The notes beneath the pieces are model-generated. The model saw only the letters and a program-made list of their open reading frames with translations, ran no database searches and was not told the origin of the DNA. A DNA stretch of 62,586 nucleotides, filler included, from Malassezia furfur (Eukaryota), in the NCBI GenBank assembly GCA_052055015.1. It is 11 parts of 11 records of this genome, joined end to end, with 100 filler letters (N's around TTAATTAATTAA, not from the genome) between each part and the next. Parts side by side here need not be neighbours in the genome. Positions count along the whole stretch, not along the records: positions 28,746 to 34,354 come from JBQJIT010000588.1; 10 more parts are not named here. The stretch is one strand, 5' to 3'. Made by a program: the position numbers and the translations under genes. Numbering within the stretch: the stretch's first letter is position 1; every line of letters begins with the position of its first letter. Shown here piece after piece: positions 1-62,586 of this stretch.

Positions 1-1166
1 ACGCGCCGAGCTGCTGCGCCGCACCGTTCGGCGCGTACGCCGTCGGGGTGCTCGGCCAGCAGGGCACGCTGTGCGGCTGGCCGGAGGCGCCCGCCGTGTT
101 TGCGCAGCTGCTCGCCGCGCCCGAGAGCGACGCGCGTGCGTTTGCGCTCGGCGGCATGGTGCTGGGCGACGCGGCGCTGGTGCGGTCGCTCGAGGAGCAG
201 CTCGACGCGGAGCTCGTGCCGACGCTGCGCATCCTGCGCGAGGCGTGTGCGCACGCGAACGAGGAGCAGCTCGTCCAGCTCAAGGACGCGTTCTGGGCGC
301 GGCTCACGCTGCGTGCCATGACGCTGCCGCTCGACGACGAGGCGCAGGCCGCACTGGATGGTCTGTGCGAGTGCCTGGCGCGCCTCGTGTTTGCGGATGC
401 GACGGCGTGCCTCGAGCAGCTCGAGACCGAGGTGCACGCGCAGCACGCGGCGGTGCGCGCCAAGGTGCTCGGCGTCGCGCGCATGCTCGTCACGCTCGAC
501 CGCACGCATGTGCTGGACGGGGCGCTGGCGCCGCGGCTCTGGCGCTACCTCGCGCTGCTCGGCGACGAGCAGCTCGCCGTGCGCCGCGCGGCGGTGCTGG
601 CGCTGCACGCCACGGTGTACAACCGCGTGGAGCTGGTGCAGGAGCACCTGCCCGCGCTGCTCCCCCCGCTGTACCGCACGACCGAGGTGCGCGAGGAGCT
701 GAAGCGCAAGGTGGCCATGGGCCCCTTCACGGTGATCACCGACGACGGGCTGGACTTGCGCAAGAACGCGTTCGAGACGCTCTTTACGCTGCTCGAGACG
801 AGCCTCGGCGAGATGCGCGTCGCGGACGTGGTGCAGTGCACGGTGCAGGCGCTGCAGGACGACGACAGCGTCAAGCTGCTCGGGTGCCTGATGCTCGTGC
901 GCCTCGCGGACCTCGCGCCCACGCAGGTCGCGCCGTTCCTCGACACGGTGAGCGGCCCGCTGCGCGCGATCGTCACGCGCAAGGTGCGCGATAACGCGAC
1001 GAAGCAGGAGGTCGAGAAGGCCAACAAGCTCACGACCGCCGCGGTGCGTGTGCTCGCGTGGCTCGCGGCCGCGTGCGACGTGGCCGCGTACCCCGACTTT
1101 GCCGCGCTCCTCGCACACACGCAGCAGTCGCCGCACGCGGCGCTGCTCACGCAGTATGCCCCGTAG
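1..1166 (+). CDS. CAND1: Cullin-associated NEDD8-dissociated protein 1 (CAND1/TIP120), C-terminal part, 5' truncated
   Basis: HEAT-like helical repeats and the TIP120 C-terminal motif 'VREELKRKVAMGPFTVITDDGLDLRKNAFETLFTLL'; stop TAG at 1164-1166. Confidence 0.9.
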   Translation, partial: APSCCAAPFGAYAVGVLGQQGTLCGWPEAPAVFAQLLAAPESDARAFALGGMVLGDAALVRSLEEQLDAELVPTLRILREACAHANEEQLVQLKDAFWARLTLRAMTLPLDDEAQAALDGLCECLARLVFADATACLEQLETEVHAQHAAVRAKVLGVARMLVTLDRTHVLDGALAPRLWRYLALLGDEQLAVRRAAVLALHATVYNRVELVQEHLPALLPPLYRTTEVREELKRKVAMGPFTVITDDGLDLRKNAFETLFTLLETSLGEMRVADVVQCTVQALQDDDSVKLLGCLMLVRLADLAPTQVAPFLDTVSGPLRAIVTRKVRDNATKQEVEKANKLTTAAVRVLAWLAAACDVAAYPDFAALLAHTQQSPHAALLTQYAP

Positions 1167-1214
1167 TCGCCCCCACCTTCCCCCATTCTTCGCGCCCGGG
1201 CCACGTGCGCCGGA

Positions 1215-2654
1215 ATGACTCTCCCCCCTCTCCTCCACACCATGGGGGCAGCGCCGTTCGAGATCGCGGGCCCCACGTCGCCGTTCGCGGTGCAGCTCGA
1301 CCAGCGCTACCTGGTGCTGCCCGAGCTGCCGCTCGAGTCCGGCAAGACACTCGTGAATGCGCCGATCGCGTTCAAGACATACGGCACACTGAACGCCCAG
1401 GGCACCAACGCCGTGCTCGTGTGCCATGCGATTTCCGGCAACGCGCTCGCGGCCGAGTGGTGGGACTCGCTCGTGGGCCCCGGCAAGGTGATTGATACCA
1501 ACACGTTCTTTGTGGTGTGCTGCAACGCGCTCGGCTCGCCATACGGCTCCGCAAGCCCCGTGACGCGCCGCGGCGGAGAGGACGTGCGCAATGGTGCCTG
1601 GCGCGCGGCGCCGTTTGTGCACGCGCCCGAGGCACAGACGGAGCGCCAGTGGTGGGGCGCCGACTTCCCGCAGACGACACTGCGCGACGACGTGCAGTAC
1701 GTGCGACGCTGACCCAGTGCCCACAAGCGCGTGCTCGACTATCTCGGCGTGCAGCAGCTCGTGCTGGTTATCGGCGGGTCGATGGGCGGGATGCTCTCGC
1801 TCGAGTGGCCGCTGTGCTACCCCGTGCGCACGCCGCAGAGCGCCGACGCGCTCGCCCAGGGGCGCACCGACGCGCCCAAGTACATCCGTGCGATTGCGCT
1901 CATGGCCAGCCCCGCGCGGCACTCGGCATGGGCCATCGCCTGGTCCGAGATCCAGCGCATGACCATCGCCGCGGACACGCGCTTCCGCGGCGGGCACTAC
2001 CTGCTCGCCGAGCCGCCGACCAAGGGGCTCGCGGCCGCGCGCATGTGTGCGATGATTACGTACCGCTACCCGGTGAGCCTCGAGCGGCGCTTCCGGCGCA
2101 TGCGCGGCAAGCAGAACCTGAGCAAGCCCGCGCCCGCGCCGGGGCCCGCCGCGACGCCCGCCAAGGTGTCGATGGCCGTCGTCGAAAAGGGCGACCTGCC
2201 GCCGATGGAGATGGCGCAGATCACCGACCCCCAGGACCGCGAGATGTATGCGGTGCAGTCCTACCTGCACTACCACGGGCGCAAGTTTGTCGGCCGCTTC
2301 GACCCGAACTGCTACATCCACCTCACGCACAAGCTCGACGCACACGACGCCGCTCGCGACCGGCACGCATGGGCGCCGCACGCGAAAGACGCGGAGAGCA
2401 ACGAGGCGCTCGGCGGCGTGCTGCGGCACCTCGGCACCTCGCCGCACGGCTGCGACGTGCTTATTTTCTCGATCACGTCCGACCAGCTGTACCCGCCTGA
2501 GGAGCAGACGTTTATGCACACGAGCATCCCTGGCTCAGAGCTCGTGACGATCACCAGCAACGAGGGCCACGACGCCTTCCTCCTCGAGTTTGCGCAGATC
2601 GAGCACACGATCCGCGCATTTGTGCAGCGCGTGCGCCCCGACGCCAAACTGTAA
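1215..2654 (+). CDS. MET2: Homoserine O-acetyltransferase; exons 1215-1696 and 1718-2654
   Basis: Motifs 'YGTLN..GTNAVLVCHAISG', 'IGGSMGG' nucleophile elbow, 'RFDPNCY', 'EGHDAFLLE'. Removing the 21-nt intron 1697-1717 (GTACGT...GCTGAC-CCAG, which contains an in-frame TGA) restores 'RDDVHAHKRVLDYLG'. Confidence 0.93.
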
Positions 2655-2793
2655 TGCACGACAACGGCCGCGCGCGCGGCCCCGGCAGTTCATCCTGCTT
2701 CGCCCCCCCGCATGTAGTCCAACCTACAGACTCTTCACTCTCTTCCACCCCCCCTTCCCCGATCGGGTCTCCGATCCCTCCACTTTCGCCGCC

Positions 2794-3308
2794 ATGTACT
2801 GCCTGCGGTGGTGGCTGCCGCTCTTCCTGCTGCCGCTGCCCGCGGCGCCGCCCGTATTCTTGCTGCTGTTCATCACGAGCTATGCGCTGCAGACGCGCCC
2901 ATGGTACGTCGCGCGCCACACTCACGCAGCATGTACTGTGGCGCGATCATCACGATGCTCTTCCTCACCTCCTTCTTCTGGTACACGCCCGCGGAGCCCG
3001 TCGCGTGGCAAATCCCGCTCCCATACGCCGAGACGCCCGTCGGCGTGTTCGCCACCCGCATCCTGCGCGCGCTTGGGCACGTCTCGGCGCCGACCGCCGA
3101 CGGCACACGCGACCCGCCGCCGCCCGCCGGGTGCTCCACCGGCTGGACCGACCTGGCGCTCGCGCCCGGCCGCAGCCTGTTTGGCCTGATCCCGCGCCCG
3201 CCCGCGTGTGTGACGCAGGCGCCCACCTCCGATACCCGTGCGCTCTTTGTGGGCGTGCCCGGCACCCACCTCGGGTTCACGCTCGACTGGGGCCTGCTCC
3301 TTCCATAG
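2794..3308 (+). CDS. Bladder cancer-associated BC10/BLCAP-family small membrane protein; exons 2794-2903 and 2930-3308
   Basis: N-terminus 'MYCLRWWLPLFLLP' and 'RPCMYC' after removing the 26-nt intron 2904-2929 (GTACGT...CTCAC-GCAG); matches the BLCAP MYCLxWxLP...PCxxC pattern; 163 codons. Confidence 0.8.
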
Positions 3309-3311
3309 CGA

Positions 3312-5375
3312 CTACGTACGTGCCTGATGAATCGTCGCGCGCGGCGCCGGCAGTGTGCGCAGGTGCGCGGCAAGCAGTGCCGTGCGCTCCTCGGGCACAT
3401 GCGCGAGCCGCGCGTACCGCACGTCGGGGCGCAGCACCGCCTCCATCTCCGCGAGGTCGACCTGCGACGCCAGGTCGTACACCGACACCCCCTCGGGGTC
3501 GATGTCGTCGTCCTCGCCGACCGCTACATCGCTGCGCGCCGCATGCTCCGCCTTCTGCTGCCGCAGGCGGCCCCAGAAGTCGACAAACGCATTCTCGCGC
3601 AGCATCTCGCCAAACTCGGCGCGCGCACGCGCCTGGCGCTCGGCGTCCCACGCGGCAAACTCGCGCTCAAGCGTCGTATGGAACGCGCGGTGCGCTCCGC
3701 CGCCGTCCTCGCCGACAAAGCGCTGCAGCCCCGCGTGGGCAAACGCGTCGTCGTGGCGCACGTGCGCAAGCACCGTGTCCATGTCGACCGCGAGCTGCTC
3801 GCGCCCGCGCGCGTCCGTCGCGTGCTTCGCAAAGAGCCGCGCGAGCTGCTCGCGCCGCTTCGCCTGGAGGTGCGCGATGTGCTCGTCGAAGAAGGTGCGC
3901 TTCGCGGCGTCGCTCAGCACGTCGCGCGCACCGCCCGGCGGCGCATACCGCGCGTCCCGGCGCAGCACGGGCACCGCGTCGTCCCACGCGAGGCACGCAT
4001 CGCGCACCGTGTCGAGGAGCAGCTGCCGAAACTCTTGCTCGCGCTGCTCGGCGACGACGTCGGTGCGTGCCGCGCGGTTGCGGTCGTGCATGCGCGACTG
4101 GTCGCGGCGCACCTGGGCCTCGCGCTGCTGCAGCGCACGCTCGCGGCGCTCCGCGGAGCGTGCGGGCGCGCCCGAGGACGCCCCACGGTCCCCAGGGGCG
4201 TCCGCCCCGGGGGGGTCCGCACTGGAGGTGTGTCCCCCCGCACTACCGGAGGTGGGTCCCCCTGTACTACTGGAGGTGTGTCCCGCACCGGGGGCGCCTT
4301 CGCCCGCCGCGCGCGCGGGCGCCGCAGCCGCCGCGTCGCTCCCGGCGCCGGCGCCCCGCACCCACTGCGCAAACAGCTCGGCACGGCGCGTCGCGCTGCC
4401 CACCGCGTCGTACCGCTTGTCCTCCACGAGCCCCGGCGTCTTTTTCGCCGACGCCCAGATCGTCGCGGCCTGCGCCTTGTCCGGCAGCTGCGCCACGCCG
4501 TGCTCCGCACGCACAGACGCGGGCGGCGGCAGCTTCTCGGCGAGCAGCGCCACAAACGCGTCGTCCGCCTTGCGCGCGAGCGTGCGCTTGATTTCGGCGA
4601 GCTCGGCGAGCCACGCGTCAAACACCGCGCGTGCCTCGGACTCGGGCACGGCGGTGAACCGCGGGTCGGCGCCGTACTTTTGCTGCGCCTCGGCAAACGT
4701 CGTGCGCGTGGACACGACGTGCTTTTTGAAGAGCGAGCGCAGCGCACGCGCGGCATCCGACGAGGCGCCGGCGCCCGGCGTGCTCGGCGTGCCGCCGCGC
4801 TCCGCACTCGGCTGCGCACGGCTGCGCTCGCGCTTTTCGCGGAGCCGCAGCTTGCACCACTCGTTAAAGACGTCTTCGCGGTCGCGCGTGCTCCGTAGTG
4901 CGCTGTACGCCGGCAGGTGCACAAACTTGGGCAGCTCGCGGTCCCACGGCGCCATCGGGTTGATCTCGTGCGCGGTGCCGTTCAGCGACGAGAGCATCGT
5001 GAGGAAGAGCGCGCGCCCCTCTTCGAACGACAGGTCGGGCGCCATGGGTATCGGAGCGGCCGGCGGCGCAGCGGCGGGCTCGGGCGCGGGCGCGGGCGCA
5101 AGCTCCGCATCGCTATCGTCGTCGGCATCGTCGTCGGCGTGCTCGGGCGCCGGTGCCGCGGGCACGGGCGCGGGCGGCGGCGACGCGGTGCGTGCGCGCT
5201 TCGTCGGGCGGCCGTCCATCGCCTCGACCTGCGCGCGGATCTCGTCCGGGACGGTCCATTCCGACCGCTTGGTCTTTTTCTGTGCGTAGAATACGTTGCC
5301 GTGGGTCGTGGTGACACGCAGCCACCCGTCCGTGCCCGGGATGGGCACCTTTTCGCGCGGGCGCTCCGCGTCCAT
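3312..5375 (-). CDS. WW + multiple FF domain protein (TCERG1/Dre4/Urn1-like transcription-splicing factor)
   Basis: 'KVPIPGTDGWLRVTTTHGNVFYAQKKTKRSEWTVP' WW domain; FF repeats such as 'INPMAPWDRELPKFVHLPAYSAL..DREDVFNEWC' and 'DPRFTAVPESEARAVFDAW'. Confidence 0.85.
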   Translation of the reverse strand: MDAERPREKVPIPGTDGWLRVTTTHGNVFYAQKKTKRSEWTVPDEIRAQVEAMDGRPTKRARTASPPPAPVPAAPAPEHADDDADDDSDAELAPAPAPEPAAAPPAAPIPMAPDLSFEEGRALFLTMLSSLNGTAHEINPMAPWDRELPKFVHLPAYSALRSTRDREDVFNEWCKLRLREKRERSRAQPSAERGGTPSTPGAGASSDAARALRSLFKKHVVSTRTTFAEAQQKYGADPRFTAVPESEARAVFDAWLAELAEIKRTLARKADDAFVALLAEKLPPPASVRAEHGVAQLPDKAQAATIWASAKKTPGLVEDKRYDAVGSATRRAELFAQWVRGAGAGSDAAAAAPARAAGEGAPGAGHTSSSTGGPTSGSAGGHTSSADPPGADAPGDRGASSGAPARSAERRERALQQREAQVRRDQSRMHDRNRAARTDVVAEQREQEFRQLLLDTVRDACLAWDDAVPVLRRDARYAPPGGARDVLSDAAKRTFFDEHIAHLQAKRREQLARLFAKHATDARGREQLAVDMDTVLAHVRHDDAFAHAGLQRFVGEDGGGAHRAFHTTLEREFAAWDAERQARARAEFGEMLRENAFVDFWGRLRQQKAEHAARSDVAVGEDDDIDPEGVSVYDLASQVDLAEMEAVLRPDVRYARLAHVPEERTALLAAHLRTLPAPRATIHQART
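4220..4288. repeat. Coding minisatellite, about 3 x 24 bp (ACTGGAGGTGTGTCCC core), in the WW/FF gene
   Basis: Units start near 4220, 4244 and 4268 and encode G-H/P-T-S-S/G-S repeats on the minus strand. Confidence 0.75.
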
Positions 5376-5434
5376 CGTGCGTGCGAGGCGAAGGACGATC
5401 ACATGATATGTGGAGGCGGTTGCGTCGCGCGCCC

Positions 5435-5693
5435 ATGTCGGACAGCGACGCGGAGGTGGGGCCGATGCCGGCCGGCGCGCCGGTGCGCGCGCACGACGAC
5501 GGCGCAGACGCGTTCCGGGAGCGCGAGGCACGCATGCGCGCCGCGCAGGCAGACGCCGCCGCGGCCGCAGCCGCGCAGAAGAGCGAACGGCCCGCGTGGA
5601 TGGTCGAGATGCCCGACGATGCGGGGCCGCCCGCCTGGCGCCCGGGTGCGGGGCCGCTGCGCGCGCGCGGCGTCCACCAGGGCGGGCGGGTGC
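5435..5693 (+). CDS. Probable GPALPP/DUF3752-family protein, N-terminal fragment (3' truncated by gap)
   Basis: 'SDSDAEVGPMP', 'AFREREAR' and 'RPAWMVEMP' resemble the acidic GPxP and RxxWM motifs of that family; divergent from the WW/FF gene. Confidence 0.5.
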
Positions 5694-5793
5694 NNNNNNN
5701 NNNNNNNNNNNNNNNNNNNNNNNNNNNNNNNNNNNNNTTAATTAATTAANNNNNNNNNNNNNNNNNNNNNNNNNNNNNNNNNNNNNNNNNNNN
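5694..5793. other. Artificial contig linker N44-TTAATTAATTAA-N44. Also at 11452-11551, 17200-17299, 22934-23033, 28646-28745, 34355-34454, 40031-40130, 45703-45802, 51341-51440 and 56970-57069
   Basis: Identical 100-nt spacer ten times; the core 12-mer places stop codons in all six frames. Confidence 0.98.
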
Positions 5794-7412
5794 TGTTGCT
5801 CTTGCTGATGCACTTGGTGACCACCTTTTGCGCACACTTGCGGTGGCACGTGTAGTTGCAGTCCTGGCACTGGCTGCCCGCGGCGTTCAGCAGGATCTCG
5901 CCGCAGAGCGCACACCGGATCATCTGGTAGAACTGCCGCTGGACAAACTTGTGCCCGTTCACCTCCGAGACGTCCTCGCGGCGCTTGCGCAGCGCACCCT
6001 GGCGCCCGAGGCGCGCGTCGTACGGGCGCTTTTGCACGTTTTGCTTCACAAAGTTGAGCTTGAGCAGGATCGCACCGATCGGCTCGACCGTGAACCAGCC
6101 CTCGATGCCGCTCTCGACCGGCTTGGTCGGCACCAGCTGCCCGGCGGGCGTGTTGTAGAACGCGTCGCTGCCCGACGCCTTGTCGATCGTCGGCGCCAAC
6201 GGCTCCTGGCGCATGCGGTCCGCCGTGACCCACTCGCCGCTCTGCGCGTTTGCGGGCGACTGCGCAGGGCTGCTCTCCGAGCCACCGACCTGCCCAAACT
6301 TTTTGCGCCGCAGCTGGTCGACCAGGTCGCTGATCTTGATCCACACCAGGCCCACGGGCACCGGCTGTGCAGACCCCACGCGGTCGTACACAATCAGCTC
6401 GATCTCGTTCGCATTGTCAATCGGCAGCTGGAAGTCTTCATTCCACTGGTCGATGCGCGAGGCCTGCGTCTGCACACGCTCCGTGTCCTCAATCTTGAGC
6501 GCAATGTACGACTCACGCCCACTGCGCACGCCGCTCGGCATCGCCGCGTGGTCAATGTCCTTCACCGCCTTGATCGAGATCGACAGCGTGCCCGTCTGCG
6601 GCTTGCGTGCACGCCGGTTCGCATACACGTTCTCCTCCTCCGCCTTGGTCTCGTCGGGGTCGAGCACGTTGAGCTGCATGTACCGCTTGAGCGCCTGCTG
6701 GATCAGCACGAGCTTGCTCGCGCTCTCCGCATACCGCCGCTCGGCGTCCTGCATGCTGCGCCGGTCGCCCTCGACCTGGTACAGCTTGGCAATTTTTTCA
6801 AAGCCCTGCTTGTACTGCCGCTCGAGCTGCAGCTTGTGCTCCAACTGCTCAATCATGCGCGTGATCTTCGCATGCGTCAGCGGCGTCTCACACTTCATCA
6901 GGTCGAGATTCGTATAGTTGCGTCGCGTCATCGTCTCGTCGCGTTGCAGCGCACCATCGGACGCAGGCGCCACGTCGGGCACACTGCCGGGCACGCCGTA
7001 CGCCGCATACGCCCCGCTCCGGTACGCGGCGCTGCTGTCGATCGGGTAGCCCGGCTGCTGCGTGCCAATCGACTGCACAGACATGCGCCGCCCAGCATTA
7101 GCCGCCACACTGGCGTCCATCGGCGTCATGCTGCGCCGCGCCGTCGGCGACGAAGACACGGGCGGCGGCGCGCCCATATCCACCGAGCTGCGCGTCTGCA
7201 GCGAGTGCAGGCTCTCTTCCAGGTACGAAATCGTCTGCTGCGCATTGCGGATGTTCGACTCGGCCTGCCGGATCACATCGGGGTTCGGCGTCGCGTTGCG
7301 CAGCGTCTGGAACCCCTCAATCATCCGGCGCTGTTTCTGGATGCGCGCCTGCACATCCTCAATCCGACTACTCGTAGAGGACTGCCACGTAAGCCGCGCC
7401 ACATACCTGCAT
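5794..7412 (-). CDS. PKC1: Fungal protein kinase C, N-terminal regulatory half (HR1, HR1, C2, C1; kinase domain lost in gap); exons 7412-7407 and 7381-5794
   Basis: Two HR1 coiled coils, C2 domain, pseudosubstrate 'RLGRQGALRKR', C1 'GHKFVQRQFYQMIRCALCGE..CQDCNYTCHRKC'; 25-nt intron 7382-7406 after ATG CAG. Confidence 0.93.
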
Positions 7413-7557
7413 CGTACACCAACTACTCCGTCAATCCCAATCCACTCTTGTCGCACGCCCCTTCGGCGCGTGGTAGGTGGACACGGACCGCTCCACCGGC
7501 GCCGCGCGGCCGGCGACCACCGCGCTCAACTGCTCGGCGTGGGGCTCGGCCGAACGA

Positions 7558-8757
7558 ATGTCACGCTTGCATCGCGCGCCAGCCAGGCACGCCCACCTTT
7601 GCCCCACGATGCCGGCCTTGACCGTGGCCGTAGAGAGGGCACCGTATAGCGCACACGCACACGTAGACTACGAATTGTGTGCACCGGAGCACACGACCAC
7701 ACGCAACGACGCACACGACACCGACGAACCACGCATGGTCGTCGTGACGTACACGTGTGCCGTTGGTGCACGGGGCACACCGCATCCACACCGCCTCGCA
7801 TCCCACCAGCTGGCCCACAGCGGCCTTCGCGACGCCGTCGAGGCATTCTTGGTTTCTGTAGGTCCTCACGCTCACCCGGAACGGTGAGCGGCTTCATGCT
7901 CGCGCCTGTCACGCGACGCACCTGGACGGCCCATTCGCGAGCACGCCGCGGCACGGCGATGCGCCTGGCCGCGCAGACACAATGGGCCCTGCCTCTGACT
8001 CGCCGCTCGCGTGTAGGTACGCCACTCACGCAGGGCACCTCGTCCTCGCTGACGCACCGCCGCGCGTGCCACGCACTAGGTGGCCCGTGCGCATCGCGCT
8101 CGACGTCGTCTGGCACGCCGAAGACGCTGTCGCTCTCGCCGAGCACCTGTGTGCGCCGCGGCTGGGTATAGCGCTTGCGGCAATCCACGCCGAGCTTCTC
8201 GTACATGCTTTTACGGCCGTATGCCACCACACGGGCGCGGCGATGCACGGCGAATACGCTCAGGTACGCCGCACACGAGCTTGACGCAGCGCATGCATCA
8301 CGTCGCGCCGCTGTTGCACCGTATGGCACACGACCTTGTGGACGTGCTGGGCACATCTGCACCTCCTTCCAAACGGTGCCGAGTGCCCGGCGCTTCGTCG
8401 GCTGCATATGTTGACGCCGAGGGGCTGGCCGCCACGCTGCTTGCCGCCGACCAACGCGCGTTTCCGGCGCATTCGTTCGACGTGTGTATGCATCTGACCC
8501 AGCTCCTACTCACGACGGCGCTTCCACAGAGGCACGAATCGACGTCAACGCCACGTATGGGGCGCGTCTTACGCGCGTCGTATGCGCTGAATGCACCGGC
8601 ACACTCGGACGAGACACTCCCCCAGTTTAGCACCGACACCACCTCGCCACTCGAGCTGCCACCTAGCTCTGTGGCCCCGAATGCGTCCGAGAGCGAGTCG
8701 GACGATGCATGGGCGACGCCGGCGTCCATGAGCTCACCAACACGGCGGGGTGTATAG
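7558..8757 (+). CDS. Uncharacterised three-exon protein; exons approx. 7558(or 7609)-7857, 7880(or 7889)-8263 and 8290-8757
   Basis: Three ORF segments joined in frame by intron-like sequences at 7858 (GTAGGT..GCTCAC) and 8264-8289 (GTACGC..CTTGAC-GCAG); no recognised domain. Confidence 0.5.
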
Positions 8758-8770
8758 TATGGAGGGCTAC

Positions 8771-11451
8771 TTAGCGCTTCATGCTAGGGCGCGCCGAGCG
8801 CAGCCAGCTGGGGCCGGCTTGGCTCCCGTCGTTGCCGCGCGACTCGCCAGGCGCAATGGGCGTCGGGCGTGGCGCTGTTGGCTTTTGCTTGGACCGCTCG
8901 ACAATTGCGGCCCATTTGCCCTTTTTCTCCGGCGGCGTGTCCGTAGGGGGTATCGAAGGTTTGGACGGCAGCGATGCCGGACGCGTGTTGGGTTTGGGTG
9001 GCAGTGACGCAGCCGGGCGTTTGGCTGGAACACTAGGCGCCGCTGCGCCGCTAGGTGTGCCCGAAGGGGGGCGGGCCGACCCAACGGCCGGCGGCGTTCG
9101 GGCGGCACTGACTGCAGGCGGTGCTCGGGCAGCGCCGACGGAGGGCGGCGCCGCTGAGCGTGTCACGCCCGAGCGTGTATCGGAGCTCGGGCGCGTCGTT
9201 TGTGCGGTTGCGCGGTTCGGCTTGGCGAGCAAGTTGATCGGCGCCGCCTTCGGGGGTGGCGCAGCCTTGGGCGGTGGATCGGCTCTGGGCGATGGTGCAA
9301 CTTTGGGCGCAGAGACCGGCAACGGTGCCGCTTTGGGCGGCAGCGCATCGGGCCGCGGACGTTTGGGCGGCGGCGCAGTGCGCACAGGAGCCGCGGGCGG
9401 GCGCGCAGTGGGTGCTGCGTCGCGATCGTCGCGCGGGGCCCGCGCGGGCGTTGATGGTCCATGCGCCGCCACGCTCGTCTGCACGCGTGTGGGGGTACGG
9501 AAGGTGTGGGCGTCGACGCGGACGAGGTAGCCGAGGTTGCGCGCCTCGCACACGAGTTTCTCCCACACCGGACTCGCTCGCTCGAGCATCGCCGTGTCAC
9601 CAAGCACAAACATGTTGCTGCGTGCGCGTGTCAGGGCGACATTCAAGCGGCGCTCGTCGCCCAGGAAGCCGATGGCGTTGCGTGGATTGCTGCGCACGCA
9701 GCTCAGAATCACCACGTCCTTCTCCTGGCCCTGGAAGCCGTCGACGGTGTTAAAGGTCGCGTCGTCCAGTGCCTCGGCGCCGTAGCGCGCACGGAAAAGG
9801 CTGCGCATGAGAGCGACCTGCGCCTTGTACATCGTAATGAAGCCGACGCGCCCAGCGAGACTCGTGCGTGCGTGCGACTGGAGTGCGTCGTACAGCGCAA
9901 TCGCCGCCTCGGCCTCGGCACGGTTCACGAGCGAGTGGCCGCGCCCCGTGTCCTCGGAGCCGCGCACGTCGAGCATGCGGAAAGGCGCAAAGAGGGGCAC
10001 AGCGTGCCAGGGCTGTGCGGTGCGCTGTGCCATTGCATCCCCGTCGGCAAGCTGCCCGCCGTAGAATGTCGACGAGGGAAACAGGCTGATGTGCGGGTGC
10101 ATGCGGTACTGGATGCTCAGCAGATACACGTTTTGGGGTGCCTGGGCGTACATGCGCACGAAGAGCGATTGCGAGTAGCCTAGGCGCTCGGCCTCCTGCG
10201 AGATGACCGTCGGCGGCAGCTGCTTGGGGTCGCCAACGAGGATGCACCGCGTGCAGTTGTACCGGAGCGGGATGAGCGTGCTCAGTTCGACGGCCTGCAC
10301 GGCCTCATCGATGATCACCGTGTCAAACTCGAGCGGGTACAGCAGCTCGTGCCCCGCGCCCGCGAGCGTCGCACAGACGACCTCGGCCTCGTTCAGCACG
10401 TCGACACGCACGTGGTGCCGGCGCGCGTCGTCCATCGACGCAGTCGACTTTTCTGCGCGCGCGAGCGACTCGTGCTCCTCGCGGGCCTCGAGGCGCTGGT
10501 CGGTGAGCACGTTGAGCTCTGCCTGCAGCTGGCGCGCGACGATCGCGTCCTTCGCACGCACGAGCTCCTGCTCCTTGTTCTGCCACTGCCGCTCGATCTC
10601 CGCGAGGCGCGCGCGCGCCGCCTGCTGCTTTGCCGCGGCATCTGTGCGCTGGCCGCGCCGGCGCTCCACGGCCGCCTCGAGCGTCTTGTCGCGCACCGCC
10701 GGATTCACGGCGTCCTCGCGGCCGATGCGCACGACGCGCGGCTGGATGGTGCGCCCATCGACGTGCACGCCGTGCTGGATGCGCGCGACAATCTCGTCGA
10801 TCGCCGCGTTGCTCGGCGCACACAGCAGCAGCTTGGCGCCCGACGCGCCGCTGCGCCGCCGCTGCAGAAAGGTGGCGACGAGCGCGCTGATCGTCTTGGT
10901 CTTGCCCGTGCCGGGCGGCCCCTGGATCAGCGAGAAGCCGGGCGTGCGCATCGCGCCGAGCACCGCGCGCGCCTGCGGCGGATTTACGCCGAAGCGGCGC
11001 ACGCCCGCGGCGATGTCCGCGTCACTCACCTCGGCGCGGCGCGCGGCGCGCGCGTGGAGGATGTCGTCCACGAGGCCCAGGTCGGGCACGCTGAGCAGCG
11101 CCGCATACTCGCGACGGAGTGTCACGAGGCTGAACAGCTTGCCGAGCTGCCACGCATGCGCGGTGCTGGACGCCTGCTGCACGGCGGTGCGCTGCGCCGG
11201 CGAGTTGGGGTGGCACAGCACCGACACATTCAGCTCGCGTCCGCGGCCCTCGACGCTCTGCACCTTGGCCAGCAGCTGCAGCCCGCTCGAGTTCTGCAGG
11301 CACACCACGTCGGCGTCGCTCAGCGTCCACTTGGCCGGCGGCTGCACCTTGCAGTCGAGGCGCACCAGCTCGTTCACCGTGCCGCCCATCGACATGCCGA
11401 CGGGCAGCAAATCGCTCGCCTGCAGCTCCTCCTTGGCCTGCTGGAACTGCG
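8771..11451 (-). CDS. SEN1: Sen1/senataxin SF1 RNA-DNA helicase (5' truncated) with a Pro-rich C-terminal tail
   Basis: 'GFSLIQGPPGTGKTKTI', 'LLLCAPSNAAIDE', 'IIDEAVQAVELSTLIPL', 'LVGDPKQLPPTVISQ', 'QYRMHP', 'TVDGFQGQEKD'. Confidence 0.9.
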
Positions 11452-11551
11452 NNNNNNNNNNNNNNNNNNNNNNNNNNNNNNNNNNNNNNNNNNNNTTAAT
11501 TAATTAANNNNNNNNNNNNNNNNNNNNNNNNNNNNNNNNNNNNNNNNNNNN

Positions 11552-12399
11552 GCATTCCCCGCATCTCCTCGAGACGATCGACCACTTGATGCACGGCCGC
11601 TTGCGCTCGTCGAGGTGCTCGCGGCGATGGGCCCCATGGAACCGGACGCGGCGTCCCCTGCGGACGTGCTGGCTGCGGCTGGCGTCCCGGCCGGCTCGGG
11701 AAACGCCTCGGCGCCCGTCGGCGCCATGCCCATGTCACACAGGCCCGTATAGGCCCCCCAGTTGAGCGGGTCGAGCTGCCGCGCCTCGGTAAAGTAGGCG
11801 GCCGCGTCGCTGTATCGCGCCTGCTTCATGGCGATGCGCCCCAGCTGGGTGCGCACCTGCGATGTGTATATGTCGGTGCCGTCGCGCCCCGCACGCGGCT
11901 TGGCGACGGCCGACGGCGCGACGTCGGCGTGCGCCGACGTCCACTCGAGCGCCTCCTGCGCGTCGCGGAAACGGCCCAGCACCGTACACGCTGTGGCATA
12001 CACGCGTGCTGACGGCACGTCGGCAAACGTCGCGCGTGCGCCGCGCTGCAGCAGGTGCACGGCGGCCAAGGCCCCCGCACGTGTCGGTGCTGCGGCGCCT
12101 GCGAGCGACGGCGCGACGCTCAGCGACGAGGGCGCGAACGGGAACACGAGCTCGGTACCGCCCATCATGTAGCACGTCGCGAGCACGCGGCGTGCAAGCA
12201 CCGAGTCGGCATCGAGCGCGAGTGCGTGCGTCGCATACAGCGTTGCGGACGCCCAGTCGGGCGCGGTGACCACCGCGCCGCTCGGTGCGTCGGTGATGTG
12301 CAGGTAGGACTCGGCGAGTCCTGCGAGGTGCTGTGCGTGCCGCGCGCGCGTCCCGGGCGGCAGCGCATGCGCCGGCCGTGCCGACGGCCCTGCACGCAT
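11552..12399 (-). CDS. CDC27: Anaphase-promoting complex subunit 3 (Cdc27/Nuc2), N-terminal TPR region (3' truncated)
   Basis: TPR helices ending in '[26 protein letters not shown]', typical of the Cdc27 N-terminal domain, followed by a low-complexity linker. Confidence 0.7.
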
Positions 12400-12436
12400 C
12401 GTGGACAGGCGAAGGTCGCGCGCGGCCTGTTTGGAC

Positions 12437-12444
12437 GTCACGTG
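12437..12444. promoter_or_regulatory. GTCACGTG E-box (bHLH/Cbf1-type site) in the 60-bp CDC27/CFD1 bidirectional promoter
   Basis: Canonical RTCACGTG; CACGTG also occurs upstream of MET2, REV1, the Zn2Cys6 TF, MLP1, CCT4 and IME2. Confidence 0.5.
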
Positions 12445-12459
12445 TCGGACGCGACGGCG

Positions 12460-13386
12460 ATGGACCCCAAGATCGACCGCCGGCTGCAGCGGGTGCGGCG
12501 CATCCTCGTCGTGCTCTCGGGCAAGGGCGGCGTCGGGAAGTCGTCGGTCGCCTCGCAGCTTGCGCTATCGCTGTCGTACCCGGAGCAGGGGGACGAGGCG
12601 CGGCGCACGCGCGTCGGCCTCCTCGACCTCGACCTCACCGGCCCCTCGATCCCCCGCATGCTCGGCGTCGACGGCGCCCCCGTGCACCAGAGCACGGACG
12701 GGTGGGTGCCGGTATACACGGATGCATCGCAGTGCCTCGCCGTGATGAGCGTCGGCTTCCTCCTGCGCTCGCGCGGCGACAGCGTCATTTGGCGGGGGCC
12801 CAAGAAGCAGGGCATGATCCGCCAGTTCCTGGGCGACGTGCGCTGGGGCGACCTCGACTACCTCGTGATCGACACGCCCCCGGGCACTTCCGACGAGCAC
12901 ATTGCGCTGATGGAGGCGATTGCGCCGTACAACCCCGCCGCCGTGCTCGTCACGACGCCCCAGGCGGTGGCGTTGAACGACAACCTTCGCTCGCTCGACT
13001 TTACCCGCAAGGTGCAGCTGCCCGTCATCGGGCTCATCGAGAACCTGAGCGGGTACGTGTGCCCGCACTGCGACAACTGCACCAACGTGTGGGGCAAGGG
13101 CGGCGGCGAGTCGCTCGCGGAGCGCGAGCACATCCCCTTCTTGGGGCGCGTGCCCATCGACCCGGAGCTCGTGCGCCTCTTGGACGACGCGCGGCACGAG
13201 CACGACGACGCATCGCAGCAAACGGATGCCAACCGCGGCACGGCACGCAGCTACGCGACCATCGCACGCTACCGGCAGAGCAAGACGTTTGCCATCTTCC
13301 AGCGCATCACGGCCCAGATCGTAGCGTATACCCCGCCCGAGGCGCCTGCAACGGCCGAGGCACCTGCAACGGCCGCGGCGCCGTAG
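12460..13386 (+). CDS. CFD1: Cytosolic Fe-S cluster assembly P-loop NTPase Cfd1 (NUBP2)
   Basis: '[12 protein letters not shown]', 'VIWRGPKK', '[10 protein letters not shown]', '[11 protein letters not shown]'; lacks the N-terminal ferredoxin-like Cys motif of Nbp35. Confidence 0.92.
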
Positions 13387-13451
13387 TGCATTGGCGCATT
13401 TGAAAACGCACACAGGCGTGCCTGCTATGACGTGCTATACTGCGAAAACGC

Positions 13452-17199
<3,748 letters not shown>

Positions 17200-17299
17200 N
17201 NNNNNNNNNNNNNNNNNNNNNNNNNNNNNNNNNNNNNNNNNNNTTAATTAATTAANNNNNNNNNNNNNNNNNNNNNNNNNNNNNNNNNNNNNNNNNNNN

Positions 17300-17771
17300 T
17301 CGGCGCGGCGCCCGGCGCGCCGATCGGGCGCACCGGGGGGCCCGAGGTGCTACGCATCGGTACTGCGCCACCCGACACGGCGCGCTGCTGCGGCGGGCGC
17401 GGCATCGGAGGTGCGTTGGCGGCCATGGATCCGCGCGCGGCATGGCCGAAGCCGCCCATACTCGGGACGCGCGCGAGGCGCGGGTTCGGAGGGGGGACCC
17501 CGCCGGCGACCGTGCCGGTGCGCATGTGCGCACTAGGCGCGCCCGGGGCGCTGGGTGCGACAGGCATTGACATGCGTGCCTGTGCGTTGGGGTGCGACAT
17601 GCGGGCGCCGGGCGCCGGGCGGACCGGCGCGGCCATCGGCGGGTTCCACGAGACGCGCCCCGTCGCGGTCTCGACGTACACCTGTCGTCCCGCATTTTGA
17701 TCCCTGCGTCAGTCGCACACGCACCACTGCGTGGTCCAGCCGGGCGGGAGCCGCGGCGCGTTCGTCGCCAT
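17300..17771 (-). CDS. N-terminal WW domain followed by a Pro/Met-rich region, 3' truncated (possibly basidiomycete Sec24); exons 17771-17725 and 17703-17300
   Basis: Removing the 21-nt intron 17704-17724 gives '[38 protein letters not shown]', a clean WW domain. The Sec24 identity is only a recollection that some basidiomycete Sec24 proteins begin with a WW domain. Confidence 0.65.
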
Positions 17772-17845
17772 GGTCGTCGGTCGGCCGGGGCGCGCGCAGA
17801 TACACGCCTCCATCGACCCACCCCAGCGCGCCGCGTGCGTCGACG

Positions 17846-19282
17846 ATGAGCTACCCCGAGGCGGCGTCCACGGTGTTCGTGGGCAGCATTTCGCCCGGCG
17901 TGCCCGACCGCTGGCTCACCAAGCTGCTCGAGGCATGCGGCGGCTTCCGTCGCTGGAAGCGTGTGAGCAAGGCGTTCGGGTTTGCCGACTACCAGGGCGC
18001 GCCCGACATTTTGCGCGTCACCGCCGTGCTCCACGACGTCGAGCTGCCGAGTATGGGTGCCGAGTATGGCGCACCCACGAAGCGTCTCGTTGTCAAGGCC
18101 GACGAAAAGACGAATCGCTTCCTCGGCGAGTTTGAAAAGACGCTCGTACGCACCGACCTCGACCGCCAGAAGGAACGCGAGGCGCGGCGCCGCGTCGAGC
18201 ACCTGCTCGGCATGATGCGCGCGCGCGCATCGGACGCGAGCGAGGTGGATGTGAGCGTGTACGAGATCCCCGCACACCTCAAGGACCTGCCTGCCGACCA
18301 GCTGCGCGGCGCCAAGCGCGTGCACGTCTTGTCTGAGATTGAAAAGTTTCGGCTGTCGGCCGTGGCGCGCGACGCAGCCGAGCGCAAGCGCGAGCTCGAG
18401 GCGGAGCGCAAGCGCGCGCAGCTTGCGCAAGAGCGGCGCGGCACGCCGCACGAGCACAGCGCCACGCCTGAGCCCGCCGCGCCCGAGGAGGACCCCGAGG
18501 CGGCCGACGAGGCGGCCGAGCAGCGCCGACAGCGTGCGGTTGCCGAGCGCCGCGAGCGGGAAGTGCGCGAGGCGGAGCGTGCGTATGCCGAGCGCGAGCA
18601 CGCACGCATCCAGTTCTGGACGCACGCGTACCCCCGCGACCCGCCGCGGCGCCCGCTCGTGACGATGCGCGAGGACGAGGAGCTGGCGCGCGAGCTCTTC
18701 TGGACCGACCGGCGGCGCTGGCTCAAGGAGCGCACGCCGCACCGCCGCACCGAGCAGGACGCGGATGCCGCCGACCGCGAGGTGCAGGCCGCCGAGGAGG
18801 CGCAGGCGCAGCGCGAAGCCGAGGCGTTCCTCGAGGAGCAGGCGCGCGAGATGGCGCGCATGGCCGAGCAGCAGCGGCAGTCCGGCCTGCTGCTCCACAC
18901 CGACGGCCAGCCGCTCAAGCTGCAGGTGCGTCCGCAGGACGAGGGGCGGCGCAAGCGCCAGGCGCTGCTGCTGCGCCTCCCGTCGAACGCGAGCCGCGCG
19001 GCGATCGAAGAGGTGCTGCCGCTGGACGCCGCCGAGCTGTACACCTACCCGCCCGACTGGGACAAAATCCGCGTGGACGACTACGTTGCGCTCCTCGACG
19101 CCGGCATCGAGACGAGTCTTGGCGAGGCCGTGGACGATCTGCGCGACGCCGTACTTGAGCGCGTGCGCGAGCGTGCACCGGCCGCCGAGCTCATCGAGGT
19201 GCTCGAGCCGGTGCTCGAGGAGGACGCTGCGCCGCTCGTCACCTCGCTCTGGCGCGCCATGCTCGCCGACTCGCTCCTGTAG
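17846..19282 (+). CDS. SNU71: U1 snRNP-associated Snu71/RBM25 (RRM, charged coiled coil, PWI)
   Basis: 'TVFVGSISPGVPDRWLTKLLEACG..WKRVSKAFGFADY', 'LVVKADEKT', C-terminal PWI-like 'ELIEVLEPVLEEDAAPLVTSLWR'. Confidence 0.85.
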   Translation: MSYPEAASTVFVGSISPGVPDRWLTKLLEACGGFRRWKRVSKAFGFADYQGAPDILRVTAVLHDVELPSMGAEYGAPTKRLVVKADEKTNRFLGEFEKTLVRTDLDRQKEREARRRVEHLLGMMRARASDASEVDVSVYEIPAHLKDLPADQLRGAKRVHVLSEIEKFRLSAVARDAAERKRELEAERKRAQLAQERRGTPHEHSATPEPAAPEEDPEAADEAAEQRRQRAVAERREREVREAERAYAEREHARIQFWTHAYPRDPPRRPLVTMREDEELARELFWTDRRRWLKERTPHRRTEQDADAADREVQAAEEAQAQREAEAFLEEQAREMARMAEQQRQSGLLLHTDGQPLKLQVRPQDEGRRKRQALLLRLPSNASRAAIEEVLPLDAAELYTYPPDWDKIRVDDYVALLDAGIETSLGEAVDDLRDAVLERVRERAPAAELIEVLEPVLEEDAAPLVTSLWRAMLADSLL

Positions 19283-19310
19283 AATTTGCAAAAATACCCC
19301 ACACCCACCC

Positions 19311-19921
19311 ATGACGACGAGTGCCGACGCGCAGCAGGCGGCGAACGCCGTGCTGGCGATGCCCACGCACGCGCCGCCGTACGCGGGCGACGACGCAGCG
19401 CGCTACGAGCTGCTGATGCAGAGCACCCAGGCGCTCGCGCAGCTCAAGGCCGCGAACCGCGTTGCGTACGCCGCGCAGGCCGCGGCGCGTGCGCAGGTGC
19501 GCACGGCGCGCGACGAGGTCGACGCCGCGGCGCGCGAGCTGCAGCACCTCGTGTACGAGCGCACGCAGCTCGAGGCACAAATTGACGCATGCGCGGCGCT
19601 CGACACGGTGTACGAAGAGGTGCCGCTGCGGCCTATGGACGAGTTTCTGGCGCACGCGCCGGAAGAAAGCCGCGCGCCCGCCGTGACCGAGGACGCACAC
19701 GAGCTCCTCGTGCACCGCCTGCAGTTTGAGCTCGAGGAGCGCCGGCGGTACGTGGCACACACTGACACAGACTTGAGCAGCAGGCCAAGGCGCTCGAGAC
19801 CGAGCTAACGACGCGCCAGCGCGAGCAGAGCGCGGCGGTGCGTGCGCTGCGTGTGCGGCAGAAGCAGATTACGGCGCTCGTCGAGGTATGTGAGGGGCTC
19901 ACGCAGTCGGCGTCCAAGTAG
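19311..19921 (+). CDS. THO5: THO complex subunit 5 (Thoc5/FmiP), short fungal form; introns 19748-19770 and probably 19886-19906
   Basis: 'LKAANRVA..ELQHLVYERTQLEAQIDAC..HELLVHRLQFELEERRRL'; intron 1 restores the frame; intron 2 is 21 nt, in frame and without a stop. Confidence 0.8.
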
Positions 19922-19997
19922 CGATACCCAGGAGAGGATGTGGCGCGTGCACAGCGCATGCATTGGTTCTATAGTCGTGCCTAGCGAGACGATGCAA

Positions 19998-22933
19998 CTA
20001 GGAAGGAGACGCCTCCGGCCACGCCGTGAGCCACGTCGCGGGCACGCCGTACACGATGCACGCGGCCCCGGTCAGGTACGGCAGCTTGCACTGGCTGCGT
20101 GCGTGCGCGACGGCGCGCGCAAGTGGCATCGGGGCCGCGCCGCCGGGCAAGAGCCCCACGGCACGGAGCACGGCCTCACACACGCCGTCGAGCTCCTTGT
20201 CGGTCGCGTCCCAGAGGTTGGCGACAAGCGCAGGACACTGCGCGACCATGTAGCGCAGCGGTGTGCCGTCCGGGTCAAAGGCGCCCGCGTCGCGCAGCAC
20301 GCCGCTCGAGCAGCCCCAGAGCATGGCAGCCGCGCACCGCTGGAGCGCACGCAGCTGCGTCGGCTGCACATACAGCTCGCCGCCCGCGTGCCCAAAGTAC
20401 AAGAAGGTGTCCGCCTTGCCGAGCGCGCGCGCCACCTCGTCGACGACCGGGGCGTGGCCGATGGTGCCATGCCACCCCGGCTGCGCACGGAGGAGCGGCG
20501 CAAAGCGTGCCTCGCTGCGCGTCAAGTCGCCGCCGGGGTTGAGCAGGTACGCGGTGCTGCGCGGATCGAGCGTCGCGAGCGGCTCCGGCGCGTCGTGGGG
20601 GTCGTGTGCGGCGCCAATAAACTCCAGCGCCGGCACGCGGCTCACTGAGCGCGCACGGAGCACCGGCAGCGACTCCCACGGCAGGTCACACACCTCGCGG
20701 TCGAGCACGAGGAAGAGGTGCGTGTCGTCGCTGGGCGGCACGCCGTCGTGTGCGCGGCGCACACGCGCATGGTGCTCGTCGAGTGCACTGCGCAGGTCCA
20801 CACACAGCTCGTCCATATCCACCTCGTCCTGTGCGATCGGCACGCCGGAGAGCTGGCATGCGTCCATCACAAAGTGCGCCCAGTCTTCCAGGACCTCGAT
20901 CGTGCAGTCGCTCGGGAGCGCCGCGAGGCACACGAGCGCCGCATCGCTCACGGTGATCGCGTCCCCGTGCGCCGTGTGCCCTGCACACGCATGCGTCAGT
21001 GCGCGCGTTGCCTGCGTGCGCAGGGGTGCAAGGTGCGTCGGCGGCGGCGCCAGCAGCCCCTGGAACGCGCCCAGCCACGTCGCCTGCACGCTGTCGAGCA
21101 GGGTGCAGAGCGCCGCATCGAGCTCGCGGCGCTGCGTCCACCACGCCTTGCGCGCCTCGAGCGCGTGCACGTCCTTCGCCGTGTGCACGCTGGCGTTGGA
21201 CGCCGCAAGGATCGTGCGCAGTTCGTCGAGCACCGCATCGGGCGTGTACGTCTCGTCGTCGCCCTCGCGCCGGCTTTGGCGGTCGATGGGCAGGGTATAC
21301 ACGGCGCACGCCGCGGACGTGACGTGTGCCAGGTGCAGCTCGCGCCGGTCGTCCGACAGCGACACGACGACGGCGGCCGTCTGGTCCGGCAGCGCCCAAT
21401 GCACGTCGCGGCCGAGCGACGCATCGCTCGCGACGCTCGCGTGCACGCGCGTCGAGGGCGGCAGCGGCGGCGGCGGCACGCGCGGCGCGCCGTCGCTCGA
21501 CACGGGGTGCGCACGGCGCAGGGCTACGTCGACAAACGCGCGGCGCACACTGACGGACGCCGCGGCGTTGAGCAGCGCCGCGGCGCGGCGTGAGCGCTCC
21601 GCCTGCTGCTCGGGGCGCACGACCGCCTGCAGCAGGCACGCGGCGTACGCCGTACGCAGCGCACGCCGCACGACCCGCACGTCGCCGACCGCGGCCGTGC
21701 GCTGCAATGCGATGCTTAGTGCCCGCTCTGCATCGTCGAGCAGCGGCGCAACGCGGCGTACGAGCGTGGCTTGCGCGCGCGACGCGGGGCGTGGCGCGGC
21801 GCCTGGCAGCGCCCGCGCGGCTTCGGGCAGCATCGACCACACGGCGTCGGTGTGCAACAAACGCTCGGCATCGGCGACGAGCGCTGCCGCACGCTGCACA
21901 AGCGCTTCGGGACTGTCCGTCGGCGGCGCCGTGTCGCGCAGGTGCAGCGCCGCGCGCACCGCCTGCCGTGCGGAACGCGCCGCGTCGTGTGCCGCCGCGT
22001 CCTCCGAGTCGGCCGCCTCGAGCTCCGCTACATGTGCGCGAGCGAGGCTCGGCGTACCGCCGAGCAAGGAGCGCGCCATGTCGAGCGAGGCTTGCGCCGC
22101 ATCGTGCTCGCCAAGCGCCGTCTGCAGCTCGGCGTGCGCTTCATGGGCCGCCGCACGCGGGAGCGGCGGCGGCTGTGCGTCGGCGAACGCGACGGCCTCG
22201 TGCGCAAACGCCGCGGCGTCGCGCGTCGCGCCGCGCGCCGCGTACAGCGCCGCGAGCGCGCCATACGTATGTACGAGCGCCGCCGACACGCGCCAGTGCC
22301 ACGCACGCAGGGCCAGCAGCGCATGCCGTGACGCACTGGGTGTGGACGGCGTGCGTGCTCCAAAGACGTCCGCGTCGCCGCCCGCGTGTCCGAGGAGCAG
22401 CGACGTGCGCAAGTGCAGGCGCAGCGCATGCAGCGTCGCGCTCACCGCATCGGCATACACGCTATAGTGATCGCGCGCGAGCGACGCCGCTGCGTGAGCG
22501 GCACTCGCGCGCAGTGCATACGCCGCGCACTTGGCCGCCACGCGGTTCGTCGACGAGGCGGGCGCGGGTGTGTCGGCGGCCGCGGGCGCCGCAGCGTCCG
22601 CGTACGTTTGCGCAGCATCCGCGTCGCCGCGCGCGCTCTGTGCATGCGCAAGGGTATACAGCACAGCGGGTGTGCGCGGCGACGCATGCAGCACATGGAT
22701 CGCCGCTTCCGGGGCACCGACACGGATCCAGAGCTCGGCGAGGCGCACACTTGCACATGCCACGAGGTCCGCTGAGCTCGCCGCCTGTGCGAGGCGCACG
22801 AGGGCGCCGAGCGCGTCGGCCGCTGCAGCATCGAGGCCGGCGTACAGCAGGGCATCGCACGTGGCGCTCAGCATGTGCGCGAGTGCGTGCGTCGCAGAGG
22901 CGGCGCCAGACGGCGCAGCGGCCGGCGCGGCGG
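19998..22933 (-). CDS. ESP1: Separase (peptidase C50), 5' truncated
   Basis: 'LPWESLPVLR..VSRVP', 'YLLNPGGDL', catalytic 'YFGHAGG' and 'LWGCSSG', 'VANLWDATDKELD'. Confidence 0.93.
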
Positions 22934-23033
22934 NNNNNNNNNNNNNNNNNNNNNNNNNNNNNNNNNNNNNNNNNNNNTTAATTAATTAANNNNNNNNNNN
23001 NNNNNNNNNNNNNNNNNNNNNNNNNNNNNNNNN

Positions 23034-25589
23034 TGCGTCGCGTGCGGGGGCGGCGGCGGTCGCAGCCACGGCGGCAGCGGCGGCCGACGTGCGCGTCGGC
23101 GACGTAGGGGGCGCATTGTTGGTGTTTGCCGCCTGTGCGATGCTTGCGCCGTACTGTTCGTGGACGCGCTTGGCGACCGTGAGCGCTGTGAGCAATTTGC
23201 GCCACCCCTTGATGGCGCGGGCCTGGCGCTTGGCATGCTCGGTGGCGGCCGCCTGCTGCTCGGCCATGGCGATGGCCTCCCATACGGCCTGGGCCTGCTC
23301 GGTGGGAACGACGACGCCCTGGATGTTGGGCACGCTGCGGAACTTGCGGAACTCGAAGCCCACGACCGCCTCGGCGTAGCTCACGCCGAGCCCCTTGGCG
23401 GCCTTGGCGGCGAGAGCGTGGGGGATGTGGGTGCCGCCGGCGGGCAGCATGCTCGGCACAAAGAGGTCGACGCGCCCAAACGCATTGCGCGGCACTTGGC
23501 CGTCGCGTACGGGCGGCGGCACGTACACCTCGGTCTGTGCGCGTGCGTAGAGGGCCTCGGTGGCGTCGTCGAGGCCCTCGGCACGTGCCTGCTCCTCGAG
23601 GCGCTTCGACTGGAGCGTGTAGGTGCGCGCCTTGACGGTCTTGAGCGGCTGCTCGCCCTCGCGCACGACGCGGCCCTGATTGAACCATTGCCGGGCGGAC
23701 TGCAACTGTACAACGTTCGCGCGCAGGTACACCGGTTTGCCCTGAAAGGTGCCGACGCGGTGCGGCGGGTGGATGACCTGCTCGCGACGCAGAAACTGCT
23801 CAAGGCAAAACACGGGGTGGTCCTTGAACGCATTCAGACTGGTCGGCATTGGCTCGCGCGCCGCCGTGTCGGCCAGCTCGACGTCCTCCATCGCGTCGCG
23901 GTCCAGGCGCTGCGGACGGTGCAGCGCACGCACCACCGACGCCCACCACGTTGCCTGCGCCGCGTCCGGCACCGTCGCACGCCCGACCGCCGCGGGGCGC
24001 TGGCGTGCGACCTTGGTGTGCAGCGTGCGCGTGTAGCGCGCCGTGACGTCGCGCGCGTAGCCGTCTTCTTCAAAGCCCACCACGTACACCAGCCGGTTCT
24101 GCTGGTTCGTCGGCGCGGGCTCCATGTGCTTGTTGCCCGTGACGCGTACCAGTGCGCGGATCGGATCGACGGTGATCCAGTGCTGGTACGGCTTGCTAAA
24201 CACCTCGACCCACACCGTCGGCGGCGCGCGCATGTCGAGCGGCTCGACGTAGTAGTCCTCGTCGCGCTTCGACGACGTGCGCCGCCGCCGCTGCACACGC
24301 AGGCGCGCATCGGCGTCGTGCGGCGCCTCGTCATCGCTTGTCACGACGCGCTCGCGGGCGCGCAGAGCCCGCGCGCCTGCGCCCGGCGTCTTGGCCGCGC
24401 CGGCCGTGCAGGCGCCGACCTGTACGCTGACGACGAGGCGCGCAGGCACACCGAGGGCGCGGCACAGCGCGCAAAAGAGCATGGCGCTCGTCTCGTGCGT
24501 GCCAATGCGTGCGTGCGTCGCCTCGACAAGGTCTGCGGGCGCGCGCGGCGCGCGGCTGGGCAGCAGGCGCAGATAGGTCGGCGTGGACGTCGAAGTGCCG
24601 GGGGGGAAGATGGCGACCTCCATAGGTGCGGCACTTCGGCGCTGCTTCGGCTTTGCGGCGCGCTGCTGTTTGTGCCGTGCATCGCGCTCGGCAGGCGTCT
24701 CGGTGAGCCAGCCGTCGATCCACGTGTGTGGCGGCACACGGCGGCCGACGACGAGGTCCGTGCTCGGTTGCCGCCACGCGGTTTCGGCAGAGTGCGTGGC
24801 ATGCAGCCGAAAGCGCGATGCCCACCAGCGCACGAGGTCGTGCAGGAACGCCTCAAAGAGGCGCACACGTTCGCGCCGCTCCGGCTCGCGTTTTGGATGG
24901 ATCGCCTGGAGCTTGTGGAGCAGATGGTCCGGCACGGTGTCGAGGAGCGTCTCGCGCACCTCGGCGTCGTTGCACCACGCGTTGCGGATGCGTGCGGCGG
25001 CCAGGAGCGCCAGCACGTGGACCTGGTGCACCAGGATGCGATTCTTGCGGTCGCGCGGCGTCCACAGCGGAGCGGTGCGCCGCTGTGCCTTGCGTGGCGA
25101 CGCGTCCGGCGCTGTGCCGGGCAGCACGACCTGCAGCGGCGCCGCCTGTGCGTGGGGCGTACTGGCACCGGACTCGGGGTGCGGCACGTCCGCATCCGTT
25201 GGCGCATCGGACGACGGCGCGGAGTACATACTAGCGTACAGCGATGGATCGATTGCCACGTCGTCCATGTCGAGGTCCGCATCCGAGTCGCCACCCGCGT
25301 AAGGCGCACAGTCGACCTCTTCAAGATCTGCGTCGGAGTCCCCGTGCGTAGATGGGGCGTCGCGTGGGGCGGCATCGCCGGCGTCGCCGGCGCCGCCGTC
25401 GTCGTCGTCGCTGAGCTGCGTGAGGTCGACGTGCAAGGGCACCGCCGACGTCGCTTCCTGCGCGCCAGAGGCATGCTCTGACGCTTCCGAATCGCTCACG
25501 TCATGTACATCGTGCACCTCCTCGGTGACGTGCGCATGCGCAGCACGCACGTCGTCGCCTGCGCGGCGCGATGCGGCACGCCGGGCCAT
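23034..25589 (-). CDS. RAD4: XPC/Rad4 DNA damage recognition protein (3' end at gap; start 25589 or 25655)
   Basis: Transglutaminase-like domain 'FCALCRALGVPARLVVS', 'VWVEVFS', 'RDVTARY'; BHD domains 'FKDHPVFCLEQFLRREQ', 'VPRNAFGRVDLF', 'YAEAVVGFEF'. Confidence 0.93.
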
Positions 25590-25686
25590 TCGTCGCCACC
25601 CGCGTGTGGAGGTGGAGGGCAGAAATCTCGGCACGGTCAAGGTTACATCGTACATTCGCGCTGGTCTATCGCTACAAGGGGGCTAA

Positions 25687-28347
25687 TCACCACATGTTGA
25701 TTGTCTGCGCGGATTCGTCCGGATTTGCTGGCTTGGGGAACCCGTCGAACATCCGGAGAAGGTCGTCGGTGAAAGGGCTAAGCGAGGCCATGGGCAGGTT
25801 AAACTGGTTGGACGCAATGGAATCGCGGGAGGGCGCAACGAACGCCGTGTCCAGTGCCGAAATGTTCGAGAGCCACTCGTTTGGGTCTGCAGCAGGCATG
25901 GGCAGCGGCAGGGAAAACATAGGGTCCGTTGGCGGCGCCATCTCGCTGCTTGCGACCGGTATAGGAGGGATCGGTGACGTACGCTGGTGCTGGGGCATGG
26001 CAAATTGCGCCCAGAACGTGTCGAGTCGGTCGTCGTTGGCGACGGCCGGAGCCCCCGGCCCATCTTCCACCATGTGAGGAAGCTGAGCGGGCGCATCGCC
26101 TGCGTACGGATTTGACGTGCCGGATGCACCGCCTTCGCGCGGAGGAGTGAGGGACGATGCGGACGGGGGCGACGTCGAGGACCGGTGATCGCGTTTGTGT
26201 CGGAGCGCGGCGTCGCGCGTGGGGCACGCAAACGACCCGTTTGCGGTGTCGCGCTCCGAGAACGGATGGCTCGATTTCATCATCCGGTTGAGCAGTGACA
26301 TGGGCTCTGCCGACGAGCACGACGCACTGCCGTCCTTGCACGGCGCGTCGGGGCGCATCTGGAGGAGACGCGCGGCCCAATGTGCGACAAAGTTGTCCTG
26401 TGCGCCAGGTGGTGCGTTGAAATTTTCCCGGAGCGCGTGTGCGGCGACGCGCTGCATCGCTTCGTAGCCCTGGCGGGCGAACGTCGTGATGGGCGAAAGG
26501 TACTGCAGCAGGCGGCTCATGATGCACAAATCCTGCACGATCTCCTCGCGCTCCTGGTCCCAGTGCTGCGTCTCGTTGCGCTCACTGAGGATGGTGAGGT
26601 GTTTGACGAGGAGTAGTGCGCCGGCGGTCGCCCAGTTCGACAGCCACCACATCCGCGCGGCCACCGACACCTGGTCGGGCACGGCCCACTCGCCTGGTTT
26701 GTTGGGCGTGTCGATGAGCGCCTTGGGCGGCACCTTCCACGAGAATGCCGCGCGGAACACGTGCAAAAGGTGGCGCGCGCTCGAGAAACACGTGTCGCGC
26801 GACAAGCGATAGCGGGGGTCGTCCCAGCCGCGCACGTAGAAGCGCAGGTGGATGCGCAGCAAAAAGTAGTCGAAGCCGGCCGCGCCGATGAAAGCGTAGA
26901 TACTCCGCGTCGACTCAGACAGACCCGGCTCATGAAGGTCCTTGGGGATGCGGGCGCGCAGGAGCATCGCCTCGTCGTGCAGCCGCCGCGTCATGGTGTA
27001 GTCGTCGTGCTGCAGATCGAGGATGGATGCCTTACTGTACAGGTGCGCGAGCCCCAAGCGGCTCTGCTCCGCCACGGTCAGGTATTTGCTTTGTTGCTCC
27101 GGCGTGCCGAACACCGAGGGGAAGCGGATCGGGTCCGGCCGGATGATGGGCAGCCGCTTGGTGGTGGTCGTGCAGAACCAGTCTTGGGCGCACAGCATCG
27201 TGAACGCGTGCACGCGCTGCGACGCCTCGCGCGGCGGCATCGACGGGGGCGGTTCGACATCCAAGTCGAGCAGCAGCGCGACGTGCACGGTCGTCTGTAG
27301 CAGACTCACGCCGATCGCCGGCGACCGGCCCGCACAGATCCCGACCGAGAGGAGCAGGGCACAGAAGATAAAGTCCATGTGCGGCTCCTCAAACACGTTG
27401 AGCGTCGACAGGCCCAGCATCGCCTCGTGGAAAAAGGGGCCATAGGCAAGCGAGTTGTCGCGGTCCTTGTACTGCTCTTTGTACTTTAAGTCGCGCGAAA
27501 ACACGATCGAGAGGCCCATCACTGCCAGGACGATGGCGTCGGTGTAGATGAGATGGGTCACCTCGTCGCGGGACAGGTGTTGTATGTAGTCAGGGTCCTC
27601 GTCGAGCCGCGCCTCGAGCGCCAGCACCTCTTTGGCACGCTCTCTCACGTCATCGGTATCCAAAAAGCGGTGCGACCAGTCCATCTCGCTAGCGTACACA
27701 TCGAGCAGTCCATGCATCGTGTGCTCGTCCGGCACGGACGCATGCATGTGCATCAACGTCCGCCGCATGCACTCTTCGTTCGACGTCTGCCACGACATGC
27801 CAAACATACCGCCAACTGTGTACGCATCCATGGTATGCACCAGGCGTTCACGCGCGCGCTTGCCTCGCGGCCGCTCATTGGCACTCAAGCTGCTCAGCGG
27901 CGAAGAGGTCGACGGACGGTCGCTCAGGCGCGCCTCGACATCGTCCAGGCGCTGCTGCAGGCGGTCGAGTTGTGACTCGATCGCGCCCATCTTTTGCAGG
28001 ACGAGTGTGTTCTTTTGCGCATCGCGGCCCGTGTGCTCGGGCACCACACCGTCTTCCCAGGTGCACGCATCCTGCTCGTTGCGGTCGCAGCACGCGCCGC
28101 AGGGCCAGCCGCGGTCGCACTTGAGCTTGCGCCGTCGGCACGGATCACAGCTCTGGGCCTTTTTGGTGCGCTTGCGCGGCGGCGCGCGCGCGGCGTCATC
28201 GTCGCGCAGGGGCGCCAGGGGCTCGGACGGCGCGCGCTCAGTCACGGCTTGTCCCGACAAAAGGTGGCCGGGCCGAGACGATGCATGCGCCGAAAACATC
28301 TTGCCGGTTGTATGCATCGGCGCGCGTGAACCCGACGCGGCCAGCAT
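25687..28347 (-). CDS. Zn(II)2Cys6 fungal transcription factor with a middle homology region (start uncertain)
   Basis: 'SCDPCRRRKLKCDRGWPCGACCDRNEQDACTW' binuclear cluster, coiled coil, fungal TF-like core and acidic C-terminus. Confidence 0.9.
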   Translation of the reverse strand: MLAASGSRAPMHTTGKMFSAHASSRPGHLLSGQAVTERAPSEPLAPLRDDDAARAPPRKRTKKAQSCDPCRRRKLKCDRGWPCGACCDRNEQDACTWEDGVVPEHTGRDAQKNTLVLQKMGAIESQLDRLQQRLDDVEARLSDRPSTSSPLSSLSANERPRGKRARERLVHTMDAYTVGGMFGMSWQTSNEECMRRTLMHMHASVPDEHTMHGLLDVYASEMDWSHRFLDTDDVRERAKEVLALEARLDEDPDYIQHLSRDEVTHLIYTDAIVLAVMGLSIVFSRDLKYKEQYKDRDNSLAYGPFFHEAMLGLSTLNVFEEPHMDFIFCALLLSVGICAGRSPAIGVSLLQTTVHVALLLDLDVEPPPSMPPREASQRVHAFTMLCAQDWFCTTTTKRLPIIRPDPIRFPSVFGTPEQQSKYLTVAEQSRLGLAHLYSKASILDLQHDDYTMTRRLHDEAMLLRARIPKDLHEPGLSESTRSIYAFIGAAGFDYFLLRIHLRFYVRGWDDPRYRLSRDTCFSSARHLLHVFRAAFSWKVPPKALIDTPNKPGEWAVPDQVSVAARMWWLSNWATAGALLLVKHLTILSERNETQHWDQEREEIVQDLCIMSRLLQYLSPITTFARQGYEAMQRVAAHALRENFNAPPGAQDNFVAHWAARLLQMRPDAPCKDGSASCSSAEPMSLLNRMMKSSHPFSERDTANGSFACPTRDAALRHKRDHRSSTSPPSASSLTPPREGGASGTSNPYAGDAPAQLPHMVEDGPGAPAVANDDRLDTFWAQFAMPQHQRTSPIPPIPVASSEMAPPTDPMFSLPLPMPAADPNEWLSNISALDTAFVAPSRDSIASNQFNLPMASLSPFTDDLLRMFDGFPKPANPDESAQTINMW

Positions 28348-28745
28348 GTGTGGGGAAGGCCGGCGCTCGCGAACAGAGTCTCCCAAGCGATAGCACGGCC
28401 GGCCCCCCGGTTGCCACCCACCCAGCAGCTAGGTCACGTGGCCTGTCCGATCGGCGGGCTCCGCGCGCGATCGCAGCCAGGGCACGCACGCGCTTTGCAC
28501 CCATGCGCGAGCCGCCGCCGCGTGACGCGCCCATGGGGCGCCCGGGGGGCGAGGAGCCCGAGCATCGGCCACGCGCGTACGGCGCACGCATGCGCGATGA
28601 TCGCATGCGCGCGGGCGGCGCGGCGCCGCGCACGCCCTGCGCGTGNNNNNNNNNNNNNNNNNNNNNNNNNNNNNNNNNNNNNNNNNNNNTTAATTAATTA
28701 ANNNNNNNNNNNNNNNNNNNNNNNNNNNNNNNNNNNNNNNNNNNN

Positions 28746-29994
28746 CATGGTCCACGTCGAGGAACAGGTCGAGCGCGTGGATCAGCGTGCTCTGCCCGGC
28801 ACTCGGGCCGGTCCACAGCGAGGGCTCCGTCGCGGCGCCCTCGAGGACCCAGCCGGGCGCACGGCCCGCGGGCGTCGAAGTATACATCGCGTCGCCCGTC
28901 TTGAACCACGGGCGGATCTGCCAGTAAAAGGTGGTGGGGTCGCATCCGTCGCGCATCTGGCGCAGCAGCGCCGTCAGCTTGCGGATGACCTCGGCGAGCT
29001 CCTCGAGGTAGCACGCAATGCGCTTCTCGGCGAGCTCGTCGACAGCGAATGCCTCGTTGAGCGACACGCGCATCAGCGTGAGCGCCTCGACACCTTGCAG
29101 CTCAATGAGCAGCGAAATGTAGTAAAAGTGCGCCTCGGACGGCGTGTTGGTAAACGTCTCTTGGATGCGCATGTTGCTCGGCACCATGCCGCGCGCAGGG
29201 TCGATCAGCGTCCAGTTCCACAGCACCGTCGTAGCGTACGTCAGCACGGGCGGCAGGCCCAGCCGGTCGCTCACCGCGACAAACGGCACGGCCAGCGACG
29301 CAGGCAGGCGGCCAATGTAGGCGGCCTCGTCGTTCGCCACCCGCCGCGCCGCGCCCCACCGCGCAAACCACCCGGTGGGCGGCTGCGCGGCGCTCGCTAC
29401 GGCCGCGGCCTTGTCGGCATCGGCCTCGTACTGGCCCACGTCGGGCTGCGCATGCATGTAAAAGTGCGTCAAAAACGCCAGGACCACACACGCTCGGCGC
29501 GCGGTCCGAATGTCGTCCAGCTGCTGTGCCGTAAGCGAGATCAGCGGCATCGCCCGGATCGCTTCGCGCCATCGGCGCGCCTCTTCACGCTGCGCCAGCG
29601 ATTCGTACCGATCGCCAATCTCGAGGGGGATGGACTTGGCCCAGTCCAGCATACCCTCCCACAGCGAGGGGGTCGCAGTGTCGTACGACGTGTGCTGCAC
29701 GTCGTAGGCAGGGCCCGCAAGGCGCTCCAGCGGAGGCTCGGGCGGTAGAAAGCCCGAACGCACATCCACGTCAAAGTCGGCCGCAGCCAAGGTCGAAGTA
29801 TCCGGGCGGCTGTCGGCAGGCCGCGGCGTCGAAGCCGCCTTGGGCATCCGGCGACTCAGGCCCGCCAGGATGTCGCGGGCGCTCCCTGCCGGCGCTGCCG
29901 GCGAACCATGCAGACTACTGCATTCTGCGTGTGCATTCGTGCACTCCCGCTCGGGCTCCCGCGCCAGAAAGTGGCCTGGCTGGATCGCCGACAT
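28746..29994 (-). CDS. BNA2: Indoleamine 2,3-dioxygenase (3' truncated; start 29994 or 29847)
   Basis: 'FDVDVRSGFLPPEPPLERL', 'LGLPPVLTYATTVLWNW', 'FYWQIRPW', 'GPSAGQSTLIHALDLFL'. Confidence 0.9.
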
Positions 29995-30090
29995 CGCCGT
30001 GGTGAGAACACAACCGGCTCCACAAAATTCTCGGCACAGTTTTATCGGGCCACCGCCTCCCGAGGTCCAGACATGAAAAAAGGTGCCCCA

Positions 30091-30570
30091 AAGACAAAAA
30101 TGAAATACTAATATGAAATACTATTACAAATGCATATCTATTTTAAATACAGAAACACTATTAAACGAAAACAAAACACTTTTATCTTAAAGATATTATA
30201 AAATAAAAGAAATTATATTGTAATAGAACTACGGTAAATAATAGATACATATAGATATTTATATTAAATATATTTAATCTATTACTAACTATAAAAACTA
30301 ATAAATACGATAAATCTAAATTATAATAAACAATTGTATGTTAAAGTTTAAATATTATGTTTATCTCTCAAAGTTTATATTTGATGGTTTGATAAATGAT
30401 TATTATAATGATATGGAGTAAAATATAAAATATATAAAATATAAATGTGTATTTTATTTTATATTAATAGTTTAAACCTTTTAACGCAGATATTTCATCG
30501 ATCGTTTACACTATTTATGATTTATAATAGTTGAACTATACTTTACTATATTTAAAAAGACTAATTATCT
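30091..30570. other. AT-rich island, putative centromere core
   Basis: Hand count of 81 G+C in 480 nt (about 17% GC) in a ~65-70% GC window; no ORF; sharp borders; matches the published description of Malassezia centromere cores as short GC troughs. Confidence 0.8.
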
Positions 30571-30649
30571 TTGTTCAGATTGGGTCTTCTGCGCCTCCTG
30601 TGGGGTAGGGAAACCGATTACGTCAAGTGGAACTTGGGCTTGCATTAGC

Positions 30650-32024
30650 ATGTGTCGACTCCTGGGTACGTGCCTGTCATGGTAACCTCGGCGACAGAGC
30701 TAACCTCGCACAGTGTTCAAAGGCACAGAGCCTATTCTCCTCTCTCATTTGCTCACACGCCCGGCGCACAGTATCATCAACCAGGTACGTTGGGCGGTCG
30801 ACCCTGCCTCCCTCCTGATACTGACACGGTATGCCAGGCGTTCGACTCACGTCTTCGCATCGACATGAACCGGCCCATCAATGTAGGTCCGGAGCAATAT
30901 GGATGGTGGCTGACACTGCTAGGGTGATGGTTTCGGTGTCGGCTGGTATGACTCGACGTGGGACTCGGAGCTCGGCGAGGCACCGTGCATCTTCACCAGT
31001 GTGACGCCCGTACGTACCCAAGGGGGGAACAGCCAGAGACTAACCTCAGGCGTGGAATAACGTCAACCTGCATCGTATTGCGGAAAAGATCAAGAGTCCC
31101 CTGGTCTTGTGCGTGTGCCCCCCTCGGAACGCTAACGGACAGTGGTCATGTACGGGCCTCGACGGCAGGGGCGCTGAGCGAGACCAACTGCCACCCCTGG
31201 CGCTATGGCCGGCTGATGTGGTGCGTACGCGTGTGCTTACCGCAGGATGCACAATGGCCAGATTTCGCAGTTTTCCAAGATCAAGCGGCGTCTGCTGGCG
31301 GCGCTGCCCGAGCCGCTGTTCCTGTGGCCCCAGGGACACACGGATTCCGAGTTTGCCTTTGCGCTGTTCCTAAGCCACCTGGGCAACCCCGAGAGCATGG
31401 ACGAGTTTAGCTACCTCGAGCTCAAAGATGCGATGCTCAAGACCATCCAAAACCTCAACCAGTGGTCGCAGGAGGCCAACATCCAGGAGCCGAGCCTGAT
31501 GAACTTTTGCGTGACGGACGGCAAGAGCATTGTCTGCACGCGCTACGTGTCGAGCAAGGTGGACGAGGCCGCGAGCCTGGTATGTGGGCGGTTGCTGACG
31601 CCAGTACTTTTCGACGGGCACGTCGTTCTACGAACACTCGGAGGGGGCCTACCGCATGGTCAAGGCCGACCGGCGGCAGAAGATTGTGGTGGTGGCGAGC
31701 GAGCCCCTCACGTTTGAAAAAGGTGCGTATGGCACACACTGATGCGCAGCGGACTGGATGGAGATTGAGTCCAATACGATCCTGTGCGTTACGCCCAACA
31801 TGAATGTGCTGCAATACCCCATCATCGACGAATACCACACCCCGCGCACGAATGCGCCTGCGCGCAACCCCGACTTTGCGATGCGCGCTGGCTTCCATTC
31901 GAACGCGCACATTCCCCCCGAGCTTCGGGAGGAGCTTCCGACCGACTCAGCGTCGCTCCAGTGCGATGCAGCGTATGCGTCCGACTTTCCGCTAGAGACG
32001 TGCGCGCGCCCCGTAGCTACATAG
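30650..32024 (+). CDS. DUG3: Class II (Ntn) glutamine amidotransferase Dug3; 9 exons, introns 30666-30713, 30785-30837, 30883-30922, 31010-31049, 31109-31142, 31221-31245, 31580-31604 and 31723-31749
   Basis: The spliced product reads 'MCRLLVFKGTEPILLSHLLTRPAHSIINQAFDSRLR..PINGDGFGVGWY..TPAWNN..FGHVRAST..NCHPW..WMHNG..GHTDSE..VASEPLT'; Cys2 nucleophile present. Confidence 0.92.
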
Positions 32025-32091
32025 GCTCTATGTGGAGGAATGCGCAAAAGGGGCCATTTCCCGCCTACGAGCGACGTTGGCGTGAGCGAGG

Positions 32092-32830
32092 ATGCATCCT
32101 GCGCTGTTGATCTTTTTGGTGTCGCTGGTGAACCAGACCATTACGTGGCTGGGCCGCGACAAGCTGCAGGAAGTGGTGCGTATGCGCGGCGAGCTCACGC
32201 AGTGTTACAAGCTGTATGCGCGCGTCGTGAACTACTCGGCGTACCGCAAGCTGAACGCGTCCAAGAAGGAGCTGTTTGCGACGCGGCAGGAGATGAATGC
32301 GACGAGTGCGCAGGACCAGTTCGCAAAGTGGGCGAAGCTGCGGCGAAAGGTGGACAAGCTGACGAGCGAGGTGGAAGCGCAGAGTGCGTACGGGGGTGTG
32401 GGCTGACGCAGACAAGGTGATTTCCTCGGGCCAGTTCTTCTTTTCGCTGCTGTTCAAGGCGCTGATGTTTGTGCTGAACATGGCGATCCCGTGGATGCTG
32501 TCGTCCTACTTCAGCAAGACGCCCATGTTCTACCTGCCGCCCGGCGACTGGTTCGGCCCGCTCGGGTACGTGTTCTCGTTTCCCAAGGCGCCCGTCGGTG
32601 CGGTGAGCACGACGGTGTGGACGATGGTGTGCGGGCGTGTGCTGTCGCTGGTGGGCGCGTACTGCCGCGAGGTGTTTGTGTCCGACCCCGTGCTGGATGC
32701 GCCGGTGGCCGAGGCGCCGGTGGCCGAGAAGCCGGTGGCCGAGGCGCCGGTGGCCGCCGCGGGCGCGGACGAGAAGGGCGGCGCGGCGGATGCGGCGCGC
32801 ACGCTGCGGGCGCGCAAGGCGGCGACGTAG
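32092..32830 (+). CDS. GET1: GET pathway ER insertase Get1/WRB; introns 32176-32202 and 32384-32411
   Basis: N-terminal TM segment, 'TSAQDQFAKWAKLRRKVDK' coiled coil, 'PMFYLPPGDWFGP..FSFPKAPVGAVS'. Confidence 0.92.
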
Positions 32831-32897
32831 AACGACCAGAGAGTAGTGGCTTCTCGATTCGCTATGGGGTGGTGGATCGGGTCGGCGCCGCGCGTAT

Positions 32898-33503
32898 TTA
32901 CAAGCGTGCGCGCATCGACGAGCCGATGCTGTACGCGTTCATGTCCTCGTTGAAGTCTTCCGGCTGCTTCGTCGCGCCGGTGGTGTCGTTGGCGGCGACG
33001 CGGTACAGCTTGGAGCGCTCGTGGCTGAGCACGCGCGAGATTTCGAGGGCCTTGTCGAGCTTGCCGCGGATCTTGAGGCGCTTGGCCTCGTACAGGGTCG
33101 TTGCGCGAGCCTTGCCCGTGGCGATGTCGACCAAGTCGCGGTCGCTGCACTCGATCACGATCTCGGCGCGGCGGCGGCGGCCAAGGAGCGTCGTCGGCGG
33201 CTTGCCGCGGCCGACGTCGATCGTCTTGTTGGTGATGTACAGGTACCACGTCTCCGGGATGAGGCGGTGGCGGTTCGCGGGGTGGTGCTTCCCCGTGGAC
33301 GACACGTCCGAGGGGTGGATCACGAACAGGTAGAGCGACGCGAGGTGCCGGCGCAGGTACGCCGGCGAGGGGAAGTTGGGCGGCGGCTTCGCGAGGAAGA
33401 GCGCGGTGAGGGCAAACACCTTGCTGGCCTCGAACCCAGGCGCATTGAGGTGCGGGTACACGGACAGGGCGTGGTTCGCGATCGGCTGCACGGCATCGGA
33501 CAT
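32898..33503 (-). CDS. SCP2 sterol/lipid-transfer domain protein with PTS1-like C-terminus (ARL)
   Basis: 'AEIVIECSDRDLVDIATGK..LYEAKRLKIRGKLDKALEI' fits the SCP2 fold signature; ends 'MRARL*'. Confidence 0.75.
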   Translation of the reverse strand: MSDAVQPIANHALSVYPHLNAPGFEASKVFALTALFLAKPPPNFPSPAYLRRHLASLYLFVIHPSDVSSTGKHHPANRHRLIPETWYLYITNKTIDVGRGKPPTTLLGRRRRAEIVIECSDRDLVDIATGKARATTLYEAKRLKIRGKLDKALEISRVLSHERSKLYRVAANDTTGATKQPEDFNEDMNAYSIGSSMRARL

Positions 33504-33658
33504 GGTGATGAAGGTGGTGATCCCCGGAGCCGGACGGGCGCCCGGCGCAGCCCCACGCCACGGTGCGCCGGGGCCACGCCGTCCCCACGCCCGGGTGCTG
33601 ACCCCCGCTCACCTAAGCGCCACGTGCGGCTTGGCGGGCCCTCCTGTGCGCGACGGCC

Positions 33659-34354
33659 ATGGGCGACCTCGCGGCGCGCGTAGCGGCGCTCGAGGAGGAG
33701 AAGCGCAAGCTTCTGTCCAGCTGGCAGCGCGAGCGCGACGAGAATGCACACACAAGAGGTACGTCGGCGCGCCTGACCCAGACGAGCTCGCCGCGCTCAC
33801 GGCGCGCAACCAGTCGCTGCGCACGGAGCTGGCGCAGTCGGCGCGTGCGCTCGAGGCAGCCCAGGGCGCCGAGCACACGAGCGAGGTGCGTTGGCGCTAC
33901 GGGCCCTACTTACGCAGTTCAAGGCGCGTGCGCTCGAGCAGCAGCTCGCGCTTGCGCGCGACGACACCGCGTGGGCGCGCGCCGAGCTCGCCAAGGAGCA
34001 CGAAGCAAGTGCGTCGGCGCGCGCGGAGCTGTCGGCGCGCCTGACGCGCGCCGAGACCGCGCTCGAGCTCGTGACGCAGGAGCGGCAGAGCGCCGCGGCG
34101 CAGCTCGCGCACGTCGAGCGTGCGCTCGCCGATGCACAGGCGCGGCACACCGACGTCGCCGAGCGTCTTGCGGCGCTGCAGACGTCGTCGGCCGCCGACG
34201 CACAGGCCGCGCGCCTCGAGCTCGACACGCTGCGCCGGAGCGTCGCGCTGAGCGACGCGCGCGTCGAGCATGCCGAGCAGCGCGCCGCACAGCTCGAGAC
34301 GGCGTGCGACGAGCTGGTCGCGCAGTGCGGCGCGCGCGAGGATGCGGCGCAGCG
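33659..34354 (+). CDS. MLP1: Nuclear basket coiled-coil protein Mlp1/TPR, N-terminal fragment; introns 33759-33781 and 33886-33917
   Basis: Continuous coiled coil after splicing; 'FKARALEQQLALARDDTAWARAEL' resembles the Mlp1/TPR LxQExELxxxxxxWxxxEL motif. Confidence 0.65.
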
Positions 34355-34454
34355 NNNNNNNNNNNNNNNNNNNNNNNNNNNNNNNNNNNNNNNNNNNNTT
34401 AATTAATTAANNNNNNNNNNNNNNNNNNNNNNNNNNNNNNNNNNNNNNNNNNNN

Positions 34455-34561
34455 ACGCGCCCGACGCGCCGCCGGACGCGCCCAGCGGCGCGCCGCCCGC
34501 GGCGTTCCAGGGCACGGGCCACACCCTGACGCGGCGCGCCGAGGTGATCGAGCTCGACTAG
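34455..34561 (+). CDS. UFD1: C-terminal end of Ufd1 (SHP box plus terminal SUMO-interacting motif); missed by the ORF track
   Basis: The frame starting at 34457 reads 'APDAPPDAPSGAPPAAFQGTGHTLTRRAEVIELD*': an FxGxGxxL Cdc48-binding SHP box and a C-terminal EVIELD, as in fungal Ufd1. Confidence 0.7.
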
Positions 34562-34634
34562 GTAGATCGGGGCATCGGGCCTGCGTGCATAGCGACGCAT
34601 CACGTGCACGAGTGGCGCGCCACGTCCGCGTACG

Positions 34635-36287
34635 ATGTCGGCGGCCCAGGTCGGTGCGCCGCAGGCGAACACGGGATTCCGTGCGTTCAAGAACTCGGAC
34701 AAGCCCGATGAGGTGCGCCGCTCGAACCTCACCGCGGCGAAGGCGGTGAGCGACGCGGTGCGCACGTCGCTCGGGCCCAAGGGCATGGACAAGATGATCC
34801 AGACCTCCTCCGGCGAAGTCGTCATCACGAACGACGGCGCGACCATCCTGCGCCACATGGCCGTCGTGCACCCCGCGGCGCGCATGCTCGTCGACCTGTC
34901 GATGGCCCAGGACGTCGAGGCCGGCGACGGCACCACGTCGGTCGTCGTGCTCGCCGGCAGCCTCCTCGGCGCCGCCGAGCGGCTGCTGGCCAAGGGCATC
35001 CACCCCACGATCATTGCCGAGTCGTTCCAGAGCGCCGCGGCGCGCGCCGTCGCGTCGCTCGACGAGATCGCGATCCCCGTCGACCTGAGCGACCGCGACG
35101 CGCTGATCCGCGCGGCGACGACGTCACTCAGCTCCAAGGTGGTGTCGCAGTACTCGTCGGTGCTTGCGCCGATCGCCGCCGACGCCGTGCTGCGTTTGGT
35201 GGACCCCGAGACGCTGCACGCGCCCGCGGAGCGCGTGCACGCGCACGGCACGACGCGCGGGAGCGACATGATCGACCTGCGCGACATCCGCCTCGTCAAA
35301 AAGGTCGGTGGCACCATCGACGACACCGAGCTCGTCGACGGCCTCGTGCTCGAGCAGAACGCGGTCACCGCGAGCGGCGGCCCGTCGCGCGTCGAGAAGG
35401 CCAAGATCGCCGTGTGCCAGTTCCAGCTCAGCTCGCCGAAGCCCGACATGGACAACCAGATCGTGGTGAACGACTACCGGCAGATGGACAAGATTTTGAA
35501 GGAGGAGCGGCAGTACCTGCTCAACATGTGCAAGAAGATCAAAAAGACGGGGTGCAACGTGCTCCTCATGCAAAAGAGCATCCTGCGCGACGCCGTCAGC
35601 GACCTGGCGCTGCACTTCCTCGCGAAGCTCAAGATCATGGTCGTCAAGGACATCGAGCGCGACGAGATCGAGTTCATCTGCAAGTCGCTCGGCGCGACGC
35701 CGATCGCGGACATCGACGCGTTCACCGAGGACAAGCTCGCCGCCGCCGAACTCGTCGACGAGGTGCAGCACAGCGGCGCCAAGGTCGTCAAGGTCACCAA
35801 GATCAAGAACCCGGGGCGCACCGTCAGCGTGCTGTGCACCGGCTCGAACTCGCTCGTGCTCGAGGAGAGCGAGCGCAGCCTGCACGACGCGCTGTGTGTC
35901 GTGCGCTGCCTCGTGAAGAAGCGCTCCCTGATCGCCGGCGCCGGGGCGCCAGAGGTGCACATGTCGCGTGCGCTCGCGCAGTGCGCGCACACGCTCCCGT
36001 CGCTCGAGGCGTACAGCTACCAGGCGTTCGCCGAGGCGCTCGAGATCATCCCCACGACGCTCGCCGAGAACGCGGGGCTCAACCCGATCACCATCGTCAC
36101 CGAGCTCCGCAACCGCCACGCGCAGGGCGACAAGACCGCAGGGATCAACGTGCGCAAGGGCGCGATCACCAACATCCTCGAAGAAAACGTCCTGCAGCCG
36201 CTGCTCGTGTCGACGAGCGCGCTCGAGCTCGCGACCGAGACCGTGTCGCTGCTGCTGCGCATCGACGACTACCACCTTGCCCGCTAG
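34635..36287 (+). CDS. CCT4: T-complex protein 1 subunit delta
   Basis: '[33 protein letters not shown]', '[13 protein letters not shown]', '[28 protein letters not shown]'. Confidence 0.95.
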
Positions 36288-36381
36288 CGCCATAGCCTCC
36301 ACCGACGGAATTGCGCAAATGCCCCCCGGCGCGCCGCGTGCCCGGGCAGTGCTCCTCCACCTCGACGCCCGACGCCGCACC

Positions 36382-37464
36382 ATGTCGCGTCCGCTGCCGG
36401 CCCCGCCCGTGCCGCACGAGTACGAGAGCCACCCGGTGCCGGTGAACAACCAGCCGATGTACCTCCAGCCGTACCACGACACGCCGACGTACACGGCCGA
36501 CGACTCGTTCGCGCGCCACAGCTCCACCTCCTTCCAGGACGAGGCGAAGGCGCACGAGCAGCCGTCCGCGTTCGAAGAGTCCACACAGCACCACGGCAAC
36601 GCCGAAGAGGCGTACTACGCGCCCGCGATGTACGATGCGTCGCCGTCGCCGAAGCACCGCAACGGCATCTGGTCGTACGAAGACCGCCGCGCGTTCCAGC
36701 GGCAGCCGTGGTGGGCCAAACTGCTGCGCGTCGCCGCGTTCATCTTCTTCTTCGGCTTGATCGTCGCGCTGTCGGTCGTAATGCTGATCGCCATCTTCCT
36801 GCGCCCGCCCAACATCGGGCTCCAGAGCCTCGACTTCCCGAACAGCGCGTCGCAGGTCGAGATCCAGGACCAGTCGTTCGCGGTGAATGCGTCGCTCACC
36901 GCGGTCATCGCCAACCCCAACTACATCTCGGCACGCATCAAGAACCTCACCGCGGTGCCGTACGACCCGAGCGTCCGCTCCATGCCGCTCGGCAACTGCA
37001 ACGTGCCGCAGAAGACGATCGAGGCGCGCAAGAACACCACGCTCACGATCCCGTGCCGGCTGTCGTACAACGTGCAGGACGACTCGAACCTGAGCGTGAT
37101 CAAGGACGTCGTGAACCGGTGCGGCCTCGTGCAGGGCAGCTCGAAGCAGAACCTGCAGATCCTGTTCGACTCGCACGTCACGATCCAGTTCCTCGCCTTC
37201 AACATCCCCATCTCGATCTCGCCGACCGTCTCGACCGAGTGCCCCGTCACCCGCAAAGAGGTCAAGCAGGCGCTCGGCGACCACGCCGACATCCTCGGCC
37301 AGCTCGGCCTCGGCAACCTCGCGCGCCGCGACGAGGTGCCCGACGAGCCGCGCGTGCCCCTCCACGAGCGCCTGCGGGCGCTGGCGATGCGCGTCCTGCG
37401 CACCCTCACGCGCGGCCCCGAGGACTTCGAGACGGACCCCGCCCTGCACGACTCCTCGCTGTAA
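36382..37464 (+). CDS. Single-pass membrane protein with a LEA_2-like luminal domain
   Basis: Disordered N-terminus, one long TM helix followed by 'LRPPNIGL', then 'IANPNYISARIKNLTA' and conserved-looking Cys residues. Confidence 0.7.
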   Translation: MSRPLPAPPVPHEYESHPVPVNNQPMYLQPYHDTPTYTADDSFARHSSTSFQDEAKAHEQPSAFEESTQHHGNAEEAYYAPAMYDASPSPKHRNGIWSYEDRRAFQRQPWWAKLLRVAAFIFFFGLIVALSVVMLIAIFLRPPNIGLQSLDFPNSASQVEIQDQSFAVNASLTAVIANPNYISARIKNLTAVPYDPSVRSMPLGNCNVPQKTIEARKNTTLTIPCRLSYNVQDDSNLSVIKDVVNRCGLVQGSSKQNLQILFDSHVTIQFLAFNIPISISPTVSTECPVTRKEVKQALGDHADILGQLGLGNLARRDEVPDEPRVPLHERLRALAMRVLRTLTRGPEDFETDPALHDSSL

Positions 37465-37485
37465 ATAGACTGCCTCCACACACGC

Positions 37486-38358
37486 ATGTCCGAGCCGTAT
37501 GCCGCCCTGGCGCACCTCGCGCTGAATGCCGAGCGCCCGCGCACCGAGTGGCTCAACATGGGCGACTGGTCCCGCGCACGCACCTTCCCGGACGCGTGCG
37601 CGGCACTCGCACGCCGCCTGCACGACGCCGCGCGCCTTCCCCCGCACGCGCGCCTGCTCGATGTGGGGCACGGATGTGGAGACTCGCTCCTCCTCCTCCT
37701 GGACGAGCGCGCACCGCACACGCTCCACGGCGTCACGTCGCTCGCGGCACACGCGCAGCGCGCACAGGCACGCACAGGCGACCGCGCCACCGTACACTGC
37801 GCGGACGCCGTCGCGTGGCTCGCACAGACGCCGCACACCTACGACGCGGTGCTCGCGCTCGACTGCGCGTACCACTTTGCCGACCGCCCCGCGTTCTTCC
37901 GCGCGGCGCACGCGGCGCTCGCGCCGCGCGGCACACTCGCGCTCGTCGACCTCGTCGCCGCACACCCCTACCCCACCGACGCCGCGTTCGGCGCTTCGTC
38001 CCTGCCGGCGCCCACGCATCCGCCGCGCGCGTGGGCGCGCGCCAAGCACCGCGTCGCGTGCGCGCTGAGCGGCACGCCGCCGCAGTCGTTCGTGTCCATC
38101 GACACGTACCGCACGCAGCTCGCCGACGCCGGCTTCGCGCCAGACGCCGTCGAGGCGACCGACATCTCTGCGGACGTCTTCCCCGGGTTTGCGCACTTCC
38201 TCACCCACCTCGGCACCGGCGACGAGCGCGTATGGCGCGCGGGGTCCTCGCTGCAGCTCTACGCACTACGTCTGTTCGGCCGCGTCGTCGCGCAGTGGGC
38301 ACGCGGCGGCAACACGGGGCTCGTGCGCTGCGTGCTGGTCGTCGCGACGAAGCGCTAG
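37486..38358 (+). CDS. Class I SAM-dependent methyltransferase
   Basis: 'WLNMGDW', motif I 'LLDVGHGCGD', 'YDAVLALDCAYHF', 'LAPRGTLALVD'. Confidence 0.85.
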   Translation: MSEPYAALAHLALNAERPRTEWLNMGDWSRARTFPDACAALARRLHDAARLPPHARLLDVGHGCGDSLLLLLDERAPHTLHGVTSLAAHAQRAQARTGDRATVHCADAVAWLAQTPHTYDAVLALDCAYHFADRPAFFRAAHAALAPRGTLALVDLVAAHPYPTDAAFGASSLPAPTHPPRAWARAKHRVACALSGTPPQSFVSIDTYRTQLADAGFAPDAVEATDISADVFPGFAHFLTHLGTGDERVWRAGSSLQLYALRLFGRVVAQWARGGNTGLVRCVLVVATKR

Positions 38359-39524
38359 GGCGGCACAGGCACCACCACGCCCGCATCGCCCTGGGCGTGC
38401 ACCTGCACACGCGGCGCATGGACGATGGTGCCGTCGATGCACGCCGTGTGCGCCTCGTCGCCGTGCGCCTCCCACGTATACCCCGCGGCGCGAAAGTACT
38501 CCACGACGGGCGTCCCCGGACCCTGGTGCACGACACGCCCCTCGGCGTCGTACACGTACGCGACGTGCGCGCCCTCGCTATACATCCCGCGCATGAGCAC
38601 CTCGGTGAGCGGCCCCTCGCCAAACGCGCGGCGCGCGTCCGCGTCCGCATCCGCGCGCACGGTGGGGCTGCGAGCCGGGCGGAGGACGACGACGTCGAGC
38701 GCCGCGTGTGGGCGGCGCAGCGCCGCGCGGCAGTGCCCGCTCGCGAACGGCGCGGGCACAAAGGTCGGCTCGAGCCGCTCGACGACCATCGCATTCATGT
38801 ACACAAACGGGCCGTCGACAACGACGTCGCCGGCGTCCGTGCGCTCATAGTCGTCGCCGACGTCCTCAAACGCGTCCGCCTGCGGACGGTAGACGCGCAC
38901 GCCGCATGCGCCCGCGTGCAGCGTCAGGCGCGCGCGGTACCACGTCGCGACGTTCTGCATCGCCGCCATCTTGAAGCGCTCGACGCCCGGGTGCTCCGCC
39001 CGCAGCGCCTCCGAGTCGCGCAGGATCGCGGCGTGCAGCGCGTGCGACGTCACGACGCACGCGAGGTGGGCGGCCGGCGCGCGCACGCGCAGCACCGTGA
39101 GCGCCTGTGCGGGCGCGGCGGCATCACGCGCACCAAGCGCGCGCAGGCGCCATGCGTCGGCGTCCGCCGCGTCGGCGGCCGGCAGCGTCGGGCGGTACAA
39201 CGACGCGTACAGCGCATTCGCCGTGCCCGTCGGCACAAGAACTACCTGAACAGGATGGGCCAGGCGTGCGCGCGCGCCGAGCAGGCCCTCGAGCAGCTCG
39301 TGCAGCGTGCCGTCGCCGCCGAGCACCACGAGCATCGAGGGTGGCTCGTGCGCAAGCTGCGCGCCGATCCGCCGCGCGCCGTGCTCGGGCTCGGTCGTGT
39401 AGGTCGCGATGTGCGACGCGTCCCCACGGACGACGTCGCGCAGCCACGGCGCAACGTGCGCGGCGTACAGCGCGGGCGCCGCACCGTGCCCCGCCGCGGC
39501 ATTGCTCACCACAGCGACGTGCAT
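38355..39524 (-). CDS. Diacylglycerol/sphingoid base kinase (DAGK_cat) family protein
   Basis: 'VVSNAAAGHG', 'LGGDGTLHEL', 'VPTGTANALY', C-terminal 'CIDG'. Confidence 0.85.
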   Translation of the reverse strand: MHVAVVSNAAAGHGAAPALYAAHVAPWLRDVVRGDASHIATYTTEPEHGARRIGAQLAHEPPSMLVVLGGDGTLHELLEGLLGARARLAHPVQVVLVPTGTANALYASLYRPTLPAADAADADAWRLRALGARDAAAPAQALTVLRVRAPAAHLACVVTSHALHAAILRDSEALRAEHPGVERFKMAAMQNVATWYRARLTLHAGACGVRVYRPQADAFEDVGDDYERTDAGDVVVDGPFVYMNAMVVERLEPTFVPAPFASGHCRAALRRPHAALDVVVLRPARSPTVRADADADARRAFGEGPLTEVLMRGMYSEGAHVAYVYDAEGRVVHQGPGTPVVEYFRAAGYTWEAHGDEAHTACIDGTIVHAPRVQVHAQGDAGVVVPVPP

Positions 39525-39526
39525 AG

Positions 39527-39538
39527 CTTAGTCAGCCA
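39527..39538. promoter_or_regulatory. TTAGTCAGC bZIP (AP-1/Yap-like) element in a 38-bp divergent promoter; also at 45110-45118, 55378-55386 and 57780-57788
   Basis: The same 9-mer occurs four times in or at the edge of intergenic spacers upstream of genes. Confidence 0.6.
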
Positions 39539-39562
39539 CTACGTGCGAGGACCCTTGGCGCC

Positions 39563-40030
39563 ATGTCGACCGAGGCGCCTGTGGACTTGCGCGACCTGAG
39601 CGACGCCCTCGAAGAGAGCGATGCGCCGCACACCGACGCGCCACGCACCGACGCGCCGCACACCGACGCGGACGAGCGCGCCACGGAGCGCGCCACGGAG
39701 CCGCACGCCGCGCAGCTCGAGCAGCTCGTGGGCATGTTCCCCGACACGCCGCGTGCGACGCTCCAGCAGCTCCTCGTGCAGCACCACGGCAACCTCGACG
39801 CCGCCATCCCGGCCGCACTCGAGGTGAGCGACCCCGACTTTACGCCGACGGCCGCCGACCTCGCCGTGCAGCAGCACGCTTCGCAGCCGGGCGCGGGCCA
39901 GGGGCCATTCCCGGTGGCCCATGCGTACCCGCCGCCCGTGCCGCCGCGCCCCACGGTGCCGACGCAGCAGTGGGACCCGACGCAGCTGCGGTACAGCCCG
40001 CGCGTGATGCGTGGGCGCGGCGACCGCTCG
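39563..40030 (+). CDS. CUE-domain ubiquitin-binding protein (Cue5-like), 3' truncated
   Basis: 'LEQLVGMFPDTPRATLQQLLVQHHGNLDAAIPAALEVSDP' with the CUE MFP motif. Confidence 0.75.
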
Positions 40031-40130
40031 NNNNNNNNNNNNNNNNNNNNNNNNNNNNNNNNNNNNNNNNNNNNTTAATTAATTAANNNNNNNNNNNNNN
40101 NNNNNNNNNNNNNNNNNNNNNNNNNNNNNN

Positions 40131-42464
40131 CCGAGAGCCGTTCCGACCCGCGCAGCACCCCCGCCCGCGATCACGGGCCTCGACGAGGTGCTCACCGCGC
40201 TCCTCGTCGACGCCCACCCCACGCCCACCGCCGGCCGCCGGCCGCTGCAGGGCGTGTATGCGGACGTGGACGCGACGTGTGCGCTCTCCGACGAGGCGAC
40301 CGCCGCCCTGTGCACGCGCGTGCACACGCGCCTCAAACGCAGCGTCGAGGCGCTCTTCCACACGCTCGGGCCGCCGCCGCCCCGCACCGACCGCGCGGCA
40401 TGTGCACAGTGGGCGACGCAGCTCGGCGCGCTGTGGACGACGTGTGCGGCGCGGCTCGAGTGCGTCGCTCAGCTCCTTGCGCCGCTCACGACGAGCGCGT
40501 GGTATGGAGCGCATGCGCCGCCGTCGCTCGACGCCGTGTGCTTTGCGCACCTGGCGCGGCAAGTGCGGTCGGCGCCGCACGCCCAGGACGTGTTTATCCA
40601 GGGGGTTGTACAGCTCGCCGACGAGGTGCGCCGAGAGGCGGGCGCAGACGGCCAAGTGAGGGAGGGCCAGGGGGCGGCCGACGCTACTGAGGCGGCCAGC
40701 ACTACCGGGGCAGCCGACGCCACTGAGGCGGCCGACGCCACCGAGGCCTCCGACGCCATCAAAACTACCGACGCCATCAAAGCCACCGACGCCACCAACG
40801 CCACCATCCACGCGCTGCTCACCCTCGGCACGCGCATGGACCTCGGCGAGGCGCTCCACGCCGCCCTGCGCACCGACGCACGCACCTATGCCACCGGCCT
40901 TGCCACCGACGTCTACACCGCCGCCGACACCGACGCCGACGCAACGCACATCGCCGCGGGCCTCCCCCGCCTCGCGGCCTGCCTCGCGCGCGAGCGGCAG
41001 TGGGCGCCGTGGCTGTACGGCGCGTCGGACGCCGCCGCGGTCGTCGACGCGATGCAGACGACGCTCGTCACCGAGCACGTCGACGCGCTCGTGCGTGCGG
41101 TGCCGGTGCTCCTCGACGGCGCAGCCCACGGCGCACTCGCCCAAGTCTATAGGCTGCTGCGCGACGCCGACGCGCTCGGTGCGCTGCGCACGGCGTTCGC
41201 CACATACGTCCACGACGCGGGCGTGCGCATTGTGCGCGGCCCCGAAGACACGCTCATCGCCGCGCTGCTCGACCTGATCGAGGCGATGCAGCGCGTCGTG
41301 CGCGTGTGCTTTGCGTCCGACGCGGCGATGACCTATGCGATGCGCGACAGCTTCGAGGCGTGCGTGAACGCGGCCGGCAGCAAGCCCGCCGAGCTCCTCG
41401 CGCGCTTCGCGGACGCCAAGCTGCGCGCGGGCAACAAGGCGATGACCGACGCCGAGATGGACGCGTGCATGACGCAGGTCCTCGCGCTCTTCCGCTTCCT
41501 GCGCGACAAGGACATGTTCGAGGAGTTCTACAAGCGGTGCTTTGCGCGGCGCCTGCTCCTCTCGCGCTCGGCCAGCGACGACGCAGAGCGCGCGATGCTG
41601 CTCAAGCTCAAGGACGAGTGTGGCCCCGACTTCACCGCCCAGCTCGAGACCATGCTCAAGGACGTGCAGCTCTCCGACGGGCTGATGGCCGCGTACGCCG
41701 ACCGCCGCACCGGCGCGCCGTTCGACTTCGAGGCGAGCGTCCTCACCCAGGCCCACTGGCCGACGTTCCCCGACACGCCCGTAGCGCTCCCGGCGCCGCT
41801 CCAGGCCGAGCTCGCGCGCTTCGAGGCGTTCTACCACACGTGCCACTCGGGCCGTGCGCTGCACTGGCGCCACGCGCTCGGCTTCTTCCTGCTGACCGCG
41901 GACCTCGGCGCGGCCGGCACGCGCGAGCTGCATGTGAGCACGTTCCAGGCCGCGGTGCTGCTCGCGTTCAACCGCGTGCCGCGCGGCGCCGCTGTGCCGT
42001 ACGCGACGCTTGCCGAGGCGACGCAGCTGCCGCCCGCCGAGCTGCGGCGCACGCTGCAGAGCCTCGCGTGCGGGCCGATCCCGACGCGGGTCCTGCGCAA
42101 GCATCCGCAGGGCCGCGACGTGAACGACACCGACACGTTCACCGTGAACGAGGCGCTGAAGAACGAGCGGCGGCGCATCCGCATCAACCAGATCCAGCAC
42201 AAGGACACGCGCGAGGAGCAGCGGTCCACGGAGCAGCGCGTGTTTATCGACCGCGAGCTGCTGCTGCAGGCGGCGGCGATGCGTGTGCTCAAGGCGCGCA
42301 AGACGATTGCGCACGCCGAGCTCACCACCGAGGTCGTGCACCAGATCAAGAACCGGTTTGCGGTCGATGCCGCGGAGCTGAAGCGCGCGTTTGAGCGGCT
42401 CATTGAGAAGGACTGTATGGAGCGCGTCGAGGGGCAGCGCGGAGTGTATCGATACATTGCATAG
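40131..42464 (+). CDS. CUL4: Cullin-4-like scaffold (start probably in the gap; N-terminal half divergent)
   Basis: 'KDMFEEFYKRCFARRLLLSRSASDDAE', 'TLQSLACG..RVLRKHPQGRDV', 'IRINQIQ..EEQRSTEQRVFIDR', neddylation motif 'MRVLKARK'. Confidence 0.85.
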   Translation, partial: PRAVPTRAAPPPAITGLDEVLTALLVDAHPTPTAGRRPLQGVYADVDATCALSDEATAALCTRVHTRLKRSVEALFHTLGPPPPRTDRAACAQWATQLGALWTTCAARLECVAQLLAPLTTSAWYGAHAPPSLDAVCFAHLARQVRSAPHAQDVFIQGVVQLADEVRREAGADGQVREGQGAADATEAASTTGAADATEAADATEASDAIKTTDAIKATDATNATIHALLTLGTRMDLGEALHAALRTDARTYATGLATDVYTAADTDADATHIAAGLPRLAACLARERQWAPWLYGASDAAAVVDAMQTTLVTEHVDALVRAVPVLLDGAAHGALAQVYRLLRDADALGALRTAFATYVHDAGVRIVRGPEDTLIAALLDLIEAMQRVVRVCFASDAAMTYAMRDSFEACVNAAGSKPAELLARFADAKLRAGNKAMTDAEMDACMTQVLALFRFLRDKDMFEEFYKRCFARRLLLSRSASDDAERAMLLKLKDECGPDFTAQLETMLKDVQLSDGLMAAYADRRTGAPFDFEASVLTQAHWPTFPDTPVALPAPLQAELARFEAFYHTCHSGRALHWRHALGFFLLTADLGAAGTRELHVSTFQAAVLLAFNRVPRGAAVPYATLAEATQLPPAELRRTLQSLACGPIPTRVLRKHPQGRDVNDTDTFTVNEALKNERRRIRINQIQHKDTREEQRSTEQRVFIDRELLLQAAAMRVLKARKTIAHAELTTEVVHQIKNRFAVDAAELKRAFERLIEKDCMERVEGQRGVYRYIA
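40675..40805 (+). repeat. Coding 18-bp minisatellite (A-D-A-T-E-A-like units) inserted in CUL4
   Basis: GCCGACGCCACTGAGGCG-type units encoding AADATEAASTTGAADATEAADATEASDAIKTTDAIKATDATNAT. Confidence 0.8.
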
Positions 42465-42499
42465 GAGAGGAAGAAGTGCAGAGGGAGTTGGGCGGCGTG

Positions 42500-42905
42500 G
42501 CGAGGGGCGCCGAGGCCAGGAAGGCCGGTGGCCAGCGGTGCCGAGGCCAGGCGGGCCAGAGTGAGGGCCCAAGAAGCCGGACCACAGCGAGGGAGCAAGA
42601 GGCCAGGCCACACGAGGCCCCGAGGCAGGCCCACAAGGTATGGGGCGAGGCGCCAGGCGGGACGTGGCGGGGCGCAGCGAGGCTACAAGAGGCACGGTGA
42701 GGCCGCCGCCAGCTTCCGGCGAGGCTAAGCGAGGCACGACCAGGCTACGGCCAGGCACGGCCAGGCCACTGCCAGCTTCCGGCGAGGCTACAAGAGGAAC
42801 GTTGAGGCTACAAGAGGCACGGCGAGGCTACCGCCAGCTTCCGGCGAGGCCACCGCCAGACACGGCCAGCCCTCGGCCAGCCCCCGGCCAGCCCCCGGCC
42901 AGGCT
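42500..42905. repeat. Non-coding degenerate satellite built from GAGGC/CAGGC units with a ~62-63 bp higher-order period
   Basis: GCCAGCTTCCGGCGAGGC at 42708, 42771 and 42833; GAGGCTACAAGAGG at 42679, 42784 and 42804. Confidence 0.75.
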
Positions 42906-43019
42906 ACGCACGGCCCCACCCAGGCAATGCATCGCTCACTACATCGAACGGCCCGGCCGCGCGGCACCCCCGGCATCGGCCCGCCAGACACCCACGCCCA
43001 GCACACCCACGCACCAGCA

Positions 43020-45104
43020 CTACGCATAGCGCGGGCGCACGAGCCCCTGCAGCATATCGAACGAATTTCCGTCCGGCTGCACATCCACGGCGCCGGCCAC
43101 ACCGCCCGCCGCCCACGCGGCGTCGTCCGCCGCACGCACGCTCGAGGACACCGGCACGGTACGCAGCAGCCCCGTGTCGCGCGCAATGCCCACCACCCGC
43201 ATGCGCGCGCCGTCCACATCCACCACCTGGTCGCTGTGCAGCCATGCGCTGCGGTACGCCTCGACAAACGGCGCAAAGTCGTACGACGCCGCAGCAAACG
43301 CACTCAGTGCACGCTCGAGCGCCGCGAGGATCGCGCCCGCACACGCCTCGAGCGCCGGCGCGACGCCGCCCGCCGCCGCCGCGACCTCGGCGAGGCACGT
43401 CGTCGGCCGGGCGTTGGTGACGTTGACGCCGCACCCGAGCACCATGTCGAACGCGTCCGTCCCCGCGTGCGCGCTCACCAGAATCCCGCTGAGCTTGCGG
43501 TAGTGCCGCGTCGCGCCGTCCACCTGCACCGCGACGCTGCCCGGCACGGCCGTCGGCACCTCGCCGTACACGTCGTTCGGCCACTTGATCTTGAGCCGCC
43601 CACGCAGCGCCGCGCCGCCTTCCACGCCCTCGGTCACGCCATACACGATCGCAAGCGCCGCGAGGTACTGCACAAACACGCTGTGCGCCGCGGCGCCCAG
43701 CGGCCAGGCCAGGCGCGTCGAAAACTGCAGGCACCCACTCGGCGACACCCACGCATTCGCGCCGCGCCCGCGCCCGGCCACCTGATGCGTCGCGACCCAC
43801 GTCGTGCCGGGCGGCGCGGCATGCAGCAGCACACGGTTCTTCTCGAGCATCGTCTGTGTGCTCGTGACCACCTGCCCGTAGCCCAGCACGTCGCCGACGC
43901 TCACCAGCACCGCGCCCGACGGCCACGGCAGCACGCCCGGCCGCCGGAACGCCACGCGCGCCGCAACGAGCGCACGAAAGTAGCGGGGGAAGACAAAGAA
44001 GGGCGCGACACGCGCCGCGCCCGCCTCGTCGTCGTCCACGAGCCGCGTCGCGGGGCCGACGAACGCAACGTACTTGGGCACGCGCGCCCAGTCGACCGCG
44101 CCCTCGGCCGTGTACGGCGCATAGTCCGCGTCCCAGCACGCCTCGTGCACCGCCGCGAGGCCCGCGGCCGCGTCGCGCGCCACGTCCAGCAGCGTGTAGG
44201 TGTCGTGTGCGTCGCGCACGACGCCGGCGATGCGCACGGACCCCTCGAGGCTGCCGAGCGCCTCGGCGACGCTCGCCAGCGCGGCGCTCGCCACGTCCTC
44301 CGTCGCGGCCGCACGCAGCGCCGCACGGAAGCCGTCGAGCATCGCGTCGCTCCGGCTCACTACATACACCGGCGCGAGGCGCACCGGGTCGGTAATGCTC
44401 GGCGGACCGACCTGCGTCGCGCGCGGTCGGACGACGTGCAGCTGTGCCTCGCTCGCGAGCCAGTGCGCAAGCGTCTCGAGCCGCGCGGCGTCGGTGCCGC
44501 TGCCCGGTGGCATGCCGATCGGGACGAGCGGGCGCATCACGTCGACGCCCAGCAGCACCGCGGCGCCCTCACCGACGCGGCAGGCGACACCGACGGCCGC
44601 GTCGGCGACCTGGGCGAGGCTCGCGGACGGCGCACCGTCCAGCACGCCGTACGCGTGCGTATCGTCGTTTTGCGTGCATGCGCACGCGAGCGTGACGTGC
44701 GTGTCGCCCGCCCGCACGTCGACGGCCTCGCGCGCGGCCGGCACACGGCGGTACGTGCCGCCGAAGAAGGGAAGCGGCGCGCTGGCCGAGGCCTCTTCGC
44801 CGTCGACTGCCGCACACACGCATGCGGCCGCGGCGCCGATCGCCACGATATGCCCGCCGCGCCGCACGTACGCGTCGATGCGCGGCGCGGCACGCGCGAG
44901 CGCCGCGCGGTACGCCGGCACCGACGCGCCGTCCGGCAGGACGAGCAGCTGCGTCACCGCATCCCACGGCTCGTCGGCGAGCGCCGCGCCCTGGATCATC
45001 TGCACATCGTAGCTCTGGCCACACACGCGCGTCAGCGACTCGACCGTGTGCGGCAGTGCGGCGAACGCGGCGCCCTCGCCGCTATACACCAGCACGGTCG
45101 CCAT
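43020..45104 (-). CDS. BPL1: Biotin-protein ligase (holocarboxylase synthetase)
   Basis: N-terminal 'VLVYSGEG' BPL_N domain; 'VTSTQTMLEKN', 'QVAGRGRGANAWVSPSGCLQFS', 'IKWPNDVY', 'KLSGILV', 'QPDGNSFDMLQGLV'. Confidence 0.93.
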   Translation of the reverse strand: MATVLVYSGEGAAFAALPHTVESLTRVCGQSYDVQMIQGAALADEPWDAVTQLLVLPDGASVPAYRAALARAAPRIDAYVRRGGHIVAIGAAAACVCAAVDGEEASASAPLPFFGGTYRRVPAAREAVDVRAGDTHVTLACACTQNDDTHAYGVLDGAPSASLAQVADAAVGVACRVGEGAAVLLGVDVMRPLVPIGMPPGSGTDAARLETLAHWLASEAQLHVVRPRATQVGPPSITDPVRLAPVYVVSRSDAMLDGFRAALRAAATEDVASAALASVAEALGSLEGSVRIAGVVRDAHDTYTLLDVARDAAAGLAAVHEACWDADYAPYTAEGAVDWARVPKYVAFVGPATRLVDDDEAGAARVAPFFVFPRYFRALVAARVAFRRPGVLPWPSGAVLVSVGDVLGYGQVVTSTQTMLEKNRVLLHAAPPGTTWVATHQVAGRGRGANAWVSPSGCLQFSTRLAWPLGAAAHSVFVQYLAALAIVYGVTEGVEGGAALRGRLKIKWPNDVYGEVPTAVPGSVAVQVDGATRHYRKLSGILVSAHAGTDAFDMVLGCGVNVTNARPTTCLAEVAAAAGGVAPALEACAGAILAALERALSAFAAASYDFAPFVEAYRSAWLHSDQVVDVDGARMRVVGIARDTGLLRTVPVSSSVRAADDAAWAAGGVAGAVDVQPDGNSFDMLQGLVRPRYA

Positions 45105-45114
45105 GCTATGCTGA

Positions 45115-45702
45115 CTAAGAACGAAGGCGGCGCACGAGCCGCCCAGCAGGCTGCAGCACGCGCCGCGCGAACCACGGCGCAAGCGCAAAACTCGCCGCGA
45201 GGCGCACGGGCACGAGCACCTTGACCACGACGTACGCGGCCGTCAGACTCGACAGCCACACGGCGACCGGCGACGTGGGGCCCTCGGTGGGGTACGCCAC
45301 GTACTCGCTGCACCGCGAGCACAGCCGCGTCGCGAAGCGCGTCCCACGCACGATCCACGCATGCAGCGTCTCGTGCACGTAGCCCTGCGCGTCGTCGGGC
45401 AGCACCGACGCCCGCACCGCATCGAGCGCACCGAGGATCGACTCGCCGGCGCCCAGCACCGTAAAGAGCGCCGCAAAGAAAAAGAGCGGCACGATCGCCG
45501 TGAGCTCGTGCAGCAGCGCAAACGCGAGCACCAGCGACGCGGGGCTCGCGCCGTGCTGCGCGGCCATCGCGCGCAGCTCGTCGCGGTACTGCGCAAACGA
45601 CTTGCGCCGTGCAGCCGAGGTGTGGAGGCACCAGCGCACTGGCCATGCCGGACGCGGCGAAGCCCCCGGGCGCCGCGCCGCGGTGTGCAGGCGCCGCACG
45701 CC
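45115..45702 (-). CDS. MRX11: FLILHELTA-domain mitochondrial protein (Mrx11-like), 5' truncated
   Basis: 'AFALLHELTAIVPL' and 'AAYVVVKVLVPVRLAASFALAPWFAR'. Confidence 0.8.
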   Translation of the reverse strand, partial: GVRRLHTAARRPGASPRPAWPVRWCLHTSAARRKSFAQYRDELRAMAAQHGASPASLVLAFALLHELTAIVPLFFFAALFTVLGAGESILGALDAVRASVLPDDAQGYVHETLHAWIVRGTRFATRLCSRCSEYVAYPTEGPTSPVAVWLSSLTAAYVVVKVLVPVRLAASFALAPWFARRVLQPAGRLVRRLRS

Positions 45703-45802
45703 NNNNNNNNNNNNNNNNNNNNNNNNNNNNNNNNNNNNNNNNNNNNTTAATTAATTAANNNNNNNNNNNNNNNNNNNNNNNNNNNNNNNNNNNNNNNNNN
45801 NN

Positions 45803-47223
45803 TTGGGGCCGTCCGTGGGGGACAGCGGGTCGTCCGGCGGGAGCACGAAACCGGTATTTGGCCCGGTCGGCACGGGCATGCTGGGCTCGTGCGCAGCACG
45901 CGGCGCGACAGGCGCCGGGGCCTTTTCAAAGGGGGCAAAGTACATGTCGGTGCCGGGGCCAGGCAGGTACCGTTTCATTTCGGGGGGCAGCGGGCTCGAC
46001 AGTCCGTGCGCGGCCTGCGCTCCCATCACCGGTGAAACTTTCATGGTTCGGTGGGCTTGATGATACGAAGCGTCGATCGGTTGCGCAATCGACGCGGGGA
46101 ACGAAGAATGGATGGGTGTCAGTGGCGACGCGAGGACGCCCCCCGTGTCGATGCGCTCGTGTGGCGACGACACGTTTGAGGGTAAAACGAGCAGATTCGA
46201 TGGCTTGGGTGTGGTGGCATTCGTGTTCGGCGTCTCGGGCCGCGTGGGGGAAGGGTCAGGGTCCAGGAAATTCACATTCATGGGGAGCGCAAACGAGGGA
46301 TTAAGCGGCATGGCCAGCGCCGAAAAGTGCGTCGGCGGCGGCGTGTCCACCCCGTGCACCGGCGGGCCCGCACTGTGGCGCGAGTGGGGCGCCTGCGGAC
46401 TCGGCGCGTGCTGTGGCAACGTGGGCGGCTGCAGCATGCGCTCCGGCGCGTCCTGCACCGCCACCTCGGGCGCAGTCATCGGTGTGCCCGATAGCCGCCG
46501 CGCACTGGGCTGCTGCACGTACGGTGCAGGGGCAAAGTCGTCGCGCCCGCTGCTCCATCTCCGCGCGTAGGCCGCGTCGGGGTGCAGGGGCGCCTCAGCA
46601 TTAGCAACGTTGACGGCGCGCGCCCGCCCGCCATCCCAGCTGTTGGCCATGCGCATCGCCACGTCCTTGGCGCCGACAAAGTTAGACGGCACCGACGGCG
46701 GCATTTCGACGCTCATGTCCTTCCGCTTGCCAAGCGGCGCCTGGGCGTACGCCTCGGACGCCTGCGCGGCGCGTGCGGCATGCGACGCTAGCGTGTAGGG
46801 CGGCGCATTCTCGTTGTCCGTCGCCGTATCACTCGAGCGTCGTCGGCGCTCGAGACGCGCGCGAAGGTCCGCGTGGAGATGAGGATGGGTGTGTTCATGG
46901 GCAATGCTGTTGCACGACGGCACATGCGGCTCGTCGTGCGGGTCACTCGCACCGTTGGGCGCTTCGCCCGCAAAGTGCTCTGGTCTACGCCGCTCGACGG
47001 CGCCCGAGTACTCGGTGTAGCGCATGAGGAAGTCGTCCATGTCGCCCGAGCAAAACTCGGCGAGCTTGCCATTCCGCCCAAACACGATCACCGCAATGTC
47101 GGAGTCGGTCAGCACAGAAAGCTCGTAGGCCTTTTTGAAGAGCCCATATTTGCGCTTGAGATATGTCGCCGAACGGTTGCGGTCGCCCTCGATGGGCTCA
47201 ATCTTAATCTTTTTGCGTCCCAT
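45803..47223 (-). CDS. RLM1: MEF2-type MADS-box transcription factor (Rlm1-like), 3' truncated
   Basis: 'MGRKKIKIEPIEGDRNRSATYLKRKYGLFKKAYELSVLTDSDIAVIVF' plus a MEF2 domain. Confidence 0.88.
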
Positions 47224-47356
47224 CCGCGATGGTGTGGGAGGCGGTTATGCAGCACGCACCGATTGGCCCTAGATCAAGCCCGTCTTACGCCGCTGACTCA
47301 GCCGGCGGTGTCGGCTGGTCCAAGCGCGTGGGAAAAAAAGGTTGAACGACGCGACG

Positions 47357-49444
47357 ATGGCGGCGGTGCAGGCCTCGGCCCCTCCTCCGCCAAGAATGTC
47401 GGAGACGTACGGCGAGAAGCAATCGTACGAAGAGGAAGCTGCAGATGCGATGGAGCCGACCGTGTTCCCCTCGTACGACACGGACGAGGAAGATATGTTT
47501 GACTGGCAGACCGATGAGCCCACCGGCGCCGCGCAGCCGAGGCGCCGTCAAAAGTTATTGCGCCGCATTGTGTCGACGATCGGCACCTGGCCGCGCTGGG
47601 TGCGCATGGTGCTGGCCGCGTTGCTCGGCGGTGGTGTGTGTTTGGTGCCGCTGATTGTCGTGGTGACCGCGTTTGAGTCGAATCCGTCGCGCGCCCAGGT
47701 CGAGGTGTGGAGCGTATGGATCACCATCATCTATGTGACGTCGGTAATGACCTTTTTGGTGTTTTCGTGGATCCCACCGGCGCTGCGCAAGCTCGCCGAG
47801 GTGCTGTTCAAGCGCCCGCCAGACTGGTACAACGAGTCCGTGCGCGTGATTGACGGTTCGATGCTCTACATCAAGCTGCTTTTTTGCATGGTGTGGGCAT
47901 GGGCGAGCTTTGGTGGGACGCTTGCGATCCAGTACACCAAGTACGAGCAGGACGGGCGCACCATCGACCCGCGCCCCGACTACTTTACCACGATCGACCA
48001 CATCGTCAAGTCGCTGTTTGCGTCGTCGGTAATTGTGCTTGCAGAAAAGGTGGTGCTGCAGCTCACCATCCTGCACTTCCACAAGGCCTCGCTACGCGAC
48101 CGCCTTGACCGCAGCCGCGAGGCGTTCAAGATCCTCTCGAGGCTGCAGAGCAGCCGCAAGAACTCGACCATGCCGAGCGCTAGCCAGCTGCGCTCGCGCG
48201 TCGCGCGCTTTGGCAACGATGCGCGCCGCACGTTCGCGACAAGCAGCGGCATGCGCACCGCCGACACCTCGGGCTCGGTCACGCCGACGCCCGCGGCGGA
48301 GAGCGCCGCGGCGGCGATGCGCTCGCGGAAGCAGACGTTTGCGACGCACCTGCAGACGGCGCTGGCGTCGGCGGCCAAAAAGGCGCAGCTGTCCGACATC
48401 AACATGCCTGAGTCGTCGCTCGCAGCGCGCCGCCTGGCCAAGGACCTCTTTTTGGCGATCTCCAAGAACGGGCGCACCATCTCGCCGGACGACTTTGTAC
48501 CGTTTTTCAAGACGGAGCGAGACGCGCACCACGCCTTTTCCATCTTTGACGAAGACCAGAGCGGAGAGATCAGCCGCGAGGAGATGCGTGGCACGCTGCA
48601 GCGCATCTTTGAGGAGCGCACCATGCTCAACAACAGCATCCAGGACATGCGTACCGCCTTCCGCAACCTCGACATGGTGTTGCTCTTCCTCGCGCTGATC
48701 ATCATCATCTTTATCTGGCTCATCATCTTTACCGGGAGCCAGGGCGTGGCAAACTTGCTCCCCCTGTCGACCATTATCGTGGGCTTCTCGTTCGTGTTTG
48801 GCAACTCGGCCAAGAACATCTTTGAGAGCATGATCTTCATCTTCTCCACGCATCCGTACGACGTCGGTGATCTGGTGTGCATCGGCGACACGTGGATGTT
48901 TGTCACGGCGTTTGGCATGATCTCGACCGAGTTTGTCACCGTGTTCAACCAGGTCATGATTGCGCCGAATGCCGAGCTCGCCACAAGCAAGCCCATCTTC
49001 AACGCGCGCCGCTCGGCGGCGCAGTGGGAGGTGCTCACGCTGCAGGTCGGCTTCGACACGCCGGTGAGCAAGATTGATCTGCTCCGCCAGCGCCTCACCG
49101 AGTACTGCGAGGCGAACGACAAGGTGTGGGGCGGCGGTCTCGAGCTGCTCTACGACGGCGTGCGCAACATGAACAGCATCGGGCTGATCATCGCCGTGCA
49201 GCACAAGAACAACTGGCAGGACTGGCTGGCCCGCTGGAACAACCGCACCGAGTTTATGCGCGTGCTCAAAAACATCACCACCGAGCTCGGCCTGACCTAC
49301 CAGCCGCCGCAGCAGCCCATCTCGTTCATGCCCATGGGGCCCGACACGCACCCCACCATCCGCTACGAAAACAATCTGCTGTCCACGATGCAGGTGCCGC
49401 CGGGCGCCGGCGTGCCTGCCTCGTCACTTGGGCAGCCCAACTAA
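47357..49444 (+). CDS. MscS-like mechanosensitive channel with EF-hand (Msy1/Msy2 type)
   Basis: Multiple TM segments, EF-hand 'FDEDQSGEISREE', MscS core 'FSFVFGNSAKNIFESMIFIFSTHPYDVGDLV', 'PIFNARRS'. Confidence 0.9.
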   Translation: MAAVQASAPPPPRMSETYGEKQSYEEEAADAMEPTVFPSYDTDEEDMFDWQTDEPTGAAQPRRRQKLLRRIVSTIGTWPRWVRMVLAALLGGGVCLVPLIVVVTAFESNPSRAQVEVWSVWITIIYVTSVMTFLVFSWIPPALRKLAEVLFKRPPDWYNESVRVIDGSMLYIKLLFCMVWAWASFGGTLAIQYTKYEQDGRTIDPRPDYFTTIDHIVKSLFASSVIVLAEKVVLQLTILHFHKASLRDRLDRSREAFKILSRLQSSRKNSTMPSASQLRSRVARFGNDARRTFATSSGMRTADTSGSVTPTPAAESAAAAMRSRKQTFATHLQTALASAAKKAQLSDINMPESSLAARRLAKDLFLAISKNGRTISPDDFVPFFKTERDAHHAFSIFDEDQSGEISREEMRGTLQRIFEERTMLNNSIQDMRTAFRNLDMVLLFLALIIIIFIWLIIFTGSQGVANLLPLSTIIVGFSFVFGNSAKNIFESMIFIFSTHPYDVGDLVCIGDTWMFVTAFGMISTEFVTVFNQVMIAPNAELATSKPIFNARRSAAQWEVLTLQVGFDTPVSKIDLLRQRLTEYCEANDKVWGGGLELLYDGVRNMNSIGLIIAVQHKNNWQDWLARWNNRTEFMRVLKNITTELGLTYQPPQQPISFMPMGPDTHPTIRYENNLLSTMQVPPGAGVPASSLGQPN

Positions 49445-49472
49445 TGCTAGGGTATATAGGCGACGATTCTCA

Positions 49473-50326
49473 CTACGCATCCGCCCCGCCGCGCGCTTGC
49501 GCGCGCGCCTTGCGCGCCGCGCGGTGTGCCTGCCGGCTCGCCTTTTTCGCGGCCTTTGCCTCGTTCAGCTGCACGGGCGCACTCGTGACGACATGCTTGA
49601 GGTGCGGTGCCGCAAGCGACCACGGCGCCTGCCCTCGGCACTGCTCGAGCCACGGCACACGGAAGCCGCGCGCATACGGCTCCGCGCCGAGCGCCGTGCG
49701 TGCGCGCGCCTCGAGCGCCGCGACGCCAGGCGCATGGTCGTCCAACAGCACCGCCGCCGCGCGGCGCACGTGAAAGGCGGTCGACAGCACCAGCTCGGCG
49801 CCGGCCGCGAGGGGAACGAGCAGCAGGGGGGTATCAGAGGAAGTGGGTGCACATGCCGCGTTGTAGCTGGCGGCGAGCAGCGGCAGATGCGCGAGCAGTG
49901 CGGGCGCGTCCACGTCGCCCTCGCACACGAGCAGGAAGCGCGGGCGGGCGCCTGGCTCGGCAGGCACGCCGCGCCGCGCCGCGTCGATGCGCGCTTCGAG
50001 GAGCCGCGTGACGACGTTTAAGCCGACGGTCGCGCCCGGCACGGCGTCCTGTGTATCTGGCACGCCGGCGAGCGCCTCGACGAGCGTATAAAGGAGCATG
50101 TCCGCGTCGGCCTTGGGCAGGCGGGGCCTGGGTCAGGGCGTGTTGCGTACCAGTGCACGGCAAACGGCGAAGTGAGCACCGGACGGAAGACGGCGCGGCG
50201 GGCGCGCACCGTCGGGGCCGCAGGATCGGTGGCGCGCGCCGCGATGCGTGCGTCCTTGCCAGCGGCCTTGGCGCGGTGCCGCTGCGTATGGGTGTGCGCG
50301 TGCGTCTGCGTCGGGGCGCGGCGCAT
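49473..50326 (-). CDS. POP3: RNase P/MRP subunit Pop3 (L7Ae fold); exons 50326-50151 and 50127-49473
   Basis: 'VFRPVLTSPFAVHWPRLP' after removing the 23-nt intron 50128-50150; 'TVGLNVVTRLLE', 'FLLVCEGDVDAPALLAHLPLL'. Confidence 0.75.
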
Positions 50327-50377
50327 TTGTGGTTGTGGAGGTGTGCCCCTTTCTTGCCGGGCACCGGCGACGTCGGC

Positions 50378-51340
50378 ATGTTTCTCCGCAAGTCGCGCTC
50401 GATCGAGGCACTGCATGCCAAGGCCCGCAAGGACGAAGATGCAGTGTCGGTGACGAGCAAGAAGAGCGCACGCAGCCTGCTGCCGAAGCGGTCGCTGCGC
50501 TTCCTGCGTGGGCGCCGCTCGGAGCACGAACCGATGCCGACGAGCAGTGCGGACACCTCGCTGGCGAGTGCCCCTGACCTCTCGCCCGTGCCCACAGGCG
50601 AGCGCCCCAACGCCGGGCTGGGCATTCTGCACCCCGGCGACACCTCGCTGCCGGGCGGCCCGGCCGCGCAGCCGCTCAACGACGCCGCCTTCTTTTCCGA
50701 GTCGCGCATTGCGGGGCTCGGCATGCGCCTCCCGCCGCAGCACCGCCTCGGCGGCACGCCCGAGCTGCCGCAGACGCCCAAGCAGGCCCAGGACACCCTT
50801 ATCGAGCAAGGAGGCCCGCAGTCCGTGTCGCCGGGCGTCGACCTGCACTCGCTGCGCTTCCAGTCGCCCAACGCCTATGCGGCCGGGCGCAGTGCGCTGG
50901 CGAACCCCTCGTCGCCCGCACGGCTGTACAAGCCGCCGCCGCAGACCGAGGCACCCACACCCACGGCGCCGACACCGACGCCGTCCGTGGGCCAGGGTGC
51001 AGCCGCCACACCCGCACCGGCACCCGCACCGGCACCCGCACCGGCACCCGCACCGGCGCCCGCACCGGCGACCACGTCGCCCGACGCAACGACGCAAGCA
51101 CAGCGGCAGTATGCCAATGCAATGCGCATGCAGATGCAGTCGGGCGTGCGCCACAGCGAGGCCTCCGACCAGTCGACGCACACCTGGATCGCCCAGGGCC
51201 GCACCTCGATGGAGACCGATCTGCAGCACACGGCGACGGTGCCCGCCGCCATGACGGCGCCCACCGCAACGACGGCGCCCGCACAGGCGACCACGTCGCC
51301 CGACGCAACGACGCAAGCACAGCGGCAGTATGCCAATGCA
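50378..51340 (+). CDS. Uncharacterised low-complexity protein with (PA)n tract and an internal duplication, 3' truncated
   Basis: Open frame from ATG 50378 to the gap; 55-nt exact repeat at 51067-51121 and 51286-51340. Confidence 0.6.
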
Positions 51341-51440
51341 NNNNNNNNNNNNNNNNNNNNNNNNNNNNNNNNNNNNNNNNNNNNTTAATTAATTAANNNN
51401 NNNNNNNNNNNNNNNNNNNNNNNNNNNNNNNNNNNNNNNN

Positions 51441-54400
51441 GAGTCGACGATGAGCTTGTTCATCTGCGGCACCTGCATCGGCGACTTCCACAGCTGCGTG
51501 CTCGGCGACGATGCGACCAACCCGGCGGGTGGCACCGCCGGCAGGCGGCGCTGCATCGCTGCCACCGCGCGCGGGTCCTCGCATGCGTCGGGCGGGAGGC
51601 CAAACAGCGCCTGCTCCATGCCCACGTCGTGCACCAGGCGCTCCTCGTGCTCGACAAACGGCCGGTAGTTGGCGTGCAGCCGGATGCGCGGCGCCACGGC
51701 CGCAGGGATCGCAGCGCGCAGCGTGCTGTCGCCGAGCCGCTCGTTCAAACAGTGCTCCGCGATGCACCCAAGCGGCACGAGGTCGGGCGTCGGCCGCTCC
51801 GTCGCGTACGGCACGTGCCGGCGCACGGCCCCCCGCGGCCGGTGCGCGCTGGCGGCAAGCTCGTCGTCGAACACGTAGCGCTCATCGGCGCGGCGCGCGC
51901 GGTCGTGTGCCGCGACGTGCAGGAGCTGCTGGAGTGCGTCGCCGTGGAACGCGCGCTCGGCGTCGACGGGCGTCATGTTGAGCAGCGGGAGGAAGGCAAA
52001 CGCATTGTCGCGCTCCTTGCTCGCCGCGACGAGGTGCGGCGTGCGCCAGATGTTGAGCAGCGAGTCGAGGTAGTGCGAGTCGAATCCGGCACGGTTCGAC
52101 GCGCTCGGGACACGCACAAGCCCCTCCTGCACGAGGCGCTGCGGGACATGCACGTCGAGCAACGAGCGCGACGAGTCGGGGCACCACGACATGTCGCCCT
52201 CGCGCAGGAACGACGGGGTGTTAGCGAATGTGCCGCACACGAACGGCGCGCGCACGTCGGCGCGCTCGAACAGCTCCGGGTGGTTGCACACCTTGCGGAA
52301 CTGCATGACCAGATTCATGAGGCTCTTCAGGCCCGACTCGTCGTTCGTGCTGGTCGCCTTGTCGACGAGCTCGGCGACGGACACGTGCGAGCGCAGGTTC
52401 TTGTACAAGAGCTTTTGGCGCGCGCTCATGTCGCAGTACAAGTCGATCTCGATCTTGTCGCCCAGCTCGTTCTGCACATTCTTCTTGATGCGGCGCAGCA
52501 TGAACGGCTTGAGGATCATGTGCAAGCGGCGCAGCTGGTGCTCGTTGAGCGTGCCCTTGTTCTCGGCGTGGTTCTCAATGTCCTTGGAGAACCACTCGCT
52601 GAACTCGTCGTGCGAGTCGAACAGGCTCGGCATGATAAAGTGGAGCAGCGCCCAGAGCTCCTGCATCGAGTTTTGCACGGGCGTGCCGGTGAGCAGCAGC
52701 CGGTTGCGGCAGTTGAACCCGAGCAGCGTCTTCCACCGGTTGCTCGACGACGACTTGATCGCCTGCGCCTCGTCCAGCACCATGTACTGCCACTTGAGCC
52801 GCTGGAAGTACTTCTCGTCCGACACCACCAGCTGGTAGCTCGTGACGAGCACGTGGAAGGGCGCATTGCGGTCGTACGAGATTTGCTTGCGGTTCCAAAA
52901 CTTGCGCAGCACGGCACGGTCCTTGACGTTGCCCCAGTACGGCAACGCCTTGAGCGCCGGCACGAACTTGGTGATCTCCTGCTGCCAGTTGTGCAGCGTC
53001 GAGGCGGGCGCAATCACCAAGAACGGGCCCCAGATGTCGTGCACCTCGGCAAGGTAGGCCATCAGCGCGATGCTCTGCACCGTCTTGCCGAGACCCATCT
53101 CGTCCGCGAGGATGCCGTTGATGCCCTGCTCGTACAGGTTCGCGAGCCAGCTCAGCCCCTTGATCTGGTACGGCTTCAGCGTACACGTGAGCATCTTGGG
53201 CTGCCGCACCTCGGTGACACCCATCGACGAGGGGTTGAGGAAGTTGAGGTCGTCCGAGTCGAACGTTTGCGTGGGGTCCTTGGCGCGCTGCGCCTCCTCC
53301 GCCTTGCGCCGCTCGTCGGCGACGGCCGCGTCGAAGGCCTGCGCCTTGTCGCGCGCCGCACGCACCGCCTCGTTCGCGTTGCGCGCCGCATGCGCCCGCA
53401 TGTTCGACTCGTCCTCGTCGTCAAAGTCGATCTCGTGGAGCGCCTCGTTCCCGTTCACCTCGGGCGCGTCGACCTGCATCGGCGCAGCGCTCGGCGCAGC
53501 GCTCGCCGTGTCCTCCGACTCCTCGGCCTCAGACGTCTTGAGCTTGTTGCCCACAAAGTGGCTGTACAGCTCCGTCTGCGTGATAAGGAAGTTGAGCTTG
53601 CGCGCCTGGCGCTTCGCCTCGCGCATCTCCTCCTCCTTCTTGGCCTTCTCGAGCGCCTCTTTCTCGGCCTTTTTGCGCAGATCGCGCTCCTCGCGCTCGT
53701 TGCGCTTCCAGTAGAGCAACAGCTCACGCATCACCTTGCGCGAGCGCAGCTGGATATCCTTGCTCGACTTGTTGTTGCGCGCCGCGCCGCGCTTCGCCTC
53801 GCGCTGCACCACACTCGACAGACGCCGCCAGTACATGGCTTTGTTGGTGTAGCTCGCCATCACCGTGCGGTACACCTTGGGGATGTCGCGCTTGGCGATC
53901 AGCGCCCAGACGCGCTGGTGCGCCTCGTTCAGCAGCGCCTCACGCCGCTCGCCGATAGGGATCGTGCCGCGCACCTCGCCCGTTTCGGGGTCGATCAGCT
54001 GCGGCGGCGGCTTCAGCTCCGTCTCCTCGTCGCTCGCAACCGACACGGAGCGGTTCGTGTCGCTTGCCGCACCGCCGATCTCGGCCTCGAGCGCGTCCAC
54101 GTCCGGCGCAGGCGACGACGCCTCGTGCCGGCGCGGGCGGTCCGCCAGCGTATCGAGCAGCTCGAGATCGATATCGTCCTCGTCGTCGCGCCGCGCGCCG
54201 CTGCTGCTCCGCTTCGGCGCACGCGACGGCGGGCGCTTCTGGCGCGCGTGGTATTGCGTCTCGTACGTGTGGCACAGGCGGCACATCGTCTGCCGCCGCT
54301 GCTCGGCACCCAGCGCATCCCAGGCGGCCTCAACACGCTTCTGGTGCGCCAGGCGCTCACTCATGTACGCGGCCAGCGGTGCGGGCCACACCTGCGCGTT

Positions 54401-55021
54401 CTCGTCGGCAGACAGGTCGCTGTCCCACACGGGCTCGTCGGCCAACGCGACGTCGGCACTCGGCGTGCGCGCCATGGTCGCGCTCGGCGGCATGCCCCGC
54501 GGCACGCCGTGCGCCACGCCGTTCGGCATACGCGGCAGCACACTGGCGGACGACAGCGGCGTACGCGGCGCGCGCGGCAGCGGCGGCGGCACGTAGGTAG
54601 GTGCATCCGTCGTGGTAAAGAGGGGCTCGTCGGCCGGCGAGGAGCGCTGGGCTGCCCACGCTTCGGCGGGTGACAGCATCGGGGCGTCGCGCGCCTCCGC
54701 GCCGGGACTCGCCGAGCTGTGCTGGTTGAGTATGCTCGAGATCGACATGGCAGGCTGCGACCGGTTGCGCCAGGCAGCGTGTTCAGCGTTGTAGTCGTCA
54801 CTCGAGGGCGCTTCGTGCACACGGGCCTCGGCGGCCGCCGGCGGGGGGTATGAGGTATCGTGCGCCGGATCGGCAGGCCGGGGCACCGCGGGTTTGGTAT
54901 ACGCCGCAGGGGGCATCGGTGTGGGCGTGGGAAGCGGCTCGCGGCTCGTATCGACGTCCATCGACTGGTCGTCGGGCCGCGGCGCATCGTGCGCGCCGCT
55001 CGTCGGCAGCGGTGTGGTCAT
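51441..55021 (-). CDS. INO80: Ino80 chromatin-remodelling ATPase (3' truncated)
   Basis: DBINO 'EAKRQARKLNFLITQTELYSHF', SNF2 'GILADEMGLGKT', 'LDEAQAIKSSSS', split-ATPase insertion after 'VCNHPELFER'. Confidence 0.96.
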
Positions 55022-55477
55022 CGGGACACGGGGCGGGAGGTCGCACACACACCCACCACGCTCTCAAACGGCCCACGGGAATGCAAGGGGAGCGGAGCCA
55101 GACACGCTCCTAAGCGGCACCGAGGGGACGGAGGGGTTTCGCAAATTTGCCCCTTCCGAGCACCGTGGTTCCTGCTTACAGCCACACGGACCCTGGCACG
55201 GATTGCGCGGCCGCGGGCGGCTCTTTTGATTTTCCTCCGCGCGTTGCGGCAACTACAATTCCCAACCATTCATTGCACAAATCACGCTCGCAGCGTGGCT
55301 CGTGTGTGCCGGACACGCTAATCGGGGACCTATTAGGTCGCTTGACACCGCGCTTGCATGCACGCTCGCAACCATGGTTAGTCAGCTGGGACCGGGCGTG
55401 CCGGGGTGTGGAGCGCCGCGGCGCGCCGCAGCGTCCAGCGAGGCGGGCGGTCAGGGCAAGGAGGGGTATCTAGGGTG

Positions 55478-56952
55478 CTACGTGCTCGTCGACGTATACG
55501 AGCTGAACGACGGCGTGACGCGCGACGCGTGCATGTACGAGGGGAAGTTGCGACTGGGGTAAGTACCTCCGACACGTACCGGCTCAGCATCAAGCCTTTC
55601 AGGCTGCGAATCTCGGCCTTGATCTGCTGCATCTCAGCAGCGGGCTGCGGCGTCGTGGCGGCACGCGCCTGTCCCAGGCCAAACGCACTGAATCGGCTGC
55701 CCACGGCACTCAGCGCATCCTCTTCCTCGAGCAGCCGCGCACGGACGTCGTTGCGGAACGATTCCATCGTGCCGTTCAGCGACCGCATCGCGCGCGTCGG
55801 CGCCACGGGCGGAATCGGGCTGTTCGCCTCGCTTTCGTGCGACGAGACCGACTCGGGCGCACCGAGGTCAATCAGGCCGTCGTCATCCGCTTCTAGATCG
55901 TCCGACACACTCGCGTGCGCTGTGCGCCGCTCGCCGCACTGGGCACGTGCGGCAAGGCGCAGCGTGTGCTGCAGCGTATCGAGCGCATTGCGAAGCGGCG
56001 CAGTGACGTCGATCGGCGCTAACTTCTTGATAGGCTCCGCGGGTTCGACGTCGGCATCCTCGGTATCGACGGCCTCGCTTCCCGGCGCTTCGGTGGGCTC
56101 GGAGACTTTTTCGGACGGCGGCTCCGACGTCGCGGCGGGGCCCGCAGGCGCCTTTTCCGGGTCGTGCGCCTCTGCTTCAGATGTGGCCTCGGTCTCGTCG
56201 CCCTGCGCCTTGGACTCAGAGGGCGCTTCGGGGGACACTTCGATCCACGTCGGCTCGTACTGCGGCGGAAGCAACGCACCCACTCGGTTCGCACGCAAAC
56301 TGGTCACGAGCTCTGCCAACTTGCCAAACTGTTCAAGCTGCAGGTGCACAAGGTTGGTGCGCGCGTCGATCATCTCTGAGAGGCGTGGCAGCACGTAGCG
56401 GCGGAACAGCGCGACACCAATCGTGGACAAAATACCGCCAAGCATCAGGACCCTGTGCAGGACACGGAAGAAATTGATGAGCACATCGTAGCGCGGCTTC
56501 ATCAGTGTCGCTGCATAGTTGGACAACACCTCGTTGGCATCGCGCGGCGGTGCCTGGCCCACGGAGTAGAGGGCAAGCGGCGAGCTCGGGTACGACGCCG
56601 GGGGCACCGGCGGGGGCTGAGCCGTCGCCTGGGGCTGCGGCGCAGCGCGCTCGATCGGCTCGTCAAACGAGCGTTTAGCACGATCGTACAGTGCATCGAG
56701 GTTCTCTTGCTCATGGTGCTGCATGGCCATGTAGGCATCGGTGAGCTGCAGATTCTCGGGCCGCTCGGCGTCGTGCCGGGCGTGCTCGATCTGCTCGTCG
56801 CTCATGCCCTTGCCGCGGAGAAACTCGCGCTGCTCATCCGTGACAGTGAGCGGCTGATTTGCGTCTTCCGGAGATGCATGCGAGCGCAGTGTCGTCAGGA
56901 AGCGCACTGCCTGCGCGTGCAGCGCGCTGTCCGGCGCCGCGTCCGACCCCAT
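55478..56952 (-). CDS. PEX14: Peroxisomal docking protein Pex14; exons 56952-55580 and 55553-55478
   Basis: Pex14_N 'AVRFL..QREFLRGKGMSDEQIEHA', hydrophobic segment, C-terminal 'IKAEIRSLKGLMLSRRNFP' after removing the 26-nt intron 55554-55579. Confidence 0.85.
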
Positions 56953-57069
56953 GGCGTCCGCGATCCGTGNNNNNNNNNNNNNNNNNNNNNNNNNNNNNNN
57001 NNNNNNNNNNNNNTTAATTAATTAANNNNNNNNNNNNNNNNNNNNNNNNNNNNNNNNNNNNNNNNNNNN

Positions 57070-57740
57070 CCCGTGCGCCGCGTCAGACCGGCGGCCGGCG
57101 CCTCGGCGGCGCGCGCGGCGCCCTGCAAAAAGCTCGTCGACTTGCGCAGCGACAGTGGTGCGCCCTCGCCCACGGGCGCATGCGCATGGCGCTCGCGCCA
57201 GTGTGCGACGCGCTCCCACGTCTTGGCCGCGTCCGGCCCTGCATCGGCGAGCAGGGGTGCGTGCTCGGTGCGGCCCGGCCAAAGGAGGCGCGACGACGAG
57301 CTAAGTGCCTTGGCACTCAGTACCTCGGCGCGGTCGGCGTGCGAGATGCGCTCGCGCACCGACGCCGTATCGTCGGCGCGGTGCCGGTGCGATGCGGCGC
57401 TCGGCGCACGTTCCTGGCGCGTGCGACCGGTGCGCGACGCGGGCGCCGCGGCGGGCGCGCCTGCGTCGGTTGCGAGCCATGCAGCAACGGCACTGCGGTG
57501 CGATGCGCTGCCGGGTGTGTCGTCCGCGTCGGGTATATGCGCGAGGCGGCGGCCGACGTCGGGGCGGTGGGACCGCTGCGACGGCGGCCGTGTGCTGCTT
57601 CCGAGCGAAGACGTGCTTGGCTTATCGCGTGGGGGGCGTGTGCGGGGACGCACGACACCGAGCGGGATGTCGGCGGTGCGGTCAATGTCCGCGTCCGCGT
57701 CGACGGCGTCGCCGCGCGCTCCACTCGTCTTCCCCACCAT
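57070..57740 (-). CDS. Uncharacterised protein, disordered N-terminal fragment (3' truncated)
   Basis: Open frame from ATG 57740 to the gap, divergent from ARP1; no recognised domain. Confidence 0.5.
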
Positions 57741-57814
57741 GGATGGGCCTCGAGACAACCCGCGGCACCAACACGCGTGGCTGACTAAACCTCGACGCGT
57801 CGCGACACGGCGGC

Positions 57815-59107
57815 ATGGCGTCCGAGTATGCGGACGTGCTGACGAACCAGCCGGTGGTGATCGACAATGTACGCCGTGCACCACTCACCACAGGGATCGG
57901 GCACCATCAAGGCAGGCTTTGCGGGGCAGGATACGCCGAAATGTTTCTTCCCGAACTTGTACGTCCGCACCTCCCCACATGCTCACCCAGCGTCGGGCGG
58001 CCCAAGCATGTGCGCGCCATGGCCGGCGCCGCCGAGGGCGATCGGTTCATTGGACGCTCGGCACAGGAGCTGCGTGGCCTGCTCAAAATCCGGTACCCGA
58101 TGGAGCACGGCATCGTGACTGACTGGGCGGACATGGAGCGCATCTGGAGCCACATGTACACCGACGAGCTCAAGACCCTCAGCGAAGAGCACCCCGTGCT
58201 CCTCACCGAGGCGCCGCTCAACCCGTGCGCGAACCGTGAACAGGCCGCTCAGATCTTCTTCGAGACGTTCAACGTGCCGGCCATGTACGTGAGCATCCAG
58301 GCGATCCTCAGTCTGTATGCGTCCGGGCGCACCACAGGTGTTGTGCTCGATTCGGGCGATGGTGTAACGCACGCCGTGCCCGTCTACGAGGGGTTTGCGA
58401 TGCCGCACGCAATCCAGCGCATCGACGTCGCGGGGCGCGACGTCGCACAGCACCTCCAGACACTCCTGCGCCGCGCAGGATACTACCTGCACACCTCGGC
58501 AGAACGCGAAATTGTGCGGGCCATCAAGGAGCAGCGATGCCAGCTGGCGCTCCCGGGGCACGACGACCACGACACCAAGCGGCCCGTCGAGTTTGCACTG
58601 CCGGACGGCAACGTGATCAAGCTCGGCGGGGAGCGTTTCCGGGCACCCGAGGTACTTTTCCGCCCGGAGCTGGTCGGACTCGAGGACGTCGGGGCGCACC
58701 AGATTCTCGCGGACGCCATCGCGCGCGCCGACATGGATTTGCGGCGTGGACTCTACGGGAACATTGTCCTGAGCGGCGGCACAACGCTCACGAAAGGTAG
58801 GCACGCGCTACTCACTCGCTAGGCTACGGCGATCGGCTGCTGCACGAGACGAAGCGACTTGCCCCGCCCGATCTCAAGATCAAGATCTCGGCCCCGCCGG
58901 AGCGCAAGTACTCGACGTGGATCGGCGGAAGCATTTTCGCGGGGCTGAGCACCTTCCGCAAGGTACGTTGGCGGTGCCGCACGCGACTGACCGCGCGCAG
59001 CTGTGGGTCTCGGCAGAGGAGTACCAAGAGGACCCCGACTGCATTCACAAGGTAGGTACGCACCGCCGCCAGGCCCGATGGCTTACACTTGCGTCTAGAC
59101 GCTGTAG
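57815..59107 (+). CDS. ARP1: Actin-related protein 1 (centractin); introns 57869-57893, 57959-57990, 58797-58822, 58963-59000 and 59052-59098
   Basis: Spliced '[42 protein letters not shown]', '[16 protein letters not shown]', '[15 protein letters not shown]'. Confidence 0.92.
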
Positions 59108-59438
59108 ATTATGCAACCTGCGTCTGTTCGCAGGATCAATGTGGAGATATCAACAAATCAGACGGCGCATGGCGCTGCAGGCGTCAGCCTTGGGACGGCT
59201 GGCCACGTGGAAGGATGCGGAATCGCAAATAGATTGGTTGGATCTCACGAAGGGCGCGACTCTCTGCCCTCGCCACGGCGGGGGTCAGGCGGCGCCTAGC
59301 CCCGCGGCGTCGCCAGAATTTTTTTCAGGTGGGGACGTATGCGCTGAGTCGGGGTGTGTCATTTGCCGCGCTCGAATCGTTGCATTTGACACCTAGGCAC
59401 ACCGCAGAAGCATCCTGCGCGGTGCGTCCTGGACGTGT

Positions 59439-61386
59439 ATGGCCACTCCGCCCTTGCATGGCGGATCCTCTTCTGAGATGCATCTTCCTGCCGGTGCGCG
59501 CGAGTCATTTGAGGTGCTCAGCGGGCTCTCTGAGCCGCTGGCGCCGCACACCGCCGACTCGCGCCGCGTGACGGACCTGCTGGATGCGAACCTGGACCAC
59601 AAAAGGCACTTTCGCGAGCCGCGCGACTATACCATCATCAAAAGCCTCGGGACCGGCTCGTTCGGCACCGTGTACGTCGCTGACTGGCAGAGTCCGCTGC
59701 CGAGCGGCGCCATGGTGCCGGCGATGCAGCACAGTCTCACGCGCCCCGCCTACGCGGGCAAGCGGCTGGTCGCCATCAAGCGCATGAAGAAGCCGTTTGC
59801 CGCGTGGGAGGACTGTATTAAACTGAACGAACTTCGCGTACGTGCGTTGGCTGACACAGTCTCTTTTGTTGATCCCCCCTCACGAACATATCATCCCCTT
59901 GTATGACGTATTCCTGCCACCACACACCCGCGAGCTGCACATTGTCTTTGAGTGCATGGAGGGCAATTTATACCAGCTCACCAAGACGCGCCGGGGCCGT
60001 CCCCTGGCCCAGGGCCTGGTCGCCTCCATCTTGCACCAGGTGCTCGCGGGCCTGCACCATGTGCACACGCACGGCTTCTTCCACCGCGACCTCAAACCCG
60101 AAAACCTGCTCATCACCACGACGGGCCTCGCCGACTACCCCGCGTTGCCCACGGGCGACGCCCGCGCGCCCGTGGAGCAGGACGTGCTGGTGGTGGTCAA
60201 AATTGCCGACTTTGGTCTCGCGCGCGAGATTACCAGTGCCCCGCCGTACACCGAGTACGTGTCCACGCGGTGGTACCGCGCCCCCGAGATCCTGCTGCAT
60301 GCGCCACACTACTCGCCTGCCGTCGACGTGTGGGCGCTCGGCACGATCGCCGCCGAGCTCGTTCTGCTCGAGCCGCTGTTTCCCGGCTCGGGCGAGATGG
60401 ACCAGGTGCTGCGCATCGCTGCGCTGCTCGGCAACCCGCTGCGTGCCTCGGCGCACGATGCCGCCGGCGTGCACTTCCGCGGCGGCGGGCGGTGGAGCGA
60501 TGCGGCAGCGCTCGCTGCGCCGCTCGGCTTCCGCTTCCCCGACACAGACGCGCCGCCGTTTGCGCCCCTATTTCCCGGACACGTGTCGCGCAAGCTGGTT
60601 CACCTGGTGTTTAGCATGCTGCGCTACGACCCCGCGGCACGCGTACTGCCAGACGCATGTCTGCGGCACGCCTACTTTGCCGTCGAGGCGCCGCTCCTCC
60701 ACCCGCGCTCCAAACTTGTGCCGCACGCCAACGTGCCCGGGCTGGTCAACGAGCCGGGTGCGGCGCTACCGCGCGGCGCGCATGCGTCGCCACGCACGTC
60801 TGCATCGTCGTCGCCCCGCCGTGCGCAGGACGAAGGCACACGCCACGGCGTCCCGGCACCGTATGCGCTGCACGAGCAGCTCCACAGTGCGCTGCACCTG
60901 CACGACGAGCCGCGGAGCTCTGGGGCGCCGGGCGACGCGTCGCCGCAGCTCGCGCGCCGACGCGCACCGGGCACACCCGTGCGCCGCGCGGGCGCCGGAG
61001 CCTCTGTGTCGCACGAGTCGTCGCCCGCACAGCTCCTCGCGCAGGAGCGCAGTGCGGCGCTGCGCGCGGCGTCGGGCACGGCGGAGCCTGCGCGCGCGTC
61101 CTCGCCGTCGTTCGCGCGGCCTAGCAGCGAAGGGCGCACGCCGACATCGCGGCGCGCGTCGCCCGCGCGCTCGGAGGCGAGCGGTGCGCCGGCGTCGCCG
61201 CACTTTCTCAGCTCGTGGGTGCTGCGCAAGGGTGGGCAGGCGCAGCGCCAGTCCAAAGAGGAGCAGCTCAAGCGCCGCGAGGCCGAGCTGCTGGCGATGC
61301 GCGAGCGCTCGCGCGCCGTGCTCCAAAAACGCTCGCAGATCCTTGCGCACGAAAAGCGCGGCGGCGGCATGTCGCCCACACCCTAG
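59439..61386 (+). CDS. IME2: Ime2/Crk1 (MAK/ICK-family) protein kinase; intron 59838-59859
   Basis: 'LGTGSFGTV', 'VAIKRMKKPF..WEDC', 'FFHRDLKPENLL', activation loop 'PPYTEYVSTRWYRAPE'. Confidence 0.9.
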
Positions 61387-61485
61387 CGGCCCCCGGCTGG
61401 ATGGACACACGTGGTCCGCCGTGGCGGTCTACGTACGATGCGAATAGCAACCCAAGACACTCACTGTGCCCCGTGTGCGTGCTAC

Positions 61486-62586
61486 CTAGTTCTTGTCCGT
61501 GCGGTCGATCCCCAGCGCGCGGTTCAGCCACGAGCGCTTGGCCGGCGCCGGTGCCTCGCCGCCGGGCGCTTGGCGCGCGAGGCTGTGCGTCGTGGGCGAG
61601 CGCGGCACCGAGGCCGACACGCTGCGGTGCACACCCGCGTCCGGCCCCGCCGCCGGCGCGCCCTCGTGTGTCGCGGCACTCGTGGCGCGCAGCATCGGCA
61701 CAGCTTCGCCGATCTTGGTCGGCATCGTGGGCGACGGCGCGTTGGGGAACACGGCGGGCGCCGGCACCGTTTGCGTCCTGTCCTGCGGCACCGCAACGAG
61801 CTCGGGGCCATGAGACACGGGCGCAGGCGCCCCGCGCGACGACACGGGCATCGGCACGCCCGATGGCGCACCAGTCGTGGGCGCCGAAGTGGGTATGTAC
61901 GCGAGTGAAGCGGAAGGTGTCATACGCGACGGTGGCGCACCCTCTGCGCTGCGGAACGCCGGCGTGGCGCCGTCCAGGAACGGCGCATACTGCGACTGGG
62001 AGCGGGTCATTGACGCGCTGCCCTCGCCACTCGTTGGACTTGCGGCAAGCATCGAGTCGCGGTACGGCGAGCGAGGGGGGATGGCCAGCGGCGACGGACC
62101 CTGCGCGGGCGACGTCCCAGACGTGGGCGAGGCCTTCGCAGCTGCGGGCATCCCCGTGGCGGACGATCCTCCCGTCGACAGCGGCGCTCGCGCGACGGGC
62201 GACAGGTCGGCCATCGACGGCGCTCGCGCCATGTACGATGCGCCTCCGACGGGCGGCGCACTGGGCAAGGGCGTTGCATGCGCCACGGGCGACACACCGT
62301 CTTCTGGCTGCGGTGCGCGGGAATTGGGCGGGGCGACCTGCATCACCTGCGGCGCACTCGCCACTGGCGGTGGGCCGGTCGACAACGAGGGTGACATGGC
62401 CGGCGGGATCGGCACGGCGGGCGCCATTCCCACCGAGCTCGCGAGCGTCGCTTGGCTCGACATGCTCGTGGGCGACCATGTCGATGGTGCATGCGCCGGT
62501 GCAGACGGCGGCGCGCCGCGGCCCGGCATTGGCACAGCGATCGGCATCGGCGTGGCGCGCGCGCCTGTCGAAGGGGCGGGAGGGGG
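61486..62586 (-). CDS. Pro/Ser/Ala-rich C-terminal region of an unidentified protein (5' part outside the window)
   Basis: Long open frame ending 'PAKRSWLNRALGIDRTDKN*', convergent with IME2. Confidence 0.6.
   Translation of the reverse strand, partial: PPPAPSTGARATPMPIAVPMPGRGAPPSAPAHAPSTWSPTSMSSQATLASSVGMAPAVPIPPAMSPSLSTGPPPVASAPQVMQVAPPNSRAPQPEDGVSPVAHATPLPSAPPVGGASYMARAPSMADLSPVARAPLSTGGSSATGMPAAAKASPTSGTSPAQGPSPLAIPPRSPYRDSMLAASPTSGEGSASMTRSQSQYAPFLDGATPAFRSAEGAPPSRMTPSASLAYIPTSAPTTGAPSGVPMPVSSRGAPAPVSHGPELVAVPQDRTQTVPAPAVFPNAPSPTMPTKIGEAVPMLRATSAATHEGAPAAGPDAGVHRSVSASVPRSPTTHSLARQAPGGEAPAPAKRSWLNRALGIDRTDKN

Follow-up and report, generated by a model that had tools for sequence, protein, structure and literature searches.

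The AT-rich island at positions 30091-30570 of the window (the whole 62,586-base stretch of DNA that was analysed) is very probably the core of a short regional centromere, either Malassezia furfur CEN3 (MfCEN3) itself or a direct CEN3 orthologue within the M. furfur complex. The initial annotation had proposed a Malassezia short regional centromere core at this place. The proposal was supported by exact matches to both primers published for MfCEN3 and by the CENP-A enrichment published for the same locus (Sankaranarayanan et al. 2020, eLife 9:e53944, PMC7025860). As both MfCEN3 primers were identical to the window, the island is best assigned to MfCEN3 and its source to M. furfur or to one of its nearest relatives. 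The same annotation had considered the centromere to be probably unannotated; this part did not stand, as the locus is listed as MfCEN3 in Table 2 of PMC7025860. The locus is already known, having been published and ChIP-validated in 2020, and PMC7025860 was the only report found in the literature searched, from 2020 onward, on the M. furfur centromere and CENP-A.

Malassezia centromeres are described as kinetochore-bound regions of 3-5 kb around an AT-rich intergenic core of less than 1 kb, which lies at the chromosomal GC minimum; they lack repeat structure and show enrichment of a 12-bp AT-rich motif (PMC7025860). The abrupt island of 480 nt with 81 G+C that had been noted from the sequence was borne out by a recount and by sliding GC windows. 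The island contained 217 A, 182 T, 40 G and 41 C (81/480 nt, 16.9% G+C), and the mean of the window was 68.6% GC. Nowhere else in the 62.6-kb window did the GC content drop below 40%. In particular, the 100-bp windows (step 10) below 40% GC, 50 in number, all belonged to one block with starts from 30041 to 30531. Away from the island and its borders, the minimum over 200-bp windows was 51.5% GC, and all 500-bp bins outside 30001-31000 had at least 55.6% GC. Both borders were sharp, with the change taking place within approximately 30 bp on each side: the GC fraction over 30 bp fell from 0.53-0.67 to 0.17 between 30061 and 30091 at the left border and rose from 0.20 to 0.67 between 30551 and 30581 at the right border. 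We found the island to be an AT-rich core of less than 1 kb in a sharp GC trough, as in the definition of PMC7025860. The coordinates of the island and of the features around it are given in Table 1.

Table 1. Features at and around the AT-rich island, in window coordinates
Feature	Position	Strand	Description
AT-rich centromere core (GC trough), very probable	30091..30570		480 bp, 16.9% GC
Intergenic region between divergent start codons	29995..30649		655 bp, 27.0% GC
MfCEN3 qPCR amplicon	29998..30075		78 bp; both published primers identical (PMC7025860)
Indoleamine 2,3-dioxygenase (IDO) gene	28690..29994	-	ORF; Pfam PF01231 IDO, E = 6.4e-76
DUG3-like class-II glutamine amidotransferase gene, multi-exon	30650..32024	+	exon pieces in stop-to-stop frames, joins approximate
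GET1/CHD5-like gene, at least 2 exons	32092..32830	+	Pfam PF04420 CHD5

The strongest evidence for the identity of the island was obtained from the primer pair that is given for MfCEN3 ChIP-qPCR in supplementary file 1 of PMC7025860. Primer MF3 R1 was identical over its full length to window positions 29998-30014 on the plus strand, and primer MF3 F1 was identical over its full length to the reverse complement of 30060-30075, on the minus strand. The two primers (16 and 17 nt, 33 nt without a mismatch) were convergent beside the trough and spanned 78 bp, and the resulting amplicon abutted the left edge of the island. The numbers of matches expected by chance in the window were approximately 3e-5 and 7e-6 for a 16-mer and a 17-mer, respectively. 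The comparison was made by eye and covered the MfCEN3 pair alone. We also observed that the amplicon lies outside the AT core, within the 5' region of IDO, where the GC content is normal.

In PMC7025860, all seven predicted M. furfur centromeres were found to be enriched in CENP-A. The source data of that report contain nine measurements of CENP-A-3xFLAG ChIP-qPCR at CEN3, which ranged from 0.76 to 1.32% of input, with a control at 0.035-0.087%. From these data, we computed a CEN3 mean of 0.98% of input versus 0.052% for the control, which corresponds to a ratio of 18.7 (approximately 19-fold). By our own averaging of the same source data, the CENP-A signal of CEN3 was the second-lowest of the seven centromeres, and the position of the amplicon on the GC-normal border may explain this low rank. 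The CENP-A occupancy of the island in the present sequence would be as reported for this CEN3 amplicon in PMC7025860, from which it is taken.

The size and composition of the island were compared with the published values. Table 2 of PMC7025860 places MfCEN3 at Chr3 717,557-718,084 (528 bp, 22.9% GC) and gives M. furfur cores of 168-721 bp with 15.4-27% GC in a genome of 64.9% GC; the size and GC content of the island lie within this range. The 528-bp windows with starts at 30005-30014 had 22.92% GC and thus equalled the published 528 bp at 22.9%, which is consistent with the MfCEN3 identity but short of proof. The closest known system is MfCEN3 of M. furfur strain CBS14141, which shares the primer pair, the AT-rich sub-kilobase intergenic core and the GC-rich genome. 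This comparison covers the primer sites, size and GC content, and the two were not identical in the last of these, as the lowest-GC 528-bp window in the present sequence reached 19.5%, below the published 22.9%. This means either that the coordinates in Table 2 of PMC7025860 are offset from the trough or that the window derives from a different strain or lineage.

The latter case would be that of a window drawn from a different lineage within the M. furfur complex (for example, M. brasiliensis, a hybrid or the second parental lineage), with the island as the MfCEN3 orthologue, predicted by composition and having the same function. Coelho et al. (2023, PNAS, PMC10410736) reported that one parental lineage of M. 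furfur has its closer affinity with M. brasiliensis rather than with the other M. furfur lineage. They also assigned candidate centromeres for each chromosome by the GC minimum; CEN3 of M. brasiliensis was placed at Chr3 702,769-703,295 (526 bp). When the trough rule of that study was applied (250-bp windows below 40% GC), the trough in our window was 500 bp long. The trough of 480-500 bp with its minimum of 19.5%, which yields the published 528 bp at 22.9% only when the window is shifted to the left, is in favour of another lineage. The 500-bp trough, set beside the 526 bp of M. brasiliensis CEN3 and the closeness of the lineages (PMC10410736), suggests that the source is possibly not the ChIP-tested strain. 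On the other hand, the primers were designed on strain CBS14141, for which an independent long-read assembly was used (PMC7025860), and they matched the window at 33/33 nt; the existence of 528-bp windows with 22.92% GC likewise speaks against a different lineage. We consider a source in another lineage to be possible, although on the unlikely side, and the source lineage would leave the identity of the element as a centromere unchanged. No Pfam accession or gene name from our window occurred in the supplement gene table of PMC10410736, which holds differentially expressed genes only. Additionally, among the first 28 of the 48 rows that this table gives for contig CP046236.1, no entry was near 717 kb. 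Given the restricted content of the table, these two results speak neither for nor against a placement on M. furfur Chr3.

The island fills most of the intergenic gap between two divergent genes, IDO and a DUG3-like gene, both of which are transcribed away from the core. The start codon of IDO (CAT at 29992-29994 on the minus strand) is 97 bp from the left edge of the island, and that of the DUG3-like gene (ATG at 30650-30652 on the plus strand) is 80 bp from the right edge. The 3' end of IDO is cut by N runs at 28646-28745. When the IDO protein was compared with metagenome contigs, 57 pattern matches were obtained, none of which was confirmed as a relative. The amidotransferase gene at 30650 begins with Met-Cys, as in N-terminal-nucleophile amidotransferases, and one of its exons showed a weak match to PF13230 GATase_4 (E = 4e-4), which is under the curated cut-off; this gene is putatively DUG3, as named in the initial annotation. 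The GET1/CHD5-like gene beyond it matched PF04420 in two pieces, with 32092-32406 covering profile positions 2-85 (E = 1.2e-19) and 32384-32830 covering profile positions 85-158 (E = 8.8e-16). The remaining window was dense in ordinary housekeeping genes, nuclear and single-copy, among them TIP120, a protein kinase C-like gene, a SEN1-type helicase, adenylate kinase, a REV1-like polymerase, separase, Rad4, CCT, a cullin, biotin ligase, a MADS-box factor, INO80 and an actin-related protein. We found the island to be an intergenic core flanked by ordinary genes, which is a further part of the definition in PMC7025860.

This arrangement raises the question of whether the island could be an AT-rich bidirectional promoter and 5'-UTR region of IDO and DUG3 that has no centromere function. 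Because the divergent start codons are just 655 bp apart, both transcription start sites must lie in the island or at its edge. No other intergenic region of the gene-dense 62.6-kb window, however, was below 51.5% GC over 200 bp, which argues that promoters here are not normally AT islands. The approximately 19-fold CENP-A enrichment at the matching published amplicon (PMC7025860) also speaks against a promoter alone. Moreover, the roles of promoter and core are compatible with each other, as active genes are present in kinetochore-bound regions (PMC7025860). Taken together, a promoter region devoid of centromere function appears very unlikely.

The island was also considered as a mitochondrial insertion (NUMT), a contaminant or an assembly mis-join, for which the extreme and abrupt change in composition is the sole support. 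The description of the island as non-coding held: no tRNA and no match to an Rfam family were found in it, and no ORF of at least 60 aa was present under code 4, which gave only low-complexity stop-to-stop frames of 33-52 aa wholly inside the island. A NUMT or coding relic was rejected on these grounds, namely that no tRNA, Rfam family or open frame was found. Additionally, both junctions of the island run into nuclear genes whose start codons are less than 100 bp away, and the primers from the independent long-read assembly flank the same junction. An origin of this kind is the least credible of the alternatives, and we give it hardly any weight compared with the centromere core.

We then turn to the internal features of the island, which the initial annotation had listed. 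An 11-nt direct repeat at 30100 and 30113, a perfect 16-bp palindrome at 30263-30278 and a TAAAATA-type run at 30419-30445 were all found where the initial annotation had placed them. The chance level of such repeats was estimated from 2000 first-order Markov simulations of the island. A direct repeat of at least 11 nt occurred in 63% of the 2000 simulated islands and a perfect palindrome of at least 16 nt in 12.6% of them; in the island itself, direct repeats reached 12 nt and palindromes 16 nt at most, both within chance. Tandem-repeat (TRF) scores in the island were 31-42 only, and the inverted repeats found in it were low-complexity AT pairs only. When folded as single-strand DNA, the island showed a z-score of +0.73, with 77 of 100 dinucleotide shuffles folding at least as well. 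Repeats, palindrome and secondary structure were consequently rejected as functional elements, being at chance level in the simulations, the TRF analysis and the fold test. Because they are at the chance level for such a composition, neither the repeats nor the palindrome strengthen the assignment as a centromere. The island has no direct or inverted repeat structure in the sense of the PMC7025860 definition, and the centromeres of M. sympodialis are likewise described as having no repeat structure (PMC7025860).

In other Malassezia species, centromeres were mapped by Mtw1 ChIP-seq (CEN1-8 of M. sympodialis) or by H3 depletion (CEN1-9 of M. globosa and of M. slooffiae) (PMC7025860). Malassezia cores map to intergenic GC troughs, with active genes adjoining and inside the kinetochore-bound regions, and the enrichment of the 12-bp motif amounts to 7-13 matches per 500 bp at LLR > 7.5 (PMC7025860). 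The island is similar to these centromeres in having a core of less than 1 kb at a GC trough, in being intergenic and without repeats and in having active genes alongside; in contrast to these shared features, the centromere sequence itself is not conserved across species (PMC7025860). MfCEN3 is partially syntenic with MsyCEN3, MgCEN1 and MslCEN3 (PMC7025860, Table 3).

By analogy with these centromeres, CENP-A would replace canonical histone H3 on the sub-kilobase AT-rich core, where kinetochore binding would peak (PMC7025860). Lower-level binding would then spread a few kb into the active flanking genes, which here would be IDO on the left and DUG3 and GET1 on the right. How far the kinetochore-bound domain would reach in this genome is estimated by analogy with M. 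sympodialis. The recognisable signature of such a centromere would be its AT-richness together with the 12-bp AT-rich motif, rather than a centromere-exclusive sequence or a repeat structure. The centromeres of Candida albicans are not known to coincide with a sharp AT-rich trough. The CTG-clade ascomycetes, to which C. albicans belongs, resemble Malassezia in their small and unique CENP-A-defined centromeres, their RNAi deficiency and their clustered kinetochores (PMC7025860, Discussion). In Malassezia, AT-richness and the 12-bp motif form the centromere signature (PMC7025860).

The authors of PMC7025860 proposed that karyotype change is driven by the AT-rich cores, which they regard as fragile, and that the inactivation of a centromere is accompanied by the loss of its AT-richness. 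Chromosome 3 of M. furfur is a fusion product, and two ancestral centromeres that have become inactive, corresponding to CEN8 and CEN9 of M. slooffiae, lie in its arms (PMC7025860). The presence of these two sites on the same chromosome lends some ground to the idea that the island is the relic of an inactivated centromere. The inactivated sites have lost their AT-richness (PMC7025860), whereas the island has retained a GC content as low as 16.9%; it also bears the primer sites of CEN3, which is active and CENP-A-positive. A relic is very improbable, and an active CEN3 core remains our assignment.

Since the locus was published and ChIP-validated in 2020, it adds no new biology. The fact that the centromere was recognised from the raw sequence alone indicates that the composition trough is a reliable signature in Malassezia, and the remaining use of the locus is as a positive control for composition scans. 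A further, small use may lie in testing whether the composition of the flanks follows how far the kinetochore extends.

With regard to this point, the composition of the two flanks was found to be asymmetric. Over the 2 kb that adjoin the core on the right (30571-32570), with the DUG3-like gene and the start of GET1, the GC content was 59.5%, lower than in any of the 117 other 2-kb windows (mean 69.2%, sd 3.1). On the left, the adjoining 2 kb, with IDO, had an average value of 68.7% GC. The low-GC shoulder on the right could be the compositional footprint of an asymmetric pericentric domain. If AT-drift follows CENP-A or kinetochore chromatin, or a local suppression of GC-biased gene conversion, the bound domain would extend mainly to the right. 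We put forward, as a speculative and rather doubtful idea, that the flank composition records an asymmetric, mainly rightward kinetochore domain, and that the core is at the same time the shared promoter of two active divergent genes. If true, flank composition could predict kinetochore extent at unmapped Malassezia centromeres.

Several minor observations were made in the remainder of the window. The assembly had been called fragmented, a description that the window did not support; the N runs, being regular in length and spacing, look like masking rather than assembly gaps. In total, 20 N runs were present between 5694 and 57069, each of exactly 44 N; they form 10 pairs, with 12 nt within a pair and approximately 5.6-5.7 kb between pairs, and some of them cut genes, as at the 3' end of IDO. 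Two genes with roles in chromosome segregation or chromatin were also observed. The separase gene (window 19998-22874, minus strand; Peptidase_C50, E = 2.8e-106) lies approximately 7-10 kb to the left of the core, and an INO80-type remodeller gene (window 51389-55021, minus strand; SNF2 and DBINO domains) lies approximately 21-24 kb to the right. The closeness of these two genes to the centromere is probably a coincidence.

Follow-up and report, generated by a model that had tools for sequence, protein, structure and literature searches.

The window analysed here (62,586 nt of the Malassezia furfur assembly GCA_052055015.1, which comprises 13.7 Mb in 1,856 contigs) is made up of 11 contigs joined by N spacers, so that most of its genes are not neighbours in the genome. 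One of these contigs, G000:C588 (window 28746-34354), carries an intronless indoleamine 2,3-dioxygenase (IDO) gene on the minus strand (28747..29994, truncated by the contig end), which forms the left flank of an AT-rich core (30090..30581, 492 nt, 17% GC). To the right, the plus strand carries the class II glutamine amidotransferase gene DUG3 (30650..32024; 9 exons, 360 aa), whose 5′ end lies 68 nt from the core, and GET1 (32092..32830), with introns of 27 nt (32176-32202) and 28 nt (32384-32411). They are followed on the minus strand by an SCP2-domain gene (32898..33503), which is intronless here and in M. globosa and has three introns in lineage L021; its protein falls into the same cluster as named M. 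furfur proteins. GET1, a name that we partly presume and that goes with a PF04420 match on the fused annotation P0021, is without two further introns present in the L021 orthologue. Gene names used here are presumed from sequence features, except for DUG3, IDO, SCP2, CHO2/PEMT, the histidine-phosphatase (GPM1) family and GATA_AreA.

The DUG3 protein starts with MCRL and thus has the N-terminal Cys of the Ntn fold. It is 68-81% similar to named DUG3 proteins (81% to that of M. vespertilionis), and exon 7 alone gave a PF13230 match below the cut-off in the profile search (E=1.5e-4). We found that its eight plus-strand introns become shorter away from the core. Intron 1 (30666..30713), 84 nt from the core, measures 48 nt, intron 2 (30785..30837) 53 nt, introns 3 (30883..30922) and 4 (31010..31049) 40 nt each, and intron 5 (31109..31142) 34 nt; intron 6 (31221..31245), 639 nt from the core, is of background length with 25 nt, as long as intron 7 (31580..31604), and intron 8 (31723..31749) has 27 nt. 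The same assembly holds the locus a second time, at C519 with 88% identity, and all eight introns are present there, with lengths of 47, 51, 40, 34, 32, 25, 21 and 27 nt, and the indels between the two copies are confined to introns or the core. Two such diverged copies are consistent with the hybrid nature of M. furfur described in parts of PMC9040865 and PMC13405305. Removal of the predicted introns yields an open 360-aa frame, and all eight positions recur in orthologues. The intron numbers and lengths given for DUG3 by the first-pass annotation are therefore borne out by the open frame, the second copy, the orthologues and a self-trained gene finder, which also recovered its two GET1 introns exactly. 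Its description of the surroundings was likewise accurate: 38 of the 39 other genes in the window have 0-2 introns, as it had said of most genes, with ARP1 having five, and 13 of the 20 introns of other genes fall into the 21-26 nt range that it gave for most of them. The ARP1-like gene (57815-59107), on a contig without a core, has introns of 25, 32, 26, 38 and 47 nt, the long ones lying at the 3′ end.

The AT core is the lowest-GC bin of the window and fits the description of Malassezia centromere cores (AT-rich, <1 kb, at the GC minimum, 15-27% GC in M. furfur); enrichment of a 12-bp AT-rich motif, published as a logo, is a further mark of such cores. The qPCR primers published for MfCEN3 (PMC7025860) both have exact matches, at 29998-30014 (plus) and 30060-30075 (minus), and the same source gives CENP-A ChIP values at MfCEN3 of 0.76-1.32% input against 0.035-0.087 for the control. 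Judged by these primer sites, the AT island beside DUG3 is MfCEN3, a CENP-A-validated centromere (ChIP in another strain), and the centromeric character previously ascribed to it is upheld.

Pattern searches returned at least 13 non-mitochondrial-looking candidate core contigs, 11 of them with cores of 455-616 nt and 17-24% GC. Among the matches listed, and in a fragmented assembly, these 11 cores represent 7 distinct loci (four two-copy, three single), 7 being the number expected in M. furfur at one per chromosome. C291 carries the published MfCEN2 primers and C248 those of MfCEN7; of the published core and flank primers tried for the cores of other lineages, none matched. C54 and C110 were rejected as centromere cores; C86 and C480, which hit density alone marks as probably mitochondrial, were left out. 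C54 is a 40-kb contig with ~45% GC over the whole part read (L007, G000:C54:8950-18949), unlike the remainder of this genome, and is possibly foreign or subtelomeric. For the cores on C248, C446 and C396, a second copy was absent within 2.5-3 kb on each side; the single-copy state of these three of the seven loci possibly reflects loss of heterozygosity in the hybrid.

At MfCEN2 (L011:5046-5928 on C291 and L015:5030-5907 on C299), a 218-aa gene, which we take to be O-acetyltransferase-like, runs with its last three exons and their introns ~260 nt into the AT core. Its frame is intact in both copies, with a GC3 of 0.17-0.22 in the core-edge exons and 15-35% GC in the introns. Because a published MfCEN2 CENP-A primer lies within its last exon, working coding DNA would appear to sit in centromeric chromatin.

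On its left side, MfCEN3 shows a synteny break, as read from gene order: IDO is the left neighbour of the DUG3 core in M. furfur, but another gene stands there in M. globosa and L035. In M. globosa the core is flanked on the left by a block of TMED-like, unknown and eIF3L-like genes, the last name being presumed; in M. furfur this block adjoins HSP70 (G000:C414:3143-8638, L160/L161) and IDO takes its place at MfCEN3.

Intron length was then related to core distance across the genome. The background was taken from 52 stretches of 10 kb on every seventh contig from C2 to C359 (~4% of the assembly; score at least 8), and genes were modelled ab initio by a gene finder self-trained on 75 sequences (727,512 nt), which recovers DUG3 and GET1 exactly. 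In two-copy genes 59 of 60 introns match the partner intron, the partner being no independent check for the several near-core models that were hand-curated with its help. Curation removed, as false predictions, a 46-nt intron on C291, a 232-nt intron on C446 and introns of 30 and 40 nt on C173, reset a 46-nt call on C180 to 34 nt and remodelled three genes. The background comprises 411 introns with a median of 25 nt. With each locus represented by a single copy, 19 introns lie within 500 nt of a core; they belong to 8 genes, come from 6 of the 7 loci and have a median of 40 nt, and 15 of these 19 are at least 34 nt long against 54 of the 411 (Fisher p=7e-10); the seventh locus has no intron within 500 nt. 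Mean length is 46 nt at 0-250 nt from the core, 37 at 250-500, 29 at 500-750, 26 at 750-1000 and ~24-27 beyond 1 kb, and three introns inside a core have 23-40 nt (mean 32). With the core as a proxy for low recombination, the Spearman correlation of length with distance is -0.63 (n=71) and -0.57 (n=66) in the two copy sets. The lengthening is also present in the second copy set and with uncurated calls, and without DUG3 11 of 15 near-core introns are still at least 34 nt long (p=1e-6). Moreover, when pseudo-cores were placed in 293 background gaps, none of 200,000 draws reached the 14 long introns observed (null mean 1.0).

A generic first-intron effect was rejected, since background medians are flat by intron ordinal (25, 25 and 25 nt for the first, second and third) and near-core introns are also long in genes that face the core with their 3′ ends (28, 39, 40, 23, 33, 58, 35 and 44 nt). 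The proposal that the gradient is tied to the centromere is thus sustained, other core-flanking genes sharing the trend. We consider the positional gradient of intron length to be real with high confidence, and it is general in the M. furfur genome, in either gene orientation and in both subgenomes.

Across all predicted introns the branch point is CTNAC, whose third place shows no preference for a purine, and about two thirds have the donor GTACGT, GTAAGT/GTATGT-type donors being commoner near cores. Long introns in the background are enriched in genes with high-expression codons (rho 0.22, p=1e-5; a codon-based proxy); they occur in genes that we presume to be GPM1, RPS18, RPS5, QCR7, CPR1 and YDJ1.

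Base composition changes toward the cores as well, on a separate scale. GC at 4-fold sites (GC4) is 0.24 within the core and then 0.60, 0.71, 0.74, 0.78, 0.79, 0.85 and 0.89 outward, rising from 0.60 to 0.89 over 2 kb, and synonymous-site GC drops toward every core, in agreement with the reduced GC reported in the first pass. For M. sympodialis, a local dip in GC3 has been reported before at every core (PMC5389616, in part). In DUG3, GC3 is 48/69 in exons 1-4 against 122/143 in exons 7-8 (p=0.01), with 64/87 in exon 9, the last. All six A/T-ending codons singled out before (CGA, ACA, CCT, ATT, TCT and CAT) do occur in exons 1-4, but the near-uniform G/C ending claimed for genes elsewhere was overstated: the background gene median of GC3 is 0.81, and over the first 73 codons GC3 is 0.70 or less in 24% of 214 background genes. 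The low GC3 at the 5′ end of DUG3 is therefore real but modest. At three centromeres (L009/L008, L011/L015, L012) the GC trough is asymmetric, one arm staying at GC4 0.55-0.75 for 3-4 kb and other arms recovering within ~1 kb. We found that intron length decays over 321±55 nt and GC4 over 912±92 nt, and because these scales differ, the single zone of about 1 kb that had been proposed for both effects is inadequate. GC4 contributes little once proximity is modelled (-5.7±4.3), and in the background, intron length and local GC4 show no correlation (rho -0.02). Long introns are commoner at low GC4 (13/71 against 13/197, p=0.008). Low GC as a sufficient cause was rejected, as introns in the low-GC background stretches L117, L128 and L103 are mostly 21-28 nt and L138 is intronless.

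A metagenome scan for DUG3 gave 65 loci, 22 of them intron-bearing fungal genes (L019-L040). Four other Malassezia lineages have nine DUG3 introns, namely the eight of M. furfur and one at codon 200, which the M. furfur lineage lost. A partial gene 99% like that of Tilletiopsis washingtonensis (L040) has 11 introns of 50-59 nt, six at M. furfur positions. As the eight positions are common to orthologues, they were inherited and local gain is excluded; DUG3 intron number appears to be mostly ancestral. The DUG3 proteins P0007/P0122 (a cluster of 9) and P0006, on genomic contigs of up to 213-266 kb, can each be read from codon 6 onward without a break in the frame. Loss of every intron except the first is thereby suggested for the P0007/P0122 lineage (88% like M. 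cuniculi) and for the smut relative P0006. Within 500 nt of cores we counted 19 introns against 6.6 expected, and at 5-20 kb 32 against 18, the counts being overdispersed. The near-core excess of ~2-3-fold is suggestive (gene-level p=0.11, permutation p=0.047). At least six introns were found in 3 of 14 core-adjacent genes against 3 of 294 others (p=0.001), two of the three having been completed by hand. Relative to L021, four lineages kept 35 of 36 intron slots in DUG3 and ~17 of 33 in its neighbours, in imperfect alignments of related lineages. The idea that the centromere shields introns from loss is thus weakly supported; the eight DUG3 positions are ancestral, and one of nine introns was lost in the M. 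furfur lineage. The M. globosa gene presumed to encode eIF3L has a 42-nt 3′ intron 150 nt from the core, absent from the M. furfur gene, which now lies away from the core, and the M. furfur gene has a 24-nt 5′ intron absent in M. globosa (n=1, unpolarised).

In the other lineages, which have lower GC, introns were called by spliced alignment with doubtful calls omitted by hand, and the near set (within 550 nt) is almost all DUG3, with 5-6 near and 7-14 farther introns per lineage. Near and farther introns average 42.5 and 31.4 nt in L037 (p=0.007), which is M. globosa by exact protein match, 41.6 and 27.1 nt in L035 (p=0.002), 44.8 and 40.8 nt in L021 (p=0.046), and 32.8 and 31.3 nt in L030 (p=0.06). 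The DUG3 gradient is therefore strong in M. globosa and L035 and faint in L021 and L028/L030, although the gene is core-adjacent there too. Among the Malassezia genes surveyed, no DUG3 away from a centromere was found: the upstream sequence is AT-rich in all four other lineages, and a full core with both flanks was seen beside DUG3 in L033, L035 and L037 only.

For the cause of the gradient, we favour, at a probability of roughly 45%, suppression of deletions linked to recombination or repair beside the kinetochore, which would have preserved ancestral intron lengths (between-copy indels being unpolarised). In the M. furfur lineage, ancestral introns of ~40-45 nt would have been cut down to ~24 nt by small deletions associated with recombination, gene conversion or the repair of double-strand breaks. 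Such events would be suppressed by the kinetochore in its immediate flanks, and near-core introns may thereby have stayed close to the ancestral length, with a donor consensus that is less derived, and may perhaps have survived in greater number. The wider GC trough would come from a broader and weaker block on inter-homologue conversion, and the long DUG3 introns would be neutral relics serving no DUG3 function. Near-core M. furfur lengths resemble those of L021 (~41 nt everywhere) and L040 (50-59 nt); the agreement with L021 as a whole speaks for retention while introns were shrinking across the lineage. Longer introns go with lower recombination in vertebrates, and a recombination-linked deletion bias has been described (PMC3342960, in part); the budding yeast kinetochore suppresses double-strand breaks over ~3 kb on each side and crossovers over ~20 kb, according to passages of PMC4749563. 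Several points stand against suppressed deletion. Length and GC4 decay on different scales, and GC4 adds little beyond proximity; introns of L028/L030 have ~31-33 nt right up to the core and those of L021 are almost flat; and long introns also cluster off-core, for example in highly expressed genes. In addition, Malassezia centromeres and their flanks are called breakage-prone in parts of PMC7025860 and PMC10410736, and recombination in M. furfur is described in passages of PMC13405305 as parasexual, meiosis not being shown.

A tentative alternative is that CENP-A chromatin shifts the local mutation spectrum, with AT-biased and insertion-prone replication or repair, so that flanking introns were expanded. 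The length zone of ~0.5-0.7 kb matches the fall-off of CENP-A, which at MfCEN7 is about tenfold lower at 750 bp from the core (0.10-0.30) than within it (1.1-2.9), with a control of 0.035-0.087 (PMC7025860, in part). The AT-rich exons and introns inside the MfCEN2 core edge, in both copies, fit this reading too, as does the mean of 46 nt at 0-250 nt, which exceeds the L021 background of ~41. However, introns inside cores are shorter (mean 32) than those just outside (46), although AT pressure peaks inside, and near-core introns outside the core have 54% GC, close to the background 57%. Moreover, flank divergence is barely raised: between the copies, intron substitutions amount to 0.29 in the flanks and 0.26 in the background, and length change per nt to 0.045 and 0.035. 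With divergence near normal, flank hypermutation was rejected and faster mutation is excluded as the cause.

We regard selection on splicing as an unlikely cause. It supposes that introns of 21-25 nt splice poorly in CENP-A-rich, H3-depleted chromatin and that longer ones were kept, as in highly expressed genes, where the background long introns do seem to concentrate by the codon proxy. Lengths are stable between subgenomes, and both the stretch from 5′ splice site to branch point and that from branch point to 3′ splice site are longer near cores (downstream of the branch A, 10 nt at 0-250 nt against 5.9), as such selection would have it. The near-core genes, however, score under the background median on the expression proxy (0.42-0.74 against 0.77), and their donors are weaker rather than stronger, with C at +4 in 8 of 19 near-core introns against ~69% of the background (p=0.02).

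More doubtful still is a gene-specific or chance pattern, made of generic 5′-long introns, an intron-rich conserved gene or a prediction artefact. This reading holds for DUG3 intron number, given nine conserved positions in other Malassezia and 11 in the partial Tilletiopsis-like gene, and the near-core signal does come from only 8 genes with ab initio models, several of them hand-curated. For length it is largely refuted, as all 8 near-core genes have a median of at least 33.5 nt (against 11% of 222 background genes), all 6 intron-bearing cores have a median of at least 37 nt (against 6% of 178 pseudo-cores), there is no ordinal effect, and introns are almost all partnered. Least probable is Hill-Robertson interference, in which selection for compact introns is weakened near centromeres: the weaker near-core donors and an amino-acid divergence of 0.16 at 0-250 nt accord with it, but divergence is only 0.05 at 250-500 nt, a range in which introns remain long, and linkage effects should reach beyond 0.3 kb in a yeast that is largely clonal.

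If the footprint of CENP-A and the kinetochore acts as a force separate from GC-biased conversion, intron length in compact Malassezia genomes could be its sub-kilobase fossil record, and clusters of long introns would map live and dead centromeres alike; we put this forward as speculative. The divergent GPM1-like and GATA_AreA genes at L141:4715-7584 (G000:C338; partner L163 on C316) have introns of 33-59 nt in 6 of 6 cases and a conserved gap of 310 nt. The locus shows, in both subgenomes, a GC4 trough of 0.50-0.54 at the nearest gene starts and no AT core. On the fossil-record reading it would be a candidate, equally tentative, for one of the two inactivated centromeres of M. furfur; a cold spot of another kind or an effect of expression could equally account for it. 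Bearing on this candidacy, M. cuniculi and Malassezia sp. CBS 17886 have CHO2 on the same chromosome as DUG3, and in M. vespertilionis CHO2 is on Chr2.

Parts of this pattern have precedents. The short regional centromeres of Malassezia include MfCEN3 itself and, in M. sympodialis, the GC3 troughs noted above (passages of PMC7025860 and PMC5389616). In Pelagomonas calceolata, the available part of 10.1101/2021.10.25.465678 reports more introns in low-GC centromeric genes and credits this to fewer double-strand breaks and gene conversion, the hypothesis that the first-pass annotation had also put forward; there, however, regions of ~259 kb have shorter introns (120 against 214 nt), whereas the M. 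furfur zone is under 1 kb, its introns are longer and its density excess is marginal. The vertebrate relation (PMC3342960, in part) likewise has longer introns at low recombination, for which the core is the proxy in M. furfur, but it is chromosome-scale, whereas ours runs within one gene, over ~0.3 kb and among introns of 21-60 nt. Passages on yeast describe a GC drop toward the centromere in GC3s troughs (PMC2997560) and Ctf19-dependent suppression of double-strand breaks and crossovers on two nested scales (PMC4749563); the troughs span 100-300 kb and the suppression 6-40 kb, whereas the M. furfur scales are ~1-4 kb for GC and, for intron length, less than 1 kb. The word intron is absent from the main text of PMC7025860 and PMC10410736, passages of PMC5389616 do not relate introns to centromeres, and, in the portions available, PMC8476143 does not contain the word centromere and PMC11185503 treats intron length genome-wide only. 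Searches of the literature outside subscription journals listed no description of an intron-length gradient linked to centromeres, either in Malassezia or at sub-kilobase scale. The M. furfur gradient is an unusually fine-scaled form of a known relation.

Neutral recombination-linked deletion and selection, as forces in genome shrinkage, are usually studied at megabase scale, with many confounders. In M. furfur the contrast (~45 against 24 nt) lies within single genes, beside mapped centromeres, in two subgenomes and in several species, including lineages with a faint gradient, and such a within-gene contrast at mapped centromeres makes its cause directly testable. Intron length seems to mark, at sub-kilobase scale, where genome shrinkage is held back. 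This suggests that the evolutionary reach of the kinetochore in Malassezia is a few hundred bases only, and that the kinetochore may act separately on intron length and on GC.
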